Positions 1-64,000 of a DNA stretch of 64,000 nucleotides are shown piece after piece. The notes under the pieces are model-generated. The model worked only from the letters and a program-made list of their open reading frames with translations. It did not search any database and was not told the origin of the DNA. The DNA is from Candidatus Eiseniibacteriota bacterium. GTDB taxonomy: Bacteria > Eisenbacteria > RBG-16-71-46 > CAIMUX01 > VGJL01. The stretch is from NCBI GenBank assembly GCA_963792585.1, contig CAWBWI010000005.1:64001-128000 (forward strand). The letters are read 5' to 3'. Made by a program: the position numbers and the translations under genes. Within the stretch, counting starts at the first letter, position 1; every line of letters begins with the position of its first letter.

Positions 1-745
1 GGTCAGGAAACCGGCGATGAAGACGATCAGGAAGGCGATCCAGGACCCGCTTCGCGAGCGCGTTGCGAAGCTTCTGCGCGAGCCCTTCCTGCAGACTCAC
101 CTTCGGCGCGGTTCCCGGCTTGGAGATCCCGGGCGCCGCGTCGTCCGCCTGCGGCATCCAGTCGGCCGGCGGTGCAATCACGGCCTGACTCTGCCCGACC
201 TGGGGCTGCTCGACGTTCGCCGATTCGGGCGGGGGCGCCTTGCCGAAGATCTCCGCGTGGAGCGATTTCGTGGGGGCGCCGTTTGCTACGACGACGACCG
301 GAACGAGGAGCTCGGCATCCTCAGGCGCATAGCAGGCGTAGATCGGCCGCTCGGAGCAGGCCTGATACCCGGCGCGCAGCTTCAAGGATCGTTCGCCGAG
401 CACGGTCCCCGCCAAGAGCTCGAGATCGTAGATGACGATCACCTTCCCCTTGAGGACGGGATCACCATCCCAGAGGACGGACTCCGGGAGCTGCTGGGGT
501 CCGAGACGAAACGGTTCGCCCTCCACCGGTTCGGCGAAGAGCAGCTCGTTGACCTGGATGTGATAGTCCGGGGGGAGGTCGTACTCGACGGCCATGTGCA
601 TGTGACCGCCCGGGCTGATGCCGTCCTGGCTCACCAGCACGCGGATCGGGACTTCGGGGGCCTCCCCGTCTCCCTGGGCGGAGACCAAGGTTGCGGAACC
701 GACCAGAAGCCCGAAGATCGCCACCACCCTGAGGAATGCCCGCAT
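1..745 (-). CDS. dsbD: Thiol:disulfide interchange protein DsbD, N-terminal part (runs off window; apparent +1 frameshift near 52)
   Basis: Manual translation from ATG 745 (GGAGG upstream): signal peptide MRAFLRVVAIFGLLVGSATLVSAQ and DsbD-alpha-like 'YHIQ...AGYQACSERPIYACYAP'. After a 1-nt shift it continues as the TM segment 'SWIAFLIVFIAGFLT'. Confidence 0.75.
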   Translation of the reverse strand, partial: MRAFLRVVAIFGLLVGSATLVSAQGDGEAPEVPIRVLVSQDGISPGGHMHMAVEYDLPPDYHIQVNELLFAEPVEGEPFRLGPQQLPESVLWDGDPVLKGKVIVIYDLELLAGTVLGERSLKLRAGYQACSERPIYACYAPEDAELLVPVVVVANGAPTKSLHAEIFGKAPPPESANVEQPQVGQSQAVIAPPADWMPQADDAAPGISKPGTAPKVSLQEGLAQKLRNALAKRVLDRLPDRLHRRFPD

Positions 746-828
746 CCATGACCTCCCTTGGTTCCCACCCTACCCGCGGTCGCCCGTTGCATACTAGGGA
801 TCCGGGGGTGGGACCGTAAACCCGAGTC

Positions 829-1995
829 TCAGCTCCCGGTTCGCTCCCCTACCGCTCCCCAGAGGGCATCGATGCCGATCGGTGCGTGGTCCGAAGCCAT
901 GGATCCATCAGGACCTACGCCCCCAAGGGTCCATATACTGCCCGGCTTCCATCCGCCCCGGACCCCGATCCAGTCGAGTCGCATCCGTAGGATCCTTCGG
1001 TCGAGGCTGTGATGATGGGTAAGCCGGCGGGCGAGCGGGGCCGGAAGACGCCCCAGTTCCTCGACCCCGGACAGCACCTGCCGGGCCGTCGCGACGGCCT
1101 CATTCCAATCGGTCAACCGGAAACCCGCCCGCTCGACGCGCCCAAGGAGCGGTTCGCGATCGCGGGGATCGACCAGCGAGGCGTCGAGGACGCCGGCGGG
1201 CGTGCGCACGATCCGAAGGAACTCCTGCGCCTGGCGCAGCCGTCCCCCCCGGCGAAAGGTGTGCGTGTTCCAGTCCCCGGCGAAGAAGCCTTCCAGATCG
1301 GGTAGGCCGGCCAGGGCCGCAGCGATCTGGCGCTCCCGGCAACGCGGCGTGTTCCGCACCTCGGTGTGCGCGGTCGCCGCGAGAAACGCTCCGCGCGGAT
1401 GATCGACCCTCGCCCAGAGCACGCGCCGGCAGCCGTAGCGTTTCTCCTCCGGGAATCGAAAGTAGTCCCAGCACTCGGGGAGCGGCGCCGCCCCGACCTC
1501 CTGAAACGGCCATCGCGAGAGAATCGCGAGCCCGTGCAGTCCCACGCGATTCGCGCCCGGCGCGGCCCGGTCGGTTCCGGGCCCTTTGGTCATCTCGAGA
1601 TAGTTCGCAACGAAGACGGCGTGGAGTCCGAGGCGGGCCGCGAGTTCTCGCGCCACGTCTCGATTCCCCGATCGAGCCATGCCGATGTCGACCTCGTTGA
1701 GGCTCCAGACGTCCGCATCGCGTAACCTCGGCTCGGCGTCGATCGCGCTCAAGAGCCTGTCCCACGCCCTGCCCTGCTGGATGTTCCAGTGGACGAGTCG
1801 GATCCCGCCTCCGGAACTCGGCGCGGTGGAACCCCGCGGCGAGCCGACCCGGGGCTTGGCCAGCCAGTTCTCGAGAACCTCCCCATGTTCCCGATAGAAA
1901 CCGGAGCGCCGGAATGCGGCGGGAGTCATCGCGCGCAGTCCTTCGCGGACTGCTACGTCCAGAGGGAACGGCGGCAGGTCGATCTCAGCGGACAT
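829..1995 (-). CDS. Endonuclease/exonuclease/phosphatase (EEP) family protein
   Basis: Motifs HWNIQQG, SLNEVD, GLAILSRWP, AGDWN, RLDWI, ASDHAPI; start moved to MSAEID (ATG 1995). Confidence 0.85.
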   Translation of the reverse strand: MSAEIDLPPFPLDVAVREGLRAMTPAAFRRSGFYREHGEVLENWLAKPRVGSPRGSTAPSSGGGIRLVHWNIQQGRAWDRLLSAIDAEPRLRDADVWSLNEVDIGMARSGNRDVARELAARLGLHAVFVANYLEMTKGPGTDRAAPGANRVGLHGLAILSRWPFQEVGAAPLPECWDYFRFPEEKRYGCRRVLWARVDHPRGAFLAATAHTEVRNTPRCRERQIAAALAGLPDLEGFFAGDWNTHTFRRGGRLRQAQEFLRIVRTPAGVLDASLVDPRDREPLLGRVERAGFRLTDWNEAVATARQVLSGVEELGRLPAPLARRLTHHHSLDRRILRMRLDWIGVRGGWKPGSIWTLGGVGPDGSMASDHAPIGIDALWGAVGERTGS

Positions 1996-2359
1996 CCGAA
2001 GCGCCGCCGTTGACGTGGGGCAACGGTCCGTCGTCCAGCAGCACCGGCGCCCGGCGATCCCCGAGATCGAAGTCGGCTTCCAGCTGCCCCGAGATGCGCA
2101 GGCTGATTCCGAGGGCCGGCGCGGGGCGTCTCGAGAGGACGAGCAGGCGCGCCCCCTCGCTCTCGAGTTCGAAGCCTCGCGAACCGACCTGGGGCAGGGA
2201 ACCCGCCCATACCACATTGCCCCGAACGGTGATGGCACGACCCTGATACCTGGCGGGAGCCCGGGCAACGCGGTCGACCGGCGTGGAGCCCCACCCACAG
2301 CCTGCGATGAAGAGCGCGATCGCGAACGGCATGCTTCTCGACGTGAGGGTCCTTCTCAA
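1985..2359 (-). CDS. Small putative lipoprotein, OB-fold-like
   Basis: Lipobox 'ALFIAGC' then 'PARYQGRAITVRG'. TTG 2359 overlaps the upstream TGA; alternative ATG at 2332. Confidence 0.55.
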   Translation of the reverse strand: MRRTLTSRSMPFAIALFIAGCGWGSTPVDRVARAPARYQGRAITVRGNVVWAGSLPQVGSRGFELESEGARLLVLSRRPAPALGISLRISGQLEADFDLGDRRAPVLLDDGPLPHVNGGASDVR

Positions 2360-3486
2360 AGCGCGCCCTCGATCCGCCGGCGCTCGAGGCTGATCGCGGT
2401 CACCGACGCGGTGGTCGGGGCCAGCAGCTGGATTACGCGGCTGCGGCCGACCGACGCGCTCGCTTCCCCAAAGCTCCCGTCCGCATTCTGACGTTCGACG
2501 AGGCGTCGCATCCCCTCTCGATAGCCGTAGGTCTCCGTCATTCCTGCGGCGGCCATGCAGCTGATCAGGTCCGCGGCGCTTTCCCCGCGGTGGAGGACGG
2601 TCATGGCCATCGCGAGGTGCGGAAGAACACGGTGGAGCCACGTCCGCTCGTCCATGGTGAGACCCGTGAGCGGTTGGCGTCCGCCGTCGCACGCGGCGAA
2701 GAGCTCCGCGACCAGGCCCGAGATCGCGGCGTTTCCCATGGTGATCTCGCGGGGCCGCGCGGCGAGGACCCCCGCACTCCGGAAGTCGGAGGGAGCGGTT
2801 CGCGGCGGCACGCCGGCCCGTTCCCCCGCGGCGGCATAGAGAGCCGCCATGGAGGGCGGGAGCCGGTCGAACTCGCGGTCCAGGAGGGGTCTGCACGCTT
2901 CGACCGCCTGGACCAGTGGACCGGGGTCGACACCGTGTTCGCGGCATCGGGCCGCCAGCAGCAGGCATTCCAGGAGTCCGGCCGCGGACCCTTGCTGTCC
3001 AAGCCGGCCTCGAAGCCTCTCGGGATCGGATACGCGTTGCAGGCGACTGCGGACCTCCGTTTCGAGACGGGACTTCTCCGCGCCCGGCGTCTCCGCGGCC
3101 GCAAGGCGGTCCCAGCATTCGACCTCGAGGGCGTGGAGCCGGAGCGAGTCGGTCCCGCTTCCGCCGAAGGGATCGACGCGAACCCTCGAGAGCCAGTCAC
3201 GAGCGCGTGCGCACGCGCTCCGGAGAATCGCGGCGGAGGGGGGCGGCGTCGCATCCTCGATCGAGGCGCCCGAGGTCACCAGTCCCGTCTCGTCGATCGG
3301 CATCGAACCAGGGGTGACGAAGCGGGGGGACGCCGCGGGAGGAGTGGCTCGTTGCACGGCAGCCGGCGGCCGCGGCCGTCCCCGCAGCTGCTTCCAGACC
3401 AGGAAACCGGCGAGGGGAACCACGATCGCGAGCAACCCGACGAGGAATCCGACCCACGGGGGCCGTTTGCGCTGGAGACCTGGCAT
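2356..3486 (-). CDS. Membrane-anchored hypothetical protein with C-terminal QW/prenyltransferase-like repeat
   Basis: N-terminal TM helix; 'LVERQNADGSFG' near the C-terminus; operon-like packing. Confidence 0.6.
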   Translation of the reverse strand: MPGLQRKRPPWVGFLVGLLAIVVPLAGFLVWKQLRGRPRPPAAVQRATPPAASPRFVTPGSMPIDETGLVTSGASIEDATPPPSAAILRSACARARDWLSRVRVDPFGGSGTDSLRLHALEVECWDRLAAAETPGAEKSRLETEVRSRLQRVSDPERLRGRLGQQGSAAGLLECLLLAARCREHGVDPGPLVQAVEACRPLLDREFDRLPPSMAALYAAAGERAGVPPRTAPSDFRSAGVLAARPREITMGNAAISGLVAELFAACDGGRQPLTGLTMDERTWLHRVLPHLAMAMTVLHRGESAADLISCMAAAGMTETYGYREGMRRLVERQNADGSFGEASASVGRSRVIQLLAPTTASVTAISLERRRIEGAL

Positions 3487-3648
3487 CGTCTTTGGACGCT
3501 AGCCGCCGCCGAGGGGTGGGTCAACCCGATCCCGGCGCGCCTCGATCCCGGCCTTGCGGCCGGGGTCGCTTTCGAGGACGATCGCCTGCAATCGTCCCGG
3601 CGCGGGCGGCGCGGATCCCCGCGCACGCGCGAGGCGGGAACGGAGGTC

Positions 3649-4206
3649 ATGATGGGCGCGTTCGTCATCTTCTTGATCCTGATCGGGGTGGTCGCCTTTG
3701 TCCTGATCGGGCTCTACAACTCCCTCGTGCGCCTGCGCCAGCAGGTTCGGAACGCATGGAGCCAGATCGACGTGCAACTCAAGCGGCGCTACGACCTGAT
3801 CCCCAATCTGGTCGAAACGGTCAAGGGATACGCGGCCCACGAGAAGTCGACCTTCGAGCGCGTGGTCGAGGCCCGCAATGCCGCCATCGCGACGACCGGG
3901 GTGGCCGCGCAGGGGCAGGCGGAGTCGGCCTTGAGCAGCGCGCTGCGGCAGGTCTTCGCACTGGCCGAGTCGTACCCGGAACTCAAGGCGAACCAGAACT
4001 TCCTCTCGCTGCAGGAGGAGCTTTCGAGCACCGAGAACCGGATCTCCTTCGCGCGCCAGCACTACAACGACGTGGTGGCCTCGTACAACACGAGTCGTCT
4101 GAGCTTCCCGGCGAATCTCTTCGCCGGAGCATTCGGGTTCGGAGCCGAGGAGTTCTTCGAGCTCACAACTCCCGAGGAGCGGACCGCGCCGCAGGTCAAG
4201 TTCTAG
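3649..4206 (+). CDS. lemA: LemA family protein
   Basis: YNSLVRLR...WSQIDVQLKRRYDLIPNLV...AESYPELKANQNF; GGAGG RBS. Confidence 0.95.
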   Translation: MMGAFVIFLILIGVVAFVLIGLYNSLVRLRQQVRNAWSQIDVQLKRRYDLIPNLVETVKGYAAHEKSTFERVVEARNAAIATTGVAAQGQAESALSSALRQVFALAESYPELKANQNFLSLQEELSSTENRISFARQHYNDVVASYNTSRLSFPANLFAGAFGFGAEEFFELTTPEERTAPQVKF

Positions 4207-4222
4207 CCCTCCGGCGCGCGCG

Positions 4223-5197
4223 ATGTCCGGATCCTTCCACGATCAGATCGCCGCGAACCGGAGAGACTCGGGTTGGCTCGTAGCCGCCTTCATCCTCCTG
4301 GTCGGACTCGTCGTGTTCCTCTTCGGTGTGGCCCTCGGCGGCGGCTCGGCTCGCGCAGGTCTCGGCGCCGCCGTGATCGGCCTCGTCATCGCGGCGATCG
4401 TCGCGATATGGGGAACGTACGCCGGCTCTTCCACGATCCTGGCGCTGAGCCGCGCGCGGAAGATCTCCAAGGTCGACGACCCGCAGCTCTGGAACGTGGT
4501 CGAAGAGCTTTCGATCGCCGCGGGCGTGCCCGTGCCCGCGATCTACACGATCGACGACTCGGCACAGAACGCCTTCGCAACGGGCCGGGACCCGGCTCAC
4601 GCGTCGGTTGCGATCACTACCGGCCTGCGGTCGCGCCTCACGCGCGACGAGTTGCAGGGGGTGCTCGCTCACGAGCTTTCCCACGTCCGCAATCTCGATG
4701 TCCGCTTCACCATGCTGCTCGCCGTGCTCGTCGGGCTCCTCGTTCTCCTCTGTGATTTCTTCCGGCGGTCGCTCTGGTGGGGGCGGGTCGGGCGCCGGCG
4801 CAGCTCGGGATCCTCGGGACCATGGGCGCTCGTGGCCATCGTTCTGGCGCTGCTGCTGAGCATCGTCGCGCCGCTGCTGGCCAAGCTGATCCAGTTGGCC
4901 GCGAGCCGGCAGCGCGAATACCTCGCGGACGCGTCGTCCGTGGAGCTGACCCGCAACCCCAACGGTCTCGCCGATGCGCTCGAGAAGATCGGGGGCGACA
5001 CGGAGGTCCTCGAGGCGGCCAACAGGGCGACGCAGCACCTTTACATCGTCAACCCGATCCACCCCTTCGAGGAGAGGGCGCGGGGGCTCTTCTCGACCCA
5101 TCCCCCGATCCAGGAGCGGATCCGCCGGCTGCGTGAGCTTGCGGGCGCGCCGGGAACCGACGTCGAAGCGACGCCATCGGGTCGAAACCGAGATTGA
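4223..5197 (+). CDS. htpX: HtpX-like M48 zinc metalloprotease
   Basis: NAFATGRDP, HELSH, SRQREYLAD, FSTHPP; follows lemA. Confidence 0.9.
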   Translation: MSGSFHDQIAANRRDSGWLVAAFILLVGLVVFLFGVALGGGSARAGLGAAVIGLVIAAIVAIWGTYAGSSTILALSRARKISKVDDPQLWNVVEELSIAAGVPVPAIYTIDDSAQNAFATGRDPAHASVAITTGLRSRLTRDELQGVLAHELSHVRNLDVRFTMLLAVLVGLLVLLCDFFRRSLWWGRVGRRRSSGSSGPWALVAIVLALLLSIVAPLLAKLIQLAASRQREYLADASSVELTRNPNGLADALEKIGGDTEVLEAANRATQHLYIVNPIHPFEERARGLFSTHPPIQERIRRLRELAGAPGTDVEATPSGRNRD

Positions 5198-5227
5198 ACG
5201 GGAAGGTTCTTGCCCGGATCCACCCCG

Positions 5228-6097
5228 TCAGCGCGCGCGGCGCGCGACCTCCACGAGGACGGCGGCCACGATTCCGGCAAGCAGGCAGGTGAGAACGACC
5301 GGCACCCGCAATACACGCGCGAATTTCGGTTCATCCAGTCCGGTCCCCGGAAGGAACCAGACAGCGACGCGCACGCGCTCCTGGAAGAGAGCGGTTTCAA
5401 GTTCCGCACGCGTTCCGGGATTCTTCTCCCCCAGAGCCGGATCCCCGATGCTCCAGATCGTCTCGTCGCCTGCGGTGACGAGATACCCGAATCGACCCTG
5501 GTAGAATGGGATCGTCAGGATTTGCGAGAGTTGCTCCGCGTTGCACTCAGCGTAGAGGACACCCCCGGCGGGCATGTTCGAGATGCGTATCGGCCTCATA
5601 ATTCCGATGATCGGTTGGTTCGAGGATGGGTCGCGACCGACGAGAATCCGGGTGGGGAAGGTTTCGTCAGGAGCGCCCTCCAGACTCCGGAGCGCCGCAT
5701 CGACCATGGGAGGGCCGCCGGGCAGGATCGCCTTGCGGCCCGCCGGATGACTCCACGCCTGCCCGCTTGCGGTGCCATGCCAATAGAATCCCGAGTACTC
5801 CCCGTGGCTTTCGGCGATCGTGTGCGTGAAGTGCAGAAAGTCGGCCTCCGAGTGAACCGACCCATTTGCGCAGAGAGTGGCGAGATATTCCGCCTCCGCT
5901 CCCCGCTCCTCGAAGTAGATCTGCATGGTGTGGGCGGCGCCGTTCGCGGCCGCGAGAGCCTCCTGTCGGGCCGCCTCCTGAAACTCCGCCCGCATGTCCC
6001 GAAACACGTGCCGGACGAGCCCCAGCGAAATCAGGGTCACGAGCAGCCCGGCGAGGGGCGCGCCGAGCCGACCGAATGCCGATCGACGAGCGTTCAT
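5228..6097 (-). CDS. Two-TM protein with extracytoplasmic Cache-like domain and no output domain
   Basis: TM - ~230-aa soluble domain ('GRFGYLVTAGDETIW') - TM, then a stop. ATG 6097 follows GAGG. Confidence 0.55.
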   Translation of the reverse strand: MNARRSAFGRLGAPLAGLLVTLISLGLVRHVFRDMRAEFQEAARQEALAAANGAAHTMQIYFEERGAEAEYLATLCANGSVHSEADFLHFTHTIAESHGEYSGFYWHGTASGQAWSHPAGRKAILPGGPPMVDAALRSLEGAPDETFPTRILVGRDPSSNQPIIGIMRPIRISNMPAGGVLYAECNAEQLSQILTIPFYQGRFGYLVTAGDETIWSIGDPALGEKNPGTRAELETALFQERVRVAVWFLPGTGLDEPKFARVLRVPVVLTCLLAGIVAAVLVEVARRAR

Positions 6098-6302
6098 GGT
6101 CACCTCGGAGCCGGCCGAAGACTGCGGCCAACCCATCAGTGGCTTACGGCGTTCCCAACACGGCCGCAATAGAAAACCGGGCCGGAGCGTGGGATTCCGC
6201 GCCCGGTGGGTCGCCGACTCCTACCGGGGGGCCTTCCGCTCGAGCCGCGATCGCGCGCTCGCGGGGGGATCGCCGGAGGCGATCTGTTACGATCGGCCTC
6301 GA

Positions 6303-9149
6303 ATGGACGCCTGCCAGCTTCGGGGGGTGCGAACCCACAATCTGAAGGGAATCGATGTCTCGATACCCTTCGGCCAGATGACGGTGATCACAGGGGTTTC
6401 CGGCTCGGGGAAGTCGAGCCTCGCGTTCGACACGATTTACGCGGAAGGGCAGCGCCGTTTCGTCGACTGTCTTGCCACCTATGCGCGGCAGTTCCTCGAG
6501 CGGCTCGACCGTCCCGACGCCGATTTCATCGGCCGTCTCGAGCCTCCCCTGGCGCTGAAGCAGTCCACGTCGGTGCGCAACGCCCGCTCGACCGTCGGCA
6601 CGATGAGCGAAATCTCCGACTACCTGCAGTTGCTCTTCGCGCATGCTGGCGAGCCGCATTGCGTCGCCTGCGGGGCGCCGATCGTCGCAGAGACGATCGA
6701 AACCGCCGCAGGGCGACTCCTCCTCCGCACCGCGGAGGAATCCGTCTGCGTCGTCGCCCCCGTCGCCCGGGATCGCCTCGGAGGCTCCGGGATCCGCGGA
6801 CTCCTGCAGCAGGGTTACACGCGGACCCTCTGGGCCGGCGAGATCGTCGACTGGCCCGATGCGTGGACTGCGGACGAGCCGTCGGGAATCCCCGACTCGA
6901 TCGACGTCGTCGTCGACCGCTTCCCGCGAAGCAAGGCGCGACGCGCCCGCGCGGTCGAGGCGATCGGCGGAGCGTGGCGACTCGGGCAGGGAATTGCAGC
7001 CCTCTACGCGATCGAGGGCGCGAGCCCCGTCATCCTTCGTGACCGTCTGCGCGAGGGGGCGATCTGCCGTGCGTGCGGAACGGTCGGCGAATCCCCATCG
7101 CGCGCCCTCTTCTCCGCGAACAACCCGATCGGCGCGTGCCCCGATTGCCAGGGATTCGGCCGGACCGTCGTGATCGACCCCGACAAGGTCGTTCCCGATC
7201 CGCGCCGAACGCTCCGCAACGACGCGATCCTCCCCTTCCGCATGCCGTCCCGCCGCGCTCTCTACCGAAGAATGATCCGGCTCGCGCCCGAGGCGGAGGT
7301 CCGCACGGAGACTCCTTGGTGCGATCTCGCCGAACGCGAACGGCGCTGGGTCTTCGAGGGCGGACCCCGCTATCCCGGCGTCCTCGGCCTCTTCGCGCGC
7401 CTGGAGAAGAAGCGCTACAAGATGCACGTGCGGATCCTGCTCGCGCGATTCCGCGGCTACGTCCCCTGTGTGGCGTGTGGAGGAACCCGGCTCAAGGCGG
7501 CAGCATTGGGCGTGCGGATCGGCGGCAAGAATCTGGCCGAGATCTCCGGCACGCCGATCACGGAGCTGCGATCCTTCTTCGACGGCTTGACGCTCCCCGC
7601 CGCGCGCGAGGCGCGCGTGCGCGCGGTCCTCCGCGAGATCCGTGCCAGGCTCCAATGCCTCGACGACGTCGGCCTGGGGTATCTCGACCTCGGCCGCACG
7701 GCGCGCACCCTCTCCGGAGGGGAGACGCAACGCCTGCGCCTCGCATCCGGAATGGGAGCATCGCTCACCCGAACCCTTTACATCCTCGACGAACCGACCG
7801 TCGGCCTGCATGCGCGCGACGCCTCCCGGGTGCTCGGCGTGCTGCAGCGCATCTGCCGCGCGGGAAATACGGTCATCGTCGTCGAGCACGACCCTGCGGT
7901 GATCGACGGAGCGGATCATCTGATCGTGCTTGGACCCGAGGGAGGCGAGAAGGGGGGCGAAAGGCTCTTCGAAGGCCCACCCCGCGACTTTCTACGTGCA
8001 AATCCCGGTTTCTTCCGCGTGGAACGCAGGACGCAACCGGCCGCTCCCTCCGGCGCGTCCCCGATGCTCACCCTCCGGGGTCTCTCCGCGCACAACCTGA
8101 AGATCGAGGAACTCGCGATTCCGCTGCGCGGACTCGTGGCCGTCAGCGGAGTGTCCGGCTCCGGCAAGTCGACCCTGCTCGACGAGGTGATCTACCGCAA
8201 CGGACGGCGATTCCATGGATTGCCGGTTGAGGAAGTGGGCGCGGCCCGCGCGATCGAAGGGTACCAGGCCGTCGAAGAGGTCCTGCTGATCGGACAGGAC
8301 CCGCTCGGGCGCTCGACGCGATCGAACGCGGTCTCGTTCGTGAAGGTGCTGCCGCTGGTCCGCGACCTGTTCGCGCGCACGCCGGATGCAAAGAGGCGCT
8401 CGCTCAAGTCGCGCGACTTCAGCTTCAACGTCCCGGGAGGACGCTGCGAGATCTGCAAGGGTATCGGGACCGTCGTACTCGAAATGCACTTCCTGCCGGA
8501 TGTCGAGGTCACCTGCGAGGCCTGCAATGGACGGCGCTTCCGAGAGGACGTCCTCGAGGTCTCATATCGCGGCCGGACGATCACCGGCGTTCTCGATCTG
8601 ACCGCGGATGAGGCGGCCGAGGCGTTCGCCGACCGGCCGGAGATCGTGCGTCGCCTCCAACCCCTCCAGGTGGTCGGTCTCGGCTATCTGCGCCTCGGGC
8701 AACCGACCTCGACCCTCTCCGGCGGCGAGGCGCAGCGGCTCAAGCTCGCATCCTTCCTGGCGGAAGGCCAGACAGGCGGGCGACGGCTCTTTCTCTTCGA
8801 CGAGCCGACAACAGGGCTCCACGCGCGCGACGTCGCGCGCCTGCTCGGCGCGCTGCGCGCCCTGATCGCGCGGGGCAACGCGGTGATCGTCGTCGAGCAC
8901 CACCTCGATTTCTTGAGCCACGCCGACTGGGTGATCGACTTGGGGCCGGGTCCCGGGGACGCCGGCGGACGGGTCGTCTACGAAGGCCCGCCCGACGGGC
9001 TGATCCGCTGCGCGGCGTCGCTCACGGGCAAGGCTCTCGCCAAGCACGCGCGCGGGACGACGCAGCCACGCCGTCCCGCGCTTGGTCGATCCCCGGAAAC
9101 CTCGAGCCCTCTATCGAATGCGCAGCATGGGTCGCGACCGCGTTCCTGA
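6303..9149 (+). CDS. uvrA: Excinuclease ABC subunit UvrA
   Basis: Two Walker A motifs (GVSGSGKS), two ABC signatures (LSGGE), CxxC zinc modules, AEGQRRF; ATG 6303. Confidence 0.93.
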   Translation: MDACQLRGVRTHNLKGIDVSIPFGQMTVITGVSGSGKSSLAFDTIYAEGQRRFVDCLATYARQFLERLDRPDADFIGRLEPPLALKQSTSVRNARSTVGTMSEISDYLQLLFAHAGEPHCVACGAPIVAETIETAAGRLLLRTAEESVCVVAPVARDRLGGSGIRGLLQQGYTRTLWAGEIVDWPDAWTADEPSGIPDSIDVVVDRFPRSKARRARAVEAIGGAWRLGQGIAALYAIEGASPVILRDRLREGAICRACGTVGESPSRALFSANNPIGACPDCQGFGRTVVIDPDKVVPDPRRTLRNDAILPFRMPSRRALYRRMIRLAPEAEVRTETPWCDLAERERRWVFEGGPRYPGVLGLFARLEKKRYKMHVRILLARFRGYVPCVACGGTRLKAAALGVRIGGKNLAEISGTPITELRSFFDGLTLPAAREARVRAVLREIRARLQCLDDVGLGYLDLGRTARTLSGGETQRLRLASGMGASLTRTLYILDEPTVGLHARDASRVLGVLQRICRAGNTVIVVEHDPAVIDGADHLIVLGPEGGEKGGERLFEGPPRDFLRANPGFFRVERRTQPAAPSGASPMLTLRGLSAHNLKIEELAIPLRGLVAVSGVSGSGKSTLLDEVIYRNGRRFHGLPVEEVGAARAIEGYQAVEEVLLIGQDPLGRSTRSNAVSFVKVLPLVRDLFARTPDAKRRSLKSRDFSFNVPGGRCEICKGIGTVVLEMHFLPDVEVTCEACNGRRFREDVLEVSYRGRTITGVLDLTADEAAEAFADRPEIVRRLQPLQVVGLGYLRLGQPTSTLSGGEAQRLKLASFLAEGQTGGRRLFLFDEPTTGLHARDVARLLGALRALIARGNAVIVVEHHLDFLSHADWVIDLGPGPGDAGGRVVYEGPPDGLIRCAASLTGKALAKHARGTTQPRRPALGRSPETSSPLSNAQHGSRPRS

Positions 9150-11768
9150 CGGCGCCTCGATCGTGATGTAATAGACCCCCCCTGGCAGAGCCCGTCCCTG
9201 GTTGTCACGCCCGCTCCATGTCACCGTGTGCGTCCCCGATGGGTACGTTCCCTCCGAGACCACGTCAACCTCGCGTCCCGACACATCGAACGCAGCGATC
9301 CGCACGAGTCCCGGCTTCGGGTTGGAGAAGGTGATCGAGGCGGCGCCGGGCGCAGGGTTCGGCGCAATCCGAAGTGAGAGAGACCGGACGACTTCGGCGC
9401 CGATTCGCACGGAGCCGAGGCGCATGCGCTCGCCTCGACCTTCGATCCACCCAACCGCATACTCGTAGAGGGCGCCGGGCACGACGGTTGCGTCCAGGTA
9501 TTCGTATTCCGGCCCCCCGAGAATCGGCTCGCGGCTGATGCGCTCCCAGCCCGGCTCGTTCTCGCTTCGGCGGTAGAGATCGAAGCCGGTGGTGGTGACA
9601 TCCGCGGACAGAATCCACCGAAGGAGAATCCCCTCGTCGACCGGCTCCGTCGCGAAGCTCTGAAGCAGGATGGGCGTCGGCTCGTAGGGAAGGTCGAACT
9701 TTGCCACGAAGATGTCCGACATTCCGCCGTTGATCGACTGGTCGTAGGCCCCCGGGGTTGTCGGGAATCCCGGCGAATTCGTCCCCCCCACGATGACCGG
9801 GTCCGCGACGGAGTCGAGGGCGATGCCGAAGCCGGCATCGATGGTGCTGGCGCCAAGGAAGCTGCTCCACAGCAGCGATGCGCCCGACGCGCTCAACTGG
9901 CTCACGACCACGTCCCCCGAGCCGTTGAGCGAGGTGTCGTATGCGGCCCCCGCGGTCGGGAAGTCGGCGGAGCCGGTCCACCCGGTAAGGACGGGGTTGT
10001 CGAGAGGATCGAGGACGACATCGGACGCCGCGTCGTTGCTGCTGCCGCCGAGATACGTGGACCAGGCCAGCGTGAGGCCGTTTGCAGCCACCGACGTCAC
10101 GAACATGTCCAGGCTTGCCCCGTTGTAGGATGTGTCGTATGCCCCGCTCGTCGTCGGGAAATCGGTGGACGACGTGTGCCCAACGACCACGGCGTTTTCG
10201 TTGGAATCGAGTTTCACGTCCTCTGGGGCATCGCTACCCGATCCACCCAGGAAGGTGCTCCAGAGGAGCGCGTTGCCGGCCGCACTGAACTTCGTGACAA
10301 AGCCATCGTCCGAACCGCCCATAATCCCGTCGAAAGCCCCGGAGGTCGTCGGGAAATCGGCCGAGTCGGTCATACCGACCACGACCGGATTGCCGCTGGA
10401 ATCGACCGTGATGGCGTCGCCCCTGGTGAAGCTGCTCCCTTCGAGGTAGGAGCCCCAGAGGAGCGTCGTGCCGGTGGCGTTCATCTTGGCGACGAAGGCG
10501 GCCACGTTACCGTTGAACGATGTGTCGTACGCGCCCGCCGTCGCGGGGAAGTCTCCTGTCGCCGATCCGGTGACGTAGACATCCCCGGCTGCGTCGAGTG
10601 CCAAACCGAATCCCATACCCGACGCGTTCGTCCATAGGAATGTGCTCCAGATCAGAGCGTTGCCGGATGCACTGAGTTTGGTCAGGAAGTACTCGACCCA
10701 CGTGTTGGTTTGGTTGTAGGCGCCCGCTGTTGTCGGGAAATCCCCGGAGTAGGTCCGTCCCAAGAGGACGGGATTCGAGGCTCCATCGAGGGCGATCGCC
10801 TGGCCGTCGTTGTACTCGTCGCCGCTCCCCCCCAGAAACGTGCACCAGACGAGCGCGCTTCCGGACGGGTTGAACTTCGCAACGAAGATGTCCGGTGAGC
10901 CGAGGGTGGTATCGTAGGCCCCTGTGGTGACGGGAAAGTCCGCGGAGTCGGTGGTGCCCGTCACGATCGGCTCATCCGAAGCGCTGACGCCGATGTCGCC
11001 GACCTCGGCGTCGTGCCCGTTGCCTCCCAGGAAGGTGCTCCAGAGCAGGCTCGCCGGGTTGTCCATGGCGCGCTCCGCATCGGCCGGATGAAGAGTGTCC
11101 TTTGCGATCCCGGCTGCGGGGAATGTCAGGTGGCCCTCGCCGGAAGTCCCGGTAGGTCGTGAATCCTCGACCGCGCCCGCGGAGGTCTCGATTCGCAGGA
11201 TCCCGTCCATCCCCGGCTCCACGCGGTCCGCACCCTCGTAGCGAAAGCACGCCCGGCTCGCATCCGCTCCGCCGCGCGCGATCAGCTTGTACTGGATCCC
11301 CTCCGGCTCCTCGCGATAGACGAGGTCGATCCCCGGCCAGAGATCCTTGTAGACCACCTCGGAGTAGACGGGAACATCAGTGCGCCACGCGGAGGCGTCA
11401 CTGCCCAGGAAGAAATTGTATCGGGTCGGCAGCGCCGCGCGCGCTTCGATCACGGGCATGGGATTCGCGGCTTCGAACGTGAGCCGCACCGCGCACCCAC
11501 GGAGGCGCTGCTCCCGCGTCGGCTCCTTGCGATCCATGATCACGCCTCCGGCGGTGAAGTAGACAGACACGCCCGCTCCTCGAGCGTAGTACCGCACGGA
11601 GCCGTCGACCTGTCCCCGGTTCTCGATGAACCCGCGGGGCGCGGTGATCCCCATTCGCGCCGGGTGCGTCCCGGCCGCAGGGCACTCCGCAGGAATCGAT
11701 CCGAGCGCTGCGACCGTCATGCACGCGAGCGCGAATGTACCGACGGAACCGATCAGACGATGTTTCAT
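9111..11768 (-). CDS. Secreted SBBP (beta-propeller) repeat protein with C-terminal FlgD-Ig/T9SS-like domain
   Basis: Signal peptide; 'FIENRGQ' N-domain; about 7 repeats of 'WSTFLGGSG.D...G.T.S.DFPTT.GAYD'; terminal 'PNP...FDVSGR...WSGRDNQGRALPGGVYY'. Confidence 0.9.
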   Translation of the reverse strand: MKHRLIGSVGTFALACMTVAALGSIPAECPAAGTHPARMGITAPRGFIENRGQVDGSVRYYARGAGVSVYFTAGGVIMDRKEPTREQRLRGCAVRLTFEAANPMPVIEARAALPTRYNFFLGSDASAWRTDVPVYSEVVYKDLWPGIDLVYREEPEGIQYKLIARGGADASRACFRYEGADRVEPGMDGILRIETSAGAVEDSRPTGTSGEGHLTFPAAGIAKDTLHPADAERAMDNPASLLWSTFLGGNGHDAEVGDIGVSASDEPIVTGTTDSADFPVTTGAYDTTLGSPDIFVAKFNPSGSALVWCTFLGGSGDEYNDGQAIALDGASNPVLLGRTYSGDFPTTAGAYNQTNTWVEYFLTKLSASGNALIWSTFLWTNASGMGFGLALDAAGDVYVTGSATGDFPATAGAYDTSFNGNVAAFVAKMNATGTTLLWGSYLEGSSFTRGDAITVDSSGNPVVVGMTDSADFPTTSGAFDGIMGGSDDGFVTKFSAAGNALLWSTFLGGSGSDAPEDVKLDSNENAVVVGHTSSTDFPTTSGAYDTSYNGASLDMFVTSVAANGLTLAWSTYLGGSSNDAASDVVLDPLDNPVLTGWTGSADFPTAGAAYDTSLNGSGDVVVSQLSASGASLLWSSFLGASTIDAGFGIALDSVADPVIVGGTNSPGFPTTPGAYDQSINGGMSDIFVAKFDLPYEPTPILLQSFATEPVDEGILLRWILSADVTTTGFDLYRRSENEPGWERISREPILGGPEYEYLDATVVPGALYEYAVGWIEGRGERMRLGSVRIGAEVVRSLSLRIAPNPAPGAASITFSNPKPGLVRIAAFDVSGREVDVVSEGTYPSGTHTVTWSGRDNQGRALPGGVYYITIEAPSGTRSRPMLRIR

Positions 11769-11903
11769 CGATTGCCCCTCCGCGGCCGCCCGTATGGAAC
11801 GCCGCAATGATCTCCGTCGTCCCCGCGCTGGGACGATCGCGAAGGGTCGTCCGCGGACCGGCGATGGAAATGTTCTGCGGCCGCTGTTCGAAGCGAACGG
11901 CGG

Positions 11904-11932
11904 ATTGTACATCGTCCCCCGCAGGCTGTACA
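11904..11932 (-). promoter_or_regulatory. Putative sigma70 promoter for the SBBP gene
   Basis: Minus strand TGTACA-N17-TACAAT, about 135 bp upstream of ATG 11768. Confidence 0.45.
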
Positions 11933-12148
11933 GGAGTTGTTGATCGATGCGGTTGCCCGACGTCGGGAATCTTCCAGGTTCCCGGCACGTCGCATTGCGG
12001 GGCGTTCGCGCATCGGTGAAAAAGTAAGGGGCGTTTGTGAATGTTCGTACACGTTCCGCGAATGCGCCGTACAAGACGGCGGCCGGGTCGTCCGGCTTCG
12101 GGAGGCAGCGAGCAGAGAATGGGCCCGAAGGTGTCCGAGCGGAGTACG

Positions 12149-12256
12149 TTACTGCTTCACGAGTTCGAGGCGTCTGCTCTTCGCACTTGCCTGCGATAGA
12201 GTCATGTTCGCCTCGAACCCGCCGATGGTGTCCGTGTGACTAACCACGGACACCAT
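12149..12256 (-). pseudogene. Internally deleted remnant of an OmpA C-terminal domain
   Basis: 35-aa ORF MVSVVSHTDTIGGFEANMTLSQASAKSRRLELVKQ joins the 'V.GHTD..G....N..LS' and 'NRRVELV' OmpA motifs with the middle missing. Confidence 0.6.
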
Positions 12257-12257
12257 C
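12224..12257. repeat. Perfect 13-bp inverted repeat
   Basis: GATGGTGTCCGTG-TGACTAAC-CACGGACACCATC. Confidence 0.85.
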
Positions 12258-12292
12258 TTCAGCCAGCATCTCCTCCAGCCGGAGGCGCTGCA

Positions 12293-13624
12293 TCAACGGG
12301 CCAGGGTGATCCTCCCGACCTGCATCGCTCCCGAACACGTCATGCGCACGAAGTAGACGCCAGGCGCGGCCCGCTGCCCGAGCTCGTTCCTACCGTCCCA
12401 CAGGACCTGCTGCGGGCCGCTCTCGCTCAGGAGCCCGGTCAGTTCCCGAACCGCACGCCCTGCGGCGTCATAGATGGCAATCCTCGTCTGCCCGTCCCGC
12501 GGAGCGTTGTAGACGAGCCGGACCGATCCGGCGAATGGATTCGGCTCGGGATTGATGAAAATGGCGCCGGTCGAGGAACCCGTGGCGACATCCGTGCCGG
12601 TCATCCCACCGGTGATGGTGTGCAGAATCGTCCCGTTCTCCCCGACGGCCGTTCCGATCCAAGGGCTGATGAATTGGATCTTCCCGAGATTCCGATCGCT
12701 AGCGGTCGTCTGCTCCGTCCATGTGGTACCACCATCCGTGGTGACCGCGACGAGCCCCGCATCGCCGGCCACCCAACCGAGGTCGGCACTTTGGAAAGAC
12801 ATGTGGGTGGAGCGGAGGCTCTCGACCGTCTTCAGTGTCCAGTGCGCGCCTCCGTCCATCGATTTCTTCAAGCGCCCCCCCTCGGGGCCGTCTCCTGCGG
12901 GGCCGTAGAAACCGACCTGGGATCCGACGAACTGGACCTCCTGGTTCGGACCCGTCATGGAAGTCACGACCTGGAACGACTGCCCCGCATTCGTCGTCTT
13001 GAAGAGCAAGCCATACTGCGCGTAGTCGTACCTCTGGATCCCGCAGGCGATGAACGCCGTCTGCGCGGAGAGGGCGGCGACATCGAGGGCGAAGGTGGCG
13101 CAAGGATGCCCGTCGTCGTACGAGATGGAACCCCCTGCCCAGTGCGCCCCCGCGTCGATGGTGACCCCGACGGTCGCCAGAGAACCGGCGGGACCGCCCT
13201 CCGAAGAGCCCGCGATCCAAATCGTCTGCGGATCGATCACACAGACGGCGCTGATCGCCGGAGTCTGCTCCTCGTGCCGGATCATCGTCCAGGTCGCGCC
13301 GCCGTCGGCGGTGCGCCAGATCGTGTTCTGCTCACCAACGGCGTATCCGTTGTTCAGATCCGCGAAGTCGATATCTCTCACATCGAGCGACGATCCCAGA
13401 TCCTGTTGAGCCCAGGTCGCCCCCCCGTCGGCGGTACGCAGGATCGTCCCGGAGGCTCCGCAGATCCAACCATTGTCGGCATCCACGAAATCAACGCCCG
13501 TCAGACTGGTGGCCACGGGAGACGTCTGCTGGTACCAGCCCGTCTGGGCAAGAGTGGTTGCAGACGTCAACGGCATTGACAGAGCGAGAAGAAAGTTGGC
13601 GAGAAACAACGTGCGCTTCGACAT
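12293..13624 (-). CDS. Secreted YCF48/BNR-repeat beta-propeller protein with FlgD-Ig/T9SS-like C-terminal domain
   Basis: Signal peptide, repeated 'T.DGGATW', terminal 'PNPF...IYDAAGR...WDGRNELGQRAAPGVYF'; AAGGAGG RBS. Confidence 0.9.
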   Translation of the reverse strand: MSKRTLFLANFLLALSMPLTSATTLAQTGWYQQTSPVATSLTGVDFVDADNGWICGASGTILRTADGGATWAQQDLGSSLDVRDIDFADLNNGYAVGEQNTIWRTADGGATWTMIRHEEQTPAISAVCVIDPQTIWIAGSSEGGPAGSLATVGVTIDAGAHWAGGSISYDDGHPCATFALDVAALSAQTAFIACGIQRYDYAQYGLLFKTTNAGQSFQVVTSMTGPNQEVQFVGSQVGFYGPAGDGPEGGRLKKSMDGGAHWTLKTVESLRSTHMSFQSADLGWVAGDAGLVAVTTDGGTTWTEQTTASDRNLGKIQFISPWIGTAVGENGTILHTITGGMTGTDVATGSSTGAIFINPEPNPFAGSVRLVYNAPRDGQTRIAIYDAAGRAVRELTGLLSESGPQQVLWDGRNELGQRAAPGVYFVRMTCSGAMQVGRITLAR

Positions 13625-13943
13625 TTCACCCCTCCTTGAGCGTCGGCATCATAGTCGGCGGGTGCGAATCATAAAGCACAGGCGACCGGATCCGCGGTCG
13701 GAATGACCAACGGAGCCATGGACACGCTCGCAGTTCACCGCTTCATCGCGGCTCATGCGGCGCCGACGGAATTATAGAGGAACGCGTCGGGAGGTGCCAT
13801 CGAAAGTCGGCTCGGAATTGGGCGCGGAACAGCGAGAGGGTGCGCGGGAGGCAGACGCCCGGACCATCCGCCCGTGGCGTCGAGAGGGGCGGCGGGCAAA
13901 CGCCACCGCCTCTCCCCCGAGATTGCGGAATCCACTGCGGCGC

Positions 13944-14978
13944 CTACGGTTTCGCCTCCTCCACCCGGATCGAACCGGCGCCGGTGTCGATTCTGACCGA
14001 CGCGGCGCCTGCGCCCGTCCTGAAGGTCAGATCGTCGGTCGAACTCTGGTGGATCTGCGCTCCGGGCAGATCGACATCGATCTTCCCGACGCCCGTGTCG
14101 GCCGTGAAGCGCGCCGATGCGCCGGCCGGAACGCGCAGGTCGACCGAACCGCTCCCGGTGTCGATCAGGAAGTCGCCATCACCCATCCGAGAAAGGAGAA
14201 CCGAGACATTGCCACTGCCCGTATCGATCTTCATCGCATCGCACTCGATCTCGGCTGCGCTCACGGAGCCGCTGCCCGTGTCGACATCGAGGTCCTCCGC
14301 GTGACAACGGAACAGGTCCACCGACCCGCTGCCGGTGTCGACCGCCAGCTTGCCGTTGGAATCAGACACCTGGACCTTGCCGCTTCCGGTGTCGATCGAT
14401 AGTTCACCATCGGATCGACGGACCGTGACGGGGCCGCAGTGCGAGTCGAGGAGCATCCCGCCGACGGTTCCCTCCGTCTCGATCGGGCCTGCGCCGTGGC
14501 GAATTTCGAGGCGCTTGCCGCGCGGCAACTTGACCGTGACGTCGGCCCAGATCTCGAGCCCCTTCCCCTTGTTTCCGATCCAGACCCTGTCGTGATTGCC
14601 GGGGATCACGAGACTGAGCCAACCCAATCCGCTCCCCTTGCCTTCGGACACGTCGATCGTCGTGTTGAAATCACTTCCCATCTCGGGGTAGACGAAGCGC
14701 GATTCCTTCTCCACGGGAAAACGGATCGAGAGCCGCGCCTTCTCGCCGTCCGTCTTCTCGAAGGTGATCTTCCCGGGCGCGGCGTCGCGGCCCCTCACCG
14801 AAACGCTCACATCGAAACTCGAGCCGTCGGCAGGCTCGACCCGCACCTTCCCCACGAGGTTTGCGATCACGAGTTCGCCGCCCCCGAAGGCAAAGCTCTG
14901 CTCGATTCCCTCCGCCGAGCCGAGCGTCGCGACCGCACACAGGGCGGCCATCATGAAGAAAGAAATCCGGCACATCAT
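13944..14978 (-). CDS. DUF4097-type beta-strand repeat protein (putative adhesin)
   Basis: Signal peptide and multiple 'DTGSGSV' repeats; AAGGAG RBS before ATG 14978. Confidence 0.85.
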   Translation of the reverse strand: MMCRISFFMMAALCAVATLGSAEGIEQSFAFGGGELVIANLVGKVRVEPADGSSFDVSVSVRGRDAAPGKITFEKTDGEKARLSIRFPVEKESRFVYPEMGSDFNTTIDVSEGKGSGLGWLSLVIPGNHDRVWIGNKGKGLEIWADVTVKLPRGKRLEIRHGAGPIETEGTVGGMLLDSHCGPVTVRRSDGELSIDTGSGKVQVSDSNGKLAVDTGSGSVDLFRCHAEDLDVDTGSGSVSAAEIECDAMKIDTGSGNVSVLLSRMGDGDFLIDTGSGSVDLRVPAGASARFTADTGVGKIDVDLPGAQIHQSSTDDLTFRTGAGAASVRIDTGAGSIRVEEAKP

Positions 14979-14998
14979 TGTCTCCTTCTCAGTCGGCC

Positions 14999-16006
14999 TC
15001 AATCCGACCAGTCCCGAGGCAGCGGTTGGGTGTGCCCCAGGACCGGGTGAGGCCGGTAGGGCGCCTCGAGCCTTACGATCTCGTCGGCGGTTAGTTTCAT
15101 ATCCGCTGCGGCAATGGCGTCCTCCAGGTGCTCGGCCCGGGTCGCTCCGACGATTGGCGCGCTCACGCCGGGCACGCTCAGAAGCCACGCCAGGGCGACT
15201 TGCGCCGGTTTCGCCCCCCTTTGGCGGGCCACATCCAGTAGCACGTCGAGAACGCGGAAATCGTCCTCCTCGAAATAGAGATCGTCAGCGAAGGGATCGG
15301 CTTGGGCGCGCGCCGTCGCCCGGCGCTCGTCGCGGGTGCGGCTGCCGGTCAGGAACCCACGCGCAAGCGGGCTCCAGGGGATCACACCGATCCCTTCCTC
15401 GAGGCACAGCGGGATCATCTCCCGTTCTTCCTCGCGGTAGGCGAGGTTGAAGTGGTTCTGCATCGAGACGAAGCGGGCGAGACTCCGGCTGTCCGAGACG
15501 TGGAGCGCCTTCGCGAACTGCCAGGCGGCCATGCTGCTCGCCCCGATGTACCGCACCTTCCCTGAGCGCACGAGGGCATCGAGCGCCCCCAGCGTCTCCT
15601 CGATCGGCGTCGCCGGATCCCAACGGTGGATCTGGTAGAGATCGATGAAGTCGACCCCGAGCCGCCGCAGAGAGGCATCGCACGCTTCGAGGACGTGCTT
15701 TCGGGAAAGGCCCCCCGCATTCGGGCGCTTTTCGAGCGGGAAGAAGACCTTCGTCGCGAGCACGATCTCCTCCCGCCGCGCCATTTCGCCCAGGAGCCTG
15801 CCTGTCACCTCTTCGCTCACGCCCCGCGAGTACATGTCGGCGGTGTCGAAGAAGTTGATCCCGGCGTCGAGCGCCCTGCGAAAGTGGGGTCGCGCCGCCG
15901 CCTCATCGAGAACCCACGGCCTCCACGCCGGGTCGCCGTAGCTCATGCAGCCGAGCGCGATTCGCGAGACCTTCAGACCGGTGGAACCGAGTCGCACGTA
16001 GTCCAT
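14999..16006 (-). CDS. Aldo/keto reductase
   Basis: LGCMSYG, FFDTADMY, LATKV, IDLYQIHRWD, PWSPLARG. Confidence 0.95.
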   Translation of the reverse strand: MDYVRLGSTGLKVSRIALGCMSYGDPAWRPWVLDEAAARPHFRRALDAGINFFDTADMYSRGVSEEVTGRLLGEMARREEIVLATKVFFPLEKRPNAGGLSRKHVLEACDASLRRLGVDFIDLYQIHRWDPATPIEETLGALDALVRSGKVRYIGASSMAAWQFAKALHVSDSRSLARFVSMQNHFNLAYREEEREMIPLCLEEGIGVIPWSPLARGFLTGSRTRDERRATARAQADPFADDLYFEEDDFRVLDVLLDVARQRGAKPAQVALAWLLSVPGVSAPIVGATRAEHLEDAIAAADMKLTADEIVRLEAPYRPHPVLGHTQPLPRDWSD

Positions 16007-16122
16007 GGTGTGATCTCCTCGTCGGAGATCCTAGCACGCGGGACCATATTGGAACTTTCGGCCGCGCCGGGGCCCGTCTACAATCATTCGCGGAAGATCG
16101 GACACCCGATGAGGAGGACCAA

Positions 16123-17343
16123 ATGATCCGCTTGTGTATCCTCTCGATCGCGATTGCCGGCCTCCTTGGAGCGTCGCTCGGCATCGTATCCACCGCCCAG
16201 GGACAGATCCCCTACCCTTATCTCGCCATGAGCGTGCGGCCTGACAGCCCGGCCAACACGTGCGCCAACGCCCCGCCGCCTTGCGAGGGCGCAGCGCGGG
16301 TTCTGACCACGGGCCGGTACGAGTTCGATCTCTACCGGGTCACCGACTATGGCGAAGACGCCTCGGACAGGGCCCGCCTCTGCTTGGTCTGGCCCGCAGC
16401 GTGGAGCTTCGTCTCCGCCGAACTTTGTGAAGGGTCCCTCGTCTCCGGCGATCCGAGCGTGCCGGGAGCGCAAATGGAGTTTGCATTCCAGGACTGCTTT
16501 GCTGGCGGGACTCCATTCCTGCGGATCGTCATGGATTGCCCGACACCCGGCAGCTTCGCGGCGGCCTGCAGTCCCACCGCGCACGGATGCTGGACCAACG
16601 AGTGGGTGGAGGAATCCTACCCCCTGAGTTGCGACGTCGGCGACTGGTGCGGCCGCCTCCCCAAGCACCCCTGCAACTGGTGCTCGATGAGTTACCGGCA
16701 GGCGGCGGGATTCGATCCACCGAATCTCGAACTCACGCTGCCGTCCGGGCAAACCTGGACCGAGGTCCTGTACGTATGGGGCGATCTGGGTCCCGACTGC
16801 GGAGGCGCGCCCGAGTGCGGTGAAGGCTACGGCCGCTGCTTCGACGGGCTCCGTGCGGACGTTTCTTGGATGACGCCCAGCGTAGCCTGGCCACCAGGCG
16901 ACGGGTTCCGCCACATCGCCTATGCACTGCACGTCAACACTCTCGGCCTCGCGCCCGGACGCCACGAAGGGAACATCCTCTCCAGCCCCGGCTGCAGTTG
17001 GTGCATCGAGAATTGCATGCCGGTGACCCTCAACGTGCTGGATCCCGCGGCCGTGGACGCGACCGTCCCGACGCAGGGCGCGCGCCTCGATGGTCCCTAT
17101 CCAAACCCTGCCACGGACCGCTTCGCGTACGCGATCACGGCAGCCGCCCCGACGCGCGCGCGGGTTGCGATCTTCGATATCGCCGGCCGGCGCGTTGCCG
17201 AACTCCTCGACCGTGACCTGACGGCGGGGTCCCACGACTTCACATGGACCGCTCAAGGAGATGATCTGCCGAGCGGGTCCTACGTCTTGCGACTGGAGAC
17301 CGACGGGGCCCGGCAGTTGCGTCTGATCGTCCTCGCGCGCTGA
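16123..17343 (+). CDS. Secreted Cys-rich protein with FlgD-Ig/T9SS-like C-terminal domain
   Basis: Signal peptide, more than 15 Cys, terminal 'PYPNP...IFDIAGRRV...LPSGSYVLRL'; GAGGAGG RBS. Confidence 0.8.
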   Translation: MIRLCILSIAIAGLLGASLGIVSTAQGQIPYPYLAMSVRPDSPANTCANAPPPCEGAARVLTTGRYEFDLYRVTDYGEDASDRARLCLVWPAAWSFVSAELCEGSLVSGDPSVPGAQMEFAFQDCFAGGTPFLRIVMDCPTPGSFAAACSPTAHGCWTNEWVEESYPLSCDVGDWCGRLPKHPCNWCSMSYRQAAGFDPPNLELTLPSGQTWTEVLYVWGDLGPDCGGAPECGEGYGRCFDGLRADVSWMTPSVAWPPGDGFRHIAYALHVNTLGLAPGRHEGNILSSPGCSWCIENCMPVTLNVLDPAAVDATVPTQGARLDGPYPNPATDRFAYAITAAAPTRARVAIFDIAGRRVAELLDRDLTAGSHDFTWTAQGDDLPSGSYVLRLETDGARQLRLIVLAR

Positions 17344-17382
17344 CGGACCGGCCATCCCGGCCCGGTCGCACGGTTCGAAACG

Positions 17383-17407
17383 GCCGCCGCCTCCCCGAGG
17401 CGGCGGC
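17383..17407 (+). terminator. GC-rich hairpin after the Cys-rich gene
   Basis: GCCGCCGCCTC-CCC-GAGGCGGCGGC; weak U-tract. Confidence 0.5.
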
Positions 17408-17493
17408 TGTGCCCTTGACATCTCACGGCGGGGATCGGAGATTAACCCGTTCCACGGATTCCTCCGCGAGGCCTTTGCAGGGAGAGCGCGCCG

Positions 17494-19248
17494 ATGGCCC
17501 AAACCAAACCTCCACCGCTCGAGACGATTCCCCCGCACCTGGGGGTTTACCTCTCGAAGCAGGACTACGGGCTCTACACGCCGATCGATCACGCGGCATG
17601 GCGGTTCATCCTGCGCATCGGCAGAGCGTTCTATGCGACGCACGCCCACCCGAAGTACATGGAGGGTCTTCAGGAAACCGGCATCTCCACCGAGCGAATC
17701 CCGAGGATCGAGGAGATGGATGCGGCCCTGCGGCGCTTCGGTTGGCGCGCCGTCCCGGTGATCGGCTTCATCCCGCCTGCAGCGTTCCTCGAGTTCCAGT
17801 CGCACGGCCTCCTCCCGATCGCCTGCGACATGCGCAAGGCCGAGCACCTCGAGTACACCCCCGCGCCCGACATCGTCCACGAGGCTGCCGGCCACGCGCC
17901 GATCATCGCCGACCCCGCCTTCGCAGCCTACCTGCGTAGCTACGGCGAGGTCTCCCGCCGGGCCATCTTCTCGAAGGAGAACATGGGGATCTACCGCGCC
18001 GTCCGCCGTCTCTCCGACACGAAGGAGCGGCCCGACGCCACGCCCGAGGACATCGCCTCGGCGCAGAGGGAACTCGACGCGCGCCTCTCCGAGGTCACGT
18101 ACGACAGCGAGGTCGACTGGGTCACACGCCTCGGCTGGTGGACGACGGAGTATGGTCTCGTCGGCGATCTCGACAACTTCCAGATCTACGGCGCGGGGCT
18201 CCTCTCCTCGATCGGAGAGGGCTACAAGTGCTTCTCCGCCGCGGTCCGCAAGCTCCCCCTCACGATCGATTGCATCCATCAGTCCTTCAATATCACCGAG
18301 CCGCAGCCGCAGCTCTTCGTGACGCCGACCTTCGAGCACCTGACCCACGTCCTGGATGAGTTGGCCTCGCGGATGGCCTTCCGCATCGGGGGCGTTCACG
18401 GACTCGAGACGGCGCGCCGCGGGGAGACCGTCGTCACCGTCGAGCTCGACAGCGGCCTCCAGATGAGCGGGACCCTGTCCACATTCCGCCTCGATGACGC
18501 CGGCATGCCGTCCCTTCTGCGCTTCAGCGGTCCCGTGCAACTCGCGCGGGGCGATGTCCAGATCCCCGGCCAGGATCCCGGATACCACTCCGACGGATAC
18601 AGCTCCCCCATCGGTCTCCTGCGCGGAGAGCGCGCGAGCGCCGCCGAACTCTCGGATGCGGAACTCGAGACCCGCGGATTCGGCGCCGATCGCAGGGGGC
18701 GTTTCGAGTTCGCCTCCGGAATCGTCCTCGAGGGACGCCTCGTCGCCAAAGTCCGCGATGGAGGGCGCAATCAAATCCTCACGTTTGCGGAGTGCACCGT
18801 TCGCGCGGGGGACGAGATCCTCTTCGATCCGGCGTGGGGACCTTTCGATCTCGCCTGCGGGGGATCGGTGGCCAGCGTCTTCGGTGGCGCCGCCGACCGT
18901 CACGCATACATGGTCGCGCTCGGGGAGTACCACTACGAGCCGGGAACCCACAAGACGAATCTCACCGCGGCCAACGAGGGGCTGAACCGCCTCTACGCCC
19001 GTCTGCGAGAGATCCGCGAAGGCGGCCTCGCCCCGCGGCGCCCCGAGGAACTCGCTGCGATCGCGCGCGAACTCGAGGAGGCCTATCCGAACGACTGGTT
19101 GCTACGATGGGAGATGCTCGAGATCGACCGGGATCTCGGATTCCATGCGGCCTGGGCGCCAATGCTGCGCGGGCGCCTCGATGCAATCCGAACCGACCAA
19201 CCCGCGGCCGCGGAGAGTATCGAGCGGGGCCTCGCGCTGCTCGCCTGA
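17494..19248 (+). CDS. phhA: Phenylalanine 4-monooxygenase / aromatic amino acid hydroxylase (long form)
   Basis: YTPAPDIVHEAAGHAP, WWTTEYGL, IYGAGLLSSIGE iron-binding motifs. Confidence 0.9.
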   Translation: MAQTKPPPLETIPPHLGVYLSKQDYGLYTPIDHAAWRFILRIGRAFYATHAHPKYMEGLQETGISTERIPRIEEMDAALRRFGWRAVPVIGFIPPAAFLEFQSHGLLPIACDMRKAEHLEYTPAPDIVHEAAGHAPIIADPAFAAYLRSYGEVSRRAIFSKENMGIYRAVRRLSDTKERPDATPEDIASAQRELDARLSEVTYDSEVDWVTRLGWWTTEYGLVGDLDNFQIYGAGLLSSIGEGYKCFSAAVRKLPLTIDCIHQSFNITEPQPQLFVTPTFEHLTHVLDELASRMAFRIGGVHGLETARRGETVVTVELDSGLQMSGTLSTFRLDDAGMPSLLRFSGPVQLARGDVQIPGQDPGYHSDGYSSPIGLLRGERASAAELSDAELETRGFGADRRGRFEFASGIVLEGRLVAKVRDGGRNQILTFAECTVRAGDEILFDPAWGPFDLACGGSVASVFGGAADRHAYMVALGEYHYEPGTHKTNLTAANEGLNRLYARLREIREGGLAPRRPEELAAIARELEEAYPNDWLLRWEMLEIDRDLGFHAAWAPMLRGRLDAIRTDQPAAAESIERGLALLA

Positions 19249-19286
19249 TCCCCGCCGGCCTTCGGGAACCCGAAAGGACCCGAACG

Positions 19287-19712
19287 ATGAAGCCTGAGGT
19301 TCTTGCGATCGTGACGGCGGCGGCCTGGGGAATCGGCGGCTACTTCGAGAAGAAGGGGCTGCACCTCGGTCATCTCTCCCCGCAGGTCGGCATCACGCTG
19401 CGGACCGCGGTGGCACTGGTGATCCTGGGGGCCATCAGCGCGCCGCAACTACGCACGCTCTCCCACGCCGGACCCCGTGCGCTCACGATGATGATCCTCG
19501 GAGGGGGCGTCGTCGCGGGCGCGGTCGGGATGCTCTGCTTCTATGCGGCGATCAAGGGCGCCCCGCTCTCGCGCGTGATGCCCATCGCTTTCACCTCTCC
19601 CCTCTTCGGCGCACTCATGGGGGTTCTGCTGGGGGGCGAGCACCTGACCGTCAAGACGGTGATCGGGATTCTCATGAGCGTCGGCGGGATCGTTCTGCTG
19701 ACGATCGGGTGA
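19287..19712 (+). CDS. Single-repeat EamA/DMT family membrane protein
   Basis: About 141 aa, highly hydrophobic, 'LLGGEHLT' motif. Confidence 0.8.
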   Translation: MKPEVLAIVTAAAWGIGGYFEKKGLHLGHLSPQVGITLRTAVALVILGAISAPQLRTLSHAGPRALTMMILGGGVVAGAVGMLCFYAAIKGAPLSRVMPIAFTSPLFGALMGVLLGGEHLTVKTVIGILMSVGGIVLLTIG

Positions 19713-21288
19713 CCTCCGACTCCCCCTGGGGCCGCCGCCATTCCAGCATGAGCAGGTCTCCATATGCGTGGAGAGGATCGGCGCGGTAGCCGATCGCGCC
19801 GGGACCGACTCCGTCGATCCGAGCCCTGCGCTCGACGAAGATGCATGTCGCGAGCGAGCGGGCGCGCCGGTCGACGCGCTCCCAGACCCCGGACACGGTA
19901 TCGGCTGCCGGGGAGCGGGCCAAGGCGACCAGACTGTCGGTCCGCGTGTCGGAGAGGCCGGACACATTCGCCGAGCCTCCCGTTCGCCAGATCTCTCCCA
20001 CGTCGCCCGTCGCGGGGATCGTCCAGCCGATGACCGTTGCGTCGAAGATTCTTCCCGCGATCCGCGCGGCGCAATCCGGGGCCGGCAAGGGACGCAGTCG
20101 GCAGGCGACGCCGAGGTGATCGAGTTGCAGCGCCGCATCGACTGCGATGCGCTCGTCGCGGGCATTCGCCGCGTCGTAGAGAATCTCGAGCGATGGCGAT
20201 CCGAGGAGGGCGAAGGGAGCATCCATACTGTCTGCGGGGACCCCCGTCGCCCCGCTGTCCGGAGGCAGGCCTAGGATGCCGGAGCAGAACCCCACCGCAT
20301 CGACTGCCTCGTCGTCGGCGGCGGCACGACGGAGCTTCCGCGGATCCAGCCGCGCTTGCGAGAGGTGGCGAAGGTCCCAACGTCCCCAGATCGGATGATC
20401 GAGGTTGAAGGCGAGCGCCTCGACGGCGACGGCGCCCGCGCGCACGAGCCGGATCTCGTTCGATCCCTCCTCGCGGAGACGGTTGACCTCTTCGATCGGT
20501 AGGTCGATCGCGATGTCCGCGAGCCCTTGCTCGATCTGAAACGCGCGGCTTCGACCGGCCGGAACGAACCGGATCAGGAGCCGGTCGGCGCGGGGAATGC
20601 GACCTTCCGGCGGATAGGGGTGACGCGCGAGCCGAATCGATTCCCCCTGCTTCCACTCCTCGACACGGAAAGGTCCCGCCGCGTTGACGGGCCGGCCCGG
20701 CTCGCCGAGGACGGGACGCCGATCCTTGGTCTTTTCGTACTGCTCGGCCTCGATCAGGGGCAGCGCGGCAAGCTGCAGCGCCCGTTGCCGCGATACGGGC
20801 CGTCGAAACGTGAAGAGAACGACCCCCTGCACGCCGCCCGGGGCTTCGACCGAGGCGATGTCCGACAACCTCGCGGACCAGTCGCCGCCGAGGGTGGGAT
20901 CGCGGTAGAGGCGATAGCTCGTGACGACATCCTGGGCGCCGACGTAGGTCGTGTCTTCCCACATCCGGCTGCCGAGATAGAAGCGCACCGCACGGCCGCC
21001 CTCCTCCATCTCCCAGGACGAAGCCAGATCGCCGACGAAGCGCCCCGCGCCGAGCGATTCGGCCTCCACGCGGACCAGGGACGGGAGGATCCACGGCCAT
21101 ATCGCCGCCGAGGCGGAACTGCGCGCAAAGGGAGGAACGAGCTGGTCGGGCTCCTCTGCAACGGCGACGACGAGCATCTGCGGGCGGGCGGCGAGCGCAT
21201 CGACGGCGGAAGCGCGATCCGCGTCCCCACCATCGCGGTGCGAACAGGAGACGATCCACAGCGTGAGAAGGGGCAGGACCCTTCTCAC
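19672..21288 (-). CDS. ABC transporter peptide-type substrate-binding lipoprotein (family 5)
   Basis: Lipobox 'WIVSC', 'GDLASSWE', '[17 protein letters not shown]'; GTG overlaps the aroC stop. Confidence 0.8.
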
Positions 21289-22394
21289 CGGAGCGCCTCG
21301 TCGATTCGCGCCGCGGCGCCGTCCAGCGCGACCTGCCGGAGCCAGTGATCGGCCAGGACGATCGCGGCCATCGCCTCGACGATCGGGACAGCGCGCGGCA
21401 GGACGCACGGATCGTGGCGTCCCGTCGCCTCGAGCGTCCGCGGGCGTCCCTGCTCGTCCACCGTCTCCTGCGGTTTCCGAATCGTCGCGGTCGGCTTGAA
21501 GGCCACCCGTATGAGGATCGCTTCCCCGTTGGAGATCCCACCCTGGATCCCGCCACTATGGTTGGTGCGGGTCCGCACGCGATCTCCCTCGACGTAGAAG
21601 GGATCGTTGTGCGCGGAACCGGTGAGACGCGTTCCCTCGAAGCCCGAACCGATTTCGAATCCCTTGGCCGCGGGAAGCGACAGCATGCCGCGCGCGAGGT
21701 CGGCCTCGAGCTTGTCGAAGACCGGCTCGCCCAAACCGGCGGGCACATTACGGGCGACCAAGGAGACGATTCCGCCGAGCGAATCCCCTTCGCGGCGGGC
21801 CTGCTCGATCCTTTCCTCCATCCGGGCGGCGGCATCGGGCACGGGACAACGGGTCGGGTGAGCTTCGACCTCTGCGCGCGTCAAGGTCGCGGCGTCCGCC
21901 TCCGCAGTGATCCCTCCCGCCTCCGAGACCCATCCGACGATCTCGATCCCCGCCACGATGCCGAGCAGCTTCTCGGCGATCGCGCCCGCGGCGACCCGTC
22001 CAACCGTCTCGCGCGCGCTGGCGCGTCCTCCGCCTTGCCAATTGCGGATTCCAAACTTCGTCTGGTACGTGAAGTCTCCGTGCGAAGGGCGGTAAACCTC
22101 CCGGAAGGGGCTGTAGGCTTCGGGTCGAGCGTCGGTGTTCTCGACGATGAGCAGGATCGGGCTCCCGAGGGTTCGTCCCTCGAAGACCCCGGAGAGGATC
22201 CGCACGCGGTCGTCCTCGCGTCTCTGGGAGGTGAGGAGGCTCTGACCGGGCTTCCTACGATCGAGGCTGGGTTGGATGTCCGCCTCGCTGAGGGGAAGCC
22301 GAGGAGGGCAACCGTCCACGACGGCCCCGACCGCTCCGCCGTGACTCTCTCCCCAGGTCGTCACTCGATAGAGGGTGCCGAAACTACTCGCCAT
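21285..22394 (-). CDS. aroC: Chorismate synthase
   Basis: [42 protein letters not shown]. Confidence 0.97.
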
Positions 22395-22520
22395 CGATCG
22401 TTCTCCAAGCCCGACCAACCGGGCCCACCCACAGTACCACGCCCCGGCGGTGGGGTCGCTCGGGATGCGCGCCGCCCATGGGGTGAGCGGACGGGGCCGG
22501 CGTGGTAGACTGCGCGCGCC

Positions 22521-23036
22521 ATGCAGAGCGCCTCCTACTGGATCGAGCGGCTCCAACTCACCCCTCACCCGGAGGGGGGCTACTTCATCGAAACCTATCG
22601 TTCCGCGCACATGCTCGCCACTGCGCACCTGCCCGCCGCCTACGATGCGCCGCGAGCCATGGCGACCGCGATCTACTTCCTTCTGGAAGGCGGCGACTTC
22701 TCCGCCTTCCACCGGCTCAAGGGGGACGAGATCTGGCATCACTACGAGGGCAGTCCGCTGACGGTCCATCGGATCTCCCCGGATGGAACGCTCATGCAAT
22801 CGAGCCTTGGCCGCGATCCCGACGCAGGGCAGGACCTCCAACTCCTGATCCCCGCGGGAACCTGGTTCGCCGCGACCGTGGACGACCCGTCCGGCTACGG
22901 CCTCGTCGGCTGCACGATGACCCCCGGATTCGCATTTCCGGATCTCGAGCTGGGGGACCGGGACGCCCTGCTTCGATCCTTCCCACGCCATCGGGCCCTG
23001 ATCGAAAGGCTCACGCGTCCAGGCCGAGGCAATTGA
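22521..23036 (+). CDS. Cupin_5 (DUF985) family protein
   Basis: [40 protein letters not shown]. Confidence 0.9.
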
Positions 23037-23269
23037 CGCAACCACCCGGTTTCGCTTGCGTTTCGGGTCGGGATGTGCGATCGTAGCGGCGTTCCGCTGC
23101 GTTGGGCCGCGCGGCGGAGCTTCAAGCCAGTGGCCCGAACTGATATTGTTTAGCCCCGGGAATCTGTTTGGAAGTCGACCTAAGCCGCTTCTGTCTCGCG
23201 TCTTCGGCCCGTTCCCTGTCCCTGGAGCCTCAGACAATGTCACTGTCCAGTTTTCGAAGGAGGAACCCG

Positions 23270-23617
23270 ATGGGTTCGAAGATCTATGTGGGTGGCCTGC
23301 CGTATTCGGCGACGGAGGAGCAGCTTGCGGAGCTCTTCTCGCCGTTCGGCACGGTCGAGTCCGCGCGTGTGATCACCGACAAGTTTACCGGGCAGTCGCG
23401 CGGTTTCGGCTTCGTTGAGATGTCCAATGCCGAGGAGGCCAAGAGGGCAATCGCGGCCCTGAACGCCACCCAGATGAATGGACGGACGTTGACAGTGAAT
23501 GAGGCGAGACCGCAGGAGCCGCGCACCGGCGGCGGCGGTCACGGGGGCGGTGGCGGAGGTGGTTGTCGTGGCGGCGGCGGTGGCGCCGGCGGCGGTGGCG
23601 GCCGGGACCGCTGGTAA
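23270..23617 (+). CDS. RRM RNA-binding protein with Gly-rich tail
   Basis: RNP2 IYVGGL, RNP1 RGFGFVEM, 'VNEARP'; AAGGAGG RBS. Confidence 0.95.
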
Positions 23618-23727
23618 GAGCAATCGACTGAGCGCAGCTTCTTTGGGGCCGCCGGTGTGACAGCCGGCGGTCCCGTTCAATTCCTCCCGCAGCGACAGCA
23701 CGATCATCCCGGCCTGGTAATTTGGAA

Positions 23728-23763
23728 ACCGGAGCGGCCTTGATCGCCGCTCCGGTCTTCTTT
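23728..23763. terminator. Probable bidirectional intrinsic terminator
   Basis: ACCGGAGCGGC-N7-GCCGCTCCGGT followed by CTTCTTT; lies between convergent genes. Confidence 0.7.
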
Positions 23764-23832
23764 GCGTGCGACGGGTTGCCGCTTGCGCGGTCCGCCGATT
23801 CCTCATGCAGACAGCTGTGTCGCGCGCGCCGC

Positions 23833-24588
23833 CTATGCGGAGCGACGACGACGGGCCAGCACGCCGCCAAGCAGCCCGCCGCCGAGAAGCAGCAGCGAAG
23901 TGGGCTCCGGAACCGGTGTCACGAGGTCGCCATCCACGCGTGCCCACTCTTCGAAGCCGGCGTTGGAAGCATAGGCTCCGCCGGCGGCGCCGAACTGGGA
24001 ATACAGATAGAGGTACTTGTCCTGTTGCCCACTGAACAGATTGTAAGGAAGGTAGGCAAGCATGTCGCCCGCCCCGCTGCCGGACTCCAGGGCGTAGTTC
24101 AGGTTGACCCTGTTTCCGATCCCCATGTCATACAGCAGCGTTCCGTTCGCGTTCAGCTGGCTCAGACTGGTGTAGTCCTTGCTCGCAGCCGCGTAGACCT
24201 TGAATCCATCCATGGACAGCAGGGGCTCGTGGTTCGTTTGGTTGATATCGAGCAGGAACCGGATCGACTCCACGCCATTGAAATCGACCGTGCCGAAATC
24301 GCTGACGCGGATGGAGTGGGTCCAGTTCCCCGACTTCTCATCCAGCAGATACGGACCGTCCGAATTGATGCCCCTCTCCGAGTCGTGCTTCTGGACGCGG
24401 AGGAAGGGGTCGATCACGCCGGTTCCGGTCGACCGATTGCTGACCTGGATGAAGGAAGCGCTGCCAATCATCCCGCTCGCGCCGAGCGTGGTCAGATCGA
24501 CCATCAATGCCGCGGCGGGTGACACCGCTGCGGCTGCTGCGCAACCCACGAGCATTGCGATCATTGAAATCTTGGTGAAGTTCGTCAT
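23833..24588 (-). CDS. PEP-CTERM sorting domain protein
   Basis: Signal peptide; C-terminus VPEPTSLLLLGGGLLGGVLARRRRSA. Confidence 0.92.
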   Translation of the reverse strand: MTNFTKISMIAMLVGCAAAAAVSPAAALMVDLTTLGASGMIGSASFIQVSNRSTGTGVIDPFLRVQKHDSERGINSDGPYLLDEKSGNWTHSIRVSDFGTVDFNGVESIRFLLDINQTNHEPLLSMDGFKVYAAASKDYTSLSQLNANGTLLYDMGIGNRVNLNYALESGSGAGDMLAYLPYNLFSGQQDKYLYLYSQFGAAGGAYASNAGFEEWARVDGDLVTPVPEPTSLLLLGGGLLGGVLARRRRSA

Positions 24589-24714
24589 ATCCGACTGCCC
24601 CCTGTCGCCATACCTACCACTCGCAGTGGTCGGGCGGTATCGACGCGTTTTGAGCCAGGCGTTCCGGGCAAGGGAGCCTCGGTCACGACCTGGGTTCTCG
24701 GTGCCTGCCTCGAG

Positions 24715-24730
24715 TGCATACTATGAGCCA
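24715..24730 (-). promoter_or_regulatory. Sigma54 (-24/-12) promoter of the leftward PEP-CTERM gene
   Basis: Minus strand TGGCTCATAGTATGCA has GG-N10-GC spacing; PEP-CTERM genes are commonly sigma54-regulated. Confidence 0.65.
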
Positions 24731-25112
24731 ATGTTATTCGCGAATCAAGATTATCTGGAGGCCGTCCAGATTTTCCCCAGATTCGGTTCATTACTCGTCG
24801 GAGCGGCGGCGTCCGAGACACATCCTCGAACCGGCCTCTACAACCGCCCCCCTCCACCCGCCCATGGATCGGACCGTCCAGCAGCATCATTCAGGTCCAA
24901 ACGACTGGGCCGCAGAACGGCTGACGACTCCCCTGCAACTCGACTCGGTCACGTGAGCCTACCTATCCTGATCAAACATCACGAGTTCCGGGCCGACCGT
25001 CGAGACCGGCGTCTCCTCATCCCGAAAGAATCCCCGAGAATCCTCCAGACGACCCTCATTTTGGAGAGAGGGCTAACCTGCACACCCACTTCGCATTGGG
25101 AGAACTCGCCTC

Positions 25113-25141
25113 TTGACAACGGGGCCCGGGAGTGCCACAAT
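25113..25141 (+). promoter_or_regulatory. Putative sigma70 promoter
   Basis: TTGACA-N17-CACAAT with an extended TGn. Confidence 0.55.
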
Positions 25142-25363
25142 AGGTCTGTGTTGTCGGATTCGATTCTCTAACATCCTATCCGAACACAAGCCTACCTGCG
25201 GTTTCTCCCTGGTCTTTGTACGGGGAATTCCGATAGGTGGTTTGCATCGGATATGTCGGTAACGCGGCGATATCGTCGCGTTTCTGGCATGAACAGCGGG
25301 CGCGTGAACGTTCCAGCGTGCCGCGAGCACATGAACGCGCAGCCCGCATCCTTAAGGAGGACC

Positions 25364-26053
25364 ATGGTGAAGTTGATACTGACCCTCATGGCGGTGATCG
25401 CACTCGCGACGGCAGTCACTCCGGCAGAAGCTTTCGTCCTGGGCCTGGATTGGGGAGTCATGGATCGGAACACCCGCTACGACATCTACGTGCAGAGTCT
25501 CGGCGGGTGGTTCAACAATCCTGTCCTGGCGGGGAGCTTCAACGGCTACAGCGGGGGCTCGTTGGGCGGTCCGCTGCCTCCGAACGATGGGACCTACTTC
25601 GGCAAGCTGTACTGCGTCGACCTCAGTCACTGGATCGAGATCCCGACGGAGTACGAAGTGAGTTCCGAGCCTCTCGGGAATTTGCAGAATGGGCAGCGGG
25701 CAGCCTGGCTCGTCAACAACAAGCTCGCGAGCGTCGGCAACAACACCGACAAGTCCGCGGGTCTTCAGCTGGCGATCTGGAACGCCGTCTACGACAACGA
25801 CTTTACGCTCGGCGCCGGCAGTTTCAAGGCGACCGGCGGCCACTCGACCGCGCGGGCCTATGCGAGCAACTTCCTCGCGGAGATGCAGAACCAGGGCCCG
25901 ATCACGGGTGAGACTGCGACGTACCTGAATGCCACCAGCAACTATGGTCAGGACCTGATCACGCCGGTCCCTGAGCCCGCGAGCCTCATGCTTCTGGGCC
26001 TCGGCCTCGGCGCTGCAGGTCTGGTTTCGAAGCGCAAGAAGGCGCGCGGATAG
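25364..26053 (+). CDS. PEP-CTERM protein with thioester-domain-like motifs
   Basis: AAGGAGG RBS, signal peptide, 'YCVDL', 'GLQLAIW', 'YGQDLI', C-terminus VPEPASLMLLGLGLGAAGLVSKRKKARG. Confidence 0.9.
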   Translation: MVKLILTLMAVIALATAVTPAEAFVLGLDWGVMDRNTRYDIYVQSLGGWFNNPVLAGSFNGYSGGSLGGPLPPNDGTYFGKLYCVDLSHWIEIPTEYEVSSEPLGNLQNGQRAAWLVNNKLASVGNNTDKSAGLQLAIWNAVYDNDFTLGAGSFKATGGHSTARAYASNFLAEMQNQGPITGETATYLNATSNYGQDLITPVPEPASLMLLGLGLGAAGLVSKRKKARG

Positions 26054-26074
26054 CCGTCGCGTCCGGCTGGAATC

Positions 26075-26112
26075 AAACCGTCGGATCCCTCACGGGATCC
26101 GGCGGTTTGTTG
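26075..26112 (+). terminator. Intrinsic terminator
   Basis: AAACCGTCGGATCCC-TCAC-GGGATCCGGCGGTTT then GTTG. Confidence 0.75.
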
Positions 26113-26299
26113 CTTAAGTGCCGCGACACGCCCCCTCTGGGTGCACGGCCCGCAAGACGCAGAGCGTCGATCACGGCAAATGGAGAAGCGGGCCCTGTGG
26201 GGCGTGGGCGGCCCGACAACCCTTGACCCGATCGACCGCGTCGCCTACGAATCGTGGATCGACTGCAAACGCCTCACCCGAACGAACACGGAGGTCTTC

Positions 26300-28423
26300 A
26301 TGCCCCGACACCCGATAACCGTCGAAGATCTGTGGGCGCTACCGCGCGTTGGCGCGCCGGTTCCCTCCCCCGACGGCGCGGAGGTTCTCGTTCCGGTCGC
26401 TACCTACTCGATGGAGTCCAACGAGGGGGCTACCCGTCTCTGGCTGGTGCCCGCCGACGCGGACGGCGCCGGCTCAGGACGCGCCGGGGACCGCGCGCGC
26501 CCGCTGACCACCGCCGAAGCATCGAGCGGCCAACCCGCGTGGAGCCCGGAGGGCGCGCGCATCGCTTTCGTACGCAAACCCGGGGGAGCGAAGAACGAGA
26601 CGAAGGGAAAGCCGGGAGCGAAGTACACCGACCAACCTCAGCTCTACGTGATGCCGCTGGCCGGCGGCGAGCCGAAGAGGGTGACCGACCTTCCCCTGGG
26701 CGTCGTGGACCCGCGGTGGTTCCCGGACGGCCGGAGGATCGCCTTCCTTTCGCCGGTCTACGTCGATGCGCTCAACCTCGATTCCGCCGCGAAGCGCGCG
26801 AAGGATATCGAGGAGAACCCCGTCAAGGCGACGGTGACCGAGGATCGTTTCTATCGGCTGTGGGACCAGTGGCTCACGGACGGCAAGATCCACCATCTCT
26901 TCGTGATCGACCTCGATACGGGGAAGATCCAGGACCTGACCCCCGAATCGCGCCGCTGGTTCAACCCGGATGATCCGACGAACCAGTATCGGATCTCACC
27001 GGACGGCACGGAGATCGTCTTTGCGGCATGCCGGACGCAGCCGCCGCACGATCCCGTCCTCTGGGGCATCTTCACCGTTGCGGTTCCCGCGCGGGTCGGC
27101 GTACGCGCCGGGCGCGTTCGCCCGCTGACCAACGGCTATCCCGCCGACGTCTCGAATCCCATCTACTCCCCCGACGGCCGCTGGATCGTCTTCGGCATGC
27201 AGCGCGAGTACGATTTCTATGCCGACCGGACGCGCCTGGTCGCGTTCGATCGTTCCCGCGGCACCCACTCGGTCCTCACGGAGGGCTGGCAGCTCTCGGC
27301 TGACTCGTGGAGCTTTGCCGAAGATGGACGGACCCTCGTGATCAGCGCCGGCACCGCCGGGCGCTCCGCGATCTACACGCTCGATCTCGGCGTCGCGCTC
27401 GCGGAGAGGGGGAAGGCAAGGCCCAGGGAATTCCTGCGCGGCGGCTCCTTCAGCGCGCCGCGGATCGCCGGCGGCCGGTTGTTCATGAGCCGCTCGTCGC
27501 TCCGCGAACCGCCCGAGGCGGTCGTCTGCGCGATCGGCTCGAAGAAGGTCAAGAGACTGACCGGCTTCACCGACCCTGTGATGCGAACCATCCAGGTGCC
27601 CTCCGTCGAAGAGGTCATCTTCACCGGGGCCGATGGGGACCCCGTGCAGATGTACCTTCTCTACCCGCCCGGCGTGCGCCCCACTCCCGAAGGACGTCGC
27701 CCCGCGAAACGGATGCCGCTGGTCCAGATGATCCACGGCGGTCCGCATGCCGCGTTCGGGGACGAGTGGCACTGGAGGTGGAACGCCCAGGCCTTCGCTG
27801 CCCCGGGCTACGTCGTCGCGCTCGTCAACTTCCACGGCTCGACCGGTTGGGGGCAGAAGTTCGCGGCATCGATCCTCGGTAGCTGGGGGGATCAGCCTTA
27901 CCGTGACGTGATGGCCGCCACCGACTATCTCATCGAGCGTGGAATCGCGGATCCGAAGCGGATGGCCGCGACGGGAGGCTCCTACGGCGGCTACCTGGCC
28001 GCATGGATCGCCTCCCAGACCGATCGATTCGCCGCGATCGTGAATCACGCTGGGGTCTGCGACTTCCAGACGCAGTACGCATCCGACGTCACGCAGGGGC
28101 GCGCACGCTCCATGGGCGGCGAACCGTGGGACAACATCGAGGGGATGGATCGCTACAATCCGATGCGCTTCGCAGCGGGCTTCCGCACCCCGATGCTCGT
28201 CATCCACGGCGAGAGGGACTACCGCGTGCCCCACGCCCAAGGCATCGAGATCTACAATGTCTACAAGGCCATGAAGCTGCCCGCACGGCTCATTTGCTAC
28301 CCCGATGAGAACCACTGGATCCTCAAGCCGCGAAACAGCCGCCACTGGTACGGCGAGTTCCTCGGTTGGCTCGATCGTTGGATCGGGGCCGGCTCGAAGA
28401 AGCGCGGAAGGAGGACGCGATGA
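26300..28423 (+). CDS. S9 family serine peptidase
   Basis: PD40-like propeller repeats, IHGGPH, GGSYGG nucleophile, HGERDYRV, DENHWIL. Confidence 0.93.
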   Translation: MPRHPITVEDLWALPRVGAPVPSPDGAEVLVPVATYSMESNEGATRLWLVPADADGAGSGRAGDRARPLTTAEASSGQPAWSPEGARIAFVRKPGGAKNETKGKPGAKYTDQPQLYVMPLAGGEPKRVTDLPLGVVDPRWFPDGRRIAFLSPVYVDALNLDSAAKRAKDIEENPVKATVTEDRFYRLWDQWLTDGKIHHLFVIDLDTGKIQDLTPESRRWFNPDDPTNQYRISPDGTEIVFAACRTQPPHDPVLWGIFTVAVPARVGVRAGRVRPLTNGYPADVSNPIYSPDGRWIVFGMQREYDFYADRTRLVAFDRSRGTHSVLTEGWQLSADSWSFAEDGRTLVISAGTAGRSAIYTLDLGVALAERGKARPREFLRGGSFSAPRIAGGRLFMSRSSLREPPEAVVCAIGSKKVKRLTGFTDPVMRTIQVPSVEEVIFTGADGDPVQMYLLYPPGVRPTPEGRRPAKRMPLVQMIHGGPHAAFGDEWHWRWNAQAFAAPGYVVALVNFHGSTGWGQKFAASILGSWGDQPYRDVMAATDYLIERGIADPKRMAATGGSYGGYLAAWIASQTDRFAAIVNHAGVCDFQTQYASDVTQGRARSMGGEPWDNIEGMDRYNPMRFAAGFRTPMLVIHGERDYRVPHAQGIEIYNVYKAMKLPARLICYPDENHWILKPRNSRHWYGEFLGWLDRWIGAGSKKRGRRTR

Positions 28424-29682
28424 GACGCGCAGGCTTCCTGCTGGCGATCGTTGCGATCGCCACGGCCGGATGCGGCGGATCCCGCATGGCGATCCGTCCC
28501 CTGATCCAGGACTACGACAACTTCGAGCGCGAGGTGCGGAGCATCGAGCCCGAGGCGCCCGCGGCCGAGGCGTGGAGCGCGGCGCAGTCCAATCGCGCCG
28601 CCGCGGATCCCTATATCCAGAAGGGAAAGGACCGGGCTGCGTATCCCTACATGGCGAAGGGGGTGGCCGATCTTCGCGTCGCCCTCGCGGCGGCCGTCGA
28701 GGCGCGGAGCGAGGCGGACGCCGACGAGTGCCGGCGCGCGGTCGAGGAGGCGCGCCAGCGATGGGAGGAGATGATCATCCTGCTCGAGCAGACGGAGCGC
28801 GTCGCGCGACGCACGGCCCCGGGGATCGCCCGGGAAGCCCCGACGCTCGACGAGGGGCCGATCTTGCCGGCAGCCGATCCCGTTGGGACCGTCCCGCCGA
28901 TTCTCGACCCTGGCGCCCTTGCGGAGAGCTGGGGGGCCTGGACGGACGAGGCCGCGGCGCGCGCGATCCCTGCGGCCGATCTCGCCTCGCGATTCGATCC
29001 CTCGATCGCAATCGCGGCGGGGAAGGAATACGACAAGCAGGAGCGACAGCTCCACGCCTACCTGGCGGGACGGACCCTTCAGGAATTGCAGGCGCGCGTG
29101 CGAGGGCGTGTCGCCGACGCTGTCTGCGCCCACGGGACCCTGCTCGCCGCCGGGTTGGGGAATGAACGGGACGCCGGGTTGCGCGCGAGCCTCGAACTCG
29201 AGCGCGGATTGCGGGACGATCTACGCGCCGAACTGGAGAAGGCCCGCGAAGAGGCCCGCACGCGCCAGCAGCAGATCTACGAGGCGATGCAATCCCTGGA
29301 AGGCAAGTACGCCCGGATCACGCAGAGCGCCCGCGGGACGATCGTGAGCCTGGCGGACATCCTCTTCGATTTCGACAAGGCGACTCTCAAGCGCAACGTC
29401 GAGTTCAGCCTGGTCAAGGTCGCGACGATCCTGAACCAGTTCGAGGAGATGAAGATCTCCGTCGAAGGACATACGGACAACATCGGCAAGCCCGACTACA
29501 ACCTCGACCTGTCGAAGCGGCGGGCGCAGGCGGTGCACGACTTCCTGGTCTCCCAGGAGGTCGCCCCGGAGCGGATGACGGTGGACGGCTTCGGCATGAC
29601 CCGTCCGGTCGCGGACAACGGCACGGAGGAGGGGCGGCAGAAGAACCGCCGCGTGGATCTGGTGATCCAGGAGCAGCCCTGA
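28420..29682 (+). CDS. OmpA-domain lipoprotein with long helical N-terminal region
   Basis: Lipobox 'ATAGC'; ILFDFDKA, EGHTDNIG, LSKRRA, NRRVDL. Confidence 0.9.
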   Translation: MRRAGFLLAIVAIATAGCGGSRMAIRPLIQDYDNFEREVRSIEPEAPAAEAWSAAQSNRAAADPYIQKGKDRAAYPYMAKGVADLRVALAAAVEARSEADADECRRAVEEARQRWEEMIILLEQTERVARRTAPGIAREAPTLDEGPILPAADPVGTVPPILDPGALAESWGAWTDEAAARAIPAADLASRFDPSIAIAAGKEYDKQERQLHAYLAGRTLQELQARVRGRVADAVCAHGTLLAAGLGNERDAGLRASLELERGLRDDLRAELEKAREEARTRQQQIYEAMQSLEGKYARITQSARGTIVSLADILFDFDKATLKRNVEFSLVKVATILNQFEEMKISVEGHTDNIGKPDYNLDLSKRRAQAVHDFLVSQEVAPERMTVDGFGMTRPVADNGTEEGRQKNRRVDLVIQEQP

Positions 29683-30197
29683 GGCGGTATCAACCTGATC
29701 GGGCGCTCCCTCCCTATGCGTATCTCTGGGGTCGCCATCCGCACCCGCTCCGCGATCCGCGAGGACACAGCTACCGGAAACCGATGGGCGACCCGCCGCC
29801 GCTCATCCCGATGCGTTGGAGGGACTCTCCCGACTATCTGTACGGGGTCGACCTCTTCAACAACGGCTACTACTGGGAAGCCCACGAAGCTTGGGAAGGA
29901 CTCTGGCGGGCGGCCGGCAAAGTTGGGGTGACGGCGGAGTTCTTGAAGGGCTTGATCAAGCTGACCGCCGCGGCGATCAAGATCCGGGAAGGTCGGTCGG
30001 TAGGGGCGGTTCATCTCGCGGAGGGCGCCATCGGGCATCTGGAGAGCGTCGCCGCATCGAGCGGCTCCCCAACGTACGCGGGGCTGGAGATCGCGTCGGC
30101 GATTCGCATGGCAGAGGGGATACGCTCGTCGGTCCGCGACGGAATGCCGCGCTCGTCACCCATCGTCGCCGATCCGCTGATCCTCGGAAGCTGTTAG
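29679..30197 (+). CDS. DUF309 family protein (probable CTG start)
   Basis: 'LFNNGYYWEAHEAWEGLW'; the in-frame upstream stretch 'RYQPDRALPPYAY...PHP.RDPRGHSY' extends to CTG 29679. Confidence 0.8.
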   Translation: MRRYQPDRALPPYAYLWGRHPHPLRDPRGHSYRKPMGDPPPLIPMRWRDSPDYLYGVDLFNNGYYWEAHEAWEGLWRAAGKVGVTAEFLKGLIKLTAAAIKIREGRSVGAVHLAEGAIGHLESVAASSGSPTYAGLEIASAIRMAEGIRSSVRDGMPRSSPIVADPLILGSC

Positions 30198-30200
30198 GTC

Positions 30201-31433
30201 ATGAGGGAGACGGTCGATCTCGCCATCGTGGGCGCAGGCGCCGCCGGCTTGATGGCCGGCATTCAGGCCGGCCGAACCGAGCCCTCCCGGAGCATCGTCC
30301 TCCTCGACGGCGCCCGTTCGATCGGAGCGAAGATCCGGGTCTCCGGCGGCGGCAGGTGCAACGTCACGCACGAGCGGGTCGACGAGACCGCCTTTGCGGG
30401 CTCCTCGCGGCACGCGATCCGCAAGGTCCTCCTGCGCTTCGACGTGCCCCGGACGGTCGCCTTCTTCGAGGAGCTCGGCGTCCCGCTGAAGCGCGAGGAA
30501 ACCGGCAAGCTCTTCCCCGTCACCGACGACGCCCGCACCGTCCTCGACGCCCTCCTGCGTGCGGCGCGGACGGCCGGCGCAGAGATCCGCAATCCCTGGC
30601 GCGTGGAAACGATCACGGCTGCCGATCACAACTTCAACCTGAACAGCCCAACGGGTGAGAGCCTGAACGCACGCCGCGTGATTCTCGCGACGGGCGGACG
30701 CAGCATTCCGAAATCCGGGTCGGACGGCCGCGGCTACGCGATCGCGGGAGCTCTTGGACATACGATCTCGCCCGTATTTCCGGCGCTCGTGCCGCTCCTG
30801 CTCGCCGACGATTCGTTCGTGCGGACACTGGGGGGGATCTCCACTCCCGCGACCCTTTCGGTCCGCTCGCCCCGGGGCGGCGGGGCGGTCTCGTTCACCG
30901 GCTCGGTCCTCTGCACCCACTTCGGTATCTCGGGACCAACGACGCTCGACATCAGCCGGTACCTCGTCGAACGGCTCTCGACCGATGCCGGGACCGAGCT
31001 GCGGATCAACTGGCTGCCCGAGGAGTCGGTCGAATCGGCCGATCTCCTGCTGCGCGATCCCGGCGGCACGACGTTTGGGCGCCTCCTCGCCGCCCGATTG
31101 CCGGAGCGTCTCGCGCGCGCCCTCTGCGTCGCGGCCGGCGTGGATCCGTCGGCCCGGCAGGCGACGCGGGAAGAGCGCCGAACTCTTGCGGAGACGCTCT
31201 GCGACCTCCGCCTACCGGTCTCAGGAACGCGCGGCTTCCACTATGCGGAGGTGACGGCGGGCGGGGTGCCCCTGAGCGAGCTGCGGCTCGAAACGATGGA
31301 GTCCCGGGCCTGCCCGGGACTCCACCTGTGCGGAGAGATCTGCGACGTGGACGGCCGTATCGGCGGTTTCAACTTCCAGTGGGCCTGGGCGAGCGGTTAC
31401 GTGGCCGGCGTCAGCGCGTCTTCTTCTCGCTGA
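30201..31433 (+). CDS. NAD(P)/FAD-dependent oxidoreductase, HI0933/BaiN family
   Basis: GAGAAG, SGGGRCNVT, ATGGRS, EVTAGGV, GGFNFQWAWASG. Confidence 0.92.
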   Translation: MRETVDLAIVGAGAAGLMAGIQAGRTEPSRSIVLLDGARSIGAKIRVSGGGRCNVTHERVDETAFAGSSRHAIRKVLLRFDVPRTVAFFEELGVPLKREETGKLFPVTDDARTVLDALLRAARTAGAEIRNPWRVETITAADHNFNLNSPTGESLNARRVILATGGRSIPKSGSDGRGYAIAGALGHTISPVFPALVPLLLADDSFVRTLGGISTPATLSVRSPRGGGAVSFTGSVLCTHFGISGPTTLDISRYLVERLSTDAGTELRINWLPEESVESADLLLRDPGGTTFGRLLAARLPERLARALCVAAGVDPSARQATREERRTLAETLCDLRLPVSGTRGFHYAEVTAGGVPLSELRLETMESRACPGLHLCGEICDVDGRIGGFNFQWAWASGYVAGVSASSSR

Positions 31434-32745
31434 ACATCGGCCCGCTCGGACCGAGGACCGTCAACTCGACGACCTCGCCCCCCGCATCACGCACAAAACG
31501 AAAACGACGGTCATCGAGGAACTCCCCCCGAAAGAGATCCTTCCCCACCGGAATCAACGCGATCCGCGGCTGGGTCTCGCGCTGGAAATAGAGGCGGTCG
31601 GCGTCGACGAAGACCTTCCGAATTCCGTAGACGCCGGCATACGCCCTCAGATCCGAGGTCTTGAGGACGATCGGGCGCATCTCGGACTCGAGCGACTCGA
31701 TCGACCAGGCCAAGGACGTCTTGGCCTCCGCGTCGGATTCCTTCGCCTCGAGCGCCTTCAGGGCCTCGATGTGCGCCCGCTTGAGCGCGTCCGCTTGCGG
31801 AACCTCGATATCGGGTTTGACGCCGACCCCTTCCCAGTTCGTACGGGTGACGGGGTTGATCGCCTTGCCCGTGGAAACGAAGGCGACGAAGCCGGCTTCC
31901 AAGGGGAAGAGCCCGCCGGGATGCGCGCCCCCGCCCGTCGTCTCGCCGACGATCGTGGCGCGCTCGAGGTTCTGCAGGTCATAGCTGAACTCCTCGGCCG
32001 CCGAGAAGGTTCGGTTGCTGGTCAGCACGAAGACCGGAATGGAGCCCATGCGCGTCCCCGGCACGTAGGGTAGGGTCCAGAACTGGTTCGTTTCGTCCCC
32101 CTCGCGCGAGTAGAAGTCGTTCAGGTGCTGCCGGCGCCCCTCGAAGAGATAGCTCGTGATCAGCTGGATCATCTCCGGGGTGCCCCCGCCGTTGTTACGC
32201 AGGTCGATGATCAGGGCATCGCTGCTGGCGAGGAAGCTCATCGCCCCGACCGCGGTCGCCCCCGCATAGGAGGGCGGCATGAAACCGCGCAGATCGAGAT
32301 AGCCCACGTTCCCGAGGAGGATCTCGATCTTCTGGAATCCGAAGTTCTCGTGCGCGCTCCGCCTGATCTCCGCATCGGGAGGCTCGTCGGACCCGCTGGC
32401 GGTGTCGCCCAACATGGCGAACATCCTCGGATCGAATCGAACGCGCAGGTGACGGTCGATTCCGAGTCCCTGCAGGTCGGCGGTGACCGCCTCACCGAAG
32501 GCGGCGGCATTGGCGGCCTCGCGATACGTCCCGGCTGCCAGGCTTTCGCGAACATGCGCGGCGATCTTTGCGGCCTTCTCGGCATCGACGTACTTCTCCT
32601 CGATGACCCGCGCTAGTTTCTCGATCACCGTCGACCGCGTCGCGGCGTCCACGGGCGCCGTCGCCGGCGCCGGAGCTTGCCCGAATGCGGGACCGGTGAC
32701 GCATATCAGAACCGCAGAGATCGCGGCGAGACGGATCGAATTCAT
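31411..32745 (-). CDS. Secreted S41 family peptidase
   Basis: IIDLRNNGGG, TFSAAEEF, GETTGGGAHP, WEGVGVKPDI. Confidence 0.92.
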   Translation of the reverse strand: MNSIRLAAISAVLICVTGPAFGQAPAPATAPVDAATRSTVIEKLARVIEEKYVDAEKAAKIAAHVRESLAAGTYREAANAAAFGEAVTADLQGLGIDRHLRVRFDPRMFAMLGDTASGSDEPPDAEIRRSAHENFGFQKIEILLGNVGYLDLRGFMPPSYAGATAVGAMSFLASSDALIIDLRNNGGGTPEMIQLITSYLFEGRRQHLNDFYSREGDETNQFWTLPYVPGTRMGSIPVFVLTSNRTFSAAEEFSYDLQNLERATIVGETTGGGAHPGGLFPLEAGFVAFVSTGKAINPVTRTNWEGVGVKPDIEVPQADALKRAHIEALKALEAKESDAEAKTSLAWSIESLESEMRPIVLKTSDLRAYAGVYGIRKVFVDADRLYFQRETQPRIALIPVGKDLFRGEFLDDRRFRFVRDAGGEVVELTVLGPSGPMFSEKKTR

Positions 32746-33734
32746 CGCTTCCTCCTGCTCGCGGGGGCGGAGTCCGCATCCCGCAGGTCGAGTTTCATCG
32801 TGTAAGTCGGACGACGGTAGTGATTGGGCGCGCCGGAAGGAGACGGTACGCGCGTGAAGCCCAGGCTCGCGTAGAGGTGGCTCGCGGCGACGAGCTTCTT
32901 GGATGTCTGCAGAATCAGAGTGTGCACCCCCGCCGCGCGGGTCTCCGCGATTGCCGCGACGGCGAGCCGACGTCCCACGCCGCCGCCTCGGGACTGCGCG
33001 GTCACGGCCATCTTCGCCAGCTCGAAGGTCGAGGGACCGCGTCGGATCAGGGCGACGGTCCCGATCGGCCGCCCGTCGAGGAGGGCAAAGAGGATTCGGC
33101 CGCCGTCGCGGAGAATCGTCCCCTCGGGATCGGCCAGGACCTGCTCATCGATCTCTTCGACCTCGAAGTATTCCTCGAGCCACTCGCGGTTGAGCTTCGC
33201 GAACGCTCCCCTCAGGCCGCGGGCATACGGGGCGATCTCCACGCGTTCCAGTACACGGGCGAGCCTCGCCGCCCGGATCCGGTCGGCGATGCTCCGTTGG
33301 TCCAGACTCCGCTCGACGCGCCCGAGCGACTGCAGGAGGCCGGGCGCTTCGACGGCGAGCACCTCCCGCGTCGCCGATTCGATTTCCGCCCAGACCGGTT
33401 CCAGGCGGCGGCCCAGGGCCCGCCCTTTGGCGGTGAGGCGCAGGAGTCTGCGTCGATCGTCCTTCCGGTCCTTCGATGAGGTGAGGAGTCCCTTGCGCTC
33501 CATCGAGGCGGCGATCTGGTTGACGGCGGGATGGGTCACGCCCAGGGTGACGGCCATCTCCGTCACCGCCATCGGACCGCTCCCCCGCAGCAGGAAGAGG
33601 ACGGGAAACCAGCGCGGCTCGAACTCGACGCTCGCATCGGCATAGACCCGCGCGACATCCCGCATCAGCCGCTCGCTCAATCGCCGCAGGCGGCTCGCGA
33701 AGGCGAGTTCCCCCAGTGTCTGGATAAGGTCCAC
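32742..33734 (-). CDS. Bifunctional MarR HTH regulator / GNAT acetyltransferase
   Basis: 'LGELAFASRLRRLSERL', 'FEPRWFPV', wHTH 'DDRRR', GNAT 'ELAKMAV...GGGVG'; GTG 33734 after GGAGG. Confidence 0.9.
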   Translation of the reverse strand: MDLIQTLGELAFASRLRRLSERLMRDVARVYADASVEFEPRWFPVLFLLRGSGPMAVTEMAVTLGVTHPAVNQIAASMERKGLLTSSKDRKDDRRRLLRLTAKGRALGRRLEPVWAEIESATREVLAVEAPGLLQSLGRVERSLDQRSIADRIRAARLARVLERVEIAPYARGLRGAFAKLNREWLEEYFEVEEIDEQVLADPEGTILRDGGRILFALLDGRPIGTVALIRRGPSTFELAKMAVTAQSRGGGVGRRLAVAAIAETRAAGVHTLILQTSKKLVAASHLYASLGFTRVPSPSGAPNHYRRPTYTMKLDLRDADSAPASRRKR

Positions 33735-33775
33735 CGCTCTCCTCCCTCCCATCGGACGCGGGCGCCGGGATTTCG

Positions 33776-33795
33776 TTACGTAAGCACTTACATAA
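33776..33795. promoter_or_regulatory. AT-rich palindrome, probable MarR operator
   Basis: TTACGTAAG-CA-CTTACATAA (8/9 arm match), about 40 bp upstream of the MarR-GNAT start. Confidence 0.65.
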
Positions 33796-33907
33796 TAATT
33801 TCCCGGTTCGAAGAAATCCAGCCCGATCCCGGGGATGGCGGGCGGCCCGGGCAGAATGAGCACCTGCGGGGTGACAGGCGGCATCGTCCGGCCTAGACTC
33901 CCCTGCG

Positions 33908-35672
33908 ATGCGACTCCTGCGCGAACGCTGGACGGGCGTGGTCTACGGTCTCGCGACCGCGGGGGCCGTCCTCTTTGGGCTCGTCCGTGCGATCCGGCTG
34001 CGGTGGGTCTGCGATGACGCCTTCATCACGTTCCGCTACGCGGACAACTGGATCGCCGGGCTGGGTCCGGTCTACAACGCCGGCGAACGGGTCGAGGGGT
34101 ATACCCACTTCCTCTGGCTCTGTCTGATCGCCGTCGGGCGCAGGCTGGGGGCGGACCCGGTTGCGGTCGCGCAGGCGATGGGGGTTGCCGCCTTCTGTGC
34201 CCTGATCCTTCTCTGCGCCTGGATCGCCCACGCGCTCTTCGGCAGGCAACGGGCCTATGTCCCCATGGCGGCCCTCGCGCTGGCCCTGCACTACGACATG
34301 GCCGTGTGGGCCACGGGCGGGCTCGAGACGGCCCTCTTCGCGCTCTTCGTGGGGCTCGGCTTCGCCGCGCTCGTGCTCGGGCCGGTCGAACGGCGGCTCC
34401 GTCTCGGCGCCGCGGGCCTCGCCTTCGCCCTCGGAATCCTGACACGCCCCGATGGGATCATTCCGGCGGCCGTCGCCTTCGCGTACATCGCGGCCGAGGC
34501 CGTGGTATCGCGGCGCCCTGTGCGCAAGGCGATCCTGGAATACGCCGCGTTCCCCATCCTCCTGCTCCTCCCCTATCTCGCGTGGAAGCTCTCCTACTAC
34601 GGCGGGATCCTGCCCAATACCTACTACGCCAAGTCGGGCGGCGAGACATGGTTCGGCCAGGGCTTCCTCTACATCGGGCTCTATGTGCGGGCCTACCTCT
34701 CGTCGTTCGTCTTCGCCCTGTCGATCCCGCCGCTCTTCCTCGCGATCCGCAGGAACACATGGAAGGACGACCCGAGGGATCGCGCCCTGATCCTCTCGAC
34801 CGCCATCGTCCTCGCCTATCTCATCCTCTTCGTCGCGAAGGTCGGGGGCGATTTCATGTATGCCCGATTCGTCCTGCCTGTGGTTCCCCTGATCTACCTG
34901 ACCGGCGAGATCGGCATCCGGCGGCTCTTGGACCGGCGCCCGATCCTGCTTGTGCTCCTCCTCATCGCCGTTCCCGCGCTCGTCTTTTCGGAGAGGGGCC
35001 GGCGGGATGCGCTCTACTACGACGCGGAGGGAAACCCGCGGGCGCGCTTCGGCCCCTCGGGGATCACCGACGAGCATGCCTACTACACCCGGGTCGAGGG
35101 CGGCGGGCGGAACATGATCGAGACCTACCGTGTCGTCGGCGAGCGCCTGGCGCGCTATTTCGAGGGCACGAACGTGCGCGTGCTGCTGGGCGGGCAGGCG
35201 AGCCTCGGCTACTATGGTCGTTTCGCCTATTGCCTCGAGCACTGGGGATTGACTGACCCGTACATCGCGCACCTGCCGGTCGGCAGGCGTTCGCGCCCGG
35301 GACACGAGAAGACGGCCCCCCTGGAGTACTTGACGCAGAAGGGGATCCACTTCGAATTCATGAAGCGCCCCTACCGGACGGAGCCGTATCGATCCGTCTA
35401 CTTCCGCGTCGAGGACGGCCGCATTCGTGGCGAGCTGTTCCGATGGGATCGGGCGCTGATGCGTCACCTGCGTGAGCGGTTCCCCGAGGAGGTGACCTTC
35501 GTCGACTTCGAGGCATGGCTGGACGATTGGCTGCGTGCGATGCCCGGCCGCCCGGTCGGTGAGGTGCGGCGCGACTACGAAACGCTTCGTGAATTTCTAC
35601 TTCCTCCACAACGACGATCCCGAACGGGAGGCGCGGATTCGAGCCTATTTCGGGGGGCCTGGAACCTCGTAG
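33908..35672 (+). CDS. GT-C-type polytopic glycosyltransferase (AftB-like); +1 frameshift near 35595
   Basis: 'DDAFITFRYA', 'GERVEGYT', 'GLET', 'RPDG', 'PNTYYAK'. Removing one T from GAATTTCTAC gives 'EFYFLHNDDPERE...' ending at TAG 35672. Confidence 0.8.
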
Positions 35673-35842
35673 GGGCGGTCCCCCGGCAGGCCCCGGACTT
35701 TGGGAGGGCCCGCGGGCGCGAGCCCGCAAACACCGGGGGCGCCTTCTTTCCAGGAATGCGACCGAGGGCATGGTAAAATGGGATGGGCCTGCGCGATCCC
35801 CATGCAGGCGTCCTTGTTCGAACCGCAACCGGAGGTATCGCC

Positions 35843-38389
35843 GTGCGTCGATGGCTTCACGATTGGCATGTTTCCATCCTCGTTCTCTCCCTCATGGCAG
35901 CGGGCGCGACCGCGCTCACGCATTCGGCATGGAATCGGGTCGTGCGCGGGAAGGCCGTTCATGCGGAGTCGCCGGCGCCGACCGAGAACTGGCTGCGCGA
36001 GAAGGCGGAAGAGGAGAACAAGGAGAAGCGCGAGGCCTGGATCGAGAGCCTTCACCGCGCGGCGCCCGGCACCGACTGGCGGGCGATCGAGGCGGAAAAC
36101 CGGACTGCCGCCTTCATCGAGCGGCAGGGACGCGCCGCCGCAGGAGAACGGTCGACCTTCTGGACGGAGGTGGGTAGCGCAAACCTCGCGGGCCGAACGC
36201 ACGCGACCGCCTGGATGCCCGGCACCAACACCCTCTACGTCGGTTCCGATCTCGGCGGCGTTTGGCGCGGCAACACCGACGGGACCGGTTGGCAGGCGAT
36301 CTCCGACGGCCTCGGGATCGGCTCGCACGGGCTCGTGGCATGCCCGGGTTCCCCGCAGACGGTCGTCACGATCAACAACAACGGCAAGATCTACACGACC
36401 ACGAACGGCGGGACGACCTGGTTCGTCCCCTCCGGTTTGCCCGACACGATCTACGAGTGCGTCCGCATCCTCCGCGATGCGGCGAGCCAGCGGACCGTCT
36501 ACCTCTTGACGCGGGGGCGGACTCTGATCGGCGGAACGCTGCGAACCGGTTGGTTCGTCTCCAGGTCCGAGGATGGAGGCGTGAGCTTCGTCCTCGCGTC
36601 GGCCGAGATCCAGGTATCGCCGCGCTGCGACATCTGGATGAGTCGAAGGAGCGCGGGGCCGCTCTTCCTGATGGACGGTCCGACTCTGAAGCAGTCGATC
36701 GACCAGGGCGCCACCTTCACGACCGTCGGCACCGCCCCTCTGAGCGCCACATCCGTTCTCCTGACCGGTTCGGAAGCCGGCGCGCCGACATTCTACGCGG
36801 CGCTCAAGGTGGGCAGCGACTCATGGAAGCTCTATCGGTCGACGGACGCCGGGGTGAACTGGGAGTTCAAGTACACCATCACCGATTTCTGGGAGACCTT
36901 GACCGCCTCGATTACCAATTCGAACCTCGTGTTCATCTCCGGGGTCGAGTCCTGGCGCTCGACCAACGGCGGGACGTCCTTCGGCAAGGTGAACCAGTGG
37001 TGGCAGTATTACGACGATCCGGCCAATCGCCTGCACGCCGATCTCCCGGGAATGGAGTGCATCTGGTTCGGCGACCACGAGGAGATCTTCTTCGACACCG
37101 ATGGAGGGACCTTCGTTTCGTACGACGGCGGGGCGACGGTGCACAACATCTCGCTGCAGGGACTCGGCGTGAGCCAGTACTACAGCCTCCTGACCAGCAG
37201 CAGCGATCCGTATCTCATCGCCGCGGGCGCTCAGGACCAGGGTTACCAGCAATCCGATCCGGAGCAGGGATCGCCATACCTCAACTTCACCCAGCTCATC
37301 AGCGGCGACTACGGCCACCTGACCTCGACCACGCGCGCCCACGATTATGTCTACTCGGTCTACCCGGGATTCGTGCTGCTTCAGGTGAACGAGGCGGCGC
37401 CGCAGAATCTCTATCAGCTCGACTTCCCGCCGAGCGGAACTTGGGGCTGGATGCCGTTCATCCTGGCCGATCCGCTCGATCCGGACGTCTTCTACTTCTG
37501 CGCCGACCACCTCTGGAAGTACGAGCGCGTATCGGGCGTGAACTACTCGCAGACGATGCTGCCCCAAAACTTCGGCACGAACTACCTGACGGCGTTGGCG
37601 ATCGCCAAGTCCGACCATTCGCGTTGGTACGTCGCGAACAGCCAGGGAAGGCTCTGGTCTTCGACCGATGCCGGCGCGACGTGGACCCAGTCGTCCTCCA
37701 ACGGACCGGCCTCCCACTATTTCTACGGGACCGCTCTGCTGGTCTCCCCCACGAATCCGCTTATCGCCTATGTCGGCGGAGCGGGATACAGCGGACCGGC
37801 CGTCTACAAGACCATCGACGGCGGCGCGACCTGGACACCTATGTCCACGGGGCTTCCGAACACCCTCGTCTTCGGCCTGACGTTCGACAACGACGTCGAC
37901 CAGAACCTTTTCGCGTCGGCGGAAGCGGGTCCCTATCGCTACGACGCGGGCACCGCGACCTGGTCGAGCATCCTCGGGACCGAGGCTCCTCTGACGACCT
38001 ACTGGTGCCTGGAGAGCGTGCCGGAACTGAGCGTGGTCCGATACGGGACATACGGGCGCGGGATCTGGGACTACCGCGTCTTCGCGCCGGCATCCGCGGA
38101 CGAGATCGACTCGGCGCGGCCCGGCTTCCGTCTCGACCCGAATCCGGCGCGGGAACGGGCCACCGCCCGCTTCGACCTCGCCGCCTCGGGCCGCGTGCGG
38201 ATCGAGCTGTTCGACGTGACGGGCCGTCGCGTGACGTCCATCCTCGACGCGACGCTTCCCGCCGGTCCCCGGGAGATCGCGTTCTCCCTGACGACCGACG
38301 AGGGTCGCGCGCTCGAGTCGGGCGTCTACTTCGCCCGGATGACGTCCCCAGCCGGCGTTCGTGTCGCGAAGGTCCGGGTTCTTGGGTAG
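35843..38389 (+). CDS. Secreted VPS10/BNR beta-propeller protein with FlgD-Ig/T9SS-like C-terminal domain
   Basis: Repeated 'S.DGG.TW', 'HAD', 'GAQDQG', 'TYGRGIW', terminal 'PNP...FDVTGRRV...SGVYF'; GGAGG RBS before GTG 35843. Confidence 0.88.
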   Translation: MRRWLHDWHVSILVLSLMAAGATALTHSAWNRVVRGKAVHAESPAPTENWLREKAEEENKEKREAWIESLHRAAPGTDWRAIEAENRTAAFIERQGRAAAGERSTFWTEVGSANLAGRTHATAWMPGTNTLYVGSDLGGVWRGNTDGTGWQAISDGLGIGSHGLVACPGSPQTVVTINNNGKIYTTTNGGTTWFVPSGLPDTIYECVRILRDAASQRTVYLLTRGRTLIGGTLRTGWFVSRSEDGGVSFVLASAEIQVSPRCDIWMSRRSAGPLFLMDGPTLKQSIDQGATFTTVGTAPLSATSVLLTGSEAGAPTFYAALKVGSDSWKLYRSTDAGVNWEFKYTITDFWETLTASITNSNLVFISGVESWRSTNGGTSFGKVNQWWQYYDDPANRLHADLPGMECIWFGDHEEIFFDTDGGTFVSYDGGATVHNISLQGLGVSQYYSLLTSSSDPYLIAAGAQDQGYQQSDPEQGSPYLNFTQLISGDYGHLTSTTRAHDYVYSVYPGFVLLQVNEAAPQNLYQLDFPPSGTWGWMPFILADPLDPDVFYFCADHLWKYERVSGVNYSQTMLPQNFGTNYLTALAIAKSDHSRWYVANSQGRLWSSTDAGATWTQSSSNGPASHYFYGTALLVSPTNPLIAYVGGAGYSGPAVYKTIDGGATWTPMSTGLPNTLVFGLTFDNDVDQNLFASAEAGPYRYDAGTATWSSILGTEAPLTTYWCLESVPELSVVRYGTYGRGIWDYRVFAPASADEIDSARPGFRLDPNPARERATARFDLAASGRVRIELFDVTGRRVTSILDATLPAGPREIAFSLTTDEGRALESGVYFARMTSPAGVRVAKVRVLG

Positions 38390-38987
38390 TCGCGCCCGGG
38401 AGCGCTGCCCCTGGCCGGGCGCGGAACCCCTCTACGTCGCCTATCACGACGAGGAGTGGGGTGTGCCGGTCCACGACGATCGGACGCACTTCGAGTTCAT
38501 CGTTCTCGACGGGGCGCAGGCGGGGCTCTCGTGGTTCACGATCCTGCGCAAGCGCGAGAACTACCGGAAGGCGTTCGCGCGCTTCGACCCGAAGAAGGTC
38601 GCGCGTTTCGATGAGGGACGGATCGAGCAACTCCTCCTCGATCCGGGCATCGTCCGCAACCGCCAGAAGGTCGTATCCGCGGTCGCCAACGCCCGCGCGT
38701 TCCTGGCCGTGCAGAAGGAGTTCGGCGCCTTCGACGCCTACGTCTGGTCGTTCGTCGGGGGCAAGACCATCCGGAACAGCTGGACGTCGATCCGCGACAT
38801 CCCCGTCAAGACGCCGGAATCGGAGGCGTTGAGCAGGGATTTGATCCGGCGCGGCTTCCGATTCGTGGGGCCGACCATCTGCTATTCCTACATGCAGGCC
38901 GCAGGCATGGTGAACGACCACCTGACCGGGTGTTTCCGTTACCGAGAAGTATTGAAGCCGGGAGCCGGAAGGGCCGGAACGACTTGA
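38361..38987 (+). CDS. tag: DNA-3-methyladenine glycosylase I
   Basis: RCPW...YHDEEWG, AQAGLSW, FVGPTICYSYMQAAGMVNDH; alternative TTG start at 38382. Confidence 0.95.
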   Translation: MSRRSGFLGSRARERCPWPGAEPLYVAYHDEEWGVPVHDDRTHFEFIVLDGAQAGLSWFTILRKRENYRKAFARFDPKKVARFDEGRIEQLLLDPGIVRNRQKVVSAVANARAFLAVQKEFGAFDAYVWSFVGGKTIRNSWTSIRDIPVKTPESEALSRDLIRRGFRFVGPTICYSYMQAAGMVNDHLTGCFRYREVLKPGAGRAGTT

Positions 38988-39148
38988 GCCTTTCGATTGC
39001 TCTTCGGGCGGCCGAGACCATACAGTAAGGCGTTCGTCCGCCGCCGGGCCCCCGGTGGCAAGGGCCGGGAGCGTGACTCCCCCGTACCAGAGGCCAGTGA
39101 AAACTCCGATGACCGGCCGCGCGAAGGCGCGCCGGAGAGGTGTATTCC

Positions 39149-40978
39149 GTGACCGTTCCGCCGAACCAGCCGCCGAAGCCGATCATCCGCAACGAGACGA
39201 TCCGCAACATCGCGATCATCGCCCACGTCGACCACGGAAAGACCACCCTCGTCGATTCGATGCTCAAGCAAAGCGGCATCTTCCGTGAGAACGAGGCGAC
39301 GGTCGAACGGATGATGGATTCCAACGAGCTGGAACGCGAGCGCGGCATCACGATCCTCGCCAAGACGACCGGGATTCACTACAAGGGGGTGAAGATCAAC
39401 ATTGTCGACACCCCGGGGCACAGCGACTTCGGCGGAGAGGTCGAGCGGGCGCTCAAGATCGTCGACGGAGTGATGCTCCTCGTCGACGCGAGCGAGGGTC
39501 CCCTGCCGCAGACGCGGTATGTGCTGATGAAGGCCCTCGAGGCGAAACTTCCCCCCATCGTCGTCATCAACAAGATCGATCGGATCGACTCGCGGATCCA
39601 GGATGTCCTGAACGAGATCTACGATCTCTTCATCGATCTCGATGCGACGGAGGATCAACTCGACTTCCCCGTGATCTATACGAACGCGCGCGCCGGAATC
39701 GCAAAGGTCGCGATGGACGGTCCGGACCTGGACCTGCGGGTCCTCTTCGACGCGATCCTGGAATCGATCCCGGCGCCCGCGGGGGATCCCGACGAGATCC
39801 TGGAGATGCTCGTGGCCAACCTCGACTACAGCGACTACCTCGGCCGGATGGCGATCTGCCGCGTCTTCGCGGGCACGCTGCACAGCGGCGACGAGGTGGG
39901 CATCGCGCGGCTCGACGGATCGCTCCACAAGACGAAGATCACCAAGCTCTACTCGTTCGAGGGGCTCAAGAGGATCGACGAGACGACCGGCCGTCCGGGA
40001 GACATCCTGGCGATCGCGGGGGTCGAGGGCATCGAGATCGGCGAAACGGTCACGGATGCGCTGACGCCGCGGGTGCTGCCCAATATCCAGATCGACGAGC
40101 CGACGATCGCCATGATCTTCACGATCAACACCTCCCCTCTGTACGGACGCGAGGGGACCATGGTCACATCGCGGAACCTGCGCGAGCGGCTCGAGAAGGA
40201 GTTGCTCACCAACGTCTCGATCCAGGTGGAGGACGGCGACGGCCCGGACAGCTTCAACGTGAAGGGGCGGGGCGAGCTGCAGCTGGCCATCCTGATCGAG
40301 ATGATGCGCCGCGAAGGATACGAGCTGATGGTCGGCAAGCCGGAGATCCTCACCAAGACGATCGACGGCAAGATCCACGAGCCGATCGAGCTTCTGGTCA
40401 TCGACTGCCCGGAGCAATTCCTCGGCGTCGTCATCGAGAAGCTTGGTTCCAGGCGCGGGAAGATGATGAAGATGGTCAACCACGGGTCCGGTCGCGTCCG
40501 GCTCGACTTCCACATTCCCTCAAGGGGACTGATCGGCCTTCGCAGCGATCTGTTGACCGATACGCGGGGCACGGCGTTGATCCACTCGCTGTTCCACGGC
40601 TACGCGGAGTGGCAGGGAGACATCCCGACACGGGCGACGGGATCGCTCGTCGCCGACCGTGGGGGGAAAGCGACCGGGTTCGCGATTCACAACATCCAGG
40701 AGCGCGGCACGATATTCATCTCTCCAGGCACCGAGGTCTACGAGGGGATGATCATCGGCGAAAACGCGCGCACGAAGGACATGGACGTCAATATCACGAA
40801 GGAGAAGCGGCTGTCGAACATGCGCGCCTCGGGTGCCGATGACGCGATCCGCCTCGTGCCCCCGCGCGTGCTGAGCCTCGAACAGGCGATCGAGTTCATC
40901 CGTGAGGACGAGTTCGTCGAGGTCACGCCGGTTTCCATCCGGTTGCGGAAGAAGGTCCTGCGCGCGGTCGAGCGGTAG
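39149..40978 (+). CDS. typA: Translational GTPase TypA/BipA
   Basis: [31 protein letters not shown]-terminal 'EVTP.SIRLRKK'. Confidence 0.97.
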
Positions 40979-40987
40979 TCCCGACCG

Positions 40988-42931
40988 CTACCTCAAGACT
41001 CGCACGGAGAAAGAGCCCTCCCAGATCGTTCTCGGATCGCTCTCGCCGTCGTCCCGGCGGAGCGCGTCGAGGCGCAGGATCGGCTCGAGAGCGGCGAGGC
41101 CCTCCCATCGCAGGTCGGCGGAGACGCCGCGGGTGGTGAGATCGGGCACGGCGCCCGGGCGATCCACCGTGGAGAAGATCCCGTGCGCTCCCGCGACGAG
41201 GTCCCGCATCGGACGCGCGGAGAGCGAAACGCTCGCGAGCCGGTCACGAATGCGCCCCTCCGCCCAGGTGATCGCCTCGACCTCGCGAACCGCGCGATAG
41301 AAGAACGTCAATCCGCAGCGCTCCCGCGTGCCGCCCGCGCGCTCCAGCCTTCGCACGCCGGCCCAGAAGCGCCACCCTTCCCGGTTCTCTTCATAGGTCA
41401 GGGCCCCGTAGGTGGGCGCGAAGTGGTTCTCCGTGCGCAGGCGGTGCGCTTCCCCCCAGAAAACTTCCCGGCCCAGCGGCTCCTCGCAGAGCAGTCCTGC
41501 GCGGTAACCGATGGCGTCTCGGGCCGGTTGCTTCCGGCTCGCGCGATCGCGGCGCCAATCGACGTACTCCGCATCTGCGGTGAGCCCCCTCCAAGGTCCC
41601 GCGCGGCCGAGCAGAAACCACCCCCGCTCGTCCGTTGGGGCCGGACGGACGTAGCCGCCCTCCCCGATGCTCCTTTGATCGTCGCCGATCGTGAGGTATC
41701 CCGCACGCAGGCCGAGCGGGGTCGGGAGTTCGAAGCGCGGATCGAGCGCGCCGGGGGCGCCGAGGTCGATCGATACGCCGCCCAGGGTCCGCCGGAATCG
41801 GGCCTTCTGCGTCTCGCCCGGTCCCGCGGTCGTCAGGATCCTCCTCTCCCAATGCGGGACCGCCACGAAGCCGCGCAGGCGAGCGAATCGGCGGGACCAA
41901 GCGGCGGTCGCCCCCTCGAACGTGTAGGCTGGGCCGAGGACTTCGAGGCTGTACTGCTGCAATCCGGCTCCACCGCCGCCGCCACACCCGCATCCGGACG
42001 CGCCCCCGAGCGGGGGCGCATCGTCGGCGTCCCACCGCTGCAGAAGCAGCGGAGAGAGGCGCAGAGGATAGGCGCCCAGGATCCCGGAGAAGCGTCCGAT
42101 GCGCACGTTCAGGCTCGCCGTGCCGTGCGGGCTCGCAAGTTGCTCGGCCCCCTCCGTCAGGACCGCATCCGTCTCATTGCTGACCCGGAGCCAGGGAACG
42201 AATTCGATGCCGCGGGCAAGGGGCCAGGTCATGCGCAGGTCGAAACGGGTCAGCAGGGCTGCGCCGTTTTCGAGCGTCTCGCCGTTGAGACCGATCTCCC
42301 CCGCCCGCGCGCCTTCCGTGCTGAGGAATCGAATCCGGCCATCGATCGAGAGATCCGGCCATGCAGGGATCGCCGACGACGACGGTCCGGCCGAAGCGAT
42401 CGCGGCGGGACGGCCGAGCGCGTCGATCGCCGCGGGCATGACCGGCTCGATCAGATTCGGGATCTGATCGTCGAAGAGGGACCGGATCTTCCCCGCGCGA
42501 TCGATGACGAAGACGCCGAGGTGGCGAATCCCGAGATCATAGTCGGCGGCCGTGCCGGCCGTCGCGTCCCACAGATGCGGCACGGGAACCTCTCGGTCCC
42601 AGAGCAGATCCTTCAGCGCCTGCGGATCGTCGGGGCCGAACAGAATCCCCACGACCTGTCCACCGCGGGGCGCGAGCGAGTCGGCCAGCTCGTTCATCCC
42701 GAGCGCGACCTGCGTGCAGCGCGGGCAGCCGCGATTCCAGATCACGAGGACGGTCGCGTCGCTCTGCGCGTAGATCGCCGACGAGGCGGCGGAGCCGTCG
42801 CCCTGCAGCCACGGCAGGTCGAAGGCGGGCGCCGGATCCCCGGGCGCGAGCGCGAACGCAGAACCGGCGGTTATACACAGAATGAGAATGATCAAGAAGG
42901 GCTGCCTCAAGGGAAATGCTGCGTGGCTCAC
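40988..42931 (-). CDS. Secreted redoxin (CxxC) fused to a probable beta-barrel domain with a GCGCG motif
   Basis: Signal peptide; 'GDPAPAFDL...WNRGCPRC...FVIDRAGKIR' AhpC/TlpA fold; then amphipathic beta strands; GGAGG RBS before GTG 42931. Confidence 0.7.
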   Translation of the reverse strand: MSHAAFPLRQPFLIILILCITAGSAFALAPGDPAPAFDLPWLQGDGSAASSAIYAQSDATVLVIWNRGCPRCTQVALGMNELADSLAPRGGQVVGILFGPDDPQALKDLLWDREVPVPHLWDATAGTAADYDLGIRHLGVFVIDRAGKIRSLFDDQIPNLIEPVMPAAIDALGRPAAIASAGPSSSAIPAWPDLSIDGRIRFLSTEGARAGEIGLNGETLENGAALLTRFDLRMTWPLARGIEFVPWLRVSNETDAVLTEGAEQLASPHGTASLNVRIGRFSGILGAYPLRLSPLLLQRWDADDAPPLGGASGCGCGGGGGAGLQQYSLEVLGPAYTFEGATAAWSRRFARLRGFVAVPHWERRILTTAGPGETQKARFRRTLGGVSIDLGAPGALDPRFELPTPLGLRAGYLTIGDDQRSIGEGGYVRPAPTDERGWFLLGRAGPWRGLTADAEYVDWRRDRASRKQPARDAIGYRAGLLCEEPLGREVFWGEAHRLRTENHFAPTYGALTYEENREGWRFWAGVRRLERAGGTRERCGLTFFYRAVREVEAITWAEGRIRDRLASVSLSARPMRDLVAGAHGIFSTVDRPGAVPDLTTRGVSADLRWEGLAALEPILRLDALRRDDGESDPRTIWEGSFSVRVLR

Positions 42932-43076
42932 GGTCACCTCCCGCTCCGGAATAGCACTCCGTCGGCGGCGCCGCAAGCGGCCTCCGCGATCGCCGCGGCG
43001 AGCCGTCTTTCTCTGGAGAGAGGCGCCTTGTTGGCTCCGCGGCGTGGTGGTACGATCTTCGCCGGAGGACAGACTT

Positions 43077-43646
43077 ATGAGCCGCTTTCCTTCCTTCCCG
43101 GTTGCGTCCGCCGCCCTCCTTCTCCTCGTCGCCGTCGCACTTGGAACGACCGTCCGCGCGGAGGACATGCGCCTCGCCTCGGATGACGTGTTCACATGGG
43201 GCGATCTCGGCGGCATCACGATTCAGCATGCCAACTGCGAGGGAGCGCTCGATGGTCGTGCGATCGACGGTCTCGACCTGCCCGGAGAGTGGATCCAGTG
43301 GCATCTGACCCTTACCGAGCCGTTCTGCTTCGTCGACTCCCTTCACTCCGCCGGCACGACAGACGTCGTGCGTGAGTTCGTCACCGAGTACATCTCCGAT
43401 CCCTTGTGGGAGACAGCGGGGCAGGACACGGTCTTCACGGCTCCAGGGGCCGGGGTTGGCTGATCGAGCGGAAACTACGACTGGGTCCAGTCGTCCGAGA
43501 TCCATTGCCTTCCCGCCGGAACCTACGTCATCAAGTTGACCATGTTGACATCACTGCGAACGAAGATCGACTGCCTCGATCTTTCGGGTCGCGTGATTGC
43601 GGTGATGCCGACGACCTGGGGAAGGATCCGCTTCCTGTACCGATAG
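43077..43646 (+). CDS. Secreted CBM6-like protein, probable selenoprotein (in-frame UGA at 43461 = residue 129) with a TTWG C-terminal tail
   Basis: GGAGGA RBS and signal peptide. Readthrough adds SSGNYDWVQSSEIHCLPAGTYVIKLTMLTSLRTKIDCLDLSGRVIAVMPTTWGRIRFLYR*, and a SECIS-like hairpin follows the UGA. Confidence 0.75.
43461..43500 (+). promoter_or_regulatory. Putative bacterial SECIS element
   Basis: UGA-N13-ACGACUG[GGUC]CAGUCGU perfect hairpin plus a lower CGG/CCG stem; apical GGUC as in the E. coli fdhF SECIS. Confidence 0.7.
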
Positions 43647-43649
43647 CGC

Positions 43650-45398
43650 CTATTCGAAGACCAGGTAGCCGAACTGCTTGGGCTCGAAGCCGATCGGGTA
43701 CTGCCAATCGGCCGAGCTTTGCTTCGAGATTTCCTTGCGCCGGAAATTGACCCGCCAGCTCGTCCCGGGCGTCGGCGGCACGAATCCGAGTTCAGCAAAG
43801 GGGATGACCGCTTCGATCGTCCAGCCCTCGGCTTCTCTCCCGGCAATGACGGTATAGGCGCCGTTCCACTTCGGCCCATCCCCCTCGTACTGTTCCGGCC
43901 CCGTGACCGTGAGCTTCTGATCGAAGATCGTCCCGTTGGGGTTCACGTAGATCTGGCAGAACGTCTTCTGCTCCGGATCGCCGCTCAGGAAGTAGCCGAC
44001 ACAGTCATCTCGGGTGACCGCCTGGTCGCGTTCGACGGCTTTGGCCGTCAGGCTGGCCCCGTCCGTTTGCACGCAGCGGGCGGCGAGGTAGAGATTCGCG
44101 GCGTCATATCCGAAGAAGAAGGTCGTCGGTTCGATGACGTCCGTTCCCCCGTCGGGCGAGCAGAAGAACTCGGCCTTGCCAGCGTGGGTCCAAAGATCCT
44201 CCTCGAGCGAACCGTCGATCACGGGCCCCGCGTCGAATCGGACCACCTGCTGGACACGACATGCGGGGAGGGCGGCGTCGAAGTGGAACGTCCGTCCCTC
44301 GCGATATGGGTAGTCGAAGCGGAGATGGGGCAAAGGATAGAACCGCCCGTTTCGAGCGACCTGGAACGGGATCTCCACTCCGTCGCCCGGGGGGAGGTCG
44401 ATCGCTCGTGTGGCCGGGTCGATCGACCACTGGGTCGATCCGTCCCACCTCAGATCGGCGCGCAGCGGCGCGGAGGTTGCGTTCCGGAGTCTGAGCGTTC
44501 CGACTGCCGTCGCGGCGCCCGTCCCTTCCCGAACGAGGAACGGCTCGATCCGCGCGTACTCGCTCTCCACCCTCTCGAAGAACTTCAGGTCGGAAACGCG
44601 CGTGGCGTCCGCGGGGCGCACGGAACCCTTCTTCAGCACGCCCCAGTCGAGTCTTCCGTCGCGCGCCGTACAGAGGAGGTACCCGTAGAAGGCGCCCCGC
44701 TCCTCGTTCTCATCCACGTACCCGCCGCTCGTTCCGACGATGGTGTAGGAAATGCCGTCGTAAACGCTCGTCCCGTAGAGGTGGAAGTGGCCGTTGAAGA
44801 CGGCGTCGACACCGTACTTGCGGAACAAGTCATGGAGGGGATCGGGCTTCTCCTCGGCGAGGGTGGCGTACCAGAACGGTTTGTGGAAGATCGCAATGGT
44901 CAACGCGTCGTTCGCGTGGGTCGCTAGGTCCGCCTCGAGCCAGGTGCGGTGGCCTTCGGCCGCCAGCCAGTCCTCGCTCGTCTCCCAGCGTCCGGTGTCG
45001 AGGATCACGAAGTGGATCCCCTCGCGATCTAAGGCATAGTTCGGCTCGTGCCCGGTGCGCTTTCTCCACTCGGATTCCATCGTGGGGTTGAGGATGTCGT
45101 GATTCCCTGGGGAGACGAAGAGAGGTTCGTGAAGGTCCTTGACGATGCCGTCGAATTCGTCCCACTGGGACTCGAGGGTCGGGACGTCCTCGGTGTATCC
45201 CTCGATGTGATCACCAACGGTGACGATGAAGTCGGGCGCGAGCGCGTCGACCTCCGCGACGATCGCTTCGTAGACGCCGGTTACATGACTGCCGGTCCGA
45301 TCGCCGATGATTGCGAAGCGGACAGCGGCCGCGGAGGCGTGTCCGGCGGCGATACTCAGGAGCAGAGCGATGGACAGCGAGGCGCGCTGCGATTTCAT
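43650..45398 (-). CDS. Secreted metallophosphoesterase with C-terminal CBM9-like domain
   Basis: GDRTG, VGDH, PGNHD, FHKP, GHFH; C-terminal 'IDGSLEE..W...YDAANLY...WTIEAVIPF'. Confidence 0.88.
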   Translation of the reverse strand: MKSQRASLSIALLLSIAAGHASAAAVRFAIIGDRTGSHVTGVYEAIVAEVDALAPDFIVTVGDHIEGYTEDVPTLESQWDEFDGIVKDLHEPLFVSPGNHDILNPTMESEWRKRTGHEPNYALDREGIHFVILDTGRWETSEDWLAAEGHRTWLEADLATHANDALTIAIFHKPFWYATLAEEKPDPLHDLFRKYGVDAVFNGHFHLYGTSVYDGISYTIVGTSGGYVDENEERGAFYGYLLCTARDGRLDWGVLKKGSVRPADATRVSDLKFFERVESEYARIEPFLVREGTGAATAVGTLRLRNATSAPLRADLRWDGSTQWSIDPATRAIDLPPGDGVEIPFQVARNGRFYPLPHLRFDYPYREGRTFHFDAALPACRVQQVVRFDAGPVIDGSLEEDLWTHAGKAEFFCSPDGGTDVIEPTTFFFGYDAANLYLAARCVQTDGASLTAKAVERDQAVTRDDCVGYFLSGDPEQKTFCQIYVNPNGTIFDQKLTVTGPEQYEGDGPKWNGAYTVIAGREAEGWTIEAVIPFAELGFVPPTPGTSWRVNFRRKEISKQSSADWQYPIGFEPKQFGYLVFE

Positions 45399-45524
45399 CT
45401 TTCCTCCAGGGCTGAAAGACCTGCGGCCGAATCGCAGGAAGGACTGCGAGCCGGATCATAGGCTGGGGATCGGCGGGCGGCAATCGGCGGATGGCGTGTG
45501 CGGATGGCGTGGCTCCTGAAGGGA

Positions 45525-45552
45525 AGGCCCGCCCCTGGAGAGGGACGGGCCT
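45525..45552 (-). terminator. Hairpin terminator after the Cys-rich paralogs
   Basis: Minus strand AGGCCCGTCCCT-CTCC-AGGGGCGGGCCT then TCCCTTC. Confidence 0.6.
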
Positions 45553-45576
45553 CTTGATTCGGCCGTTGCGTGAAGC

Positions 45577-46714
45577 CTAGCGGAAGTCCGCTTTGATCCG
45601 CCCCCAGGTCGTGCTCTCGGTCGGGAATCCGAAACATGGGTTCACGGGCTCGCAGGTCGAACCGTCCCCCATGTAGGTGCCGTCGTGGTCCGCACAGGCA
45701 TCGGCGGTCAGAGTTTCACAGTGGCCGTCCATGTCGAGACAGCAGGCGCCCGCCGGGGGGCACACCGTGTCAACGCAACTCGTATTGAATCCTTGGAAAA
45801 CTCCGGAGCAGTCCCAATCATGCACCTCAGTGCAGGTGCCGTCGTCCAGGCAGCAGGCGCCCTCGGGGATCGGCCCGCAGGGATTCGGATCGCAAGTGAT
45901 GCCGGGGCCGTAGGGCACGCCCCCGATCCGAACGCACTCCTCCACCTGCAGCATCTGACAAGTCCCGTCCGGGAGGCAGCAAGCTTCCGGCTGCGGGCAG
46001 GGGTTGGGATCGCAGGGCACACCGTCTCCGAGGTAGATACCCTGACACTCGATCCATGGGTGTGTAGATGCAGGATCCGTCCAGGAAGCAGCACGCGCCG
46101 GAGTGCGGTTGGTCGGGAATGCAGTCCATCTCCCCCGGAACGTTCCAGCGCATCGCGGCGAAGTTGAAGCAGAGATCCTCGATCGGCGGGCTGCCGTCGT
46201 CGACGAACTTCGCCTCGTTGGTGCTCGGATAGGTCCGCGTGCCGAAGTAATAGGTGTCGTCATCGTGCCACACGGCGAACCAGTAGAAGGGGAACGCATG
46301 GTCGTAAACCGGAACTCCGTAAGCAACGAGGTTCCCGCAGTCATTCAGCTCCGGCCAGCCCGTGTCGGGCAACTCGAGCAGCTGCGGCCCGCACGCGGAG
46401 TAACCGTCGATATACCCCTGAGTCGGCGGCAGGTTGTGGTGGATTCCAAACTGGAGCGCCGTCACGGCGGGGCTCGAGGAGGCCACGAACGCGGCCATCA
46501 ACCAGACGACCGTAGCCTCGTCCGGCGTCTTGTGGCTCGTGTTGACGAAGTCCTCGCACCGACCGGGCGTCGCGCTCTGGCAGTAATCGGCGGTCGCGGT
46601 GTAGACGATCGAGTCGTCGGTGTGGACCAGCATCATGCCGTTGACGTTGCGGCCGGCCCAGGACGGGCTCGCGATCAGCATCGCCACCGCCAGAAGGAGT
46701 GGCGGCCGTTTCAT
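45577..46714 (-). CDS. Secreted Cys-rich 'GACC' repeat protein with TTWG tail (paralog B; frameshift near 46062)
   Basis: N-part MKRPPLLLAVAML...GACCFLDGSCIY lies in one frame and C-part WIECQG...TTWGRIKADFR in another. The junction is in a CA dinucleotide run. Confidence 0.8.
45631..45894. repeat. 264-bp direct repeat, copy 1
   Basis: Matches 46777-47040 with 3 mismatches by manual comparison. Confidence 0.9.
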
Positions 46715-46722
46715 GGTCCCTC

Positions 46723-47877
46723 CTAACGGAACCGGGCCCGGATCTGGCCCCAGGTCGTCTTCTCGGTCGGGAAACCGAAACATGGGTTCACGGGCTCGCA
46801 GGTCGAACCGTCCCCCATGTAGGTGCCGTCGTGGTCCGCGCAGGCATCGGCGGTCAGAGTTTCACAGTGGCCGTCCATGTCGAGACAGCAGGCGCCCGCC
46901 GGGGGGCACACCGTGTCAACGCAACTCGTATTGAATCCTTGGAAAACTCCGGAGCAGTCCCAATCATGCACCTCAATGCAGGTGCCGTCGTCCAGGCAGC
47001 AGGCGCCCTCGGGGGTCGGCCCGCAGGGATTCGGATCGCAGGGCATATCCGGAAGGAACACGCCGCCGAGCGCGTCGCAATCCTCCGCAAAGAGGATCTG
47101 GCAGTTCCCGTCGGGGAAGCAGCACGCACCCGGTTGCGGGCAGGGATTCGGATCGCACGGCGTCAACTCGCCATACCAGACGCCCCCCATCGCTTCGCAA
47201 TCAACCGGGAACGCGACTTCCAGGCAACTCCCGCCGGGGAGACAACATGCGCCGGGAGGATGGTCTCCGGGACAGGCATTCTCTCCCGGCACTCCCCACC
47301 GCACCGTCCCGAAGTTGTAGCAGAAGTCCTCGAGGGGCGGGCCCCCGTCATCCACGAACTTCGCCTCGTTCGTGCTCGGGTAGGTCCGCGTGCCGAAGAA
47401 GGTGGACTCATCCCCGTGGTAGACGGCGAACCAGTAGAATTTGAACAGGTGTTCGTAGACGGCCGCGCTATAGGCCACGAGATTGCCGCAGTCGCTCGGG
47501 TCGGGCCAGCCCGAGTCGGGCAGCTCGATCGAGCTCGGACCGCACGCTCCCCACACGACGAAGTAGCCCTCATTCGTCGGGAGATTGTGCCGGATTCCGA
47601 ACTGGAGCGCCGTGACGCCCGGGCTAGACTCCGGGGGAAAAGCCGCCACCAGCCAGAGGATCGTCGGTTCATCGATCGTGTCGTTGCTCTGTGTCTCGAG
47701 TTCCAGACAGGATCCCGGGAGAGCGAACTCGGGATCGGTGCAGAAGTTGTACGTATCGGTGTAATCGAGTTGTCCGGTGTAGACGTGCACGACCATCGAC
47801 CCATTGGCGTTTCGGCCGGCGTTCGCGGCGCCGTTCACCGCAACAAGCGCCACCAACAACAATAGCAGATATCGCAT
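46723..47877 (-). CDS. Secreted Cys-rich 'GACC' repeat protein with TTWG tail (paralog A)
   Basis: Signal peptide, four 'GACC...C...C...CDPNPC'-type repeats, end TTWGQIRARFR; GAGGAGG RBS. Confidence 0.88.
   Translation of the reverse strand: MRYLLLLLVALVAVNGAANAGRNANGSMVVHVYTGQLDYTDTYNFCTDPEFALPGSCLELETQSNDTIDEPTILWLVAAFPPESSPGVTALQFGIRHNLPTNEGYFVVWGACGPSSIELPDSGWPDPSDCGNLVAYSAAVYEHLFKFYWFAVYHGDESTFFGTRTYPSTNEAKFVDDGGPPLEDFCYNFGTVRWGVPGENACPGDHPPGACCLPGGSCLEVAFPVDCEAMGGVWYGELTPCDPNPCPQPGACCFPDGNCQILFAEDCDALGGVFLPDMPCDPNPCGPTPEGACCLDDGTCIEVHDWDCSGVFQGFNTSCVDTVCPPAGACCLDMDGHCETLTADACADHDGTYMGDGSTCEPVNPCFGFPTEKTTWGQIRARFR
46777..47040. repeat. 264-bp direct repeat, copy 2
   Basis: Near-identical to 45631-45894 (offset 1146 bp). 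Confidence 0.9.
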
Positions 47878-47934
47878 GCGGTATCCTCCTCTCGCCCCGG
47901 GTTGGTTCCCTCGGTCACACCTCAGGCGTAATCA

Positions 47935-47963
47935 ATTATAGTCGTCGGAGTGACGAAATGCCA
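47935..47963 (-). promoter_or_regulatory. Putative sigma70 promoter for the paralog pair
   Basis: Minus strand TGGCAT-N17-TATAAT. Confidence 0.5.
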
Positions 47964-48043
47964 GTGCGGGTTGAGGGGTGCGGCGGAAGGCTTGCGGATG
48001 AGAGGATGCCCGGGTTGAGGGATAGACGCTCCCGATCTTCTCG

Positions 48044-49324
48044 TCAGGGCGCGGGCTGGATCTTCCCGCTCGCCTCGCCGAAGCCGATCCGCAGCCCATC
48101 GCGCTCGCACCACCCGCGCATCCGAATCATGTCCTGATCCTGTAGATACGTACGCGTCTCGCCGCTGGTGAGGCGGAGCGGCTCCTTGCCGCCCCAGGTC
48201 AGTTCGAGGAGGCTGCCGTACGAGTCGCGCGTGGGCCCGCTGATGGTCCCCGTCGCGAGCAGATCTCCGGGGCGCAGGTTGCAGCCTCCCGACGCGTGGT
48301 GCGCGAGTTGCTGGCAGATGTTCCAGTAGAGGTACTTGAAGTTCGAGCGGGCGATGACCTGGGGAGCGGCCATCTTCTCCGTCTGAATCGACACATCGAG
48401 GTGGATGTCGTAGGCGTGATCTCCCTCGCTCCGCAGATTGGGCAGGGGCCTCGGATTCTGGGACGGCCCGTCGCAGCGGAAGGGTTCGAGCGCCTCCATG
48501 GTCACGACCCATGGGGACAGCGTCGTTCCGAAGTTCTTGGCGAGGAACGGTCCCAGCGGCTGATACTCCCATCTCTGGATGTCCCGTGCGCTCCAGTCGT
48601 TGACGATCACCATTCCGAAGATCCGTTCCTCTGCCCGCTCGACCGGGATCTGTTCGCCGAGGGGATTTCCCGGCCCGACGAAGAATCCCATCTCCAGCTC
48701 GAAATCGACGGCGCGTGAAAGCCCGAACGTCGGCATGTCCGCATCGTCACGCTTCGTCTGTCCGTGAGGACGCCGGATCTCCCGCCCGCTGACGACGAGC
48801 GAGCTGGAGCGACCATGGTAGGCGATCGGCAGGTGAAGCCAGTTCGGCATGAGCGCGTTCTCGGGCCCGCGGAACATGATGCCCACGTTCGTCGCGTGCT
48901 CGCGGGAGGAGTAGAAGTCCGTGTAGTCCCCGACTGCCGCGGGCAGATCCATCAAGACATCCCCCATGGGGACGAGCGACTCGCCGCGCAAGGAAGCGTC
49001 GTCGCGCAGGGTCGGTTCGTCCTCGCGCAGCAATCGGCTGATCGTCGTCCGGGCTTCCCGCCAGGCTTCCCGCCCCATCGACATGAATGCGTTCAGTCCC
49101 GGCTGCCCGAAGACGCTCGCCTCCCGCATGCGGGGACCATCGAAGAGGCCGCGGCGTTCCAGGAGATCGAGATCGAGGACCATCTCACCGATGGCCACGC
49201 CGACCCGGGACGGTCCGCCCGCCCGCAGTCGGAAGACGCCGTACGGCAGGTTCTGGATCGGGAAGTCGCCGGCCGGATCGATCGGGATGAAAGAGCGCAG
49301 ATTCGGATCGGTCGTCGGGTCCAT
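48044..49324 (-). CDS. fahA: Fumarylacetoacetase
   Basis: DFPIQNLPYG, DYTDFYSSREHATNVG, YHGRSSS, DFELEM, NDWSARDIQRWEY, GPFLAKNF. Confidence 0.96.
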   Translation of the reverse strand: MDPTTDPNLRSFIPIDPAGDFPIQNLPYGVFRLRAGGPSRVGVAIGEMVLDLDLLERRGLFDGPRMREASVFGQPGLNAFMSMGREAWREARTTISRLLREDEPTLRDDASLRGESLVPMGDVLMDLPAAVGDYTDFYSSREHATNVGIMFRGPENALMPNWLHLPIAYHGRSSSLVVSGREIRRPHGQTKRDDADMPTFGLSRAVDFELEMGFFVGPGNPLGEQIPVERAEERIFGMVIVNDWSARDIQRWEYQPLGPFLAKNFGTTLSPWVVTMEALEPFRCDGPSQNPRPLPNLRSEGDHAYDIHLDVSIQTEKMAAPQVIARSNFKYLYWNICQQLAHHASGGCNLRPGDLLATGTISGPTRDSYGSLLELTWGGKEPLRLTSGETRTYLQDQDMIRMRGWCERDGLRIGFGEASGKIQPAP

Positions 49325-49342
49325 CAAGTCTCCGTTGGCGGT

Positions 49343-50239
49343 TCAAACGCCGTTCAGAATGCCGAGGGCGCGCAAGTCTTCGCGTGGCTCGTCGAAGCTG
49401 CAGCTCCCGAAGGACGTGACCGCGCTGCGACGGAGCGCGCGGATTCTCGCGGCGTCGATGCCCAGGTCCCTCCAGGAGAACGCTTCGTCGGTGAAGCGGA
49501 ATGCGGTCGGATCCTCTTCACGGATGATCTCCTCGATCACGCCGTCCTCCAGGGAATGTGCGTGAGCAAGAAGGGCGGCGCCGAAAACGTTGACGAATCC
49601 GTGCATCTTGGTCCCCACGTCGGCTCGAAACGATCGCACCGGGTGGTGAAGCCCCGCCGTCGCCTTGAAAGCGACGCCGTTTCTCCGGCATGCGCCGATC
49701 GCTGACGCGACATGCTCCGGGGACGGAAAGGCCGCGGCGGTCACGCCGCCGCATCGGAGCTTGAATCCGAGGCTCCCGTGAGCCTTGCCGCTGGCGGATG
49801 CGTCCTCCCCCATCAACCCCGCCACCTGCGCGATCGTACCGGCGACCTTCGGGGGCGATGCGGCTTCGTAGTAGATCCGGAACCCGTTCCCGCGCCGCGG
49901 TTCGCCTTCCTCGGAAAGTCGCGTCTCGATCGCCATCACCAGGCCATGCGACGCGAAGCGCTCATGGAACCGCCCGATCTCAGCGATGTCCTCTCGCCAA
50001 CCGGCGTCGAACTCCTCGACAGTGCTCCCGCCGCGACCCAGGGCCGAGATCCGAACCGGTACGGGAAGCTCGGCGAGCCGGCGAATCGGGCAGATGAACC
50101 TGCCCAGCATCCAGGCATCGGGCGTCCGCTGGTACTCGATGAACTTGTCGAGGGCTTCGGCGAGGGGTAGCTCCGCCGGCGGGAACATCCCCGCGTAGTC
50201 GATCAGCCCCTCGGCGAACGCCCGAAGACTCTCTCGCAT
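49343..50239 (-). CDS. Conserved hypothetical protein co-oriented with fahA
   Basis: Motifs LIDYAGMFPPA, FKLRCGG, FKATAGLHHP, HGFVNV, SFGSCSFDEP. Confidence 0.75.
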   Translation of the reverse strand: MRESLRAFAEGLIDYAGMFPPAELPLAEALDKFIEYQRTPDAWMLGRFICPIRRLAELPVPVRISALGRGGSTVEEFDAGWREDIAEIGRFHERFASHGLVMAIETRLSEEGEPRRGNGFRIYYEAASPPKVAGTIAQVAGLMGEDASASGKAHGSLGFKLRCGGVTAAAFPSPEHVASAIGACRRNGVAFKATAGLHHPVRSFRADVGTKMHGFVNVFGAALLAHAHSLEDGVIEEIIREEDPTAFRFTDEAFSWRDLGIDAARIRALRRSAVTSFGSCSFDEPREDLRALGILNGV

Positions 50240-50386
50240 GAACCCTCCCCGCCCATACTCCTCGCGCTCCGGCGATCTTATCAAGCCAGCGGGCCGAAGG
50301 CGACGGGGACGGAATCGAACGCCGACGACACATGCGGCACGGTCCAAGTTCGGGCCCGGCCCGATCGGTACCCTTTTCGCGATCGA

Positions 50387-50836
50387 TCAGCAGCCGAACT
50401 GCGTCAGGTGATGGTCGAGATGCTTGCGGTTCAGCGCCGCCCATTGATCCGCCGCAAGGCGTCCCATGAGGGGGCTGACCCCCCACCGTTGCTCCCGACC
50501 GCGTCCGAACCGCTCCACGAACTCGATGAGGAGCTCCTTGTCCCGCTCCAACGACCCCGAGGGAGGGGTCGCGAAGAATACGGGGGCGGCCTGGATCCTC
50601 CCCCTGGGCCACGGAATGGGAGCCGAGATGACGAACCAACGTCCCAGTGTGGTCGAAAGGAAACCGGGCCTGAAGTCGGTCTCGATCTCTGCGAAGGCGA
50701 TCTTCAAACCGTCGATGAGATGAACGATCATCTGCTCGGATGTCATCCTTCCCCAGCGGGCGCGGCTGTCGGGCCTCACTCGGCGGATGCGTCGGACCAT
50801 CTCCTCTCGGACGGGTGGATCGAACAATGACTTCAT
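50387..50836 (-). CDS. DinB-like DUF1569 family protein
   Basis: 'WGRMTSEQMIVHL'...'KHLDHHLTQFG'. Confidence 0.85.
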   Translation of the reverse strand: MKSLFDPPVREEMVRRIRRVRPDSRARWGRMTSEQMIVHLIDGLKIAFAEIETDFRPGFLSTTLGRWFVISAPIPWPRGRIQAAPVFFATPPSGSLERDKELLIEFVERFGRGREQRWGVSPLMGRLAADQWAALNRKHLDHHLTQFGC

Positions 50837-51145
50837 GACTCCCCTCCACGATGGGTCGATCCGCGGGAGTCTAGAGCCTCCGGGCTTGCGAACAAAAGCG
50901 CCGGAAGCGCGTTCGACGAACCCCGGGGCCACGGCGAAGCGATACATGCCTGTATCCGCCCGGCAACAGGGCCTCTACCCAGACAGCGCGGCATGCGGCG
51001 GGTGGAGCGCGGCGCGCCGTGCTAAGCCGTTGGCCGACTGAACCGCAGCCGGTCCGTCCTCCTGCATCCGGAAGATGGCACGGCTCTGGTTCCTGTCGGG
51101 CCCGGTTGTCTCTTCGGGATCGAAGAGAGGAAAGGAGAGAAGATC

Positions 51146-52416
51146 ATGAACCGGACCGTTCGCAATACGATCGTGGCGTTGTTGCTGGCTTGGGTCGCGA
51201 TCTGGGCGCTTCCCGGATGCAGCGACAACGGCTCGTCCACCGCCCCGGCCACGCTGGGATTGACCGCCGAGAACGAGGGCGCGGTCGTCGTGGAACAGCG
51301 CAACCCGCCTCCACCCAGCGGTCTCGTGACCGTCGAGTTCGGCAGTCGGAGCCTTGAATTCTGGCCGTACACCGGCTCTTCGTTCGACGGAACGCCGGTC
51401 GACCCCGTGAATCTGATCTTCCTCGGGCAGGCGGACCCGCTTCAGATTCGCGCCGCGCTGCTCGCACTCGACGGGAATCGGACCGCCTTCGGCTTCCCGG
51501 ACGTCTTCCCGTTCAACGCCCGCTGGTCGGACGCGGTCGGCGACGTGCAGTCCACCTACGCGGAGGGTGACGGTTGGGTGGGAAGCGTCGTCCAGCTGCA
51601 GATCGGGGACTACGCGCCGATTCGCTGGCATCTGCGCATCTTCCGGACCGGCTCAGGCCTGGACGGCAGCGTCTGGACGCTCGGCGCGGCCCACTTCGAG
51701 ATGATGATCCCCGGAACCGCCGATCATCAGGTGCTTGGTTGGGACCGGGCCCAGGAGATCGTCACGGTCGACATGCTTCGCAGCGGCCTGCTCGACCCTG
51801 TCGCGCCGATGTTGCCGACCGGCGTGATCAATGAATCGCCGACCTTCCGGACCATCCCGCCGTTCATCTACAACAGCCTTCCGGAGGATCTGAAGAACTA
51901 CATCCTCGGACCGGATCATCCCGAGGACGTGACCGAGCCGGTCGGGATCCCGAACGATGGGTCGGCCACGATCTTCAACGTGGCCGACGCGGCGCCCGTC
52001 GACCCGGGAATCGCGACCCAGAGCTTCACGAAGACCTATCAGCAGGTGATCCCGAAGCCGCTGTGCAATCCGGACGGAAGCCAGTGGGTGCGGGTCGAGG
52101 GACCGGTCGACTTCACGAAGAGGGTCGAGATCGAGCCGGCGGGATGCTCACGGTCCACTACGTCTACTCGGGGAATCTCACGATCACGCCGTGGGACGTG
52201 GTCCACAACGTGGCCCTCGGCGATCCCTACGCGGCGCAGGTGGGCGGCTCGCAGGATGGCTTCCTGCGCGCGCACAACAGCGGGATCTCCGCCTTCGACA
52301 GACGGCTGGCGCACGAGGCCGGCGGGACGGAGTTCCTGATGACGGACTTCCGGATCCACTCGCCGGGTCCGAAGAGGCACACGGTGCGAACCCGGTGCCT
52401 GGGGGCGGATCTCTAG
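51146..52416 (+). CDS. Hypothetical lipoprotein (1-nt frameshift near 52137)
   Basis: Lipobox 'LPGC'. After 'VEIEP' the coding-like sequence continues in the 52063-52416 frame (GMLTVHYVYSG...). Confidence 0.7.
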
Positions 52417-52555
52417 GATCGAATCTGCAGGGATCGATCGAAGGGGTCGTGGGGCGGGCTCGTTCGAGTCCGCCCCGTTCCACGATTCCCCCCTGCTTGT
52501 GACCGCAAGCGGCCGATGCTAGCGTGGTCGGGTCTTCCGGAAGGAGAACCACCTC

Positions 52556-54274
52556 TTGCCCAAGTCCAGCCACAAACAGCGGGCGGATCGATCGGCCTTC
52601 CTGCTTCAGCTCGTCCGGGACCTCGATCGCTTCGCCGCCGACGAAGAGCCGGATCGCATTCTCCGCTATGCCCATCGGGGGCTCGGGCAGATGCTCCAAG
52701 CCGATTACGGATTCGTCTGGAGGCTCGAGCGCGGCGCGGCCGCTTCGGCGCGCTACAGCATGACTTGGACGCCGAAGGGGGAGAAGCGGATCGCCCAAGC
52801 GCCCCCCACCGCGCTCACCGAGCAGGCCGGGCGCTTCGCGCGGGATCGCAAGTCCCCCGACGATCCGAACCTCCTCTTCACCCTGGTGGAGGCGGGGGGA
52901 CGGCCGATCGGGATCCTCTCCTACATTCGCCTCGGCCGCCGTTTCGGGCGCGCGGACGCGCACGTCGGCCAGGACGCCGCCGAGTTCGTCGGCCGGCACT
53001 TGACCCATACGGAGCGGGAAAGGCTCTTCGAGGTGCGCGAGCGGATCGTCCGCAAGGTCCTCCTCCAGCTTCGCCCGGCGGACATCCTCTATCAGGTGCT
53101 CCACGGCCTGAAGCGCCTGCTGCAGTACGATCACAGCGCCTCGGTGGCGACCTACGGACGCGACGAGCGTAGGCTCACGATCCGCGCGGAGACGATCGCG
53201 TGGACCAAGGGAAAGAGCGAACGGATCGGACGCGCGATCGATCTCGACGCCGCGTCGGTCGCCTTCCTGGATGGACTCGGGAGCGCTTGCGTCTGCGGGC
53301 CTGGATCGGCGACTCCCGGCGCGCCGGCGGAGTTGCTCCGCGCGCTGGCGGACGTGTCCGCCCAGGCTCCTCCCGCCCAATCGATGATCCTCGCCCCCCT
53401 CGGGTTCCAGAACAAGAGAGTCGGGGTCCTGACGCTCTGCGGCCTCTCGCCGCGTACTTTCTCGGGTTCCGACATCGAGACCATCGACACGTTCCTGCAC
53501 ATCCTCTCGGCCGCCGCCGTCCACGCGGAGTTCTTCCGGCGTCAGCAGGACCTCCTGCTCGAGGCGGAACGAAGGACCGCCCTCGGCGATCTCGCCCGCG
53601 CGATCTCGCACGATCTGAACAATGCCTTCGGCGTGATCCAGCCGCTTCTCGAGACCGTCCGCCGCGACGTGGACAAGGGCGACTTCACGCCCGCGCGGCT
53701 CAAGGCGGACCTCGACACGCTCTCGCAATACGTCGCGTCGTCGCTGCGCATCTTCGAGCGGCTGCTGAGCTTCTCTCGTGGATCGACGGAGGGGATCGCG
53801 AAAGTCGACATCGGCGCCGCCGTCGACAGCGTTCTCTCGCTCCTCGCGCGCAGATTGCTCACCGCCGGCGTCGATGTCGTACGCGAGATTCCCGAGGATC
53901 TGCCCCATCCCCTCGCCCGCCGGCAGGAAATCGAACAACTCCTCCTGAACCTGATCACGAACGCGGAGGAGAGCATGGATCGCGGGGGCGTGCTGACCGT
54001 GCGGGCATGGACGGAGGGGAAACCGGAAGCCCGCTCGGTTCGAATCGCGGTCGCGGATACCGGGCGCGGAATCGCCCCCGAGGTCCGCGGTCGCGTGTTC
54101 GAGCCCTTCTTCACGACCAAGGCGGGCGGCACCGGGCTCGGTCTCGACATCTGTCGGTCGATCGTCTGGGAATACGATGGGGCCCTCTGGCTCGACCCGA
54201 ACGGTGACCGGGGAACGATCGCGCAGGTTCGTCTGCCCCTTTCTCCCCCGAGCGACGCTTTGGAGACCCGATGA
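52556..54274 (+). CDS. GAF-domain sensor histidine kinase
   Basis: Cytoplasmic GAF-like regions; ISHDLNN, NLITNA, DTGRGI, FEPFFTTK, GTGLGL; AAGGAG RBS with TTG start. Confidence 0.9.
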   Translation: MPKSSHKQRADRSAFLLQLVRDLDRFAADEEPDRILRYAHRGLGQMLQADYGFVWRLERGAAASARYSMTWTPKGEKRIAQAPPTALTEQAGRFARDRKSPDDPNLLFTLVEAGGRPIGILSYIRLGRRFGRADAHVGQDAAEFVGRHLTHTERERLFEVRERIVRKVLLQLRPADILYQVLHGLKRLLQYDHSASVATYGRDERRLTIRAETIAWTKGKSERIGRAIDLDAASVAFLDGLGSACVCGPGSATPGAPAELLRALADVSAQAPPAQSMILAPLGFQNKRVGVLTLCGLSPRTFSGSDIETIDTFLHILSAAAVHAEFFRRQQDLLLEAERRTALGDLARAISHDLNNAFGVIQPLLETVRRDVDKGDFTPARLKADLDTLSQYVASSLRIFERLLSFSRGSTEGIAKVDIGAAVDSVLSLLARRLLTAGVDVVREIPEDLPHPLARRQEIEQLLLNLITNAEESMDRGGVLTVRAWTEGKPEARSVRIAVADTGRGIAPEVRGRVFEPFFTTKAGGTGLGLDICRSIVWEYDGALWLDPNGDRGTIAQVRLPLSPPSDALETR

Positions 54275-55428
54275 GCGCGACGCCGACGGAAGCTCCCGCG
54301 CGCCGATCCGTCCTCGTGGTGGACGACGAACCCGGCATGCGCTACACGGCGCGGCGGATCCTGGAAGCGCGCTACGACGTCATCGAGGCTGCCAGCGGTG
54401 AGGATGCGATCGATCGATTCGGCGAGAGGCCCTTCAACATCGCCCTTGTCGATCTGCGTCTTCCCGGCCAAAGCGGCCTCGAACTGCTGTCGTCGATCAA
54501 GGTGATGAGTCCGGCGACCGACGTCGTCATCATGACCGGATCGGCGAAGGATCCGGAAGAGGCGCTGCTGGGCTCGATTCGCCGGAAGGCGTTCTTCTTC
54601 TTGCGCAAACCGTTCTCCGCTGCGGTCCTCGAGACGCTGGTCGACCGGATCACCGAGACCCAGACGCTCGAGGAACGGGTGCTGCTGAACGCGCAGCGCC
54701 TCGAGGAGGACCTGGAGAACGCACGGAAGTTCCAGATCGGTCTCCTGCCGCCGCGTGAGTGGAAAGGGCGGCGGATCGAGGTCGCGGGCCTCTACGTCCC
54801 GAGCGCCCGCCTCTCGGGGGATCTGATCGACTACTGGACGTTGCCCGGCGGTGGAACCGCACTCCTCGCCGCGGACGTGATGGGGCACGGCGCCTCGGCA
54901 GCGATGATGACAGGGATCGTCAAGACGCAGCTCCGCTCGCTCGCCTCCCAGGAGACCGACCCCGCGGGGATCCTCCTGGAACTCGACGCCGCGCTGCGCG
55001 GGCTGACGATCCACCGTTTCCTGACGATCCTGCTCGTGATCGACGAGGGAGCCTCCGGCGGCATCCGCTATTGCGGCGCGGGGCACCCTCCGGGAATCCT
55101 CCGCACACCAGACGGCGCGATCCTGCCGCTCGAGAGCGACGGTCCGCCCTTGAACATCCTGGGGCTCGATCCGTACCCGCGGCACAGCGAGATCCTTCCC
55201 CGGGTCGCCGGGAGCAGGATCTTCATCTGCACGGATGGATTCGCCGACGCCGAGTCGCTCGACGGCGCGCGCCTGAACGAGTCGCCCGACTTTCGCGCGG
55301 TCGTCGAGCAGGCGCTCCAGCTGCCGCCGGTTCCGGCGCGCGCGAGGCTCGACGAGATGCTGGCCTCGCACATACGCGGCAAGGATCAGGAGGACGACCG
55401 TGCGTTGCTGGTGGCGGAGCTGCGCTAG
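54271..55428 (+). CDS. Response regulator fused to a PP2C/SpoIIE phosphatase (RsbU/RsbY-like)
   Basis: Receiver VVDDE..D..KPF; PP2C motifs SGD, ADVMGHG, AGHPP, TDG, QEDDR. Confidence 0.92.
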   Translation: MSATPTEAPARRSVLVVDDEPGMRYTARRILEARYDVIEAASGEDAIDRFGERPFNIALVDLRLPGQSGLELLSSIKVMSPATDVVIMTGSAKDPEEALLGSIRRKAFFFLRKPFSAAVLETLVDRITETQTLEERVLLNAQRLEEDLENARKFQIGLLPPREWKGRRIEVAGLYVPSARLSGDLIDYWTLPGGGTALLAADVMGHGASAAMMTGIVKTQLRSLASQETDPAGILLELDAALRGLTIHRFLTILLVIDEGASGGIRYCGAGHPPGILRTPDGAILPLESDGPPLNILGLDPYPRHSEILPRVAGSRIFICTDGFADAESLDGARLNESPDFRAVVEQALQLPPVPARARLDEMLASHIRGKDQEDDRALLVAELR

Positions 55429-56171
55429 CGCGCCTCGGATTCGCCGAGCTTGCGCAGGATCCAGACGGTCCGCGACACGGCCGTGACGACCGTTCCGACC
55501 GCGATCAGGGCGATGATCCAAAAGAGTGCCGTCCCGGGCGGACGATGGAGCATCTGCGAAACGGTGGCGTCGAGGATCCCGCCCAGGCCGAGCAACAACA
55601 TCCGCTCCGCGCGTTGCATCAGCCCCTCTTTGCAGAGGACGCCGAGACTCTCGCCTCTTGCGCGCGTATAGCTCACCAGCATCGATCCTCCGAGAGCGAC
55701 AACGACGGCGGCGACCGGGAGACCCGCGCGATAGAAGATCGACAGACCGATGAAGGAGGCGAACTCGACGAAGCGATCGAGGGTCGAGTCGAGGAAGGCG
55801 CCCGCCTTCGATGCGACGCCGAGGGCCCGCGCGACCTGACCGTCCAGTGCGTCGGCAAGGCCGCTGGCCAGCACGAGCGCGCCGCCCGCGGCGAGCCGGC
55901 CTGTGGCAAACGCGACCAGGCTCGCAATGCCGAAGAACAAGCCGAGGACGTTGTAGAAGACGGGGCTCAGGCCGAGGGCGATCGATGCCCGAAGGATCGG
56001 CCCGGTGACCCAGTAGAACCAGTCCCGGACCCAGAACCCGAGAACGAAACTCCCGCCGCGTCGGGTCGTGTCGCGGTCCGGACCGCGTCCCGCCGGGGTC
56101 ATGCGGTAAGCCGCCATGCTCGCGAGGGCAAGCGCAAGCGCCCCTGCCGTGATCGAGATCTCGATTCTCAC
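55425..56171 (-). CDS. CDP-alcohol phosphatidyltransferase family protein
   Basis: DALDGQVAR...GAFLDSTLDR, VSYTRARGE, GLMQRAER; GTG overlaps the upstream stop. Confidence 0.92.
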   Translation of the reverse strand: MRIEISITAGALALALASMAAYRMTPAGRGPDRDTTRRGGSFVLGFWVRDWFYWVTGPILRASIALGLSPVFYNVLGLFFGIASLVAFATGRLAAGGALVLASGLADALDGQVARALGVASKAGAFLDSTLDRFVEFASFIGLSIFYRAGLPVAAVVVALGGSMLVSYTRARGESLGVLCKEGLMQRAERMLLLGLGGILDATVSQMLHRPPGTALFWIIALIAVGTVVTAVSRTVWILRKLGESEAR

Positions 56172-57136
56172 CGGTCTCCATCCTTCCCGGGCGCGGCGAG
56201 AGTCGAGCCCCGGGAGCGAAGCCGCCAGAGGACTCGGATCGCTTTCGGCCAGAGCAGGATGAATGGCCAGCGTCGCTCCGCTTCGGTGACCTCGACGCGG
56301 ATTCCCGCGCGTCGCTCCATTTTGCGGACAATGTAGTCGATCCACCCGTCGAAGGTCAGGACGTACTTGAACCAGCGCAGCGTCGCCCGGGCCTTGGATC
56401 GCTCGAAATAGAGACGCCAGCGCAACCGCTCCCCGGCCCCCGGATTCCGGGTTCGGGCGTACCGATCCCCCTCCCGCGTCAAGCAGCCTTCGGTAATGGC
56501 CGCATCGAGCACCGGGCCATACGTCTCCGCGAAGTACGCTTCCTGCGTGCGGAAGACCTCTCCCGACCGGTCCTGCGTCTCCGGTCGGATCTCTCCGCGG
56601 TATGAGATCTCGAGCATCGTGCGCGCAAACTCCCCGACCGTGAAGGCGCCCACCCGATAGAGCGGCACCCAGTCGATCGTGGCGCGTCGGGCCTGACCGA
56701 GGAGCGACTCGATCCTCGCGCGCGCCTGATCGTCGCGCGCGTGCACGATCCGGACGGTCTGGGTGAGGCGTCCCATGCAGAAGTGATCTGCCGCTCTCGT
56801 CGACAACGCTTTGGCAAGATCCCGCTCGGTGATGACGACGGCCTTGCACCCCGGCCCCTCGGCGCCGGCCGGCACGAGGGAGATGACGTTCGGGGACAGG
56901 ACGCGATTCGCGGCAGCGAGCAACCGCGGGCCATGACGCATCGGGTACCTCCCGTGCAGCCTCCGGTAGAAGGGCAGGTAAGCGCCGACCACGAGGAACA
57001 GGTCGGCCGCGCTGTGCCTCCCCGGAGTCGTCCCGACGAGTCGCGATCCGAAGAAGATGATGCCCACGAGCTCCCCGCCGCATGCGTCGCGGAGCACGTC
57101 CACGGCCCGAAGGACCTCAGGGGGAGTTTCGTTCAT
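56168..57136 (-). CDS. Nucleotidyltransferase, Tam41/Mmp37-like cytidylyltransferase
   Basis: 'FFGS...ADLFLVV', 'GRLTQTV' and 'ISYRGEIRPE' resemble Tam41 motifs (YGS..D, GRLQKPV, SY.GD.R). Confidence 0.6.
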   Translation of the reverse strand: MNETPPEVLRAVDVLRDACGGELVGIIFFGSRLVGTTPGRHSAADLFLVVGAYLPFYRRLHGRYPMRHGPRLLAAANRVLSPNVISLVPAGAEGPGCKAVVITERDLAKALSTRAADHFCMGRLTQTVRIVHARDDQARARIESLLGQARRATIDWVPLYRVGAFTVGEFARTMLEISYRGEIRPETQDRSGEVFRTQEAYFAETYGPVLDAAITEGCLTREGDRYARTRNPGAGERLRWRLYFERSKARATLRWFKYVLTFDGWIDYIVRKMERRAGIRVEVTEAERRWPFILLWPKAIRVLWRLRSRGSTLAAPGKDGDR

Positions 57137-57149
57137 CGAGAGCTCCCGA

Positions 57150-57872
57150 TCACCCGCCGACGCCTCTCGGCGGCCCGCTTCGTAGTTCCTCGAGTTTCGT
57201 CAGCATCGTTTCCCTGACCTCTTGCGTGAATGCGTCGGCATCCCCTTTCGGGTCCTCCCAGGATATCGGTCCGACGCAGGCAAACCGCGCGTCGACTCCG
57301 CTGATCTCCCGCGGGAAATCTCTCATCCGCGCGCAACGCCAGAACCCGTCGATCACCAGAAGATAGACGGTCCATGGCCGCGCCCTCAGGATGGCCCGAA
57401 GCCCCGGTCGGCGGAAGGGCTGAATGTTGCCGTTGCGCGTGCGGGTTCCCTCAGGGAAAATCACCAAAGGGTGCTTCGACTCCTTGGCCACCCTGATCAG
57501 GTTGCGGAGTTGCTCGCTGGACCGATCATCGGGGTCCACCAGAGGATGGTCGTAGAGCCGAAGCATGTGGGATATGAGCGGCTTTCCCTTCGCATAGCGC
57601 CGTCGCGTCACGATACGGGGATAGGTTCCCTCCAGACAACGGAAGGCCACGAGGATGTCGAAGAGGGACTGGTGGTTCATCAAGATGAGGACCCCAGGCC
57701 CTCCGGGGATCGCGGGCAGGGGACCGATGGCGGCCCCGCCGACGCGCCGCGCCAGGCCGAGAACACCCGCGGCGAAGGATCTAGCCCAAGACGTGAGGAT
57801 CCTGTCGCGCGAAGCGGGACGGAGTCGAATGAGCGCGACGATGACCGTGCGCTCGAAGAGATCCGATCCCAA
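57150..57872 (-). CDS. Lysophospholipid acyltransferase (PlsC family); 5' end uncertain
   Basis: NHQSLFD, IFPEGTR; a hydrophobic stretch 'GYLSLILIGILF' lies just upstream in another frame across a T run. Confidence 0.88.
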   Translation of the reverse strand: MGSDLFERTVIVALIRLRPASRDRILTSWARSFAAGVLGLARRVGGAAIGPLPAIPGGPGVLILMNHQSLFDILVAFRCLEGTYPRIVTRRRYAKGKPLISHMLRLYDHPLVDPDDRSSEQLRNLIRVAKESKHPLVIFPEGTRTRNGNIQPFRRPGLRAILRARPWTVYLLVIDGFWRCARMRDFPREISGVDARFACVGPISWEDPKGDADAFTQEVRETMLTKLEELRSGPPRGVGG

Positions 57873-57999
57873 AAGAGGATCCCAATCAGGATGAGGCTCA
57901 GGTATCCTATGCGCGCAGTGCTCCGTGCCGATCAGGGTGCGGCGATCGGGTTGAGTTCCGGGACAATTGTGCCGGCAACGAATGGATTTTCAAACTGGG

Positions 58000-59364
58000 A
58001 TGACGAACTTGAATGAAGCTAATCCGGACGGCATGGATCCGTCAAGGCTGACCCCTCCCGAAGGCTCGACGGATCTCCACATCGGTGAGCCCGTCGCCGC
58101 GGACCTGTCGATGGATCCATCGGAGTATGATTTCTCGCACTTCTACTTCGCGACGGGCACCGACGCGTTCAACATGCTGGACCCATTCGACGCGTGGTAC
58201 CAGAAGGCGCTCGTGGAGGACTGCTACTACCTCTACAACCAGCCGATGCGCACGGCTCCCCGCAGCCACGTGACCGTCGTCGAAGCGTTGCATCATAAGG
58301 AGATCAAGGACCTTCTGAATTTCGCCTCGTACAACTATCTCGGGATGAGCTATCGCCCCGAGGTCATCCGCGCCGCCCAGGAGGCCCTCGGAAAGTACGG
58401 GCTCGGCGCGTCCGGCTCGCCGATTCTGAGCGGCACGCTCGACCTGCACGAGGAATTCGCGACCAAGCTCGCCCGGTTCAAGAGGAAGGAAGCGGTCCTG
58501 CTCTTCCCGACCGGCTACAGCGCGAACCTCGGCGTGATCGCCGGTCTCATGCGACCCGGCGATATGGTCTTCGCCGATCAGTTCGCTCACGCGAGCATCG
58601 TCGACGGGATCATCCTGTCGAAGGCCAAACCTCGATTCTTCCGGCACAACGACGCCAATGACCTCGAGAAGAAGCTGAAGGCGTTCGACGGCCGCAAGCT
58701 CGTTGTCGTCGAGGGCGTCTACTCGATGGACGGAGACCTCGCGAATCTGGTCGAGATCGTCGAGGCCTGCAAACGTCAGAACGCCAGGATCATGATCGAC
58801 GAGGCGCACTCGACGTTCCTCTTCGGGGAGAACGGGCGCGGACTGGCCGAGCAGATGGGGGTCGAGGACGAGATCGACATCCACTTCGGCACCTTCTCCA
58901 AGAGCCTCGGAGGGATCGGCGGATTCGTGGCCGGCTCGACGAAGCTGATCAACTACCTGCACGCCTTCGCGCGCTCGCAGTTCTTCTCCTGCGCCCTGCC
59001 CCCGGCGGTGATGGCCGGCCTGATCAAGGGGCTGGAGATCTCCATCGCGGAGCCGGAGTTGCGCACGAAGCTGTGGACGAACGTCGACTTCATGCAGGAA
59101 CGGCTACGCTCGACCGGAGTCGACATCGGGAACTCGCAATCCCAGGTGATCCCGGTCATGATCCGCGATGACAAGAAGGTCTTCCCGATCGTCGAGGAGA
59201 TGCTGCACGCGGGCGTCTATCTTCACCCGATCCGCTACCCGGCCGTCGGGAAACACCGATCGCGCCTGCGGATCTCGATCTCCGCCGCCCACAGCCGGAA
59301 CGATCTGGAGGAAGGGGCGAGGATCATTCAGCAGGTTCTGTCGAGGAATGGACTATGCAAGTAA
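58000..59364 (+). CDS. PLP-dependent alpha-oxoamine synthase (serine palmitoyltransferase-like / BioF family)
   Basis: SYNYLG, TGYSANLG, HASIVDG, EGVYSMDGD, DEAHS, GTFSKS. Confidence 0.85.
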   Translation: MTNLNEANPDGMDPSRLTPPEGSTDLHIGEPVAADLSMDPSEYDFSHFYFATGTDAFNMLDPFDAWYQKALVEDCYYLYNQPMRTAPRSHVTVVEALHHKEIKDLLNFASYNYLGMSYRPEVIRAAQEALGKYGLGASGSPILSGTLDLHEEFATKLARFKRKEAVLLFPTGYSANLGVIAGLMRPGDMVFADQFAHASIVDGIILSKAKPRFFRHNDANDLEKKLKAFDGRKLVVVEGVYSMDGDLANLVEIVEACKRQNARIMIDEAHSTFLFGENGRGLAEQMGVEDEIDIHFGTFSKSLGGIGGFVAGSTKLINYLHAFARSQFFSCALPPAVMAGLIKGLEISIAEPELRTKLWTNVDFMQERLRSTGVDIGNSQSQVIPVMIRDDKKVFPIVEEMLHAGVYLHPIRYPAVGKHRSRLRISISAAHSRNDLEEGARIIQQVLSRNGLCK

Positions 59365-60017
59365 CCAGGTACGATTTCCGGCACGCGGTCAATGCGTTCT
59401 TCGAGCTCTCCGAGGACACGGCTCGGGAGATCCTCCCGAAACACCTCCAACCTCTGGAGCACCAGCATGGGGTTGCGATCCTGGCCGTCACCGCCTTCGA
59501 TTTCAGCGACAGCATGATCGGGCCGTATGGAGAGATCTTCATGGCGATCATCGTGCCGCCCGTCGTCAGGGCCGGCCGGCCGTTCCCTCTCTCCGCCCTC
59601 TATCCTTTCATCATCGGGACGAGCACGGCGGCCGCACGCGAGCATGCGATCGAGCGCTGGCACCTTCCCCTCTATCCGAGCGACATCACCGTCGACTTCG
59701 TCGAGAAGAACGGATCGATCGACGTCCACGCCCATGAGGCGGGACGACCGATCCTCGACCTCACCGTCGGCGAGCACGGATGGGAAGAGGCCGAGCAGCT
59801 CTACCAGGCGTTCATGACGGACCCGCAGGGCCGATACATGGTCGACGTCCGCCTCAAGGGGAGTATTACCGAACACGAGGATCAGACCGGCAGCGGCACG
59901 TTCCACGACCACCCCATGTGCGGGCAGCTCGCGGACGGTGATCTCCCGCCCACACCGTTCAGAGAGCTCTGGATGAAGGACGGCTGCCAGCTCTTCGACG
60001 AACTCTCGAAGCTCTAG
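59355..60017 (+). CDS. Acetoacetate decarboxylase-like fold protein
   Basis: 'ILPKHLQP', 'IGPYGE', 'ERWHLP' ADC-like pattern. Confidence 0.6.
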   Translation: MQVTRYDFRHAVNAFFELSEDTAREILPKHLQPLEHQHGVAILAVTAFDFSDSMIGPYGEIFMAIIVPPVVRAGRPFPLSALYPFIIGTSTAAAREHAIERWHLPLYPSDITVDFVEKNGSIDVHAHEAGRPILDLTVGEHGWEEAEQLYQAFMTDPQGRYMVDVRLKGSITEHEDQTGSGTFHDHPMCGQLADGDLPPTPFRELWMKDGCQLFDELSKL

Positions 60018-60034
60018 CAGAGTCGACGCGCCCT

Positions 60035-60955
60035 GTGGCGATCCGCCGATCCCCATTCGTCATCGTCAATCCCGCCGCGGGGAGGGGTCGGGGCGAACGC
60101 CGGATGGCGAGCTACCTGAGTCTCCTCCGTCGGTACCTCGGCCCCCTGGAGCCCGCGATCACCGCCCACCCAGGAGATGAGACGATGCTCGTCGATCGCG
60201 CCCTCGCGGTCGGCTTCGACGCGATCATCGCGATCGGCGGCGACGGCACGTTGAGCGCGGTGGCGGACCGCGTCGTTCGATCGGGCGTGCACGGGGTCGC
60301 CGTCGGCCTCCTTCCCGCCGGCACCGGAAACGACTTCGGGAAATCGCTGGGGATCCGCTACGAGCGCGCCGAGCAGGTCGTCAAGGCGATCGCGGATCGG
60401 AGGACGATCACGATCGACGTCGGTCGCGTCGAGGAACGCACCTTCGTCAACATCGTCGGCTTCGGCTTCGACATCGCGGTGATCGACGATTCGGCCAAGG
60501 TCCCGCTCCTGAAGGGGGACATTCTCTATCGGTTCTCCGCGATGCGTCAGCTCTTCCGCTTCCCGGGCATCGATATCGGGGTCTCCACGGACGGAACGCC
60601 GGCCGCGATGAGGATGCACTTGATGCTGATCGTCGCCAACGCGAGGATCTTCGGCGGATCGTTCCAGATCGCCCCCAGGGCCGACCTGCAGGACGGCCTC
60701 CTCGACATCGTCTCGATCTTCAACGCGGGACCGATCCGGCGGATGCAGCTCTTCGGCCGCGCGTCGAGCGGCACCCACGTGGGCGAATCGGACGTGGAAG
60801 TCCGTCAGACATCGAAGTGCCTGCTCCGCTTCCATGAACCGGTGCGCTATGAGGTCGACGGCGAGGTCTATCTCTCGAAGGGCCCCGACATCACGATCGA
60901 AAACGTGCCCGGGGCCTTGACGATCTTCGTTCCCGATCCGGAGGGCGGACCGTGA
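60035..60955 (+). CDS. Diacylglycerol/sphingosine kinase family lipid kinase
   Basis: NPAAG, GGDGT, PAGTGNDF, GFD, DGLLD, VDGE. Confidence 0.92.
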   Translation: MAIRRSPFVIVNPAAGRGRGERRMASYLSLLRRYLGPLEPAITAHPGDETMLVDRALAVGFDAIIAIGGDGTLSAVADRVVRSGVHGVAVGLLPAGTGNDFGKSLGIRYERAEQVVKAIADRRTITIDVGRVEERTFVNIVGFGFDIAVIDDSAKVPLLKGDILYRFSAMRQLFRFPGIDIGVSTDGTPAAMRMHLMLIVANARIFGGSFQIAPRADLQDGLLDIVSIFNAGPIRRMQLFGRASSGTHVGESDVEVRQTSKCLLRFHEPVRYEVDGEVYLSKGPDITIENVPGALTIFVPDPEGGP

Positions 60956-62196
60956 GGGCGATCACCTTCGACGCCTCGATCCCCCGCTATCTCGCGACCC
61001 GCATCGCGGGGGGAATCGGACGGAATCTGCTGACCGGCGCGGGGCGCTGCACGCGCGTCGCGGAGGTTCCGGATCCGACCCTTCCGGGCGATCGGTGGGT
61101 GCGGATCCGCACGCTCCTCGGCGGGATCTGCGGCAGCGATCTGGGGCTCGTTCGGCTCGACGTCTCCCCCTCGACCTCTCCCTTCAGCTCCTCCCCCTTC
61201 GTGATCGGGCACGAGAACGTGGGCGTCGTGACCGAGGTCGGTTCCGCCGTGCGGCGTCTCCGTCCGGGAGATCGGGTTGTCGCCGACCCGCTCCTGCCCT
61301 GCACGGTCCGCGCGATCTCCCCTGCCTGCCGCGGGTGCGCCGAAGGTCACCCCTCCCGGTGCGAGCGATTCACGGACGGCGCCATCGCGCCGGGCATGCT
61401 CCTCGGGACCACACGGGGGCTCGGCGGCAGCTGGGGATCCGCGTACGTGGCCCACGAGGAACAGGTCGTCTGCGTCCCTCCGGGGGTGAGCGATTCCGCC
61501 GCGGTATTGCTCGAGCCGTTCACCTGTCTCCTCTCCCCCGTCCTCGCACACCCACCCGCGCCGGGGGCCCGTGTGCTCGTGATCGGCGCCGGCGCGATCG
61601 GCCTCATGGCCGTTGCGGCGCTCACGGCGGTCGAGCCCGCCGCGCGACTGACCGTCCTCGCGCGTCACGCATTCCAGGGCGAGCACGCGGAACGCCTCGG
61701 GGCCGCGCGGATCGTGCGCGCACGCCGTGCGGAGGCCGGATTCGCTGAGGCCCTCGCGCAGGAATCGGGCGGACGCCTGCTCCAGCCGATCCTGGGTCCG
61801 AAGATCATGACCGGCGGCTTCGATCTGAGCGTCGTCTGCGCCGGCAATGATGAGGCGGTTGATGCCGCGCTTCGTTTCACCCGCGCGGGGGGAACGGTTC
61901 TGCTCGTCGCAAACGTGGTCCGGCTGCGCTCGATCGATTGGACTCCGGTATGGATGAAGCAGCTCGCGGTGCGCGGCAGCGTCTGCTCGGACCGCCATGC
62001 GATCGACGGGAACCGCCGATCGACCTTCGAGATCGGGATGGAGATGCTGGACCGGGGGCTGGCCGCCAGGCTCGAGCCGCTGGTCACGCACGCGTTTCCG
62101 ATCGCGCGCTACCGCGAAGCCCTCGCCGTCGCCTTCGGAAGGCCGGCGACGCCACACGTGAAGGTCGTCTTCGAGCACGCGGGGACGGGCGCGTGA
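60952..62196 (+). CDS. Zinc-dependent medium-chain dehydrogenase
   Basis: GICGSD, GHE, structural Cys cluster, GAGAIG. Confidence 0.9.
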   Translation: MRAITFDASIPRYLATRIAGGIGRNLLTGAGRCTRVAEVPDPTLPGDRWVRIRTLLGGICGSDLGLVRLDVSPSTSPFSSSPFVIGHENVGVVTEVGSAVRRLRPGDRVVADPLLPCTVRAISPACRGCAEGHPSRCERFTDGAIAPGMLLGTTRGLGGSWGSAYVAHEEQVVCVPPGVSDSAAVLLEPFTCLLSPVLAHPPAPGARVLVIGAGAIGLMAVAALTAVEPAARLTVLARHAFQGEHAERLGAARIVRARRAEAGFAEALAQESGGRLLQPILGPKIMTGGFDLSVVCAGNDEAVDAALRFTRAGGTVLLVANVVRLRSIDWTPVWMKQLAVRGSVCSDRHAIDGNRRSTFEIGMEMLDRGLAARLEPLVTHAFPIARYREALAVAFGRPATPHVKVVFEHAGTGA

Positions 62197-62753
62197 TCTG
62201 GGCGAAGAAGATCCTCCTTTCGCGCTTCCTCTGGCTCCTGCTGGGCGTGCTCGGGACCTCCCTGATCGCCCGTCACTGGGTCCTCGCGGAGGGAGGACCC
62301 CGCGAGGCGGTATCTCACTGGGGGATATGGGCTCCGATCGGCTCCGTGGTCCTGCAGACGATCTCCACCCCCGCGCCGGGCGGAGCGCTCTGTCTGAGCA
62401 TGATCAACGGCGCGCTCTACCGGCTCTGGATCGCCGTCCTCGTCAACCTCGTGAGCGGAGTGCTGGGCGCGATGGGGATGTATTTCGTTTGGAGGCGCGG
62501 GGGCAAGGAGTTCGCGGTGCGGGAGCGGATGCAGGCGCTTCCCCCCTGGCTCCGCCGTCACGTCGGCGACAACCTCCCCGCCCTCACTCTCCTCCGCCTG
62601 GTCCCCTGGGCGGGCGGCGGCCTCGCCGACATGATCGCGGGGACCCATCACGTCCCCCTGCGCACGCAGTTCCTGAGCTGCTTGATCGGATACATTCCCG
62701 GGTCGCTTCTCTACGCCCTCGCCGGCAAGGGGATCGTCCACCTGTGGTGGTAG
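62193..62753 (+). CDS. VTT/TVP38 (DedA superfamily) membrane protein
   Basis: Hydrophobic, 'LLRLVPW', 'IGYIPG'; GTG overlaps the upstream stop. Confidence 0.75.
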   Translation: MIWAKKILLSRFLWLLLGVLGTSLIARHWVLAEGGPREAVSHWGIWAPIGSVVLQTISTPAPGGALCLSMINGALYRLWIAVLVNLVSGVLGAMGMYFVWRRGGKEFAVRERMQALPPWLRRHVGDNLPALTLLRLVPWAGGGLADMIAGTHHVPLRTQFLSCLIGYIPGSLLYALAGKGIVHLWW

Positions 62754-63205
62754 GGCCGGCCCGGAGAGGTCTTCGGCGATTCACCCCCGTCGCATCGCAC
62801 CGGACGCACCTGCTCCTCGCCGCGCTGATGTGGTCCCTGGCCGGGACCGGTCTCTGTCTCGCCGGGACGATCTGGGTGCTGGGCGCGCACGAACCCTACG
62901 CGATCCCCATACTCGCCGCGGCGGCCGCGGTCGGCTGGCTCAAGGCGCGCTTCCTGCTGCGAAAGACCGCACGGAGGATCGTTCGCAGAATCGGCGAGCG
63001 GGGCGGGGACCGCTGCATCGGCGGGTTCCTGTCGTGGAAGAGCTGGGCCATGGTCGCTTCCATGATCCTGCTCGGACGGCTGTTGCGGATGAGCCCCCTG
63101 CCCGCTCCCTGGCGCGGCGCGATCTACTTCGCGATCGGCGCCGCCTTGTTGATCGCGAGCCGCGCCGTCTGGACGGCGTGGCGCGACCGATCCCCCGCCG
63201 TCTAG
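62747..63205 (+). CDS. Conserved hypothetical membrane protein
   Basis: Four TM-like segments, 'LLLAALMWSLAG', 'RCIGGFLSWKSW'. Confidence 0.65.
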   Translation: MVGPARRGLRRFTPVASHRTHLLLAALMWSLAGTGLCLAGTIWVLGAHEPYAIPILAAAAAVGWLKARFLLRKTARRIVRRIGERGGDRCIGGFLSWKSWAMVASMILLGRLLRMSPLPAPWRGAIYFAIGAALLIASRAVWTAWRDRSPAV

Positions 63206-64000
63206 ACCCGCTCGATCCGCTCGGTCTCGAAGATCAGCTCGAGCCAGAGGTTCGTCAGCTTCTCCTGGAGCGAGTTCATCCGCAAGCGGTCGGCAAGGTT
63301 TCCGAAGTCGACCTCGTCGAGGATCTGGTCCTGGCAGAAACAGGTGAACACAGCATGCGACGGCGCGCCGGTCTTCGGATCGAGGTGCTGCTGGAGGCAC
63401 TGCGCGCAGACCTCCTTGAGCATGCACTGCATCGACGAGTTGATGCTCCCGATCGCCGTATGCGGGCCGAGGTGCGGCTTGAGCACGGCGTGGCGCGCCG
63501 CCTTCACGGCCGCCATCATCCTGTCCGATCCGATCGCGAGGATCCGGTTGACCTCGCTCAAGGGGAAGACGGTTTCGCCGAAGCCGCCGGTCGCATAGGC
63601 GACCATCGACTCGACGATGTTGCCCCGGAAGTGCCTGTCTTGCGGTCGTTGCGGGACGATCTCCGCGCCCCGGTCGGTGGACCAGATCACCTGATCGGTG
63701 GCCGATTCGATCTCCTCGCGCTTGAAGAGATCCACGCCATCCTTGTAGCCGGCGAAGTAGACGACCCGGTTGCCTCCATCCCGCATTGCCTTGGCGATCG
63801 AGAAGAGGACCGCATTGCCCAACCCTCCTCCGGCCAGGAGGACCTTCTCTCCGTGCGGGATCTCGGTCGGCGCGCCGGTCGGTCCCATCACGACGAGCCG
63901 CTGACCCGGCTTCAGCGTCGCGCAGAGGCGTGAGGAGGCGCCCATCTCGAGGACGATGAGACTCAGAAGCCCCTTCGCCTTGTCGACCCATGCGCCGGTG
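63202..64000 (-). CDS. C-terminal part of an FAD/NAD-binding 2Fe-2S oxidoreductase (PyrK/NfnA-like domain); partial
   Basis: MGPTG, GGGLGNA, AIGSDRMM, MQCMLKEVCAQC...C; the frame is open to the window edge. Confidence 0.8.
   Translation of the reverse strand, partial: TGAWVDKAKGLLSLIVLEMGASSRLCATLKPGQRLVVMGPTGAPTEIPHGEKVLLAGGGLGNAVLFSIAKAMRDGGNRVVYFAGYKDGVDLFKREEIESATDQVIWSTDRGAEIVPQRPQDRHFRGNIVESMVAYATGGFGETVFPLSEVNRILAIGSDRMMAAVKAARHAVLKPHLGPHTAIGSINSSMQCMLKEVCAQCLQQHLDPKTGAPSHAVFTCFCQDQILDEVDFGNLADRLRMNSLQEKLTNLWLELIFETERIERV

Follow-up and report, generated by a model that had tools for sequence, protein, structure and literature searches.

The gene at positions 43077-43646 of the window very likely belongs to a real, new family of selenoproteins with a fold not so far catalogued for selenocysteine (Sec), a predicted jelly-roll of the carbohydrate-binding-module type. 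Its in-frame UGA at codon 129 is almost certainly decoded as Sec by SelB-dependent insertion. The window is the whole stretch of DNA analyzed, 64,000 nucleotides from a Candidatus Eiseniibacteriota bacterium. The preliminary description of the locus had proposed Sec at residue 129, and comparison of sequences strongly supports this assignment through the pattern of TGA and Cys codons among homologs, a hairpin behind the UGA and the Sec machinery of the source genome. Beyond that description, the analysis adds a divergently oriented partner gene encoding a redoxin-barrel fusion, and the loss of the sugar-binding residues from the jelly-roll. The partner is conserved and is itself an undescribed gene. 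The features of the selenoprotein gene are as follows.

43077..43646, plus strand: read-through gene of 189 aa, predicted selenoprotein (sequence and family comparison)
43064..43069, plus strand: ribosome-binding site GGAGGA (sequence)
43077..43160, plus strand: likely signal peptide, residues 1-28, with hydrophobic core and VRA cleavage motif (by eye)
43164..43586, plus strand: predicted CBM6/35/36-type beta-sandwich, residues 30-170 (AF2, structure match, hhalign 98%)
43236..43238, plus strand: Cys54, putative Sec partner (Cys in 150/167 rows covering the column)
43326..43328, plus strand: Cys84, putative structural disulfide with Cys144 (covariation, 39 full-length rows)
43461..43463, plus strand: in-frame TGA, codon 129, putative selenocysteine (comparative evidence)
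43477..43494, plus strand: SECIS upper stem-loop ACGACTG-GGTC-CAGTCGT, beginning 13 nt past the TGA, with the loop starting 20 nt past the UGA
43506..43508, plus strand: Cys144 (covariation with Cys84)
43611..43643, plus strand: C-terminal tail TTWGRIRFLYR, lineage-wide motif, putative secretion/sorting signal

Past the TGA at 43461-43463 the frame stays open for 60 further codons up to the TAG at 43644-43646, four bases short of the end of a convergent gene at 43650, which bears out the read-through coordinates proposed earlier. Sixty open codons alone are weak evidence, as 39% of the 1152 long TGA-ending ORFs of the GC-rich source genome read on for at least 60 codons. The folding energy of the hairpin (-10 to -15 kcal/mol) is not significant on its own either (z -1.3; 23/200 shuffles equally good), and a loose hairpin filter was passed by 76 of 2562 coding-like TGAs of this genome. 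Since these local features are singly weak, the case is decided by comparative evidence.

On a different contig, the source genome (5.4 Mb, 84% complete) encodes a paralog of 38% identity (E 5e-31) that has TGA at the equivalent codon and repeats the 19-nt hairpin without a change. Among 206 genomes of the phylum (Ca. Eisenbacteria), the gene was found in 21, with 26 matches in all, and a profile search of the phylum genomes recovered the same gene set. One TGA occupies the aligned site in 23 of the 26 matches, a form spread over 19 genomes; two matches carry TGC (Cys), and in the remaining one (L030, genome G048) an in-frame deletion fuses the N-terminal half to the TWG tail and the Sec region is gone. 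A database profile built on 25 copies matched 355 cluster representatives at E ≤ 0.001. The best 150 of these 355 comprise 121 entries that end at the residue before the site (known as protein sequences alone), 16 full-length family members, all 16 with Cys at the site, 4 unrelated multidomain proteins and 9 that are partial, shifted or unrelated. Counting the two genome loci and the 16 database proteins, the non-TGA homologs carry Cys in 18/18 cases and never Trp. The comparison of homologs at position 129, which had been proposed as a check, thus yielded TGA or Cys, with no Trp or other residue among the non-TGA homologs.

The database clusters of the family that were looked up are named 'hypothetical protein' only. 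Truncation by gene callers, as predicted in the preliminary description, has indeed occurred: the database entry for the gene is a 128-aa product ending at the TGA (P0002). At least 121 public protein clusters are cut at this codon and lack one third of the fold as well as the sorting tail, which makes the annotation systematically wrong. One subgroup (P0088, P0103, P0128), which carries Ig repeats, has GSGCC as its last residues ahead of the presumed UGA, and this implies the motif CCU.

The extension matches the upstream part in conservation, with an amino acid identity of 0.37 downstream of the hairpin vs 0.35 upstream (21 rows; the near-duplicate, one divergent row and the Cys forms were left out), and conservation had been a further point raised for it. 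Downstream of the UGA, the second codon position was better conserved than the third in a coding comparison of 21 rows. In a tree built by quick search on 98 columns, from which 10 rows had been left out as short or partial, the Cys forms were scattered, with 13 changes and weak support, and the tree is too weak for ordering the Sec and Cys states. No related loci were returned by a locus search with the single protein in genome contigs, nor by a metagenome locus search with a narrow alignment whose sole pattern assumed Cys at the UGA. Among assembled contigs, an independent one spanning the site lists, in the rows shown, no change at the TGA. The passage of an RNA-library contig through the UGA does not by itself prove transcription.

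The earlier proposal to look for the sel genes was followed up in the source genome, where selA (E 7e-146), selB (E 2e-95), selD and tRNA-Sec were all found; selD carries an in-frame TGA of its own in the motif CAG-U-AAK. Of the 19 UGA-carrying genomes, 17 have selA; in the remaining two, which are 75% and 54% complete, tRNA-Sec was found together with selB or selD. As selA occurs in 182 of the 206 phylum genomes, co-occurrence with the Sec machinery is necessary, not discriminating. A genome-wide reassignment of UGA was rejected, because TGA is the commonest stop of the source genome (1152/2143 long ORFs). Besides a normal copy, ARAGORN reported an unusually long, 97-nt tRNA-Trp(CCA) in this genome (G000:C3:225222-225318).

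The hairpin claim held, with a qualification: ACGACTG-GGTC-CAGTCGT is present 13 nt past the TGA as described, and the lower CGG/CCG stem that had been included is not conserved among homologs. With its 4-nt GGUC loop, 7-bp stem and 20-nt spacing, the element fits the bacterial SECIS consensus as set out in section 5 of PMC13188914, and it is frozen at synonymous sites across the family (TAC 18/18, GAC 21/21, GTC 17/18, CAG 21/21), while equally conserved residues outside the hairpin vary in codon (Asp165 11/20, Asp87 12/19, Val63 6/14). Stem cells were paired in 93% of cases in 22 UGA copies vs 16-48% in slid controls. Four double changes were seen in the stem, and the covariation was matched by 2/500 shuffles; the compensatory pairs come from three sequences in two related genomes and are probably one event. 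In L031, a divergent UGA copy, the hairpin differs, and at both Cys-form genome loci the stem is broken. The spacing of 20 nt from UGA to loop is common to SelD, an AhpD-like and four Omp28-like candidates of the source genome. When the UGA-plus-hairpin pattern was searched for in all species genomes, a set overlapping the phylum set, 15 of the 17 loci obtained lay in the family; metagenomes gave 21 loci, of which 19 share the reading frame of the family and 2 do not.

Several other Sec candidates were noted in the source genome. Near selD lies a second likely uncatalogued exported selenoprotein (G000:C6:198322-199341, plus strand; L135:6523-7542) with a signal peptide, a GGCG-U motif and a beta-rich, barrel-like body that matches no Pfam or NCBIfam model; it occurs in 9/206 genomes, with one in-frame TGA in 5 of 12 matches. 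Four genes encode Omp28-like exported UxxC selenoproteins (G000:C6:966000-973000 and 898800-901200; L136, L137). They score far under the NF045500 cut-off, the intact ones end in FlgD/T9SS-type tails, and this family is expanded in 35/35 genomes of the order, mostly with TGA. TGA-plus-hairpin candidates at G000:C1:1449638, C3:1036040, C3:1081711 and C4:299833 comprise an AhpD/CMD-like CxxU protein, a MerB-like protein, a TlpA-like UxxC lipoprotein and, as judged by eye, a rhodanese-like CSU motif. Upstream of an ArsR-type regulator (G000:C6:570851, minus strand; L138), a small hydrophobic peptide ends in PKLGVPT-TGA followed by a hairpin and is possibly a C-terminal Sec peptide.

Judging from its sequence, the selenoprotein is very probably exported, and its tail would place it at the surface or outside the cell. 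As noted before, the extension ends in TTWGRIRFLYR, and two neighboring proteins end in TTWGRIKADFR and TTWGQIRARFR. In the source genome 112 such TWG tails were counted; by a crude test, an N-terminal hydrophobic stretch is present in 72 of the 94 tail ORFs that were scored and in 603 of 2094 others. The query protein bears this short tail and gave no match to TIGR04183/PF18962 or a FlgD_ig C-terminal domain. Across 25 aligned genome copies, 19 have the TWG tail, 3 a FlgD/T9SS-type domain, 2 neither, and 1 is cut; the homologs L021 (E 2e-7) and P0009 have a T9SS-type C-terminal domain. This exchange of the TWG tail for a T9SS-type domain inside one family hints at an undescribed short secretion signal. 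Eight PorV-family genes scored over the cut-off in the source genome, and SprA was found in pieces only, each below the cut-off. In several longer family members, a lipoprotein-like signal is accompanied by repeats of the FN3, Ig or Cys-rich type. Cys-rich secreted proteins with GACC...CDPNPC repeats and a TWG tail are also encoded at 45577-47877 of the window (minus strand) and genome-wide. The gene at 45577-46783 is frameshifted, and the 384-aa Cys-rich TWG-tail neighbor matched no Pfam or NCBIfam model.

An AF2 model of residues 30-170, calculated with Cys in place of Sec, reached a pLDDT of 94.7 and matches CBM6/35/36 folds (Foldseek E 2e-7). Its structural alignment to 2cdp gave a Z of 16.7 and an rmsd of 2.0 over 126 aligned residues, and hhalign aligned the profile to CBM6 domains at 98% probability. 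The model agrees with the earlier suggestion that the extension completes a CBM6/35-like jelly-roll; in its terms, the UGA-truncated product would be without the last four sandwich strands. A sequence search of solved structures gave weak CBM6 matches only (best E 0.006), and PF03422 (CBM6) had no match in the query and one in 25 members (E 0.013). Searching a protein atlas with a natural Cys homolog returned clusters without a name at 0.89-0.90, ahead of CBM6/35 clusters at 0.82-0.83; these are leads only.

The text of PMC10284105 gives Tyr34, Trp92 and Asn120 as residues of CBM6 cleft A. These positions were mapped through 1uxz by profile alignment. The Tyr33/34 position is Gly in 158/166 rows, the Trp92 loop has an insertion of ~5 residues bearing Sec or Cys (register uncertain by 1-2 residues), and the Asn120/121 position is Arg or Lys in 34/40. 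With its Tyr, Trp and Asn replaced, the family has the predicted CBM6 fold and is not a member of CBM6; the sugar-stacking cleft is predicted to have given way to a site formed by Cys54, Sec129 and a basic residue. The family otherwise keeps the EAE motif and C-terminal Asp (150/157, 147/159, 40/40); the query copy has lost part of the EAE motif, with Ala34/Asp36 in place of Glu/Glu. We take EAE and the C-terminal Asx to be structural calcium ligands of CBM6.

Of 39 full-length rows, 26 contain both Cys84 and Cys144 and 13 contain neither; no row has just one of them. This perfect covariation indicates that the two pair together, presumably as a structural disulfide, and leaves Cys54 for Sec. 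Cys54 aligns two residues past the cleft-A Glu20, and both Cys54 and Sec129 map to the cleft-A end of the fold. Two full-length UGA members without Cys54, both from one clade, carry U-x-C instead. A lone Cys at the position of Cys54 is also found in the ordinary CBM6 domains 8zvk and 5fui, so that its conservation may predate Sec. On these patterns, Cys54 and Sec129 probably act as a redox pair.

Upstream of the selenoprotein gene, on the opposite strand, the partner gene has the following features.

40988..42931, minus strand: divergent partner gene encoding a signal peptide, a TlpA/ResA-like redoxin and a predicted outer-membrane beta-barrel of ~20 strands
42716..42727, minus strand: redoxin CxxC (CPRC), in 56/61 homologs, some of which are N-terminally cut
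41984..41992, minus strand: barrel-loop dithiol CGC in the loop following strand 5; C-x(1,2)-C in 60/61 homologs

The N-domain of the partner scored over the cut-offs of PF00578 (57 bits) and PF08534 (47 bits) and aligned with DsbE 3gl3 (Z 19.4, rmsd 2.0, 141 aligned); the barrel region matched no Pfam family. The AF2 model (pLDDT 91) comprises a thioredoxin fold and about 20 beta-strands, with the C-domain predicted to form a closed antiparallel beta-barrel whose best matches are OprD/Occ, AlgE and MOMP (OccD2, 3sy9, an OprD-type porin: Z 17.9, rmsd 3.8, 302 aligned); these matches do not place it in any one porin family. The dithiol loop is long and poorly ordered (pLDDT < 50 at model residues 284-296), and by strand alternation in the model it is the third outer loop. 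In porins, the third outer loop often folds into the pore.

With close barrel orthologs defined at E < 1e-60, 15 of the 206 phylum genomes have both genes, 6 the selenoprotein gene only, 1 the close barrel only and 184 neither. The two are adjacent in 9 of the 15 genomes having both (5 families) and on 3 metagenome contigs; all 12 adjacent pairs are divergent and spaced by 100-400 bp. Within the 35-genome order, 11 genomes have both genes, 1 and 1 have a single one and 22 have neither, these being kin and not independent cases. No 9-mer was common to at least five of the 12 intergenic regions. Complex prediction for the natural Cys-form pair of one genome (barrel and jelly-roll) scored 0.00 with an uncertain partner fold, which is evidence neither way. 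That the selenoprotein is served by the barrel is a tentative proposal, which we rate somewhat short of even. The Omp28-like selenoproteins were considered as specific clients of the barrel and are disfavored, because they are found throughout the order (35/35 genomes) and are absent from the four outside genomes having both genes. As further observations, a distant redoxin-barrel paralog family (L117-L130) is present in 21 more genomes, several copies standing beside a thioredoxin gene, and the copies aligned keep the CxxC and the loop CxC/CxxC; three close orthologs adjoin a PEP-CTERM-like protein.

Our best reading, toward which we lean by a little, is that of an exported jelly-roll selenoprotein acting as an extracytoplasmic redox module through the Cys54-Sec129 pair. 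SelB would read the GGUC hairpin and Sec would be inserted at the UGA. The signal peptide would deliver the selenoprotein to the periplasm, where the Cys84-Cys144 disulfide would form, and the TWG tail would then send it by a type IX-like route to the cell surface or into the medium. There, the former sugar cleft, with Gly for Tyr33/34, Sec in the Trp92 loop and Arg/Lys for Asn, would enable Cys54 and Sec129 to alternate between the selenylsulfide and the selenol/thiol state and to reduce or capture a substrate from outside, be it a disulfide, a peroxide or a thiophilic metal. In the least certain step, the periplasmic CxxC of the partner would reduce the CxC in the flexible barrel loop, and this CxC would in turn pass electrons over the outer membrane to regenerate the reduced selenoprotein. 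A full thiol electron conduit over this membrane, from thioredoxin domain via a swinging barrel Cys pair to a secreted selenoenzyme, is a doubtful extension of this reading, as is its evolutionary corollary that the selenoenzyme arose from a sugar-binding module by replacement of sugar-stacking residues with Cys and Sec. If true, the system would be an outer-membrane counterpart of DsbD with the selenoprotein as terminal reductase.

Any account without Sec, whether it takes the UGA for a genuine stop, for an assembly error or for a codon of Trp or some other amino acid, appears extremely improbable. The assembly is frameshifted elsewhere and the loop in question holds Trp92 in CBM6, which would be in its favor; set against these are the TGA kept in 19 genomes, the rank of TGA as the commonest stop of the genome, the invariable Cys of the non-TGA homologs and the incomplete sandwich of the truncated product. 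If Sec is present, Cys54 and Sec129 might instead serve as soft ligands that scavenge Hg, Cu or As and hand them off to the barrel, whose CxC loop would line an uptake or detoxification channel and be kept reduced by the fused redoxin. A soft metal or an oxyanion would seem to fit a pocket of Cys, Sec and Arg, the match to OccD2 likens the barrel to porins for small solutes, and many predicted bacterial selenoproteins are linked to metal binding in the sections of PMC13188914 drawn on here. No recurrent metal-resistance or transport gene was seen among the neighbors inspected (1.5-3 kb flanks), however, and the fused thioredoxin-fold CxxC suggests thiol-disulfide exchange first; we regard both parts of the metal proposal as unlikely.

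We give still less credence to the idea that Sec serves purely as a structural Se-S staple, be it for an adhesin at the surface or for a module that binds glycans, and likewise to the redoxin-barrel as a disulfide isomerase for the many cysteine-rich secreted proteins of the lineage. The retained calcium-type EAE and Asp residues, the fusions to FN3, Ig and Cys-rich repeats and the scattering of Cys forms over the weakly supported tree are all compatible with a staple. Both cleft-A aromatics are lost, however, and the barrel follows the selenoprotein gene rather than the order-wide Omp28-like exported proteins. To our knowledge, it would be unusual for most members to retain a costly UGA-SECIS for a purely structural bond.

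Most characterized selenoproteins have thioredoxin-like folds or metal cofactors. In the jelly-roll family, Sec would sit on the scaffold of a carbohydrate-binding module, at the loop whose usual task is stacking against sugar; this location suggests that a binding site was converted for redox or metal use. The thioredoxin-porin fusion is a testable candidate for keeping thiols and selenols of the Gram-negative surface reduced without cytochromes, and the small size or modular build of the selenoprotein and the partner domains should allow them to be tested in a heterologous host.

The preliminary description had likened the protein to no known selenoprotein family, and this impression stands. 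In Pfam and NCBIfam (June 2026), the query matched no family and 31 members gave two unrelated matches only (E 0.075 and 0.098); none of the 119 families in Table 1 of the 2026 catalogue PMC13188914 is named with a CBM fold. The main texts of PMC13326102 and PMC12013277 do not mention 'Eisenbacteria', 'CBM' or 'carbohydrate'. Literature searches on Eisenbacteria with selenoprotein or selenocysteine found no paper, and the listings of further searches showed nothing on the selenoprotein family, the TWG tail or a redoxin-porin fusion. Unvalidated groundwater selenoprotein candidates, reportedly described by Deng et al. in 2026, could include the jelly-roll family.

With CBM6, CBM35 and CBM36 (2cdp, 1uxz, 1uxx, 5fui), the family shares the predicted jelly-roll, the calcium-type EAE/Asp residues in most members and a GDW/GEW strand. 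It differs from CBM6 in falling below Pfam detection, in its Gly at Tyr33/34, Sec/Cys-bearing Trp92-loop insertion and Arg/Lys floor, and in having no catalytic glycoside domain among the members seen. Extracytoplasmic Sec, a 3' SECIS and Cys homologs are also features of the Omp28-related NF045500 proteins, ExtKL, the GSU2204 beta-barrel, the TonB-dependent FCYXU receptor and SaoB/SaoX. These catalogued exported selenoproteins have other folds, whereas here Sec and its putative Cys partner lie 75 residues apart, with no CxxU or UxxC motif and no NCBIfam match. Gly-x-Gly right before Sec recurs in the GxGU selenoproteins (HgcB GVGU, UXX-star family 2, hypothetical protein DG), whose sequences are unrelated and whose NCBIfam models give no match here. 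The partner resembles TlpA/ResA/DsbE in the thioredoxin fold and WxxxCxxC motif of its N-domain, and OprD/AlgE-type porins in its porin-like barrel; unlike either group, it combines both in one chain and adds a conserved dithiol loop. In the inner-membrane thiol relays DsbD/CcdA and the Mtr-type porin-cytochrome conduits, reducing power is moved through a membrane by shuttling groups, whereas the relay proposed here would span the outer membrane and use cysteines rather than hemes.
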